A stretch of DNA of 51,618 nt, counting the filler, from Sphacelaria rigidula (Eukaryota), in NCBI GenBank assembly GCA_964200075.2. It is 4 parts of 4 records of this genome, joined end to end, with 100 filler letters (N's around TTAATTAATTAA, not from the genome) between each part and the next. Parts side by side here need not be neighbours in the genome. Positions count along the whole stretch, not along the records: positions 1 to 12,832 come from CAXNAA020003380.1; 3 more parts are not named here. One strand, written 5' to 3'. A program made the position numbers and the translations under genes. This document shows, in pieces, positions 1 through 51,618 of the stretch. The notes under the pieces are model-generated. The model was not told the DNA's origin. It saw only the letters and a list, made by a program, of their open reading frames with translations, and searched no databases. The stretch's first letter is position 1, and each line of letters begins with the position of its first letter.

Positions 1-24
1 CCCCCCTTTTCTGTACTCCCCCCC

Positions 25-56
<32 letters not shown>

Positions 57-77
57 AGTATATACCCCCCCCCCACG

Positions 78-170
78 AGGTGTCTCTATTAGGAGTAGGA
101 ACGGTGCTCCGTCTCGAAAAGGATGTGTTGTCAATGGCCAAACGGCTAAGGCAAGCAACACATGAGAACG
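78..170 (+). repeat. Short (~100 bp) dispersed repeat, family X, copy 1
   Basis: Core GTGCTCCGTCTCGAAA(A/G)GGATG..GTCAATGG..ACG.CTAAGGCAAGCAACA.ATGAG recurs at 20627-20695 (-), 30841-30945, 33539-33640, 33656-33757 and 36787-36853. This copy follows a long C-homopolymer. Confidence 0.85.
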
Positions 171-1263
171 CCCCCCACGAGTATCCCCACGCTCCCCCCC
201 TACGAGTATCGTCGGATGATTCTTTCATGGTTCGACCACGGGTCTGAACGGGAGTTTTACCTAAATAGTTACGAACAAAATAGAATTAGTGTATTTGTAC
301 CATTTTCGCTCCATCTTAAGAAGGAAATTTATGCCAGATGCCGTCGTGATGGGCAATAGCTCATGTAGTACATATGTTTCTCATATTCAGGGCTTTTATT
401 CAAGCTATAGATCGTTGGTGAAATCCTGGTATATCAAGAGATATGTCCCCATATTATCAGCACCAAATCACAGCTGTTTAGATTTTTTGCTGTTCGAAAG
501 ACAGAAAATGACCAGACTTTGACGTAATTTAATTCAATGCATTTTAATTAATTCAATGGAGAGGTTACCCTAGGGGTGTGGAGCCAATAGGTAGACCTTT
601 TATTCGACATTCCGAAACGCAAAGGGAAATATGTCGGTGATTTGCTTGGGGCCGTGCTGCATTCCAATATCGGCTTTGATCCCCTTCCTCCTGCTGCTTA
701 TCAAGCCCTTCCTCAACATTTTGCAGAAAACGCCTTTCGGTGAGACAACATAAGAAAATTCCAACTGTCGTGTTGGTGGAGAAATTGAATTTCCGACGAC
801 GGTTGCAGCACAGACCGTACCGTCCGCATAGCGGTAAGCGAAGCGGTCAGGGTCATGGACCAGATCAGCCACCGTTGCATTTTTCCAAGCTTGTGTGGGG
901 AAAAGTATGTAGATGTACTCTACGCAGCTACTACATTACCCCAGCAACCCGACTCGTCGTAGTGGTGCTGTTTCACCGATCGTCAGACTGGACTTGAGCG
1001 GAGGAATGCTGTAGATGACGGTGTATAACACCCCCTAATGGGTGAAGGTTTTGTTTTCGCCGTGATTTTTTCGAAGAGCAAGACACTATGTTTACACTAT
1101 GTCCACTTCCGCGAGATTCCAATGAGATGGCTCAGTGATATAACGTGCTATCGTTGCCCTTGCAATTTTCATAAAACAATCTAGATTGAACATTGGGTGT
1201 TGATTTTTTCCTTGACTGGCCAGTGGTGTTTTTGACCGTCATATACAACTTGTGATGTAATCC

Positions 1264-1616
1264 GGTCGCCCCGGTGGATCAGTTGGTAACCTCGAAACCT
1301 TCTGACGGTTGGGCCGTCGGTTCGAATCTCGGAGCGATCTGGGATTTTTTCTCATGCCCAGTAGTGGAGAGCGATTATGTCGTGGGTACACAAAATTCTA
1401 CTTAACGGTCGAAGAGGGAAAGAGACAGTCGAACCCCTCTTGCGTCAAAGAAGAAAGGCAAGCACCGCAGAAGGAAGGTGGAGTACTAAAAACAAATAAA
1501 AAAAAAGGCTCTTCTGTTGACCTTCCTCCTGTGTGATCCCGGCTGGCGTGCCCACACATACCGAAACGTGTAGATCGGCGTCCAGAATAGATGGGATGAC
1601 ACTACACAACACACAC
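1264..1616 (+). mobile_element. tRNA-derived SINE, family A, copy 1
   Basis: Pol III A box TGGATCAGTTGG (1275-1286) and B box GGTTCGAATCT (1319-1329), followed by a ~290 bp body ending in a CA-rich tail. A full-length diverged copy lies on the minus strand at 22683-23033. Confidence 0.8.
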
Positions 1617-1738
1617 TGTACAGTTGTTCTGCAGTCTGAAAAACTGTTTGTGTCCGGCGGCCGACGTGAGACGATAGTGCTTGGTGATCCCTCGCCACCC
1701 ACTGCAAAACATTTCATATTCCTTTGAAAACAAAATCT

Positions 1739-3383
1739 CATGGTTCTGACGAATAAAATCGCGATTCGACTCATCTTCACCCTTTGGACGAATCAATCGT
1801 ACGATTCGTACACAAGATGTTATTTATACATGTTTTGGGTTTGTGATTCGTACGACATCACTTCTAGGGTACATGTTCCCAGTTCGTGATTCGTGCGGTA
1901 TGTCGTCGAAGATGCACGTTTCCTAACATCCATTCGTATGGCGTGAATCATTGGTATATCATTCCCAATTTCCATTCATTCAGCATGAATCTTGGGCACA
2001 CGTTCTCCACCTTCCATTCATACTAGGTGAATCAAGCGCACACAATTCTCGGTTTTCGTTGATGCAGCATGAAGAATACGTACATGCTCCCCACCTTTCA
2101 TCATACGAGGCGAATCAAGCGTAAATGTTTGCCAATTTTCATTGATGCGACATGAATCATACGCACATGTTCACTACCTTCCAAACATTCAAGATGGATC
2201 AAGTGTATCTGTATTCCACGTTTCATTTATGCAGCGCGATTCATGCACGAGTTGTCTTCGCATGCTCGCGGGAGTTTTCGGGAGAACTCCGGCAGCGTAT
2301 TCTGCAGTCTGCGGGCAGTACGGTACAGCATGGCAGAGCACGCATCTGCGCGCCTAGAGTGATTCTTCTAGCTCTCTATGATCCTATGATTCATACAGCA
2401 TGAATCACGTGATTCATAGAGCTCGGAAATGGTTCGTCTAGCCATTACCCAGTTGAATGGTTACGCGTAGCGCACTCATCAACCAGTCAATTGGTACATA
2501 ATGGTTTGGTCATCGAGCGGCGCAACCGCGAGCCAAGAAGCCCCCCCCCCCCGGTAGAGGGGACCCCGCCGTGCAGGAGGCATGTTTTTACACGATTTGG
2601 CTTCACGAGAGCTAAAAAAATACGTTCAATCTGGGCCAATTTTGAAGGACTGTAAGTAGAATACGTAGCCGGCAACGGCTGATAAAGCCGGTAACGGTAA
2701 AAATGGTTTTAAACTATTATCCAAAATTTTCATACAACCATTACCATTATTACCATTATCATGGCAATGGCCATTTATAACTGGTACCATTTCCGAGCTC
2801 TAGTGATTCATGTACATGTATTCCACCTTGCGTTCGTGAACATGAATCATAGATACATGTTTTCCCCCTTCCATTCATACAAGGAAAATCGAGCGTACAC
2901 GTATCTCCCCTTTCGTCCATGCAGTATGAATCATGGGCACGCGTTCTGCACCTTTCATTCGTAAAAGGTGAATCACAACGTACAAGCTTCCCAATTCTGT
3001 TCATGCAGCATGAATCATACGTACATGTTCTCCGCCTTCCATCCATACGAGGTGAATGAAGCGATCACGGTTCCGAATCTCCGTTCATGCAGCGTGAATC
3101 GTACGTATATGTTCCCCGTCTTCCATTCATACGAGATTAATCAAGTGTACATATTCCCCACCCAAGATTCATATAGAAAGTGTCATTCGTATGTATTTTG
3201 CACTCTCGATTCGTCTGATACTGCTTGGAGTGTACACATGCCCAGTCCGTCATTCGTGCGGTATGGCCTTGAACATACAACTTTACTATCCGTTTTTCAT
3301 ACCGAATGACTATTTGGTACATGATTCGCATTCAACACTCATGGGGACTCAACCCGTATGAACTCTGATTCGTCCGAACCGTG
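1739..3383. mobile_element. Non-autonomous hAT-type DNA transposon filled with ~39/78 bp tandem subrepeats
   Basis: TIRs CATGGTTCTGACGAAT (1739-1754) and ATTCGTCCGAACCGTG (3368-3383), with a perfect 8 bp TSD CAAAATCT (1731-1738, 3384-3391). The interior is degenerate tandem units such as GCAGCATGAATCATACGTACATGTTCTCCGCCTTCCATCCATACGAGGTGAAT. No transposase ORF. Confidence 0.85.
2417..2802. mobile_element. hAT-type MITE (386 bp) nested inside the 1739-3383 element
   Basis: Perfect 17 bp TIRs TAGAGCTCGGAAATGGT / ACCATTTCCGAGCTCTA and a perfect 8 bp TSD GTGATTCA (2409-2416, 2803-2810). Confidence 0.92.
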
Positions 3384-4385
3384 CAAAATCTTTCAGCTCC
3401 GAAGATGCAGGCTACTTCGAAGCCGCTGAGGGCTACAGCACTCTACAGTGAAACCATGGCCCAACACGATATGCGGTGTGGATCAGTTTCTCTACCAACG
3501 AACGCATCAAGCAAGACGATAGCATGGATGCCAATTCGCTGGTCCCATATGAGCGGTGACAACGAGACTTCGAAACTCGTATGTGCCAACACTAGTGCGG
3601 AAGGTCAAAGCAAAAAATGTCGTTACGAACGGCGCGCTGTACGCCTGAAGTGTATCACCAATACCTTCCAACGACTGAGAAGGGTGTGAGCGGTTGGTTT
3701 TCTGGGAGTGTTGGGCAGCGTTGTGGTAGTTGCTCTTGTACACAATTCCAGCAGGAAGCGAATATCGACGTTCACGCTCAAATCAAGCAGTAACATTCCG
3801 GGAAAGTTCGTATCAACCAAGTAGCACTATGAACTGTACTGTCCAGGGGGCGAGTTATCCTGACCCGCCTCCAAATTACCCTGCGTAAGTAACGGTCGTT
3901 CGCAATCCGTAGTGGCTGAGTGAGGTTTACGAGGACAGAACGCACTCCTCGTTGATGGATTTGACTGGTTGTCGCACTTGTACGATCCCGCGGAGATTCG
4001 CCCGTGGTCACATGATGGACGTACCCGACATAAAAACAGAATAAAACAACTCGCTCAAGAAGAGTGAAGAAAACAGAAAGGTGAAACAGACAGGGTAGAC
4101 TACGAGGAGAAATAAGGAGAAACAGGACGAAAAATTACAGAACAAAACGAATGCTACCATAACATCTAGAAATGGGCCACGTCTGCCCCATGGCTTCGGT
4201 GAAAAGATCTTGTGCTAAAACCAAACTCCCACCCATTCGTAAAAAACAAGAAGCCGTGCGAACAGATTGCGGCTCATCTAAATCAACCTCACTATATGGG
4301 GTATGAAAGCTGTCATCCATGAACCCTACGAGGGCGAGGTACCAAACTGCTACTTGCATACACCGGGAGGAAAGAACACACAATC

Positions 4386-4409
4386 AGAGAGAGAGAGAGA
4401 GAGAGAGAG
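4386..4409 (+). repeat. (AG)n microsatellite
   Basis: About 12 uninterrupted AG units. Confidence 0.9.
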
Positions 4410-5400
4410 GTAGGGGGAATAGGAAAGATGAGGGGAAAATAATACGGAAGTAATGACACCCAAAGGGCGCAATAGTGCAGGTATGAACATACAACAGGGA
4501 GCGCCGCAGAACCACAGACCAAGGACAGAATCAACAACCGATGGGGAAAGACAGCGGTACCTCAGTTCCCGTGTAAGCCCATTTCCTCGTGTCTCTGCGA
4601 AACTCGATTCAGGTACTTTGTGCAGCACATTCTAGTGCGGTTCAAAAACTAGTGAGCGGAAACTGAGGACTTCCATGATTCATCTTTGCGTCACACTTGT
4701 TTGGTGTCCTGTGTCGGTCACTTGGTTTTCATAACGAACGGAGCGCACGACTTGGAAGTCGAGGCAACCAAAACAACCACATCCGCCCGTTCATCAGACA
4801 ACACAGTGGTGCATTGCGGTAGTTGTTTAGCACCCTTCGACCTCGAGCTTGTGAATCAGGCAACGTGAATCGCGTCCTGTGAGCACCATCCAATGCAGTC
4901 AGTACAACACTGTACAGTCTGCCCATGAAACGTGTCTGTTGCATGTCAATCTGGTCGGGAATACAACGGGTCACATCGGCATGATTTGGCCAAATTTTGA
5001 ACCTTCGTCGATGATGTCACGTTGAGGCGAGAAATTGTTTTACCCTCGTTGGCTGGCCCCTTGCGCCGAATAAGGGAGAAACGGGAGCAAACAGTTGATT
5101 GCTGTATAGAAGGGGGGGGGGATATCAACCTCTGCTGTTGGTTGGATTTTTATAGAAAACTGAAAACTGCCCCGAACCGTACATCAAGTCTTGGTCCAAC
5201 ATCTGTAGCTATTTGCTGGAGATATCACACCTATAATGGTCACATCGGTAGCCCTGGACGTACCTGTTTCATGTGCGAATGTGATGGGTTTATTGCAAGC
5301 TACATAGTACAGGCTGGGCCACCCAAGACGCGAACTGAAATGTGAACACGCGATTATGCTGCTTCATTTTGAGCCGTTTTCTATGAAATTTTGACACGAT

Positions 5401-5578
5401 GTACAGGACGTATATGCGAAGACCCCATCATCTGTTCCCTACATTTTTTTTTTTTTTCAGTGAGTTATTCACGATGTAGTTCCGAAAAGGTGTTCTGAAA
5501 TGTTTAGTCGCCGATAACTCACGGATGGGAAAAAATGTAGGGGAGAGATGATGGGGTCTTCGCACATACATCCTGTAC
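5401..5578. repeat. Long inverted repeat / fold-back (MITE-like)
   Basis: The arm GTACAGGACGTATATGCGAAGACCCCATCATCTGTTCCCTACATTTTTT (5401-5450) is nearly the reverse complement of 5530-5578. The inner segments TCAGTGAGTTAT / ATAACTCACGGA also pair. Confidence 0.8.
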
Positions 5579-6446
5579 GACTAAGAATTGAGCAGCATTA
5601 TCGTGTGTTCGTGTTGAAGACCATTTCCTGCCTGGAGATGGGCCAGCCACGAAAAAATGAAACGCGGTTATGCTGTTCAATATCAAGTATTTTTCGACGA
5701 AATTTTTGTCACGATGTGTATGAGATATACCGTGAAGACCCTATTGTGCCCCTTGACGGGTTTTTTCGATGAGCTGTCGACGCTTTTGTACCGGTAAAAT
5801 TGTTCCGAAATTTCGATCGTCAATATTTCACGAGGAAAAAAAAATGAGAACAGGTTGACTTGCTTATAGACTACAACAACCTCAGCCGGAACGTTGACGT
5901 TCTCTACAAACTTTCTTCACCCACTGCTCATCGGTTCGCAGTCTACTACCAGACGCCTTGTCGCGCTGCAAGTCTCGTCTGCGCGCCATCTCAGCGCACC
6001 TACAGTAAGATATGCATTGTTGTACAACCACAACGTGTGCAGTACCACCACTTTGCGACCGCGACACAACGGACTGTAACCGAAAATGCGATTTCAGCCG
6101 TTTTTTCCCTAATTCCGCCGCACATGTCGCCCTCAACTCTCTGCACTTCACAGCTGACTACAGTTTGGTATTTCGTTTGATGTGAACTTGTCGGATCGCA
6201 GTGCTACGTGACGTGAAAGACGCGCGTTGATTTGCAGATCACCACGATGTGTCGTAGTAGGCACAACTCGCGATGCATCGCCAGTTAGAATCGACTGAAG
6301 GAAAGTCCGCTTCTTGGGCGGCCCAGCCTGTAATGGAATAGGCTGTATTATGAGGCAACGTCACTACGTGGACCCAAAAACTCGGTCCAGTAGCTGACGG
6401 CCACTCTCGTAACGTGTACCGCGTGCTGTTTTTTCCACGTCTCCAG

Positions 6447-8192
6447 CAAGATTTCTACCACTTCAAGTAGACCCCAGAAGCAAGACTGGCGGAAACAGGC
6501 CAGCAGGAGCAGCAACAAGCAGCTGCTGCTCAGATGCAGGATGCAAGGATGGCGTGTCCGCGAGGAATGATGACGTCACGACCGTAGCTTCCCTGCAGCA
6601 GTGGGAGGATTTGAAGCGGTAAGGGAGGTCGCTGAATTGTACCGCACTTTACCCACGTCTGTTCGACAAACCTTCCACCATGTACAGCGCTACTGGTGTC
6701 CCCGTGGTGGTATGTTGTTTTGACTGGCGTGTATTTCTGGAACATGACATTGGAACTGCTGCTGTCGTGGCAAAGACCCTGAACTACCCGTATACAAGTA
6801 CTCGTGGCACAGACAGGTTGACAATTGTGCACTTTTGCACATGAATCGCGCCTGGCGTGTGCGAGGCTGCACAAGGAGGTTTGACGTCAGTGCCCATCCA
6901 CTGCCTAAGTGTTTATCTTGTTGGTTGACAGCTACGAAACCGTCACTGCGCTGAAATTGGTACTCCAGCGCTACGCAAAGGCGAGCGACAGTAGTTCCTG
7001 TTGGGTATTCACGCAGTACGCGGCACAACAGCCCTCTCACGTAAAGATACCCCGCGAGGTCATCGTTTACTTGTTGGTGTCGTCGGGGTGAGCTGCGGTA
7101 GAAGAATAAATACGGCACCAACGCAGACTCTGGATACCCCTCGCCATGGCGTGAAACCACTGCGGAGGATTCACCCACGGGGGGACACAAACCGATACAC
7201 ACTGTCCTTGATATCACGGGTTAACATCGTACCTGTACCTTTACTGGAGCATGAGGTGCTGCGTGAAATGCTTGTGTGCGCGCGCCGCTCATGCTGATCA
7301 TTGATGCGTCTGGTCATGTTCTCACTCTGCGTGTCCGGATTCTCTCTTGCGCGCCAAAATAGGGAGCCACTCGTCATCACGGACTTTACAGCGAGCTGGT
7401 GCAAGCCATGCCAAAAAATGACACCGGTATTTGAAGGTCTAGCCAAAGAATACAAGGGGTCGGCGGTGTTTTGCAAAGTGGACATCAATGATCTACCAGA
7501 CGTGTATGACGGCCTCAGCATCCCAGCATTTCACGTGAGGCAGTTGTGGTAACTTCTTTTCAGGATCGAAGTTGACCTTTAACGGTGGTGTGGCAAGTAC
7601 TAGTTTAACTGTCATCCTGGTCGCACCATCTTCACCTTTTTTGTTGCGTTGGCAAGGAGGATCGCTTTGTACTGTTGACCGTGTCCGCACGCGTTGCCTC
7701 GCCCAAAGTGTTTTCTTGAGACAAATGGGTGCTGCTCTAGTGATATGGGCGTTTTCTCCGCCAATATTTTTAATTAACCTGCATCCAAGTACAGTACATG
7801 TTTCATTTTGTGCCGACGAACGAATTTCAAGAGGGGAGGAATTGTGGTATACACGGTAGAGTAATCCCCCAAGAGTGACTCTGGTTCGGTAAGAGTGAAA
7901 AGCAGGAAATGATTCCCCTCGTGAACATCCGTATCTCTCCTCTCACCACTCCAGGATGTGCGACATGGGTTCTGAAGTATGAATCCAGGGGCTATGCTTC
8001 AACAGTGTTCCATGTAGTCGCGTGTGCACTCAACCCTCCTCTTGCCGCACCCATGTCATGTGTCACCTCGCTCCCCTGCTTCGCGCAATGTCGCAGATAT
8101 TCAAGGGCGGCGAGAAGGTGGACTCTTCAACGGGATCGAACGAGGAACGCCTGCAGAAAATGGTCGCACAACACTGCAAAAAGACCAACTAA
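6447..8192 (+). CDS. Thioredoxin (WCKPC active site), spliced; first exon and start codon not identified
   Basis: Phase-compatible GT-AG exons 6447-6618, 7363-7534 and 8097-8192 give ...SSCCSDAGCKDGVSARNDDVTTVASLQQWEDLKR-EPLVITDFTASWCKPCQKMTPVFEGLAKEYKGSAVFCKVDINDLPDVYDGLSIPAFH-IFKGGEKVDSSTGSNEERLQKMVAQHCKKTN*. This has the thioredoxin fold features: DFxAxWCxPC, cis-Pro IP and the FKGG turn. Confidence 0.92.
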
Positions 8193-11158
8193 TGTAGTTG
8201 CTGTTCGCTCTGTTGCCGAAATGCCCATCACACGTTGGTGGGCGGCGGGGGGGAAGGGGGGGGGGAGTGAACAATTTTGCGTCAAAAATTGTTATCAGGC
8301 ACCAAAATAATAAACGAATAATCTGTGTGTGGAACACGAGCTTTATCGCATGGGCCATACTGTGAGGTCAACCACCACGTTCACCAGAAAACGATGCTGT
8401 AGACCCTGCTTTTTTCCACTACCCTTGTACCTACCTTTTGTCTATCCTGCAATACCCCTTATTATGTTGTGAGAGGAGGACAGGCAGGGCCGTTGGGACT
8501 CCGTTTCTTGCTCGGGTTGGGCTCCCGGCGACGACTTCGTAATGCGAGAGTCTACAATCGCGTGGTGCTTCGTTTCACGACTCTGGTACCTACCATCACT
8601 TATCCTGTAATTTCCTTGCCATCTCCTAAGGAGAGGGCAGGGTCATTGAGACTACAAGTCTTGCCCAGGTTGGCCATCTACAGTAGGCGACGACTTCGCA
8701 ATCGATGTAGGGATGTAAAGCATTTGTTGAAGGAAAACGGTGCTGTCGAGGGGGAATGTGGGGAGAATACCGAACGACCAAGTTAAGTATACAGTGTGTC
8801 ATCAGCGTGCACCTCAGGGTGAGGAGCATGATGAATAGGAGATATTGCAGTGTCTAATGACTGTACATGTTTCCTACCCACGTCATCACAAGTTCGAAAC
8901 GAATCGGAACAGCACGGGCGGCCACTGGTTCATCCACTATATATCGACCCGTAATGCACTAGGATGGCCGGATGTCACGTGGAAGTTTACCGATGTCGAT
9001 GTAATGTACCGTCCACGACCCTTGCAGTGGAACTCACGCACTTATGATTGCAGGCGGGTTGCCGAGGTGGATTTGGGGATCTCACAATCTGCCGGGTTGA
9101 TATTGGGTTGCTTATGGCCATCTGGTGCTCAATAACCTTCCCAGTGTACCACCAGTGAACTGCAGAGCATTCATGGTATTTTTATTTATTTATGCAAAGT
9201 ACGCACGATTTTCTCTTGTATACAGTACGTAGCAGCAGCGGCGGCCGAACGCGTTTGATGTGAAATGTTTCATGCCAAATCACACGAGCGCAATCTTGAA
9301 GTAACATGTACACGTATTTATATTATTCTCGTATATAGCGACAAGAAAGAAATCGCCGTACCAGTGCGCAGCCTCAGTCTCTTTCCCCCTAACGACGAAT
9401 GCATATCACTGAGGCACAGCTTGCTCACCGGGACACGAACCAGCAGGCTTGCTTTTTTTTTATGCGCCTGTGCAGTAGCTGTAGTATACCATACCCTTTC
9501 TAGGACAAGAACAGGGTAGCCGAGGGGTGGTTCATCTCACAGACCCACAGTACGAAGTACAGTAGCATCCTGATCTCCCTCCTCCTGTACATGGTTTGTG
9601 TTCCCAGTGTGTACTTGAGTCAGTGAACCGGAAGTCAGCACGCTGCTTGCACCCTTCTCCATACAATCAATTGACGTCGCAGCCTCCGACCGCATGTCAA
9701 GAGAAAGCGTGAAATTGACCGTGACAAGTGGCCGAGTGTCCACTTTGACCCGACGTACTGTGTACTCGCGTATCGATTTCTCAATTCCAAAGTTGCCAGT
9801 CCATCCTCGTGAGCATCGACATACACTATACACTATTATATATGGCTGACACTCTAGATCTGATATACGTATCTCAATTCCTCCGAGTCCAAGTCTTCTG
9901 CCGGTCATCTCTCGTACGCATCTACAACATACACGGCTGTGGTGAACGCAACTGCCCTACTTATGGTGAAGTTACGACACGCCCCACCAAACAACAGCAT
10001 TAGCGAACATACCACCCCCCCCTCCTTCCACACACGCCCAATAGCATGCGTAGTGGCTCCCACTTCTAGTTCCCCCGCTATGCGCCCTCCCACTACCCAA
10101 TCTCATCTTCCACGTATGCTTCATGGTACTGTCATAGCCCATTTATCACTCTCTCTACAAACCTGCTGAGACACTCGACTGATCTTTCTTCTTATTCCAT
10201 TCTTTATCTGCACTGGTTTACCCTCCCTATATATAATTTTTATTTGCAACAAAAATACTCGCTTCAAAAATATCGTTGGTCGGCCCGTCTGCGTGTTTCC
10301 CTTCCAAACTATTTGCAACAGCAAACAAAAACAAGAAAAGCGAACAAAACAGCTACTCCTTTCGCCGTCACATGGGGTGAATTCGCTCACCTCACGGCGC
10401 GCAACAAAATCAAGGGTGCTACAAAAACTTTCCTTTCAAAACGTCCCAAAATCGTACGGAGATCACAACAAGTATGATCAGGACCAAAGGCACGAAGATG
10501 CCCTGAATTGTTCGAACTGCTTCCATCTCAAAACGGGAGTGTTTAGCGTAAAATTCTGCGACACTACGGTACACTCCTAGCGTCGCAACCGCATCCCGTA
10601 CCCCCAGTCCTGTGGAAAACATAAAACCGTATTTGTTTTGCCAGGAGCAAACAAGTGCAACCCCCCAACACCCTACACGCATATAAATACCGATGCCTGT
10701 CGACTTCTTCGTTCGATTCTGTCAGCACGAATTTACGTACACTTGTCCTTGTACTTGTAGTAAATGCATAGGTTTCTCTGCGCACATCTTAAACCCCATA
10801 AATTTTGTTCTCGCCCCCCTTCCCGCGCATCGACTTTCTGTTCATCCACCGACACGGTGAGCAACCTTGCGCCATAAGGTCCTCGCGCATATCGTTCAAC
10901 ATGTAGCCCCCGGCCGAAAAAAACTGGTGATATCATCGCAGCTTCCTGAGGCAACTCAGACAGAACCGTTCTCTATCCATGTCGTAGCTGGGTGGCACGA
11001 CATTCGACCCTACGCTCGTTCACCAACCCTACGCCACATGCTTGTTGGTCCACATCTTAGCCGTGTGAAAACGCTCAAGCACCCATCTTGTATGGTCATG
11101 TTATCATCGCCGACAAAGTGACATATGTGTCACTGGCGTCTCTTTCAACCGCGTGCCG

Positions 11159-12461
11159 TTATCCGACGATGTGCTGAAAGTGGCTGGTGGCGCCGTGCAT
11201 GGCCCACACCTCCTCGATAGCATCCTTCAGCTCGTCGGAGTTGATGTCGTTCACGCACACCGAGTTTCCCACCGAGCCGGACACAAGGGGTACGCGCTGC
11301 TTGCCATGGCGGTGTTCTACAGCATCCAGCAGAGCCTGCATGAGTCAATTGGGAACCGGATTCCAATATGCGCCATTAGTGAATGTCATTAAGTTGAAAA
11401 AAATATCTCGTTCCCAACATAAAAACAGACCCGAGACGTGTGTCGTATACTGTACAGAAACAAGCCACCCTTGGAACTACACTGGAAGCAAAAGGAAACA
11501 AGGGCGCCTAGTGAGGGGATGCCCGTTTTACATACTTGCTTTTTCCGTCTTAGTTTATGTTGTTTTTTTCGTGTTTCTTTTTTTCCTCTCTCGAGTTTTT
11601 CCTTGAGCGAAGTGCTCTGTTCATCAATCTTGGCCACGTCCATATATTTTGACCACTGCCGGATTAGCGGTGGGTCAAAGCGTGACATATAGCTGACTAA
11701 TCTCTCAATTGCGATATAATATTCCAAGATCATAGCACCAACATAGTGTCTCACCTTCTCCATGAGCTTGAGCTCGACGGCATCATGAATAGTGGGCAGA
11801 CCGATGTTCTTCATCGTCGAGAAAACACGCTCCAGCACTGCAGTGGAGATCATGCCGCGGCGCTTAGAGATGACGAGGGACAGGAAGCCGTCGACGTTGA
11901 CGGCCTCGCCGTGCATGATGTCGGCATTGGGCACCATCTCGATGATCTTGCTGAACGTGTGGCCGTAGTCCACGCAGCTGCAGCAAAACCATCGATTCAA
12001 GCAAAACGATCGAATATCGTTCCGGGTGCGGTTTCCGGCATGTATTTCAGGGTATCAATCGCGTATTCAGGTCACTGAATTCCAGTACATCGGCATTACC
12101 GGTCCAACGACGGGGCGACACATTACCGTGTTGGCATGTATACAAATGTGCCTTCGAAGTCGACCCTCACGTCATGACGTCAGCCCGTAAAATATGCGTA
12201 TTGTACGACGCTGCAAAACGCAGTTGGGCAATGGGATATTGCTTCATCTCTCAACTAGCTGTGAGTAGTCACTCATTACCTGAGTCGCACACGTGCAACA
12301 CGTTCCAATTGTGGTGCCAAAAACACGAGCACCGCTAGGGTCAGGACAATTCGACTCCTGACTCACCGCTCGAGCTTGTGCTCCCACAAGTTGGGGCCAA
12401 GCTCCTCGAGCATGATCTGGACGGAAAGCTGAATCACGCGGTCTGCCACACCGTCGGCGCC
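11159..12461 (-). CDS. Sedoheptulose 7-phosphate cyclase, EEVS-like (2-epi-5-epi-valiolone synthase; DHQS-like superfamily), last three exons; 5' part lies beyond the contig end
   Basis: Minus-strand exons 12461-12367, 11977-11755 and 11335-11159 splice in phase to GADGVADRVIQLSVQIMLEELGPNLWEHKLERCVDYGHTFSKIIEMVPNADIMHGEAVNVDGFLSLVISKRRGMISTAVLERVFSTMKNIGLPTIHDAVELKLMEKALLDAVEHRHGKQRVPLVSGSVGNSVCVNDINSDELKDAIEEVWAMHG...*. Motifs present: MLEELxPNLWE, RxxDYGHTFS, HGEAV and HRxGKQRxP. Confidence 0.88.
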
Positions 12462-12832
12462 CTGGACAGTATAGTCAAATCGAAGCATAGGGTGGGAAGG
12501 CACCGCGTACAATCAGACGAATATTTTTTCCACACGGGGTGGAAAAACAGGGAGAGTTAAACGTTCACCATGGAGGATCCCGAGAATAGGCGACATTTTT
12601 TTATCCACGCAAGCACTTGTACATGGTCAACAATATTTTCTGACGATATTTTCAGAATAACGTCGCCGGCAAGACCATCCACAGCGTGGTCGGAAGTGGT
12701 CAGAAGGTGGGTTAGGGTTAGGGTGTGAACGTTATCAACGGAAACGAAGTGACTTAGCCTCAACGCGAGCCGACTACAATGGTTTCCCTGGAAATACCTC
12801 GCTGAGAGAGTGAACAGTCGAGTCGCAGGGGG

Positions 12833-12932
12833 NNNNNNNNNNNNNNNNNNNNNNNNNNNNNNNNNNNNNNNNNNNNTTAATTAATTAANNNNNNNNNNNN
12901 NNNNNNNNNNNNNNNNNNNNNNNNNNNNNNNN
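12833..12932. other. Artificial contig-join spacer
   Basis: N44-TTAATTAATTAA-N44, a linker with stops in all six frames. Confidence 0.97.
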
Positions 12933-13024
12933 AAATCGCAGTTTCATATTTTTCGCAGCGTCCATGGGGCCATGCAAATATGGTTTCATCCCTATCCTGC
13001 CTGGGGGGGGGGGGTCAACTGTAC

Positions 13025-16000
13025 CTGGAGGGCCTGGTTCTTCTCGGCAAAGACCATGGACAAGTTGCGGTGCTCCTCTTCGATCTTACCCACGCTGCCT
13101 TGGATCAACGACACCAGTGCTGGCAGCCTCTGGCGCACAGCGAACTTTGCAAAGTCCCACTCGAACAGCCGCACGTACTGCCCCGCAGAAACGCCTCCGA
13201 CCTACAACCGCAGCGGCGCCAGAACAGAGATCGCGCAGACACGAATGGGCCAGCAGCGAAATTGTGCAAGAGAGGAAAGATGGGATATATGCACTTTCAT
13301 ATTGGCATGCGCAAAGAGGAGGACAAGAAGGAAAATATGCACATAAAATTTCTTCCTACTATATCGGAGAACAGCAAATGATTATTCGACTATTATACTG
13401 CAACCTCGAGTATTATTCATTCCGCCATAATCCGAAATCAAAACGAACAAAAATATGAAGCCCTTGGCACGCAGACATGAAACATGTACCGTGATTTTCC
13501 ATACCCAAAAACTCGTCTGGCAAATTCGTGTGTTGGGCTGCCCGTATCTTCGCGTTGATACCACGCATCGCATCAAACATATCATTGGTGTGCCTCTCCT
13601 ACAGCACTCCACCAACGTCCCTGACCCCTGGGTGGTCACCCTCCCGCACCCGCTCCCTTCCTGCCGCGTAGTTTTTGTACCTTCATGTCCAGCGATGAAC
13701 CCTTCTACCTTATCATGAGCCCCTTGGGCATGGACCCCTCCCTAAATTTGACCGTAGCTCCACTACTGTGAGGTACGCGTTACACAATCGTTCTCGATTA
13801 GACAACATACACGTGAGGGGGTAGGTGGGCGGGCCGCAGCGCAGAAATACGTCGTGTAGTCATTTTTTCAGACATCAATCGGGCTGTTCGAGCGTGATAA
13901 CCAGTAGCAATGCGAGACAAGATGTAAATCGGACTGTTCAAGCGTGATCACCAGTGGTAGTGCGAGTCAAGATATCAATCGGACTGTTCGAGTGTGATAA
14001 CCAGTAGCAATGCGAGACAATATATCAATCGGACTGTTCAAGCGTGATTACCAGTAGTAGTGCGAGTCCAGATATCGATCGGACCGCTCAGCCGTGGTGA
14101 CCAGCAGTGGTGCGACTCCAAAACACATCAATCGCAACCACGGGATAAGATATCGCCCGCCCCAAACCTGCAGACCACAAGACATGGCGTACCTCAGAGA
14201 TCAAGGGGCCTTCCACGCTGGGAGTGCGCCTTTGATTTTACATAATGTAGTAGGGTACATCATGAAAGCTGCAGACCAGACAAGTACAGTACAACATAAT
14301 TTTTTACAAGTCATTGCCGTATGCGTGCGAAGGTGTCAAAACGATCTCAGAGCTCTGGATAACTGCAAAAAATAAAAATAAAAACTATAATTGTACGAGT
14401 ATAAACAAGGGTACAGACATTAACAAGGACAGTAGGCAGAAAATGTCTAGCGCGCACGGGGTTGCAATAGAGTGATCACCGACCTTGAGAGGGTCCTGAT
14501 CCCCTGCAACTTCCGTGTACTGCTTCTCGATCTTCCGGACCATGTTCTCCACGAGCATGTCGATGCGCACTAGATCGTCGGATAGCGACATGAGGGAATC
14601 CAAGGTGCCCACCTGTGGTTTATGCAACGGCGCACACAGAGAGACAGACGCGGGCACATACGCTGGTGGTCAAACTCATATATTCAAGTCACTGGTTCTC
14701 CGGATCATCTCGAATTCGACACCGACAGCAGACAAGTCAACTTCTTGTTTTTTTCGGGGGGGGGAGGCTCCGCGGTACTTCCATCGTAAGAAAATCCACG
14801 AAGATCGCGGAAGTACTCACTGTGCTTGGTGTATTCAGAGTGGGTGGACCGAGGGCCTGTGCTCATCTAACGTTCGATAAAAACAGAGTGCAAAGCAAGC
14901 GACGGAATAGAAGATGCGTCCATCTCCGGAGACTACGAAGCCCTCTCGAAAAGGGGAACGGGGCGGGAAGCGGTGGAGGATGGCGGATTAGAACGCGCGA
15001 GAGATAGATTGCAGACATCGTTTTTTTTATATGCGGGGAAATGCAGATGTTTCGGTACCTACCGTACGTAGTACCCGCGCGAAACGGCACACACCGCGAC
15101 GCAATATTGTTTTGCTCCTCAATGTGGTGGATGAGAAACTAATTACCAGAATATTTCCAGGCGTTATGGCAACAGCACAAGTAGCGGCAGCAAAAAGTCA
15201 ATAGCCATCATCCACGTGCACGCACCTGCAGCGAGGGCAAGTCCACCTTGAAAACATCCGCATACTGCTTGACTGACGACTCCTTCAAGTTTCGGAACAC
15301 CTGTGCGTGTCGACATGTCGAAGCGAAAGTTTGTTTCACGCCAGCACGAAACACACAAGAGAGAAGAGGCAGCACGAGGAAAAAAACATGAATGGTGGCG
15401 CAAACGAAGTTAGTACCCGGGGACAAACAACTCGACATGGATGATGAAAACAATCAGCGGCAGACAACTACAACGGCAAACGTCACTTATCTAACCCGGG
15501 AGAGCGGGAGCAAACTTGCACCATCAAAGATTAGCGATAGATGTTCAAAAGCAAGGATGTCGCCGTCCAAGGGATCATTAGGGCGGACTTACTCGGCCTT
15601 CAAGCCGACCTTTATGCGATCTTTGCTCAACGCCTTTGGTAGATCAGTGCTAGTCTAAGTGTACGTGATGCGGGGACAGTGCTTAAGATCAGCCTGTGTA
15701 ATGTGACATACTTTCTTGGATAAGTTAGTGCGTCCTAATGATCCAAGGGTCGGACAGTCCAATGATTCGTCTGGAAATCACTTGGTTTTAGTGTAATTGA
15801 TCCGGACCGTATGAATCAATCCCTAAGCTTTGTTATCAGTGTTACAACCCAGGTACACGCAGCCCAGACGCGTGGAATGGCGCAAAAGTTGCGTGGATGC
15901 CTCTTGGACCAGCGGTCAACTTTTTTCTCCCTTTTGAGCAATCAGGCCAGGAAAATCGTGGATTTGGTGATTCAAACCCGTGATGATTCGTCCTAACCGT

Positions 16001-19000
16001 GTAATCATCCCTTGGACGGCGACGTCCTTGTTTTTGACGGGTCCTAACGTCGACGCCAAAATACGACAGGATTGTGGAGGGCAGACGTGACTTATCTAAC
16101 CCGGGACAGCGGGTACGTGTGTAGGTTGTAGCTGCTCACTCGGTGTAAGGAAACGGAGCGTGTAGAGACGCGACGCGGACTTGAACAGGACGGGCTTTGC
16201 AAGGAAAAGCAAGGCAAATCTTGGGATTGGACAATAGTCTAACCAGGCGGGGCGCCCGGACTGGGTGCCTCCCAGATGGAGAGTATGACGGAGCCCATAC
16301 TGGGGATCCAAGGATGGCGGTTTCGGGGTGACAGGCCCGGGATGACGATCTTGACAAGCCCGGAGTTGTTTGTAAGCGGGTCGGGTAATATAGAGGTGAT
16401 AATCACAACAACTGTCAACAGGTAATGAACAAGTGTGTCTCCTGTTCATTCCTCCCGATCGAATCTCGTCTCTTGTGATCAAAAGGTCCCCACGAGAAGC
16501 GCTCGCATTACTCCAGCAATGCCACTTTGGGCTCCTCCATTTTTCTTCTCCTCGAAAACCAAACACCTGAATGTGAGGAGGACAAGATAAAAAAATAAAA
16601 AAATAAAATGGGAAATGTACCACCCTGGCAGGGCGGTCCGGCCACGAGATGCCTACTTCCCCCCGGCGTGCGCCGCACGGGAAAGGACGATTCTACACTG
16701 GTGTGCACACAAGTCGCCACATCGTCATCATCCACCGTCAACGACCGTACTGCATCAAGCAGCGATAGTCTTTCGAGATAGTTGACATTTTGTTCCGAAT
16801 TGTCTTCCTATCCCTCATTGTCGCCGTGTTGTCACGGTTTGTATCGAGATGTCAAAGAAACCTCGACTTGCACCGTAGTCGAGTCCACATATAGCTCAAC
16901 AATCACGAATTGCACCTACCGTACTCGTATGAAAATATCTGCATCAACGGACCCACAACGCGACGACACGGGGCATCATTATGTGCATCCATGATTTGCC
17001 ACCGCATCCCGGTGGCTTAATGGTACACCTAACACCATCAGGGTGGGAAGAACGCGAGCTCACCCCTCTTCAGATGCGCTTAGTTCGGACTCTCGCTGTC
17101 AAGTATCTGATCTTCGCTGTTCAAAGCGTGAGAACGTACGTGAGTACCATAGACAGTCTGTTTTGTTCAACTGAGCTTGTTTCCGCGATGGTCGACGTGG
17201 TGAGAGAGGGTTGGTCATCATCCAATCCACGGTACCAAAATGCTAGGCTTGATAATCCCTTGATACCACGTGCTTGCCCCCAAGAATGGGGTGTGTGAAC
17301 GGACAGTATGACTAGAAGAAAGAATAAAAATCCAAGGAATATTTTAAAAAATGCCAAGCGTAACAAAAAAGAAAAAAAACGCGCATACAACACTCATACA
17401 TGAGCGTTCAAAATGACGATGATGACTCGGAAGATGACGAATCCATGCACGAGTTTGTCCTAGTGTCTTTACACAAGTTCATCATTGGGCGGGCGGGCGC
17501 TGGCGTGTCGGGTGCCATGCGATCGGCGGGAACTGAAGCAATGAGAGCGGCTGACTCGAATGAGATCAGTCCGGAGTAATAGGATTTTACCTCAATATTC
17601 ACACAATGTCAAGTCTCGCAAGGCCGTCCGAGGAGTGTTCCAGACATGCGTGTACGGATGCTCGTCCCTTCAAACATTTGTGCGATTAGGTCATTTGATG
17701 TACTAGTTGGTCAGACGAGGAACTCAGACTGGTGTTTTTCAAGAATCTTACTTTAGTATGTCGTTCGACACTCTCGCTTCCTCTCGTACACCATCAAGTT
17801 CTTTTTGATGACACCCGAATGAGAAAGAGACGGGAGGTGTACTCATGATCATGCATGCCATAGTCATAAAAGAGAGGCGGGGGGGGGGGGGGGGCGAAAG
17901 ACAACCTGAAGATTCTTGATCATCACTCTGACTTCCTCATCTGAGCAACGAGTACAAAAATACCCCTCGCGTTTGTATCCAGCAGGAGTATTTTGTGACA
18001 CTCCCGATGAGGCACCTCGAAGTACCCGTACACACCGCTATCGGGCCAGTGACGTGCGGACCTGCGAAACGACCACAGAAGCCCTAGGACTTGTGAACCC
18101 GTTATAGAAGCCCTAGGACTTGTGAACCCGTTATAGAACCCCAGGTATAATCTAGCATCGCCTCTTGGACTCATGACACGGAGGTCAGCGTCATGTGATG
18201 TTCCTTGCGACGCAGTCATCAATACGGAAGCACGGAACCAACCCCACCCCACCCCATAAAACGCATCACAACTGATAGATGGTTCATGTCGAGGCAGACG
18301 GCACATGATACCCCAGAGAAAAAAACATCCAGCTTTTGTCCCTCTCTTGGATGTGTACAATTGAATAAACTCTTCCAGCCAGCAAGGCCGTTTGTTTCCA
18401 AAAACACGGACTTAAACTCCCGCGGAGATCGGGAGTATGGCCCCTCTATGCGTCAATAGCACTGTGATTGCCCTCGAACGCTAGGTTAGACCAAACACAA
18501 ACTTCATTGGAGTACGACAAAGGTAGAAGTAGTCCATGACCATGCTGGACAGGAAGAGTTGGATATTGCGGCGTTTACACCACGCAGCATAGCACTCGCA
18601 GCTGTACCTTCCGAAGGCTCCGTCAGCACAATCACCGCACGAGCGAGACCTCGGTTTCTCGCGGGGATTTCTGTATTGTACTCTCTCCCGTGTTGTATCG
18701 TTGTATGACACGGATAGGTGTGTGCCAACCGCCCATGAGGCCCAGACCATCCTGGTTCTACGTAGGCGTCGTCTTCCATCAGAACAAGTATTCCGCCCTC
18801 TGGGCGTCATAAGAGTTGAACTTAGGGAGGAATAAAAGCACACGACGGTGCAGTAGACACCACCGCGATTGTTGACGGACTGAAACCCTTGTTGAACTTG
18901 CGAATCATCTCCGCGCTACACTCATCATCGGAAATGCAAGCACGCGCGCTGGTTCCTTAGCTTCATTCTCCTCCTCAACCGAAGGTACTCAGAATTAGTT

Positions 19001-22000
19001 TCGACGACCGACGCGGGGAAGGTCCTCAAGCTTACATGGCAGACCCATTTCTCAACAAGATACAAGGTATCCCTCCATTGCTCAATCATTATCACACCTC
19101 GACATTTGCGCATCAAAGCGGGGGATACACTGTACCACCGACGACCCTTGGTGCACAGAGAGATGTAACGTGAAGCTCTCAAAACCGTCACTAGGCGGGT
19201 TTTGCGATACGTTGGGCAATAACTATGATGAATCTTCAAAACGTGGGTCGTCCTTGATGCCCAGTAATGAAAGCCAATGGGAACTTTCCCCACGAAATCC
19301 CCCATTGGTGTACCATTGTATACTTCGAAGTAAATGAACACATGGGAAATATGTGGGAAAGCGGGAAGGATGGAGGGAAGACATAAAATCGATAAATGAG
19401 TCGCACTACTGTATCGGGCTTGAGCTCACTAGATAGAAGACGAGACGACTTATGGTGAGACCGCCGAGCAGAGATCCAAATGCGACACGAATGCACGGCG
19501 AGTGCGTTTCCCTCTTGCATTATCGCACACTCCTAGGTTCGAAACTGGCGAGACTCTCCCCCCCTTTCCCCCCCTTCCCCCCACAAGGCAAGCAACAAAT
19601 GAGTTCGCCCCCTTCCCTACCCCCCACCGTGAGTGAGTGCATCCCTTCCCCCACTGCAGGAAAATGAGTGCCCCTCTTCACGGGACAATGAATCTACGAA
19701 TGTACGAGAGGAGTGGAATGGACCAGACCAGGGTCTAAATTGCTGTTATGCGGATGAGGAGGTTGATGAAGTCACAGTATTGTACGGCCTCGAGGGGGAA
19801 GTCCATAGTTTCTGAGAGAAACCCCACCCCCGTCTGGGATAACGGTGAAAATAAGATGCACCTTGATGTTGCCATTGGGTACATGGCAAGCAGCGAAACT
19901 TGAATCATAGCACGGGGCAGCTACGCAGTGCCTATCGTGTATGGGTACCTCGCTAGATCGCTTCACACAGCAAGTGTAAGCTCGAAATAACCTACAATAA
20001 TGTAATCAAACGAGCCTCCTGATCAGATAGATGAGAGGAGGGAACAAATAGATCCGACGTTAAAACCACTCGTGAATCAACGTCGAACCACGGGTGAAGA
20101 AAAATGTCGTTCCTATTGGAGGGAGGACCAAAACGAATCCGTCTCGAATCCTGTCCCTCCTGGCTCAGGGTCGGGCCCAGGTATATGCTACATGGCACGA
20201 CTTGCGTTTGCGATATCGAGCTTTTCTAGGATAGACACCTACCAACTTATCACTGCCTGCCTGTAGCACAGGTGCAGTGCGGTGGGGTTAAAACTGAGGC
20301 AGAAGCACGTATTTATTGCAAGCCCCTCATCCTGTAGGTGGGTGCTTCTCAGCTAGGCGCGTGCTACTGGACTTCACGGCTTGACAGTATTATACGACAA
20401 CGGTACAGTGGTACGAGCCGTCGACTTGGGGCCTCTCGAACACATCACGACAAGTCCGGGGGACACGCGATTTGCCTTTTTTATCGCGACTTTGTCTTCA
20501 GCTGAATGCAGCAAATAAATTGGCGGGGGTGTATTAATGCTTCTGCATGCCGCGATCATGAGACCGTTGACCTCGCATCCCCACGCCGGGGTTTCCGCCG
20601 GACCAGGAAGGGGCGGGGGGCAGGGGCGTGCTCATTCATTGCTTGCCTTCGTCGTTTGACCATTGACCACGCGTCCCCTTCGAGACGGAGCACGACCAGG
20701 AAGGGGAGAGGAAGGAAGTCATAAATATAGGTACCACCTGAACACTACGTGGATACGGAAGCGAGCAACCGAACACAGGATGGTGGTACCTTCGCAGCGG
20801 AGCCCTCGATTGCACCGGAATGACACGCCACCAAGAGCGGCAGTATCGATAACAATCGCGCCAATATCTTCATCATGGTAACATCAGGCAGTGAGTCTCA
20901 AAAGAGCTCATGCTTACATGTATTCATATATGCACACCGTTGCTGTATTGTATTTCCTGATTATATATCCTCCGTGAGGGATACGGATGCTTCTCACAAC
21001 GAGGAAGTGGCACACAAGACTCAAGTGAGGCCTTCTCATGTTTTCACCTCGTTTTTGACGACATGCATGTACGACGTCTACAGTTCAGTGTTTTGCACGT
21101 TTTACGACCGTACTTGGTACATTGACCTCTTGGCGATGTAGCTTTTGTTATTACACGCTCTACAGTACGATTGCGGGACGGACGTGGAAAGGGGAAGGAA
21201 GGAAAAGGGGGTCGACCCGATAGCGGTTTTTTGGCGAAACATCACCAACATCGCTACCAAGCAGAAAGTGGCGATGGACCTTGAGTCCTTGCAAATCAAA
21301 AGCACAGTGAGCTACCTCTCCCTCTTCCCCTTGAGAGATTCGGTTTCATCAGCTGGTTGTGTGCATATCACCTACAGTAGCTGTAGACGGGTGCGACGGG
21401 TCCATGTCGCGGAGATACCCTTGACAGGGTCCACTACAGACCCTTCGAGGTCAACGTGGACGAAACACACGCATGCCGTCATCTCAGAGCTCTGTACGCT
21501 ACTCTTTGTATACTGTACAGAGACACAAGTGTTTTGAACACCATTGACCTAGGATGCACTCGTTTCTACATGAGGGTCCAACGGCGAAGCGCACAAAGAG
21601 AAGCAGACCACGTCTTCCGCGATGTCGTGCCGGCACACGTCAGGACAACTGTGGGGCAAGGACTGCCGTCCAGGTTAGCTCACTCGTAGGCTCTGCTAAA
21701 TGGTGGCCCACGTCTTCTATAATATAAAACACACAAGAGCGCATCTGGCATTCTGAAGGGGCCTGTGTTTTTCGCTTCGTCGATTGATTAAGCCCAAAAC
21801 AGTACATTTGGAAGCCCAATCGCGAAACAACACCCCGCACAAAGCACGAACATCGGAGTGAAGGGACGTCGGTCTTGCTTGATATGCGTTGTGGTAGGAA
21901 GCACACGAACGTTCCAACTCAACATCGTTGCGCCAGTCACCAAGAGCGAACCGGCTTTGGGGAAAAGCTGAGCAAAGTAAGGTAAGAACTGCGTGTCGGT

Positions 22001-22396
22001 CGAAGCAACCAGGGAAATAAGGTCGACGAACAGCTTGCCTCGTACACGTATATATACGCGAAGTTTACCGCCGGGGTCCGACCGACAATTGAAGCAGCTC
22101 CAACAAAGTGGTCAGAGATCGATGTCAGGTTCGGAGGGGGTAGGTAGCCACCCTTTCTGTCATGAAGCCATTCTGAGTAAAAGGAGGGATAGCGGCAGAC
22201 TGGCACAGCGCATATACGTGACAACGGGTTCGGTCATGCCGAGAGGCCCAAGAGTATCTGCTATGCTAGTAGTGTCTAGTACTCCTGTACGCTTGCTGCA
22301 AGTATTCTGTTTCCTGTGGGTGCTTGTCTCACGTACCTGCTCCGTGGGCTTGTTCTCGTTGGGTAACGAGACCATCCAGTAGTTATTCTGCGACAT
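13025..22396 (-). CDS. VHA-C: V-type H+-ATPase V1 subunit C, first four exons; 3' part truncated by the contig end
   Basis: Phase-0 GT-AG exons 22396-22337, 15300-15226, 14612-14484 and 13201-13025 give MSQNNYWMVSLPNENKPTEQ-VFRNLKESSVKQYADVFKVDLPSLQ-VGTLDSLMSLSDDLVRIDMLVENMVRKIEKQYTEVAGDQDPLK-VGGVSAGQYVRLFEWDFAKFAVRQRLPALVSLIQGSVGKIEEEHRNLSMVFAEKNQALQ. YWxVSLP, VGTLDSLxxLSDDL and FxWDxAK are subunit C (Vma5/ATP6V1C/DET3) signatures. Confidence 0.93.
13870..14119. repeat. 50 bp minisatellite, 5 copies, in a VHA-C intron
   Basis: Units start at 13870, 13920, 13970, 14020 and 14070. Consensus is approximately AGATATCAATCGGACTGTTCRAGCGTGATAACCAGTAGYARTGCGAGWCA. Confidence 0.9.
15545..16037. mobile_element. 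MITE-like element with ~36 bp terminal inverted repeats
   Basis: TCAAAAGCAAGGATGTCGCCGTCCAAGGGATCATTA (15545-15580) versus TAATCATCCCTTGGACGGCGACGTCCTTGTTTTTGA (16002-16037), 3 mismatches. No clear TSD. Confidence 0.7.
16998..17330 (+). mobile_element. tRNA-derived SINE, family B, old diverged copy
   Basis: The head CCCGGTGGCTTAATGGT..CCATCAGGGTGGGAAGAACG and the internal AAAGCGTGAGAACGT match the copies at 25384 and 28408. A-rich tail. Confidence 0.6.
18077..18138. repeat. Perfect 29 bp tandem duplication
   Basis: AGAAGCCCTAGGACTTGTGAACCCGTTAT occurs twice in tandem. Confidence 0.9.
20627..20695 (-). repeat. Family X dispersed repeat, partial copy
   Basis: Reverse complement of the family X core (CTCATTCATTGCTTGCCTTCGTCGTTTGACCATTGACCACGCGTCCCCTTCGAGACGGAGCAC), next to G-runs. 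Confidence 0.8.
21166..21306 (+). pseudogene. Exon-like segment antisense within VHA-C intron 1, weakly resembling a hAT transposase C-terminal dimerisation region
   Basis: Pyrimidine tract plus CAG acceptor, GTGAG donor, and 47 open codons YDCGTDVERGRKEKGVDPIAVFWRNITNIATKQKVAMDLESLQIKST. DP..FW....A.DL.SL...ST recalls the hATC motif by eye only. Confidence 0.3.
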
Positions 22397-22682
22397 GGCA
22401 GTAACGCTGTTCTCCACCTCTCCTTCGAGCTCTGTTTTCCCTCGTCAACGATACACGCCGACGTTGCAGTTTCTCCTCTCGTACAGCTATTGCTCGCGCG
22501 TGCACTCTTGGGTTTTTCATCGATACATTTGACTCTACCTCATTCAGGTACCCGTCTGCCATATACCTGACTCGCTGACACTGCAAAAGGGTACAACAAC
22601 ACAAATAGACAATATAGAACACGGTGTGCACTTGTTTCGTTATTCATCGTCACTCATGACCCAGTGATCTCGGGATTATGTC

Positions 22683-23033
22683 TGTGTGTATGTGTGTTGT
22701 GTGTTGTCGTCCCATCTATTCTGGACGCGGGTCTACACCTTTTAGTGTATGTGGGCGCACCAGCCTTTTCATTTTTGTTTTGTTTTGTTTGTTTTTTAGT
22801 ACCCCACCTTCCTTCTGCGGTGCTTGCCTTTGTTTTTTATCGCGAGAGGGGGGTTCAGCAATCCCTTGCCCTCCTCGACCGTTGAGTCGAATTTTGTGTA
22901 CCCCCGACATAGGATCTCTCCACTGTTGTTGAGCATTGTGTGAGAGAAAAGATCCCAATTCGCTCCGAGGTTTGAACCCACGAACCAACCGTCAGAAGGT
23001 CTCGAGGTTACCAACTGAGCCACCAAGGTGACC
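22683..23033 (-). mobile_element. tRNA-derived SINE, family A, copy 2
   Basis: The minus strand reads GGTCACCTTGGTGGCTCAGTTGGTAACCTCGAGACCTTCTGACGGTTGGTTCGTGGGTTCAAACCTCGGAGCGA... and is colinear with 1264-1616. Confidence 0.8.
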
Positions 23034-23938
23034 GTGGGAGTCAATATGAATAATACATCGCACTGGTTGCTGGTGCTACGGCGTTGACTGATCGAGTGGA
23101 CCGCACCCGCGAGCGGGCTACTGCGCATATCCCGCACATTTTTCATATTCTGACTGACTTGTCGAATCCCCGAGATCATTGGGCCATCAGAGCTCCTTTT
23201 ATTTCTTATTCTATATACGTTTGATGAGTGTCGGGTGTTCGGCACAAAACCGCAAGTTCCAATGCTTTATCGCCATACCCTTCCCCATGTGCTCATCATG
23301 AGTACAGATATCGTAGTGAAAACCCTGATATCTTCTGGTGTAAATGAGGCATTATACTTCGTCTCGTGAATAAGGCATTAAATATCTCTTCTCGTGAATG
23401 AGGCAGTAGTAGTAGATCAGGAGAACAGCTCACGTGAGACGCAAACCTGCTGCGCGTGGATGATGCCTTATGGGTGGAGGAAGTGATCATATCTCTACAC
23501 GATGACACCCTTCGAAAGCACAGGGTGGGCGGGTAGGGAAACGATGCGACCCCTCTCCGAATGCTCACAGCGCCAAGTACGTGTTCAGGGTGTACCACCT
23601 TCAACACTCGTACTGCCTGCGATCGAACAGGAAGATGATTCGATGTTCAGACCGTCGTTCTGTACGCCTGCTGCTGCGTCTACCTACCACTCTGTCAGCG
23701 TGTTAAATGACAATCGCTTCGGTGCTCGGTATCAGCGATACAGACGTCCCGAGCCCTAAGCCGTTCTCTTTCTCTGTTTGGTGCTCGTCATTGCACATGT
23801 ATCATGGCTCATGCGTGGTTTAATTTAATTCAACGATGCAATCGGAAATTCCTTCGCTCACACAAAACACATGTTCCCTTGTTGTTGATTCGGAATATTT
23901 CGCAATTCGCAATTTTTTACTCGAAATTTTTACTTGGA

Positions 23939-23967
23939 GTTGTTGTTGTTGTTGTTGTTGTTGTTGT
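23939..23967 (+). repeat. (GTT)n microsatellite
   Basis: About 9 GTT units. Confidence 0.9.
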
Positions 23968-24256
23968 CTTCACATTAAAAAGTCGTTCCGGTATCTGCGT
24001 AGTGCTCTAGTGGGCATCTGACTCGGACGTCTTCCGTGGTCACAGGCTACCACCCCATGTTAGGGTAAAGGGGAAATCAGGAAATAAATTTGGGCCCACG
24101 AAAAATTCACACAGACGCGATACAAGAAAAACAGAACAAAACAACAAAACAAAAAAGGTGAAACGAAAAAGAAGAAAGAGCAGTTGGATCATGAAATTTG
24201 GTATGCACAATCAACAGGGCATAGAATGTTGAATATTCTTCTCCTCTGCGCTACAG

Positions 24257-25234
24257 ACCGAACTCCGTAAATGTTTTAAGGGATGATCATGTACCAGCAC
24301 CGAGTTTCGCCGCACCTGGAGGCGATTGTTTTGCAAGCACAGCCCACATCACAACGGCATGGGTAAGCAGCTGCTGCTGTTATTGTTTCATCTGTATATG
24401 TGGGTTTACTCTTGCCAGCAGGATACTGCGCCACACTGAACAAAAAAAATGTTGCGCGTCCACGTTTTCTTCCCCGCGAAAAGCACGCAGTACCGCAATA
24501 CACTGATGACAGTACGGTATAATATACCAGTAGGACCTGCGCAGGGGGGTATCCTCGCTGCCTGTGCTGTGTCGGTGATAAGGTTTCGCAAAGGAAAGGA
24601 GTAAAGTCGGTCGTAGATCACCAGATGGTGCGAAGTAATCGCAGAGAAGAACGGGAATTTTGTGTGGTACCGACGATCAGCAGTCGCTCTTTACGAACGC
24701 GGTGGGACTGATGTGTTTCATCTGATGAGTCGGCATCAACTTCACTTGATATATGAGACATACAGTACTCAGTTGTCCGTGTTTGGATTCTGTAAGGGCC
24801 AAATAGCACCCCTTTAATTTCGTCCTTCCAAGTAGCGCTCCTACACTTGACCTGAAGTGTTTCCTCAACCCAAAAGCCCTGTTCCCGTAACCTTCCCTCC
24901 AAACAATCCGCTCTGGTCGTTGCTTGCTACTCTCAGAGCCTGAGCAACCCGAGGAACCTTGGGATATGGAGATTTTCGATGAGCAGACCTCGCGGGATTT
25001 CAAGGAGCAGCACATGAAGGACATGGACGAAGCTGCACGAACCATCCGTGAGTACCATGATTACAGCAGGTAGCTGTCGACAGATTGACCCTCGCGTTGA
25101 CGGTCTCGAGAGGACGAAAGCAAGATATTTCCCCCCCCCCTAGTACAGCACTGTGCGTTGCGGGAGGTACTGGAGATCGCAAAGATCTTGTGCCCTGTGC
25201 CCTCTCTCAGGCTATTCTCCATCCCGTACCCATG
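24257..25234 (+). CDS. Exons of an unidentified gene or pseudogene, divergent from VHA-C
   Basis: The best-supported exon is 24937-25047 (CTCTCAG acceptor, GTGAGT donor, phase 1-1, PEQPEEPWDMEIFDEQTSRDFKEQHMKDMDEAARTI). Candidate flanking exons are 24257-24362 (GTAAG donor) and 25211-25234. No recognisable domain. Confidence 0.45.
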
Positions 25235-25383
25235 GTGTTGCTTTCATCCTTTTGTTGTTTCATTGTCCGTACTATAGTCTACCTTACTGGCTGTATTGTG
25301 GAGAAGATACTGAGGAAAAGCTTGTGCGCTCTGTCCCTAATCTCAGGCGAATCTTTTACTCTGATATCGCTTCAATACGGGTT

Positions 25384-25705
25384 GCCGCGGCCCGGTGTTG
25401 TAATGGTCCGACTGTCGCCAATAGGGTGGAGAGAACGAGGGTTCGATTCCCGATGCGTTGGGTGTTTTCTTCGTAGTATCTGATTTCCACCGTGGAAAGC
25501 GTGAGAACGTGAGTAAATCAAGTTGTTAGCTGAGTTTATTAGACATGAATTGACACAGTGCGGGAGTGCTGACGCAAAATCCGCGAGACCAAAATTCAAG
25601 GCGTGTACCGGGAAGAGATTGGTTGATCCCTTGAGACCACGGACTCGTCCCGAGGAAGGGGAGGGGTTCAGAGTGCGACAAATAAATAAATGAAAAATGA
25701 ATAAA
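25384..25705 (+). mobile_element. tRNA-derived SINE, family B
   Basis: A-box-like TGTTGTAATGG and B box GGTTCGATTCC. The body is colinear with 28408-28715 and ends in an (AATA)n/A-rich tail. Confidence 0.8.
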
Positions 25706-25761
25706 AACTGTTGTGATTTACCACAGCATTAACCCTTTTGGGACCGGGCCTCCAGAACGAC

Positions 25762-25861
25762 NNNNNNNNNNNNNNNNNNNNNNNNNNNNNNNNNNNNNNN
25801 NNNNNTTAATTAATTAANNNNNNNNNNNNNNNNNNNNNNNNNNNNNNNNNNNNNNNNNNNN
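25762..25861. other. Artificial contig-join spacer
   Basis: N44-TTAATTAATTAA-N44. Confidence 0.97.
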
Positions 25862-25865
25862 ATGC

Positions 25866-26156
25866 GTAGGTATCGTAAGTATGAGTTTTGAAAATACCGG
25901 ATTGGGCGGGTACGGTAGGTATTGAAATCTCGAAATACCCTGGTATCGTAGGTATGAGTATTGAAAACACCGGGTTGGGCGGGTACGGTAAGTATTGAAA
26001 TCTCGAAATACCCTGGTATCGTAGGTATGACACTTCAAAATACCGGATTTGGCAGGTACGATAGGTATTGAAATATCGAAATACCCTGACATCGCAGGTA
26101 TCGTAAGTATGAGTTTTGAAAATACCGGATTGGGTCGGTATCGGTAGGATATGAAA
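25866..26156. repeat. ~73 bp tandem repeat, about 4 copies, truncated by the contig start
   Basis: GTATCGTARGTATGAGTWTTGAAAAYACCGGRTTGGGCGGGTACGGTARGTATTGAAATCTCGAAATACCCTG starts at about 25870, 25943, 26016 and 26098. Confidence 0.88.
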
Positions 26157-26569
26157 TGTCCCAAGTACTGGTACCGGGTACCTACCTTACCTACGGTGCC
26201 AGTGCATCTTATCTACTACCCCTTAGAAAACAAGACACTGCGCAGTCAACTAACTCGATTAAGCATACAACCATCATAATATGGTCACTTACTGTATGTA
26301 CATCATATTTCAAAAGATCCGAGCTCACAGGACTCCTCCAGCAACTAAATTCCACGAACTACAGCGCAGAAGTTCGCGATGGATGTCTCTTCGAAAGCAC
26401 CAGCACCAGATGTCGGTATTTGTACAAGCCCGAACGTCATTCTCTATGCTGCCGTTCAAAACGCGATCGGAGATAACTCACACTGTACGAAATACAGTGC
26501 AACGCCTATTCACATGCGAGTAGCACTAGCGGCTATCGTTTGAGGCCAAGTTGTAAATGTCGTAAATCA

Positions 26570-27620
26570 ATAGGGTAGAGTAGAGCACAAGTACGAGTAC
26601 GAGTAATTTGGGATGTCAATACTCGAGGTCCTTCGGATTACCCCCTATTTCAGCAGTCGGTACTCGGGGAACTTTGTACCTTACTGAGTACTCCGAGTAC
26701 GACACCCAGTATGTGTACTGTGGGTGTTCCACGTAACTGAGAGTACTCACTAATTTCGGCAGTCGATACCCTGGGTACTCCAGGTACTCGAGTACGACAT
26801 CGAGTATCTCGGGGGATGGATACTCTGGGTACTCGGGACAAAAAAATATTCTACCGAGTACACTCATCACGATACCGAGTATTTGGGGGAGGTTTATTCC
26901 GGGCTCTCAAACACTGAGAACTGTTGGTGCTGACGGTGGTCTAAACTACTCAATTCATGGATGCCGCTGTAAATGGGGGGAAACGCACTTTTTTGTACTC
27001 CGGAGAGTCTGATGTGAATGGCACCCACTTGCGGTATGTTGATGTGTTGGCACATTGCATGTCAGCTTCAGGCCAAATACATTTGAAAGCAAGAACAAGA
27101 GAAAATACATAATCTACGACGAAGCAAGGTTGGGGGAACATTGAACGTTGCAATTGCCGAAGATCACCCACAGATCAGACACGTGTATATTCTGCACGCA
27201 GCGAAAGTCTCCATCTGTAAAATGTTCTGACGAAACGTGACATGGTAGGTATTATGAGATACGTTGTAATTCAGCAATCTGTGCTTCAGGCACTCTGAAA
27301 TACTCAGTAATTTATGGAAAATCGGTGCTCGGGCACCGAGTATTCTACATAATACACGGTAGATCGAGTCATGAGTACTCCGGGTACTCCAGCGCAGTCA
27401 GTGTTTTCGACAGTCAGTACTGAGGGTACTCCGGAATACACAGAATCTAGGGGAGTGGATTCGAGTACCAAGGACTTACTGAGTAAACCGAGTATGATTC
27501 CGACCATTTGCGGGGGTGGATGCTCCGGGTATACTGGAGTACTGAGTACTACAAATCCCGAGATAAATCCCATATCCTGCCGAGCGTACCCGTACCCTAC
27601 AGAACACAACCTTCCCAACA
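26570..27620. repeat. Two blocks dense in GTACTC/GAGTAC motifs (26590-26885 and 27300-27600); probable old non-autonomous DNA transposon
   Basis: Many GAGTAC, GTACTC and CCGAGTA words, and a shared segment GGGGG(A)TGGAT(A/G)CTC(T/C)GGGTA. Ends and TSD not resolved. Confidence 0.5.
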
Positions 27621-28407
27621 TCTAATCGGCGTAGATGGTCTTCTGAGGCGAAGCCCGTGCTCCCCCCTTACACCGTGGGCACGGCACGGTAGCACTTCAC
27701 GTGCACCACACAGCACACCGAGTGGACGAGAATATATACGGAGAGGTAGACGACCAAGAAGATCCTACTGAAGGCATCTTGTGCTAGATTCGTTTCGCAG
27801 GTATGGGAAAGAAGTGTCTGACATGGTCTCACACGAAGAAAATAATAAAAAGGCTTCGTCGCCACAGTTTTATAATAGGCCTATCGTGCATTAATTGGCA
27901 CATACAACTATGAGGGCGCCGCCTTCCATTTCACATGTGTACTGGGTGAAAGCAGAAGAAAACACGCCCGATAGGGCTTAACAGTCGCAGATTTTGGGGT
28001 AGTCCAGCGTAGTAACCGTCCTGCCCCCCCCCCTAAGTAACCCAAGACGGCAATGTACACTACTTGCTCTTGCAACTCTCCCTGAAGTATCATCTGTTTC
28101 AGGCCTCGAATTGCCGATTTTGACTGACCACTTAGCATTTACACTCGGGACTGCTGTACATGTGTCTCCCCTGGCGGCAAGCTTCTTGATTTTTCTTTTT
28201 GGTGGAATGACACCTTTGAGTTCGAAACCCTCAACGAACGAAAGCGGTGTCTTCAAGGACTCCCCAATACATCAATCGGTGATATTGTGCTTATTTTTCT
28301 CCAAACCTTTTCGACGATATTGTGTTCTCAAGTCTCCAAGCCGCATCATTGCATATGTCAATCTAAACAAGAACATCGAGCCTATTTTCGCTTTGTACAT
28401 CCAGTCC

Positions 28408-28715
28408 GCCGCGACCCGGTGGTGTAATGGTCCGACTGTCGCCATTAGGGTGGAAAGAACGAGGGCTCGATTCCCGATGCGTTGTGTTTTTTCTTCGTAA
28501 TATCTTCTTTCCACCGTGAAAAGCGTGAGAACATGAGTAAACCAAGTGGTCGACTGAGTTTGTTTGCCGTCAGTTGACGCGATGCGGGAGTGCTGACCCA
28601 ATCCGCGAGACCAAAACACGAGGCGTGTAGCGGGGAGAGACGAATTGCTCGCTTGAGACCACGGACTCGTCCCGAGGAAGGAGAGGGGGTTCAAAGTGCG
28701 ACAAACAAATAAAAA
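28408..28715 (+). mobile_element. tRNA-derived SINE, family B
   Basis: A box TGGTGTAATGG and B-box-like GGCTCGATTCC. Colinear with 25384-25705, with an A-rich tail. Confidence 0.8.
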
Positions 28716-29274
28716 CAGTAGATTATAATAAGATCCCCGATAATGGCCAGTACATTTTAATGTCGCATAGCAACAGCTGCAGCTTGCGGTCCAATCCGGC
28801 GCCGCCGCCTTCAAGTGATCGAGAAGTTGTTCGCACGTCAATGTCATCACGCCAACTTGTGGCGACAAATTTCTTCTAGCTTCGCCGTGAAGTCAATCTG
28901 GCCGACTGACTGACTAGAATTATAATTTACCATACCATAGAGTGGCACCAAACTAGAGAGAAAAACATACGATGTACACCTGTTTCTTTCCGCTGTTCTT
29001 CGTTGAAAATCCTAGAGTCCGATGCTGTGATGAAACACGAGTCCACCTCGCAGGAGAATCGACCGCTTCCTCTGCGCAGATGTCGTTGCAAAATCGTATG
29101 ACGTGGGCAACGCGGCAGCTGGCTACCTCCATTGAAGGCCTTCTCGGGAAACAATACCTCGTTCAGTAATATCCACGTACTGGTACATATCAACACACTG
29201 TACGGTACTGTTATCTCGACTCATGTTTCCCTGTCCGTCCGCCCGCTCGCCTCTCTCACCGTTGGCTTCCGCAG

Positions 29275-29696
29275 CACGCGAGAACACCGACAGGGGATGA
29301 AAGTTCGGCAGATCGGTGGGCAGATCCCGGGGAGGCAGATGTCATCGTCAAGGCCGTGGTGGAACATATATTCTCCGACGTCTCGGCGATGTGCATCGGG
29401 CGATTCGGTCAACACTTGCTGGTGGCCACCACAGACGGCGAGGTCCGTACCTCTTGGATGTGCAGACGAAGGGGTGTTGCATGCGATCAAACCGTGCCTC
29501 TGTGCACTTGGGGGCGGGGGGAGAACTGGAGCCCTAGGTTTTGCGCATCAACAACGACGAGACGACGAACGCGACCATTCGTCTCGATGTCTGCACTCTG
29601 TACTACGCATGAGATATCAAGTACCGTGCTATATTCATCAGTATCAAACATGGTCATTATTGGCATCATCGTTACTATTATGACCATTATTATTGT

Positions 29697-29736
<40 letters not shown>

Positions 29737-32700
29737 ACTATTATTAGTATCATCATGCTCTCAATGTATGACCTGCGCTGTACCTTGGTAGGTTGCAGAA
29801 CATCGTTACCGGGGCGATGAGAAGTCCAACCTCGATTTATATGAACAAGGCAAAGCCCTGCACTGCTGACAGATACCCCCTCGATGTAGCCGGAGCCGTT
29901 TCTGAAAAAGCGGGGGCTGGGTTATTCTTCGATCAGAGTAATATACTCCGTACCCTACGGTTCTACTTATGGTAGTTCAGGGCATCTATCACGCACGAGC
30001 TCAGGAGTTCAAGAACAAGTACGCCAAAAAGTGCTGCAGGCTAATCTTCCAGATCCTTGTCTCCGGTACATGAACAAATGTGTTGCTTGTACGCCAGGAC
30101 GTCCATCGGCGACGTGATCCACGTTTCTCACTGTATCCCATTTCAATCGGTGTGGTTGGTGATGATTTCCGATGTTCGGCTTACTTCAGATCTACGGCGT
30201 GTCCTGGGAGGGCCACATCCTGTGCCGATATGACGTGGTTGCTATGCCGACTGCCGTGCCTCGAGAAGGTGGTGAACGCGGGCCACGATCGAGCCCGACG
30301 CACACGCGCTTCGCGGATGTCTACGCCTCTTCCATGTCCTTCAACGATACGCTGCAGGTGCTGTACAGTCCGCGGAGCCTGGGATCAGCACGCGTGAAAG
30401 TTTTGTCAAACGCGGTGCTTGTAAAGTTGTAGAAATATGCTATAGGGAAGGGTTCGCCGCAACTTTTTGTACACCCTTCCATTGCCTCTCTGGTGCGGGT
30501 GAAGCAACGTCGGAGAGTTACCTGATAGCGTCGTCGAAGCTCTCGAGTAACCCCCTCCCTCTCCCCCGCCCCTGTGGGAAAGTAACGGATGATAAAGCAA
30601 CCGATGGTAGAGGCCATATAGTGGGATAATGTGAAGTATACAAGGGGGAACCGGACGTGTTAGAAGGAGATGAAGGAACTCAACGAATGCGACATGAAAT
30701 CATTTGGTACATTGGATGGTTGCGAGAAAACGATCGCTATGCTAAGAGATAGGTGGTGACCACAGACGGCGAAACCGGAAGGGGATGGAATATTTCAACA
30801 GTTCTTGTGCAATGTATGGGGGAAAGCGTAGTGAGTGCCTAAATGTTGAAGGTACCTCCATTAGGAGTAGGAACAGTGCTCCGTCTCGAAAGGAATGTAT
30901 GATCAACGGTCGAATGACAAACGCAAGCAACAAATGAGCCCCCCCTCCCGCGCGCGCTCTGGCGTACCAATTGCTACCCCTCTTGCCCTGCTCTTCCCAT
31001 AACAACGACCTCTACTTCAGTTGCTGGCGCTGACGACTGCCGACGGAAGCTTTTTTCTGGGCACCCTGTTCAAAGCCCACTGCTGGCTCAGATACATCGC
31101 TATCACGGAGCAGGCGGTGGCGCATCGCCAGCATACGGAACACGCTTCCGCCTCTGCGCACTCTGTTGCCCGGTCAGCTGAAGACGCAGCTGGCCCGCAT
31201 GGTAGCGGTGGCGTGCGCGGCGGACACGAGGGCGACAGCCACGCGCGCAGCAGCTCGTGGAGCTGGGACTTATGGGGAAAAGGTCGAGAGGTCGTGGTGG
31301 CCGCCGCTGCGGCAGCTGCCGATGCACTGTCTTCACCCCGATCCACCTCTCAACGAGGAGGCGGGTTTTCGCATACGTGGCCAAGGGATAATGGACATTC
31401 ATCCCCAGCTACTGCTGACACGGGACAGCGACATCGTGATTTCGGTGCCGTCGGCGCCGACCGTTTGCGGGACGGACGTGCGTCGTCGGTGGAGTTTAGT
31501 GCGAACGGGTGCTTGATGGCGGTCGCGCTCGTGGATGGAACGGTCCTGTTGACTCGGGTAGAGCGATACACTAGCGGCATCCGGTGCGTTTGTTTCAGCG
31601 AGCAGATCGTTTCCGAGTGTGTGTTTCGGGGGATGGGGGAAGCTGTGCCGCTTGTCTAGGGTAGATCACCTGGCTAACACGAACAGAAGCCGAGGGTGGG
31701 TGTTCACGCTGAGGCTCCAGTAGGATGGATAAGTCGGGGATGGGGGGGTGGGGAGAGGCAAGGTGAGTGCTGATACAGCCCGAGACGCTGCCGTTTTGGC
31801 TTGGCAAAGCGTGTTGCATATCCGCGGCTAGACGTGGTCGTGCACAAGCCCATTTATTAGCTGCAGCACAGTCAACAGTGTCAATGAAGTGACACAAGCA
31901 ACAACAAATCCCATGTCTCGTCGCCCGTTCTCGACTGTGTGCAAATGTCTCGCATCCAGAGCACACCACAAACTGCAAATCTCGAGCAGCATGCTTCATC
32001 GATCGGATAGTTACCGGTTGCAGATCCCACCCGATGAACCGTCGGCACCCGCTGGCGAGCCGGAGTCTGTCGGGAATGGGCAATCGGAAGTGGAAGGAGG
32101 TGTGACCTTGTTGCTCCGACTATCATGGAAGCGTTGCTTTCCTCTTTTTCGTTTGCGATCAATCGGTGTGGAGTTTTTTTCCCCTGGTGTCGATAGATAG
32201 GTTTGGACTGCCACCGCAACGTGTCGCGGCATGTGTGACGGCGACGATGTGACTTCCTGCTCTCACGTGGATTCGTGTGGCGAGATGGACTGTGAATGGT
32301 TTACACGTCGGACGGATCATGATCCGTCTGAAATAACAAGTCAAACAAGACTCTCGGATCTGATAGGTCCAGAAACACGAAATATGTGACCGCGGAGTCA
32401 GAAAATCCCAAGCGTAACCGTTGCGCTACTCGGCGTGCCCGGCGTCCGGTGCTGGAGGGAGCAAACATTTAAAAGGAGGGCCAAATGATCTGGATCATGA
32501 TCCGGATCAGTTCACTGGGAGAAAGTTATTTTCAGACGGATCATGATCGATCCGACGTGTGAATTGGTTGGGCGTGTTGGCGCCCCGCACTACCTGTACT
32601 AGTCTCGCTTTTGTTCGAGTGCTACGATACATTTTGATTACGTGTCCTGTGAGCTACAGTTGTGAGCCGCCTAACTATTCATTTTGAGACATTTTGTGAT

Positions 32701-35700
32701 TTCTTCGTAATTGGCGATTTTCTTGGGCTTTTTCGCTTGCCACCGCTTATCACGTTGGGGATTTAAAGATACTTGTATCCGCTCCACATTCCAAGAAAAA
32801 AAATCATCTGTACTCAGTATTGAGTGACTTACGGACTGACCGGTCATCGGGGGTCCTGCGACGTTTCAGCCCAGATTCTTACTATTCGGTATTTTAGGTC
32901 GATCGAGCCTGTCCCGATCATATTTCTAGAAAAATGTTCAGTTTTATTTTTTTGAAATTCTGCCTACTCATTGCACTAGAACCGAAAAACTGTGTTTCAC
33001 GGTCAATAACACCCTCCTGATGAACGGGGTATTCACTCGTTTCGCCCGATAACACCAACTAGCACTGACTTGGGCACTGTGTTTTGAGGATGATCTGTTT
33101 ATTTTACTAAAGTCTACCGACGCTAGCAATTTCCAGTTCTTTCGACGAGTAGTACGCGAGGAAAACCCCAAATCCCCGCTAAATAGTTAGATCACCCACC
33201 ACTGTAGCTCGCTTAGCTATTGCCATGGTATGGTCGTGTCGTAATGTTCTAGATCACCGAGCTCAGCGATCCGGAGAGCTGCCGCACGTCGTACATTTTG
33301 CTTGTCCTTCGTATCAGTGTCCGTGTCTACGAGTAGCTGGCTTGCGTTTCATACTGCTTGAGCATCGTTCTTGACCCATTCCCTCGAAGCGGGGGAAGCG
33401 GGGGAAGCAACTGTACTGCGGTAAAGTAGCTCGTGGGCCACGCCACCCGAAACGTTTCTTGTTGCTGTCGGAACCTGCCTGCCTTCATCCTACCGCTCCT
33501 CCCCCCCCCCCCCGTCGCTGCAGCGTAATGAGCGCCAGAATGTTGGAGGTGTCTCTATTAGGAGTAAGAACGTTGCTCCGTCTCGAAAGGGATGCGTGGT
33601 CAATGGTCGAACGACTAAGGCAAGCAACAAATGAGTACGCCCGCCGCTGCAGCTCAAATGTTGGAGGTGTCTCTATTAGGAGTAGGAACCGTGATCCGTC
33701 TCGTAAGGGATGTGTGGTCAATGGTTGAATGACTAACCCAACCAACAACTGAGTACGTTCTCCCCTCCACCGTAGGCTCCTGACCCCAATGAACGCCCCG
33801 TGTACCTCACGTGCGTATCTGCTCATTAGATCTGCCTGCAAAAACTGCGCTCTTGCGCGAGCGCACTAACTCGATGGGGTCGCTCTGGGGTGTCGAGGTG
33901 CACCATCTGCACTGTCTGTCGCTCCAGCCATGGGTAGGGGACGGTGGAAATATCGGTGGAGGAGGTTTTACGGGACCGGCTGGACGGGTGAGATATAAAT
34001 GTTTTACGACAAAGATAGAAAGTCTTAGTATCTGTTGTTGACGGTGTTGTAGGGGGCGCGCTCGGGTTTTTGCGCTACATGCAGATTAGCTCCCGGTCGA
34101 TGACCCCACTGTAAGCTCAAGCCTAGTGCAGTGCAGGTTAGATGAGGACGTGTTTGCGGTGTCGTAGAGGCCTCGTGCTTTGCGTATCGGGCGAGACCCC
34201 CCCCCCGCCACACACACACACACACACTCCCCACGCCACAAAGAACACGATGGGATTTCTACAAATGCTCCAAAGAGATTTTGGAGAGCGATCAGCAAAC
34301 AAGATGAAAATAACAGGAGGCGTGAAATGGTTTCATACACTTCGATGAACACACGAAGCACGAAGGTTTGGGGACTGAAAGCAACAAGAGCCAACGTCAT
34401 CCTGAAATAACGACGACGCAGGTGTTGTCGATGTGCTTCTCCTTCGACGGATGGGCCCTTTCCGTGGGCCACGAGCATGCTCTTACCGTGTGGAGCACCG
34501 AGGACGGCACCCGCCTGATGTGCACTCTCTCAGACGCCGACCGGCGCAGAAAAGACTCCGGTCACACCAGCCCCGTCGCCCGTCCAGTGCCGCCAACAAC
34601 GTCTGACGCCGCGGGCGCCGCCCCGATCAACAACGACTCATGCAGGCACGTCGCCGGCGCTAACCCCGTGAGTAGACCGCAACTCCCGCGACCATATTCA
34701 GCATTGAATGCCGACTCCACTGCTCAACCGAGGGAAGAACGAAGACGAGAAAGCAACGGCGGAGCGACGACAAGCCCCCACGACGTCCGGCGGGTTGGCG
34801 CCGACGCTGCCAAACAAATAGGAGGTAGCGAGGGATGCTCGGCCGCGCAGGCGTCGACTGAACATGGCAAGGACGAGGATCGAAACGGCGAGGTCCCGGC
34901 TGACGCACCGAGGGCTACGGGGGGAACGTTGGATCTGATTGCCGGGGGGGCGAGATCGCTCACGTGGGGGAGCGAGGGGTACCGATTGTTGTCAGTGGGG
35001 GGTGCTATCACGGACGAGACCGGGAGGTGGGGGGGAGCAGGGACGGACGGTGTTGAAGGAAAAAGTCAGGGTATCGTGGCGTTCGACTTTTTGAGGAGGG
35101 CGCGCTCCAACCTCTCGAGCGCCCTGTTGTCGCTGCAGGGATCGGATCGCATTGCATTAGTGGACTCTCAGCCGTGGAGCGCGCAGGTGCTCCTGTGGAG
35201 GGTGCTTCCGGTGAGAGATACTTGGCTTTACCTTCATGAAGTGTTCCCTTCTATTTCGATTTCGTCTTTGTTGAGCTTCCTTGTCTCTCTCAGTTTGCTC
35301 TCTTTTTGATTTCCCCTTTTTACAATTTTATCTCTTACCGTTTTTTCTCGAGCCTAGTTTGGCGATTGTTTCCGGTTTTTTTTTTTACCTTGGGCACACA
35401 TGTCTATCGCGTGACCACCGTTGGATTCGTGGCGGGTCAGTCGATGTGCGAGAATCAAATCATGGGAACGAAAACGCGCTGATATGTTCCAGATGAATCT
35501 TTGGTGCCTTGGGTCGCCGGTAGGGCATCGATGAAAAGCCCAAAGTCGGAGAGCCACTACGCTCCGTGTACAACATTTTGCCTATCCACCAGCCCACGTA
35601 TGATCCTTGCCCAACATCGAAAGCATAACGGCATGCCTTGCATGTTGTTAGAACCTTTTGAAGCAACCGGCGATGGCAGCACCCGTTGAGCACGAGCAGT

Positions 35701-37575
35701 TGGAGGCTTGCCTTTTTCGACCGTATACTACGTAGTCCTTCCTGCCTTTTGGTACGTACAAAAGACATGCCTACGAATCTAAAATATTTATTTGTGCGCC
35801 TGGGTCGTTTTTCCATGCTCGTGGTTTTTCATTTGCGTGTATGTACGTTCACCTTTTTGATGTCTTTTAGAGGTGTTAGACCAAATTCAACCGTATGCGA
35901 CGTGTTTCGGTGCTTTCAAGCAGCAAAAATCCAACAAGGATCGGAGGAATGGGATCATCGCCATCGCTGGTTAGAATCGCCAAATCTACGATTTCTGAGG
36001 CCTAATTGCTAGACAGAGACAGAGAACAGTTGACCGCGCGCCACCAAGGTCTCTACGCACAGTTACCCCTTTTCCACGTACCTCGGCGGGGTATGCGTAG
36101 CTGGGGTGCAACCCTGAAAATGCAGGCTCAAGGATTGATAAGTACGATACGAATCAATCACACGTATGGATTATATATTCTTCAGACAAATCATTATTCG
36201 TCCGACCGTTGAAATCTAACCTGATTGTGCCATCTTCTCCCTCCGTCGTCTGCCCCCTCCCCCCCCCCCTCCCAGGTTCACCCAGGCTACCTATCCGCCA
36301 ACGCTCCCCTGCGCCACGTGAGCACGAGCAGAGCGGGTACTTACGTAGCTGTTGCGGGTTCTAGAGGACTGGCGATTTACAACCGTCCCACCGGCCGCTG
36401 GCGACTGTTCGGAAACATCGAGCAGGTAATGTGCACTTCACCTGTCCCATGAGTCTGGGTGGTTTCGGGGTGCAGGTCGTATCTCACGAACGAAGACGCT
36501 TACGATACCATAGTTAGGATCGCTGAAGAGATGCAATTATGGAGATGCTCATAGAAAAAACCATGAATCGAAGAATGAAATGAGTTGTAAACGCATTTTC
36601 GGGTCAGAATTGACCCAATTTAGGCTACTTCGAATCCAGTTTTAGCCAAATTTGATCGATTTTTTGCCATTTTTGGTTCTACATCAGAAGTGACGACGTG
36701 GCGAGAGCGGTTTCAGGACGAGACGTAGCTACCCTCTGTACAAGAAGCATGCTGCGAAGAGTTTTTTTGTTGTTGTTGCCCCCCCCGTGCTCCGTCTCGA
36801 AAGGGATGCGTGGTCAATGGTCACACGACTAACGCAAGCAACAAATGAGTACGTGGAGGGGCGGAAATACGGTCTCTTTTGGGCGGACTGAGCTTTTGGC
36901 GTCCGTTCGGCCGCATGGGTCAAGGAACAATTGTCCAAAACAAATATTGGTTTCAAGTAAAAGACGCCACATAATGCAACAAAAGAAGCAAAAATCACAT
37001 CGGACATGGTGGAGGGTCCGCATAAATATAACCACCCCAAGTTCATGGGACAGAGGAGATACAAGATCTGCAGCGGTGGCACCCCATGCAATTGTGGTGG
37101 CGGTTTTGTGGTGGCAGATGAACCGACTACAGGGGGTGCTCGACAGCCTACTCGCATGCATGCTTTAGCGAGTTTTTATCATGCCACATGAGCAGAATGA
37201 CCATGGTTCAATCCCCGCGAAGCAGTGATGGTTACTAGTGTATTATACCCCGAAGCTAGGCAGGTTATGGATACGTTGTCGTTCCCTGGTCTAGGGAGTA
37301 TGGTGGCGACCGTTTTTCAACCGCCGTCTTCCCCGCTGTCCTCCCTATGCCCGCCCACGGGTCACGATGTCACACTTCTGCCTGATGTGGTTCAACAGGA
37401 GCAGGACGTGGAAGTGGCGGGTATGTGCTGGTGGGGAGAGTCGGCGCTTGTGGTGGCGTCCCGTCTGAAGCATGGATTTGTCCTGCTGCTTTACTCCAGG
37501 AAGCATCTGGACGCGCAGTCGTTGCTGCTGCCTCCAATTCGGCTGCCGGTCGGCCTGCGCCCTCTGTTCATGCAG
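29275..37575 (+). CDS. RIC1: RIC1 homologue (RAB6A-GEF complex partner 1, WD40-like propeller region), internal exons; both ends missing
   Basis: Phase-compatible exons 29275-29442, 30190-30357, 31021-31557 (alternative donor 31583), 32024-32099, 33830-33987, 34422-35210, 36276-36425 and 37399-37575. Diagnostic stretches: VEFSANGCLMAVALVDGTV, CFSFDGWALSVGH..LTVWS, LTWGSEGYRL, YLSANAPLRHVSTSRAGTYVAVAGSRGLAIYNRPTGRWRLFGNIEQEQDVEVAGMCWW and LLLYSRKHLD. These match the RIC1 pattern YLxxNxPIR...W(K/R)LFGNxxQEQ. Confidence 0.88.
29698..29737 (+). repeat. (GTT)n microsatellite in a RIC1 intron
   Basis: About 12 GTT units. Confidence 0.9.
30841..30945 (+). repeat. Family X dispersed repeat
   Basis: Colinear with 78-170 and followed by a C-run. 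Confidence 0.8.
32302..32561. mobile_element. MITE, probably hAT-type, in a RIC1 intron
   Basis: ~36 bp TIRs TACACGTCGGACGGATCATGATCCGTCTGAAATAAC / GTTATTTTCAGACGGATCATGATCGATCCGACGTGTG. Imperfect 8 bp TSD GAATGGTT / AATTGGTT (6 of 8). Confidence 0.75.
33539..33757 (+). repeat. Family X dispersed repeat, tandem dimer
   Basis: Two head-to-tail copies (33539-33640 and 33656-33757), each preceded by CGCTGCAGC, downstream of a C-homopolymer. Confidence 0.85.
35926..36210 (+). repeat. Diverged dispersed repeat (second copy at 38045-38325), probable DNA transposon end
   Basis: Shared blocks ATCGCTGGTT..AATC.CCAAATCTAC, TTTCCACGT.CCT.GC.GGGGTA.GCG...CTGGGGTGCAAC.CTGAAAA and TACGAATCAAT. Both copies end in TATTCGTCCGACC. 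Confidence 0.75.
36787..36853 (+). repeat. Family X dispersed repeat, 5'-truncated
   Basis: GTGCTCCGTCTCGAAAGGGATGCGTGGTCAATGGTCACACGACTAACGCAAGCAACAAATGAGTAC, directly after a C-run. Confidence 0.85.
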
Positions 37576-38044
37576 GTATGGATGTCTTTGTTCTCGCATG
37601 CATATCGTGGATCTTGCCTTATTGTGGCCGTACTGCGTGTCCCATGTCTCGAGAGTTACTTGTTTTCGTCTTTTTCTCTTTGCCTTTGCCTTTTCCTTCT
37701 CCTCTGCATTTATTCTTATTTTTGTTTCTGTTTTGTTTTTTCTCCCTTTCCCGTTTCATTGGCTCGTTGGTTGTGTCTTGTGCTGTGGTAATGACCGCTG
37801 GTTTAGTTTCACCCTTTGAATGCGGTGTGTGTGTGCCTGTGCCTGTGCCCGTGCCCGTGCGCAGGGAGTCCAAGAAGGCGGGACCCGTCCGACCACCGAC
37901 GTTCTTTTCTTGCTCGTTGCCGGCTTGGGGTCGTACTTGCTCTATCGATTCAGGTAATATTCGCATTTTTGTTGGCCTGCGATCGTGAATGTTGTGGGTA
38001 TGTTGCTGATGACTGTCCTATGAGTTATTTCGTGCTTACACGAT

Positions 38045-38325
38045 GAAAAATGCGAAGGGATTCAAGGCTCGGACGAGTTATCGCTGGTTCCAATCACCAA
38101 ATCTACCATGTTTGATCTCAGGCCTGGTTGCTCGAACGAGAGAAGAAAGAAATCGCCGCGGGTCGGAGAAGTCTACGCAAATTTTGCGCTTTTCCACGTG
38201 CCTGGCTGGGGTACGCGGACCTGGGGTGCAACGCTGAAAACACAACCCGAGGATAGATTTTTACGTTACGAATCAATTACACTAAAAGCAAGTAATTTTC
38301 GGATAAGTCACTATTCGTCCGACCC
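38045..38325 (+). repeat. Second copy of the 35926-36210 repeat
   Basis: Colinear similarity with 35926-36210. Confidence 0.75.
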
Positions 38326-38690
38326 TTACAAGGAATGACAACTGGTTCTTTACAAACCTCTCTATGGACATTGCTCTATTCGATCCTACCGTGTGCCGGT
38401 GGCCATTTGTTCTCCGCCACCCGCCACCCCCCCTCCTTCCTCTCCCCCGGTCCGGCGAGAAACCGGCGTGCGCCGTCCCGGCTTTGACGCTATAAAACAC
38501 GCTACTCACTGCGTAAGCTAGGCAACCAGGTTACAGTTTTTTTTTCGCGCTTGCGTTTTTTTGCGGTAGCCATGATGGTAGTCGAGCTAGATCATGTTGG
38601 GCGGCGTGGGAGAACCTCAACTCCGCACAATGGGGATGGTCGTACTACGCAGTGTTAGAATGGTGAGACACCCATGAGGCAGTGTATAAG

Positions 38691-38790
38691 NNNNNNNNNN
38701 NNNNNNNNNNNNNNNNNNNNNNNNNNNNNNNNNNTTAATTAATTAANNNNNNNNNNNNNNNNNNNNNNNNNNNNNNNNNNNNNNNNNNNN
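38691..38790. other. Artificial contig-join spacer
   Basis: N44-TTAATTAATTAA-N44. Confidence 0.97.
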
Positions 38791-38884
38791 TTTTCTTTTT
38801 GGTTTCTGCCTTTGGTATTTGGGCCTTGGCCCCGCCTCCCTTTTGGCGCGGGGGCTTTTTGGGGGGGGGGGGCTATCGTGAAGC

Positions 38885-41800
38885 GTGTCCTTCGTGCGCA
38901 CGAAATGCTACGAACGCGACTTTGGCCTCGACAACATTCGCACCGCGATGTGTAACGCGCACAATGATCGGAATTTTGGTTTGTCAACTGCATCAACCGT
39001 GGCCAGACCTGGAACGGCCATGCAGGCTACGACATCTGGTATTCAGTGTCACCTTTGCAAGGGTTTGGGCACTATCAACATGAGTGCCCGAACAACAAGC
39101 GAAGTCGGACACGGCCGAATAATCCAACACAGAGACGTCGAAAAACATGTAAGAAGTAGAGAAGTAACGAAGCATCAAAATGGTGCTCGTATCATAGAAC
39201 AACAACATACAACAACGCTGAGTGCAAGGCACAACAAAAAAAGCAGCAACGAACGGAAGCGCCAACATCACCAATGTAAGCATTCCCGGGTCATTCATCC
39301 CGCCGTCTGCCGCGGCGACGACTGCAAACAGCAATTCGTCCGCAACAGTCGGAGGATCCCAGCAACCTGTGATGACGGAGTCGGCTCCTCCAGTGTTTTC
39401 CTTCGGCACGTCCACCCCACCACAGGATGCTGGACTTTCAGAAAACACATTCGACCCCGTCAGTGCCTTCGGTGGGGATACTGGAGCAGCTCTCTTGGCG
39501 GCGGCACCAACGGCTCGGGCAGCCAACGACACCACTCCGTAACCTGGCTGATGGACAGTGGCGCGACCAGTCCCTACTTGGACACCAATCTCGAATCGGG
39601 TGTTTCAGCCCGGGCGAGTGAGTACACGGCCCTCGAACTGCAGTTCAAAATTATGACAGGGGGACAAAATGAAGTCGAAGCAGTTGCAACTGCCACCATT
39701 CATAGTACAGTCACCGACAGAGAAGAGAAGGCGCACCATGTCGCCCCCTCTTGCTTCGTCGTCCCCGGACTCGGGCGTCATCTATTCTCCGTGAAAGTGG
39801 CGACCAAGCAAGGCATCATCGCCATCTTCGATCAACATCATCCCCGACTGCAGACTTCATCGTTCGTGCTTCCCCTGGAACAATCGATCCACAACCAAGA
39901 CCTCTACACGTTCCGCATGAAGTTGAGCGGCTACGCCGAACATCAACTTGGGGTAACTATGCACGTCAGCACCGGCGCAAACCTCTGGCATCGTCGACTT
40001 GGTCACGTCGGCATCATGAGCCTGAATTTACTTCGAAAGGTGGAAGGCTCTGGTATCAGCTTCGATGGAACAATATCACCCTGTGTGACGTATGCGCTCT
40101 AAGCAAAAGCAAACAACACGGACATCTACGCGACGTGACGGACCGCGTCAACGACCTTATCGAATCTTCATCGGGAGAGGTCCCCACTGGAGCATCCCCA
40201 GGAGGGGGAGTCATTAAAGGTTCACCTCCAGCTACAACACCGTCACCTACAGCGTCCGATAGACGTCATCTCCCGCGCAGGCACGAGAAGTGCTCAACCC
40301 CGCGAGCTAAAGCGCCTGGAGACTTTGGCCACTTTCCACGCCAGGGCAAATATGCGAGACATCGCTCACGAGGATGGAGTTTCCCTCCTGGAGTGTGCGT
40401 ACTCTGCCACACACACCCACATTCGAAGTTGTTCGGAGGGGGAAAAAGTGCTCATAGTGCCGAACACCTTTCAAGAGGCAATGCGACTGCCAGAGGCGAA
40501 GCAGTGGAAGGCAGCATCAAACAAATATATAGAAAGTCTTCGTTCCAATAATGTCTTCACGCTTGTATCCTTCACGGCGATTCCTGCAGGGATGAAAGCC
40601 ATCGGATCCCAATGGGTGTATAAGGTGAAAGCCGACAACACATACAAGGGAAGACTCGTCGTCCAAGGATGGGGACAAGTACCGGGCATCGACTGCGACG
40701 GCACTTTCGCTCCCGTCTGTAGGCTACAGAGCATCCGTATGGTGCTTGCAGCGACCGCGGAGGTGGACTGAGAAATCTGGCAGCTGGACGTGCAGATGGC
40801 ATCTCTAAACGCGGCTGTTGAAGAGGAAGTTTACGTCGAGGTGGCCCCGGGCTATGAGGAGAACGATCCCGTAACGAGAGTTCCTCTCGTGATGAAGCCC
40901 CGGAAGTCGTTATATGGCCTTCGCCAGTCGCCACTGAATTGATGGAACACCATGGACAAATTCCTGGGGGAGATCGGTGCCACCTCTCTCGCTTCAGATC
41001 CCTGCATCTACATCTTCACTGACAACGACGACAACGACGACAGCAGGGCCTGTACCTCCTGGGGCGATACCGTCAGCACCGCTCTCGGAAAAAGGAAGGT
41101 TGTCGCGCTTTTCACCCTCTACGTGGACGATGTGCTTCTTGTTGGAGGGGACGTGGCAGTACTGCAGATGCTCAAGAAAAAGCTCATGGTTCGTTTCAAA
41201 ATGACGGGCATGGGAGACGTGTCACTTGTACATGGAATGAGAGTCACCCGAGACCGCAAGAATGGGACGCTCACTCTCAGCCAGGAGAACTACACCGAAT
41301 CGATGCTGGAGAAGTACGGCATGAGGGACTTCAATCCGCTGAGCACATCAGAAACGGGAGCAGAGCTGTCATTGAATCGACCGGAAGAGCAGCTTCTGGA
41401 TTCGGCGGCAAACACAGCGATACCAGGTGATCACCGGCTCTTTAATGTGTCTGGCACAAGTGACCCGGTAAAATATCCAGTTTGCTGTCTACCAGCTTGC
41501 GAGAGCGATGTCAAGACCATCAAAAGCACACATGGGTGCTGCGAAACATCTTCTACCTTACCTTGCGGGGAGTGGTAGTTTCGATATCACGTGCAGGAAG
41601 GGACGATTTCAGCTCACGGCGTTTTCGGACGCCAACTGGGAGAACAACCCGGATGACGGGAAATCGATGCCCTCCAATATCGCCATGCTCTCGAACGCTC
41701 CGGTGAGTTTCAAAGTCGGAATACAGGGTCTAACTGCTCAGTCGACAATGGAAGCGGAGCTTGTGGCGGCAGCGCTAGCAATGAAAGAGACTATGTTATG

Positions 41801-42400
41801 TTCCAAGATGATGATGGAGCTGGGATTCGACGAGGCATTTCACAGCGTTCCGGTTCACATCGACAACACCTCAACACTTCACGTTGCCGGTATCAGCACC
41901 TACAGTGGACGGACCAAGCATGTGTCATTGCGCTACTTCTTCATTCGCGAACTCATCAAGAAGCGGAGGATCACCCTTCATCACGTGGACACCAAGAACA
42001 ACATCGCCGACATTGGGACGAAAAACTTGGGCAAACAATGTCACCTGCATCTGCTGCACGTAATCATAACCTTGAGAACTTTCGATGAGGACGCGAACAA
42101 GAGAGCTGGTCTGATGCGTACTTTCTAGCGTGCGGTTGGATGACGACTGTGTTTCGTAAAAATGAAAACGGAGAAAGTGTTGGCATGAAACTCCAAGTGT
42201 ACATTGAAGGGAATATGCAGAGGTGGAAACATGCGTTTCCACAAGTAGGCCTGGAATATTCATCCGTCCGGATTTCTCCATCTCTCCTGAGTGCTACTTC
42301 CATTGAGGGGGAGTGTCAAGAATTTCATATTGCATAACATATGTGAGTCAATGTTCAGTAGCATCGAGGTAAAATACGGACGCTTGTTCACGCAGTAACA
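38885..42400 (+). mobile_element. Decayed Ty1/copia LTR retrotransposon (gag end, protease, pre-integrase, RT, RNase H, PPT, start of 3' LTR)
   Basis: Frameshifted Zn knuckle CHLCKG/FGHYQHEC (~39047-39087). Protease WLMDSGAT (~39545). LWHRRLGH and CDVCALSK. RT from PNTFQEAM through KGRLVVQGWGQVPGID.DGTFAPV to LYVDDVL (YVDD at 41120-41131), with TGA stops at 40769 and ~40940 and a frameshift near 41412. RNase H from FSDANW through STMEAEL and RTKHVSLRYFFIRE to NIADIGTK, ending at 42128. Domain order is PR-IN-RT-RH. The 3' end of the LTR is approximate. Confidence 0.95.
42305..42313 (+). promoter_or_regulatory. Polypurine tract of the copia element, immediately followed by TG at the 3' LTR start (42314)
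   Basis: GAGGGGGAG|TGTCAAG, about 180 bp after the RNase H stop. Confidence 0.75.
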
Positions 42401-44180
42401 GGCGGGACATTATGCGGGGAATAGGAAACGATTGGAGTTGTTGTGCAGCCTTCGAGAATGCTGGGGTGTGAAGGTTGTTCTGGAAAGATATCATTGACTA
42501 GTGGTCGCAGGTCAGTCAAGAACTCGTCAGATGAATAGATTTGGCGGTTGGATACGTTTTCTAGATTCGGCGGAACATGCGACAGTGAGAGTTCCCGAGA
42601 AAGATTCGTAATTTGGGAACACCGACTGATTGTTCGAGAAAGCAGCAAAGTAGCGTAGCGATCTTCGTCGTGACCATCCCACATGGTCTCACTCTTCAGC
42701 ACTTCTCTTCACTCCTCTTCTTGAGGTTCTTCCCGTGTGGGACGCTTTGTCTGTTTGTTTGGGGTCTGCTATATGGACGAGTAATAAGAGATATGCATCC
42801 GTGTTCGAACACCTGCGGTGTTCACTCCTGAGACGAGGTCAGCATAAGACTGCCTGCGCCAACCTCTGCAGTCACCTGCCAAGAGGAGTACAACGGTCTC
42901 CACGACCGCCATATTCCTCAACACTGAAGTGTTTGTTTGCTTGCTTGCTTGTTTGCTCGTTCGCTTGTTGTTCTTCACTCCAATGGACTGAGGGGAAGCC
43001 ACTTCTCATGTTTTCTTTTGGCGTCCCTCTTTCTATTTTTATTTGGTGATGCTTTGCTTGGTTCCTTTCGTTTGAGTTTTTTGTCTGGAATTTCAGAAAA
43101 ACAGATAAGGACCCCACGTCTTGTGAACGAGTTGCAGATACGGCATTGGAAAGACAAGCCTACGTCTGTGACCATGGGTTCAAGATATCGTACAAATGTG
43201 TGGAAATACTTATGAAGAGTAACGAGGAGTGTGGCCACAACCAAAGAAAAGTGGCTCAGGCGCTTGTTGAGCAACTGGGCATCGTCTCCTAGATTTGGCG
43301 ACGAATGCAATGTGCGGACCACGGCTCAACTCTCCTGTGTCGACGAGATAGGTCTTCGAGAGCTTCAATCTATTCCTAGGCTGAACCACCCCGTACATGG
43401 CGTCGTTATTGGCTATAGTATGTCATTGTACAAACGTTTTTATATCTCAACATCCAGACTGGCCAGTGTAACATGTCGCCTAGATGAAAGATCCTACTGT
43501 GGTGCAACCCAAAAGGTGTGTGGTACAGTAAGATGGCGCTGTTCAATGGTTAACAGTGTGAGGCGTGAGGGGACCGCGTGCTTAGGGGACCGCATCGAGT
43601 TCAAAACACCTCAGGATCAACGCTTTTCAAAACCGTATTCGAATGATCGTGTTAATCAGATTATCTTGTATCAACAACAGCCCCTTGTGCTTAAACGAAT
43701 TACTGCCCCCTTGCAGTAACTGGGAAGAAGATGATGATGTGTTGTAATTCGTTATTATCACTATCCACACGTAGGAAATTGGGCGAAGAGAGGTGACGGA
43801 GACGAGTGAGGGAGTAGGGCGTAGATCACTACCCTGTCACGAGTGCCTAGGATCCAAACTCTACCGCGTCGCAAGATCCGCGATACATTTATCAAATGTA
43901 GGAACTCGAAACAGTCTTCATTTTTTCAATCGCAAGGAACGTTCTCAGTAACCTTGCTAGGAAAATCGGATACCCCGCAATTTCCCCGCACATGCTTCTG
44001 GCTTTTGTTTGTAGATCAGCTATATTGAACAAGACACATCTGAGACGAGAGCAAACACCACCATCAAGTAGAAATTCCGCGAAGAATTTTCTCCATCTTC
44101 GAAGAAATGTCCACGCCAGATGTTGTCACGACGAGCAACAGTAGTAGATCCATCCACTACACCTGTTGCCCATTTTATGT

Positions 44181-45411
44181 TTTGACCGCGACATGAATGG
44201 GTCATCTGTTCAATCAGCATCAATATCACTTGGAAAATGACTACATGGGATAATATATTCATGAGATTAGGGAGAGAATCTATTTTACGGAACGGAAGCT
44301 TTGTCGTGATTTACACCAACAAGATCGACTCATCCGACACGGACATCACCGTCCTGAAAACCCGTGATCTGACGGGAACTACGGCAAAAAAACAATTGAA
44401 ATCGACGTGGTCCGTACAGAGTTATAAGGAAGAATGTTTTTAAATTAAGAAAAAAGATAAATGCACATCTTCAGCCGTATCTCATGGAAGGCGTCACCGG
44501 TTTTCAATCTGACTGCGCTGAATTCCTGTCAGATCACGGGCTTTCAGCGGGGTGACGGCCGTTTCGGACGATTAGATTGCCTTGGTGTAAATAACAAAAA
44601 ACCTCCCGTTTCGAACGCAAAACCCGCTCCTGATCTCGCAAACATGTTGATATAGCCAGATGACCTACCGTCGCGGTCAAAGTGTCAGACAATTCCGTTG
44701 AAGCAATGGTTCGTGGCTGAACTTCTCGTACATGTATCGAAAGGTTTGCACCATGTCTTCGGCACCAAATCACAGCTGCTTCCGGGTATTTTGAAACTAT
44801 TTTACCCTTCGTGACGCCAAAAACGACATGTATGTGATGTACATAATCTAATTCAACGCGACATACTTCATTTTCTGGCAGTTGGGTGCTTGAAATATAG
44901 TACACCACTACATTGTTTGCACCTGCGTGTGTTCTGTAGTAGTCTGCCGTTTTTAGTTCATGCTACTGTACGACTCCTGTACTGTTCCCGAGAGCACAAC
45001 GACCAACCAAGGGTTGCTCAGTGCGCTCAGATGCAGATATGTGTATATATTGTGCTGGTACATGTGTCGTGTAAACAATACCAGATAATCTAAACTCATG
45101 ACCGCCACAATATATTGGTCATCTGTTGAATCGTCAATGGTCCAGGTGACCTACCCTAGCGAGAAATGAGATCATCCTTAGACCGCAAGGGTAGGCCATA
45201 TAATAAATCGGCATCCTTTACGCCCTAAAACTAAGGTTAATGGTGCCGATTCAACCGATCACCTACGCTCGCGTTCAAATTGTTAACAGTTTGGCTGCGA
45301 AGGTAGTTCATGTGGATTATGCATACTTTTCCAGGTGAAATTGATGCCGAATCAACGGATGACCTACTCTCGCCGTCAAAGGTCAACTGTTTGACTGCGA
45401 TGGCAGTTCAT
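44181..45411. repeat. Cluster of a ~35 bp motif in both orientations
   Basis: TTTGACCGCGA..GTAGGTCATC(C/T)GTTGAATCGGCA-like copies at about 44181 (+), 44655 (-), 45099 (+), 45244 (-) and 45346 (-). The last two extend to a ~67 bp direct repeat. Confidence 0.6.
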
Positions 45412-47849
45412 CCTGCTGGGACACATGCAGCCATACACAGCGGTACAGCAGGTAGGCGGCTGAAATGATGTGCAGAAGAAATCGCTGTCAACGTGCCCAA
45501 CGTCGCGCACTTCCGCCGACCACGGCTATCCGACTACGGAAAAGCCGAGAAGCCACAAAGTCTCTGGAACAGTTTGGCCCGCCCAATCTGTAGAGAATAA
45601 CACTGGTACATTCAATCAACGGGCATGACGCTACTGTAGAAAATACCCCGGTAGTGACACACATTTCGGGAAGAAGTCAAACCGCACCGCTCGGAACGGA
45701 AAGTCTCGAGGTAAAAAAATGGCATAAAGTTGCAGCACAGGCGCCCGAAAATATAAAGGCCTGCGGCTGAGCTAGGCCCTGACCTTAAAGTCATGCCTTA
45801 TGTTTTGCCTTAGAGCCCCTTTTCAGAAAGGGGTTGCCTGAAAGGGGGTATATGGCGCCCAAGATGCCTTGTTTGGGCGAGGCAAACACATATACGACAA
45901 GGAACGAAAGTAAGGCACATGAATGACGACGCCAACTCCGATTTGTCAGCAGGAAGGGCGTCGCAGCCATAGCAGTATATACAGTATATATACATCTATC
46001 AGATGTAATAGCATTGAGTGAACAGTGGATAATTGCCAGCAACAATCCCTCTGCGGGTTTTCACACTGGCTTTCACTTGGTTATCATAGCACACTACCCT
46101 CGGATGTACGAGGCGCCTTCACGCCACGGCGGGGCACGCGGAGACTCCAACAAAACAAAAGCAGAAAGGAGGCAAGTTGGGTAGTGGTGGAGAAATACCG
46201 AGGCAGGTGTGATCAGGAGCGAGAGAGGTGCGGACGGCCGGAAAGGGGACTTGAGAAAGGCTGAAGACAAAACGAACAACGTCCCGTGAAGTCTGTAGAA
46301 AGTACACGGAAGCAAAATCTGTAGTGATCACAGAGAACAGAAAAGTGAAACTCTTCGATCTGGTGAATCGTGGTGAGGGGAAATACCAAGCTGTGGGGTG
46401 TCACACAATGACACCTCTGTGCAGGGAAGCCGCCCAAAAAGAATCACCATGCGTATCGGAATGACAAGGTTTGTCGCGCTTCGCGCCACCGCTCAAATGG
46501 AATGAAATCAAGGCAAAGGATGATGTAGAGCGTTGGGCGCTGAAGATATGATTTGCAGATGACTTATAATTCTACAGGAACAATTGGATCTATACTCGTA
46601 GAAAAAGGGAAAACCGTAGTGTGAATGGCAATTGCACCCGCGACTTTGTCTGTCGGGTTGTGAATACGTTTTAGTAAAACTGCACAAACGTGACCATTAC
46701 CGGTCAAACGTCGTCGATGCAAAGACCTCACTCGAGACAATGATTCTGCACTCTATGAAACACCAACAACCAACCGTTGAGTGCACAGAAGACGCCACAG
46801 CTCAGGGGGTAGGGACTAAAACTAGTACTGGAGAATTCATTGTCAGTGCGCTCGCAGTTACATCCCTCACCAGATCACCACGATCCGAGGAAAACCTTTG
46901 ATGGATCCAAGAGGTCAGTAAAAAGATATCTACCCCGGGCGCTTACGCGCTACTCCAGGCTAAAGTCTTGAGGGCCCGATTCTGACAACCAACAGGTCCT
47001 GACGAATTAATTTGAAATCGAAACAAGCTATGGTCTAACTTTGCCTGTCTTCTATTTTCGCTGTTTCAGTACATTCAATACGACATCAATAGTAAAACAT
47101 TTAGTGCATGGCACGTATGACTACATAGAAAACAGGTCCAATGCGTTGGTGAGGTCTCATGTGGAGGTTAGGGACATGGTTTCTCCAGGGATAAAATAAG
47201 GGAGTAGCCTCACCCGGCCGTGGTATCCACCGTTTTGTCAAACAAACGGTGGTGCTCCTGACTATCCTCCGGGTACATATAGCAACGGTCTCGATGTTTT
47301 TTTGGTACCTTTTATGCGTTCGGAAGCATCCCCGCGTAGCCTGCCTGCAAACGACTAATACATCAAACAACCCCGCCCCCCGGGTGAGGGTGTCTGCGGA
47401 AGCGATGTATGCTCATGTCATAGTCGGGAAGTGGGGGGAGGGGGGTGGTCTCAAATCAGCAAGTAGGATGTATATATATGTTCTGGTGAACACTCGTGTG
47501 TTCAGGGACATTACCATTCATGTTTTTCAGGCCCTGAAGGAGGATTATGATTCATACGCGTGCTTAGGGAGGACATGGAGTGATATCTTCACCTGGTGTC
47601 TGTAGTCCCGTCAAGAACAACGAAAGACGTCACTGCTTACGGTAGATCATGGGATTTTTGTATTTTTTACCGGCGACGTGTTTAGATAAATGTTGTCCAG
47701 CTCCAAAGAACCCATGCGTCGGATAAGAACCCCTTTCTGTTGAGATTTCTCGGGGAGAGGATGAGATGATTTTGTCTCTCAGGGAGGAGGGGAGGGGAGG
47801 GGGGGCAAGGATCATGAAGCAAAAGGGTAAGGTGAGTACATTCGAACGA

Positions 47850-50560
47850 TGCCCCTCGCATGTACAGGAGCATCGCCACTCGTATGTAACAACGTCTTTC
47901 CCGGGTTGTCTGTAGTCTCCTCACGAATAACAGAATGCATCACTACTTGGGGTAGATCGTGCGCTTCCTATCGATGTCGTCCATGCTCAGCGTCATCGAT
48001 GTTCGGCCGAAAAAATGTTCAAGTATCGGATAACACCCTCTCTCTGCTGAGGTTATTCGGGATGGGTTGATTGCGCCCCTGGGAAAGCGGGTGGAAGGAG
48101 GAATAGGTCATGAGGCTGCAGGGTAGGGTGGGCACGTTTGAATGATATCTCGCACGTGCTCAGGGGCGTCGCCACTCGTGTGTAACTGCCAATAAAAACT
48201 TACGTCGTTGTCGAGCATCCAAGTATTTTCTTGGCTGCTGTCATCTGTTCTGTTTCCAACCTCTCCACAAACCTCGCGTTCCCTTCCCATACTTCTCCTG
48301 CATATTCCAGGTTTGGTACAATCACGTTCATCAGGATACATTTCTTAATCCTAATATCTAGTGCGAGTCTCTGAAGATCACGTCCGTCCTGCCTATCTGT
48401 GCCTTACCCTTTACTACTTCTTTATTTGTATGTGCATCCCATGACAGTTTTTCGGGATTTTTACGCCAAGCTATATATGCTGGTCCACGATCGGAAATTC
48501 CTCTTCTCCCCACTTCCATTTGAACGTGTGCGAGGGAGGGGGGGAAGAGGGCGGGGAGGTATGCCCATGTTACATGCCTGGCCGTAATAGTCTGCCCTGT
48601 TTCGGTTACCCCTAGCACGGTATCGCGCGGGTATCCTGGGGCTGAGCTGAGGTACCAGCACGTCTGCTCTCTTCACCCCAGAAAATCCAGGTTTCAAAAC
48701 AACAAATGAGGCTACTCCGGTCGCCACCTGTGCCACATCTCATGTGGCGTCTTGTCACCCCGCTTAGCCGAGGTTGCGGTACAGTTCAAAGCATTGCACA
48801 TCCAGTACGCTTGCTCCGCCTGAAGATTTTGGCCAGTGAGTATTCAATACGTCGGGTACATTTGAGATGCCTCGGTTTTCGTCGCAAGGTCGGCTGACTC
48901 GATGATATCTATTGCACTCTCCGCAACACCGTTGAACTATGGAGAGCCTGCGGTTGTTTTCTCCTGTTTGGCTTCTTCCATGTCGCATAAGTTGGCAAAC
49001 GCATCCTTCGAGAATTCACCCCCACCATCGCTGGGAACTCTCACTACATTTCTAGGAGAAATTTCTGCGATCTACTCGGCGAAAAGTACTGTTCGGCCTA
49101 ATCCTTCGAGCGGAGAAAGTATTGTCTACTGTACCAGAGTAGTCATCATGAACTATCACCATGTATTACCCCCCCCTCCCCGAGCTCTAACTGGTTTTGG
49201 CCCTGCAAGATCTACGAACACTCTGTATGTCGGATTGGCTGGTCCAGTGTGAGTCGGCCTTGGCATGGGTGGTGGGTGTCTTTTTTCCCTCCAAGTATCG
49301 ACGGCATGGTCTCAGCTCGCCTCGTAGCTCCACCCCGATCTTCTTTGCGATCTTGTGAGGAGAACCTCGCGTACGTAAGCGTAGGAACGGTGGAAAATCG
49401 CTGATGCCAACGATCTGGGGGCTAGGTAGCGCCCCTGTGCGATCACTGCACATGCTGATGCATATTTATGATGACCTGTTGGATCGATGCGGTGGGTATA
49501 CATTTTGAGGAGTTTATGCTGGCCGGGTATTTGCAGGGTGTTCCCTGATTTGAACTCTACCCGAAAACCGTCATGGGTTCCGATGTAGGCGTGTCCTGCA
49601 GCTGATATCTTTGTCGGTTGCAAGAGATTATGATGGACACTTGGTGCACGGCCTGAATTCTTGACATGCAGTACTGCACCGCGTCCGTCAGATCAAAAGC
49701 CTAGAATCAGGTTACCCCTGCCAACGATCGGGTAAGTACGACCGCCGGCACACCGTAGTATTTCATCTCTGCATTCTCGGTCCTCCATCGTCTTGCTACA
49801 ATCAGGCGAAACATTCCGGGTTGCCCCCGTGGCACACACCCACGGTTCGCCCCCATCCCGCTGTTCAACACCTACCGTCCCACCAGGAGATGCACACTCG
49901 TCTGTGGTTTCTTCGATGGTCTCGGTCGTGTCTATGCCGGTGAACGCCTCTGCCCTCAGCATCCGAGCATACGGGGGAGTCGACGACGTCGTTTACCGAA
50001 CCCATCGCCATGACCACATATTCTCCAGACTACGAGCAAGCAAGAGTTTTGCGCCCCTTTTCCCCGCACTTACCGCAGTACCTGCCCGGGCAGTCTCTCG
50101 CTCGGTGCGTTGTCATGTGCTGACATATGTCGTAGCACCGCTGCCTTGCAGCCGTCGGCTGACTATTCGACGATGAGGTCGACGACTGACTGCTTGTGCT
50201 CTTGCCCCACTACAACCTGGGCCCCGCTTCTTCCCCGGTCTCCTCTTCCGGTGCGTGTCGCTGGGTCTGCCGAGTTGGCCCTTGACAACAGAAGTCTGGT
50301 CACCGGAGGAAGTCTCCTATCTTTTTTTGAGTTCCTACTTGAGAAGTGCCGATTCAAGACGTTTTCGCATGGATCACACCACGGTTTCCCGCAAGAGAGG
50401 GACCTCACGATCCTCCAGCAGTTGCTTCTGGAGGGTCTACTCAGGAAGGAGGGCATTGACGATTGCCAAGAGAGTTGACGCTTCCGTCAGGTTGATGTGG
50501 TCATCGTCCGACCTCAATCGTCGAACCACATCCTTCATTTCGATTGGCTTCTGAATCGGG
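47850..50560 (-). mobile_element. Heavily decayed Ty1/copia element (gag, protease, integrase; no RT seen)
   Basis: Minus strand: Zn knuckle YCGKCGEKGRKTLAC (~50080-50037, with His replaced by Arg). Protease-like WVCATGATRNV (~49843-49811). Pre-integrase FHRSYA...IAKKIGVELRGELRPC. Integrase RVFVDLAGPKP (~49225-49195), HDDYS and GSP*FNGVAE (~48948-48919). Many stops and frameshifts; boundaries approximate. Confidence 0.8.
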
Positions 50561-50865
50561 TCATATCGAACACCAATCTTGACATAATCTTACATTTCCA
50601 ACAGCGTCAGTCTGGCTCCATCGGTCCTGAGGATTTATGACTCGATCAGTGTCCTTCAAACTGCTGCCGGGAAAGGGATTCGGAAAAGAACGTCCCTGTC
50701 CCTCTTGGTCTCGAGTCTCGCAAACGGCATCCGTCTACTGCAGCTCTTGTTCGCGGCCACTATTTCTTCGTCGTGCCTTGTCTCCAGTAACGTACCGATA
50801 TCTCCGTGTTTCCCAGCTCCCCACCATGCGAGCTTTCCTTAGACAGTGACCAATATTCGGTAGAG

Positions 50866-51078
50866 TTGGGTATGATATCAATACTCTGCCTAAATATTTG
50901 GGAAGTGATCTCGGCAATACCCAGGAACGGAGTATCACTTGGGTATGACCTCAATACTCGACCCAATATGCCACGATTTCAATCTCAACCCAAGTTTTAA
51001 ATAACCTAGGTATGATCTCAGTAATATACCCAACTTATGGGGAAAACATCTCAGCAATACCCTGGAGTGAATACCCAA
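50866..51078. repeat. Degenerate ~70 bp tandem repeat
   Basis: TTGGGTATGA(T/C).TCAATACT at 50866 and 50939 with a variant at ~51007. ATCTC.GCAATACCC.GGA occurs twice. Confidence 0.6.
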
Positions 51079-51618
51079 TCGATACCTTCGCTTCTGGCGA
51101 AGTTGATGAGTATTTGAAACGAGGCAACTATGTTTGTTTTAAACGTTTGTTACAGCAGCCTTGAAAAACGGCGCACCAATCACACTCTGTACATCCTGTT
51201 CACTAGGACCCTACATAGCGACTGACTCACGTTCGGGGCCCAAACTCTTTGCTCCGTCGCTTCCTGCCCTGTGGTCTCTCTCAGATGGAGCTACCTGTTC
51301 GCTCTCGCGATAGCGCCGGCAGATACCTGTCACGCTCGGTTCGGCCGTACTGTCAGCCTGCTGTAGCACTTCTGTCGCTATTGATGACTCCTCCAAGGCG
51401 ATTCCCCGCTATCGATGACGTCGCTCCGTGGCACGCCGCCGGATTCGTGTCCTAGTTTAAGACCACCTACTTGATCGAATATGCTCACGCGCAGTCATGA
51501 ACGAGATTGGTGCGAGATACACTGCGGTACAACTAGGCATGAACTACGCTGGGGTTGCGGAGTATCATCATGGCCAACCAGAGGAATAGAATCTAATGAC
51601 GTAGGTTATGCGAGTACA

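Follow-up and report, generated by a model that had tools for sequence, protein, structure and literature searches.

Among the closest described systems is that of zebrafish, in which EEVS and MT-Ox together give gadusol; both are also present in the ochrophyte Aureococcus (PMC4426668). That paper, which predates most brown-algal genomes, gives MT-Ox among non-vertebrates only for Aureococcus and Coccomyxa, each time next to EEVS. EEVS/MT-Ox/MysC neighbourhoods are described from green algae, along with gadusol-core MAAs (PMC7826186). For brown algae, MAAs are described as virtually absent, with phlorotannins screening UV instead, and another passage of the same source ranks the Phaeophyceae second among macroalgal MAA producers (PMC6165330). 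According to a review, EEVS and MysA differ in three residues, Leu267, Asp281 and His360 (ValA numbering) in the former versus Glu254, Ala268 and Thr347 in the latter (PMC10666671).

Osborn et al. (2015) list in their supplement a group named “Stramenopile EEVS” with proteins of Ectocarpus (Esi_0086_0074/CBJ27882), Phaeodactylum, Thalassiosira, Chondrus, Cyanidioschyzon and Galdieria, three of its members being diatom proteins, and the Ectocarpus sequence printed there has motifs identical to those of the gene reported here (PMC4426668). Its members appear in that paper's table under one heading together with Aureococcus and Coccomyxa, whereas our trees split the group from a vertebrate-like clade. 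Our gene is a direct orthologue of the group (81% identity to the matching Ectocarpus proteins, same clade); it differs in coming from another brown-algal species and in having its splicing seen in RNA-like contigs. The gene type is thus already known, its orthologues having been catalogued as EEVS in 2015, and we describe a further brown-algal member. Osborn 2017 is said to have surveyed stramenopile EEVS genes. A locus-tag search of published papers gave no match, and the main text of the brown-algal genomes preprint has no match to six pathway terms, though its supplements may annotate the gene.

The window, meaning the whole stretch of 51,618 nucleotides of Sphacelaria rigidula DNA that was analysed, consists of four contig pieces (12832, 12829, 12829 and 12828 bases), which we handled as unrelated contigs. 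Between them lie 100-base spacers of one and the same sequence, which put stop codons into every frame (12833-12932, 25762-25861 and 38691-38790), and the arrangement resembles a size-sorted pseudo-scaffold. Genes beyond the spacer were rejected as neighbours of the cyclase gene, the spacer being artificial and the contigs being treated as unrelated. The features on and at the end of the first contig are as follows.

12833..12932, no strand: artificial spacer N44-TTAATTAATTAA-N44, one of three identical spacers in the window
12462..12832, minus strand: 3' portion of an upstream intron, truncated by the contig end (RNA-like contigs; orthologue coverage)
12367..12461, minus strand: first visible coding exon (95 nt), an internal exon, with MLEELGPNLWE and the Leu equivalent to ValA Leu267 (joined frame, alignments, contigs continuing upstream)
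11978..12366, minus strand: intron of 389 nt, GT-AG, phase 2 (skipped in X4 and X9 contigs)
11755..11977, minus strand: coding exon (223 nt) bearing VDYGH, whose Asp matches ValA Asp281, and the counterparts of ValA His284 and His300 (Pfam, alignments)
11336..11754, minus strand: intron of 419 nt, GT-AG, phase 0 (skipped in X4 and X9 contigs)
11159..11335, minus strand: last coding exon (177 nt including the stop codon TAA), bearing in EHRHG the His that matches ValA His360 (alignments)
9083..11158, minus strand: probable long 3' UTR, 1.7-2.1 kb (spliced contigs, which cannot fix the transcript end)
6500..8226, plus strand: spliced thioredoxin gene (WCKPC), convergent downstream neighbour (Pfam Thioredoxin, E 2.6e-13)

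Once joined, the three minus-strand exons encode 164 aa in a single open frame closed by a stop codon. This frame contains MLEELGPNLWE, RCVDYGHTFS and HGEAV, and each boundary range tested offers a single GT or AG. Exon 2 alone matches Pfam DHQS_C (E 3.8e-13), and exons 1 and 3, each searched singly against Pfam, gave no match. The stretch is present in 11 of 13 sequencing runs, none of them recorded as RNA, and four of the runs were aligned (X3, X4, X9 and X10). Contigs from X4 and X9, two runs of one study, lack both introns; the X3 contig passes unspliced through both introns, and X10 gave fragments only. The presumed RNA nature of X4 and X9 is deduced from the splicing seen in them. On its short side, the joint across intron 1 is supported by just 30 letters in the spliced contigs. 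The read-through gene calls P0003, P0008 and P0016 depart from the conserved sequence at the point where intron 2 starts, which fits a conserved intron. The gene is real, transcribed and spliced, and the three-exon model of about 164 aa proposed in the initial annotation, including its three motifs, is borne out by the joined frame and the spliced contigs.

The contig ends 371 bp upstream of the first visible exon, at the spacer, exactly as had been remarked before. About 357 codons are encoded by 5' exons off the contig, and the visible part corresponds to residues 358-510 of the 517-aa Pylaiella orthologue. In X4 and X9, an overhang of roughly 255 nt continues from 12466 into the upstream exon, and its first 30 letters encode the peptide that precedes the exon in the Pylaiella orthologue; the 5' exons therefore exist and are transcribed, as the earlier suggestion to look for them in RNA-type data had anticipated. 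In the other direction, the spliced contigs extend to 9453 (X4) and 9083 (X9), which suggests a long 3' UTR. Contamination was considered as a source of the gene and rejected on the basis of the spliceosomal introns, the brown-algal best matches and the composition (GC3 of 0.82 in the exons versus a GC content of 0.42-0.50 in the introns).

Placed on PDB alignments, Leu21, Asp35 and His114 of the visible protein correspond to Leu267, Asp281 and His360 of ValA, so that all three discriminating residues are of the EEVS type; this comparison covers three sites of the published 14-residue fingerprint (Kean et al. 2014), some of whose positions fall off the contig. His38 and His54 match His284 and His300 of ValA. 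These two we take to be metal ligands, with the Glu ligand falling in the 5' part off the contig. The 164-aa fragment matches two plasmid-encoded proteins annotated as sedoheptulose 7-phosphate cyclases, as well as another bacterial homologue, with E-values of 2e-38 to 4e-35, a Nostoc MysA with 3e-25 and four AroB proteins with 2e-5 to 6e-7. For the Pylaiella orthologue (P0002), ValA scores best by sequence (E 1.9e-92, compared to 2.3e-59 for DDGS and 1.6e-36 or weaker for DHQS), and a predicted model of this protein (pLDDT 83) has ValA as its first-ranking match by fold (TM 0.91 by target length, E 1.3e-35).

ValA, the validamycin EEVS (PDB 4P53), is thus the best solved match to the orthologue by both sequence and fold, and the equivalents of its Leu267, Asp281, His284, His300 and His360 are retained in the window gene. 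The differences are that the two are about 43% identical, that our gene has introns and is not clustered with kinase or dehydrogenase genes, and that the orthologues bear an N-terminal extension of about 100 residues. Within the extension of P0002, residues 48-80 form a short, confidently modelled two-helix element (W..LP.E.R-like) that is common to the ochrophyte orthologues and absent from the shorter red-algal-like and viral copies.

That the gene encodes a shikimate-pathway DHQS or a MysA/DDGS, as might be read from Pfam and from some source names that give its relatives as 3-dehydroquinate synthase, is highly improbable, being contradicted by residues, scores and trees alike. The DHQS motif LN[L/F]GHT is absent, the window gene reading VDYGHT, and P0002 reaches 198 bits against the aroB equivalog, below the cut-off of 305. 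MysA/DDGS (PDB 5TPR; mysABC cluster of Nostoc, L145) shares fold and substrate with the window gene, but its three discriminating residues are Glu, Ala and Thr, compared to Leu, Asp and His in the latter, and it has HGH in place of HGE; moreover, neither MysB nor MysC is found near the window gene. Grouping with MysA/DDGS-like rows was rejected as well (p-AU 1e-95). The initial annotation was accordingly right to set the gene apart from DHQS and MysA. Its wording of a native, spliced and apparently intact EEVS stands for the native, spliced, EEVS-type character (three of three residues, ValA as best match), whereas intactness is established for the visible part, since about one third of the protein lies in the window.

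The nearest relatives of the 164-aa fragment are found in Pylaiella (84% identity), Ectocarpus (81%) and Discosporangium (78%), over 153-154 aa. A search with exon 2 returned 404 proteins, and the named organisms among the best 120 were brown algae, Tribonema, Chrysoparadoxa, Phaeothamnion, Fibrocapsa, Triparma and diatoms. In a tree of 49 rows, the window gene groups with brown algae (SH-aLRT 99) inside a red-algal/ochrophyte clade of 22 rows (SH-aLRT 100), and a tree of 114 rows agrees (SH-aLRT 98 and 99, respectively). The phylogenetic check proposed earlier against EEVS, DDGS and DHQS hence places the gene in the red-algal/ochrophyte EEVS clade, away from MysA/DDGS. AU tests were run on 35 of the 49 rows, the other 14 being long or redundant, and also rejected a grouping with the vertebrate-like EEVS clade (p-AU 7e-53), with two rows of which the window gene shares 37-39% identity. 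Because these are quick trees made without bootstrap, in which the base of the EEVS/DDGS tree stays open, the EEVS assignment leans more on residues and scores than on topology.

The vertebrate-like proteins cluster with a second set that is probably algal. Several proteins of the analysis (P0011, P0019, P0122, P0154, P0158, P0167, P0172 and P0176) were labelled by resemblance only. No fewer than two distinct EEVS clades occur in algae, and a tie to methyltransferases is seen only for the one that does not include the window gene. A crude hydrophobicity scan of orthologues found an N-terminal hydrophobic stretch above 2.0 in none of 22 members of the window gene's clade versus all three non-vertebrate-like members of the other clade that were tested. 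The ochrophyte copies may plausibly have come from red algae. That the clade has been kept all the way from Cyanidiales, with their small genomes, to brown algae points to a steady role in metabolism.

Taken together, the window gene very probably encodes an EEVS-type cyclase that would make 2-epi-5-epi-valiolone from sedoheptulose 7-phosphate with NAD+ and a metal. By analogy with DHQS, the metal- and NAD+-dependent enzyme would oxidise sedoheptulose 7-phosphate and then eliminate phosphate; reduction, ring opening and aldol closure would follow to give 2-epi-5-epi-valiolone. To judge from the orthologues, the cyclase would act in the cytosol.

A different product is conceivable, given the signature peculiar to this clade and the open base of the EEVS/DDGS tree. 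The stem branch of the clade is long (0.72) and its motifs are clade-specific, among them a Lys that follows GHTFS, a position at which Pro stands in bacterial EEVS. Tree position was misleading for EVS (PMC5133447), and EboD proved to cyclise mannose 6-phosphate (PMC12904256). No enzyme assay or product of any clade member was found in the literature searched, which covered few subscription papers. A red-lineage clade that kept fold and substrate class but changed its chemistry, as EVS, DDGS and EboD have, and whose product is not 2-epi-5-epi-valiolone, nevertheless appears unlikely to us, given that all three discriminating residues and both visible metal-site His agree with ValA and that ValA is the top solved match in sequence and fold.

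Taking 2-epi-5-epi-valiolone as the expected first product, we asked which enzymes accompany the cyclase gene. The thioredoxin gene is the only other gene identified on its contig; the splice joints 6617/7362 and 7534/8097 of this gene are present in three of four runs, and it gave no sign of being a pathway partner. Beyond the window, we used 27 longer clade loci out of 82 loci, 20 of the 27 being eukaryote-like and seven giant-virus-like, several being redundant. Ten tblastn partner queries (methyltransferase-SDR fusions, MysB, MysC, ROK kinases, MDR and SDR) had no match in the window or in the 27 clade loci, while the same queries matched control loci. In particular, no MT-Ox was found downstream of the window gene, whose upstream flank lies beyond the contig, or in the 27 loci, using as queries dinoflagellate-type methyltransferase-SDR fusions rather than the fish protein; intron-rich genes may evade tblastn, and many flanks are one-sided and short. 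The statement of the initial annotation that no MT-Ox partner is visible consequently holds, and the neighbouring or fused MT-Ox or O-methyltransferase for which it had proposed to look was found neither beside the window gene nor at these loci. Searches with algal O-methyltransferase domains gave mostly unnamed or dinoflagellate and diatom proteins (115 in one case, the best 120 of 1234 in the other); no named brown alga occurred among them, which in such crowded results is not evidence of absence.

In diatom-like loci, two genes recur next to EEVS. A 3-hydroxyisobutyrate/6-phosphogluconate-type NAD dehydrogenase adjoins it in three of them (L020:6461-7123, L039:4104-5622 and L042:9615-10844); we read this as local synteny, and the dehydrogenase is also a candidate downstream enzyme. 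A large TPR protein is the neighbour in eight (L015, L016, L020, L026, L038, L042, L050 and L056). It is CTR9-like by our reading, and we likewise interpret it as local synteny.

Could the gene nonetheless feed gadusol or a gadusol-core sunscreen, by means of an unlinked MT-Ox or of separate O-methyltransferase and SDR genes? The zebrafish pathway and the gene pair of Aureococcus (PMC4426668) speak for this, as do the green-algal neighbourhoods with their gadusol-core MAAs (PMC7826186) and the position of the window gene's upstream flank off the contig. Zebrafish EEVS and the pairs of Aureococcus and Coccomyxa belong to the same enzyme class as the window gene, and the first product would be the same. 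The difference is that the window gene falls in a separate clade (rejection of a common grouping as given above) and that no MT-Ox stands beside any clade member tested, whereas P0172, a member of the other, vertebrate-like clade, is fused to an O-methyltransferase. In addition, the 2015 paper gives no MT-Ox for Ectocarpus, diatoms or red algae despite listing their EEVS (PMC4426668), and among the listed papers that mention both gadusol and brown algae, no title or abstract opening shows gadusol in a brown alga. We consider the gadusol route improbable; the gadusol reading of the window gene is weak, and a sunscreen reading is unlikely. The initial annotation had proposed gadusol or another valiolone-derived metabolite, and it is the second half of this proposal that we regard as likelier, gadusol being disfavoured by the clade and by the lack of a partner match at the 27 loci. 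The window gene thereby corrects a tempting inference: an algal EEVS need not mean gadusol, because the link to methyltransferases is confined to the other of the at least two EEVS clades in algae.

Our preferred reading, which we hold to be reasonably probable, is that of a probably cytosolic EEVS whose product is turned by unlinked downstream enzymes into a C7 cyclitol other than gadusol. The cyclase belongs to an old red-algal/ochrophyte clade that stands apart from the gadusol-linked one and is unclustered in the genomes seen. Unlinked reductases or kinases would most likely convert valiolone into a small C7 cyclitol, which would probably serve as a constitutive solute or as a carbasugar building block. 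More tentatively, and with doubt prevailing, the clade as a whole (Cyanidiales, diatoms and brown seaweeds, with copies acquired by giant viruses) may start an unrecognised, widespread C7-cyclitol pathway of the red algal lineage with an abundant solute or carbasugar as its non-sunscreen product, possibly the orphan cyclitols laminitol and mytilitol, which have been known for long.

A carbon count and a branch point compatible with valiolone make a route from the cyclase to laminitol and mytilitol thinkable. Gabosine A, which has a C-methyl group, is listed in this family of compounds. Laminitol and mytilitol were both isolated from marine algae (PMC13058809), and laminitol is said to be stored by brown algae (PMC7397078). 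Such a route would require the loss of the C7 oxygen and the gain of a C6 oxygen, and no enzymes of this kind were seen. Old labelling work, moreover, reportedly derived laminitol from the methylation of an inositol, and we regard the route as very unlikely. A strongly conserved, unclustered cyclase of red algae, diatoms and brown seaweeds, the product of which was not found in the papers searched, can be put to the test in model species.

Members of the clade are also encoded on two contigs of giant-virus MAGs, with 53-57% identity and nested among ochrophyte sequences; MAG bins can hold host DNA. These copies are intronless (L001:6001-7176 and L002:5476-6603), and intronless members also lie on similar AT-rich metagenome contigs (further loci are L032, L041, L046, L061 and L068). 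On L001, a glycosyltransferase/PIG-L gene adjoins EEVS and a transketolase lies close by, and the EEVS of L061 has an mRNA capping enzyme in its vicinity.

The O-methyltransferase domain of P0172 and its relatives, apparently from dinoflagellates, is found fused, in different proteins, to vertebrate-like EEVS, to SDR (MT-Ox-like) and to transaldolase, and further to GST, aldose epimerase, sugar isomerase and ligase domains. These fusions suggest an undescribed modular gadusol-type pathway in dinoflagellates. Two proteins of about 910 aa, P0358 and P0362, combine an O-methyltransferase with a divergent DDGS-like cyclase (EYGNLWE, HAYGHTWS) that sits on a long branch with MysA.

Elsewhere in the window, the second contig carries an intron-rich gene for V-ATPase subunit C on the minus strand (13020-22400; one exon by Pfam match, the others by eye). 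On the plus strand of the fourth contig lies a fragmented Ty1/copia-type retrotransposon pol (38882-42128), with gag_pre-integrase and RVT_2 in separate frames. An exon-like stretch resembling the second beta-propeller of RIC1 was found at 37201-37791 on the plus strand (E 4e-10, under the family cut-off). Finally, a dispersed repeat of about 330 bp, possibly SINE-like, was recognised by eye on two contigs in opposite orientation (~1260-1610 and ~22690-23030).
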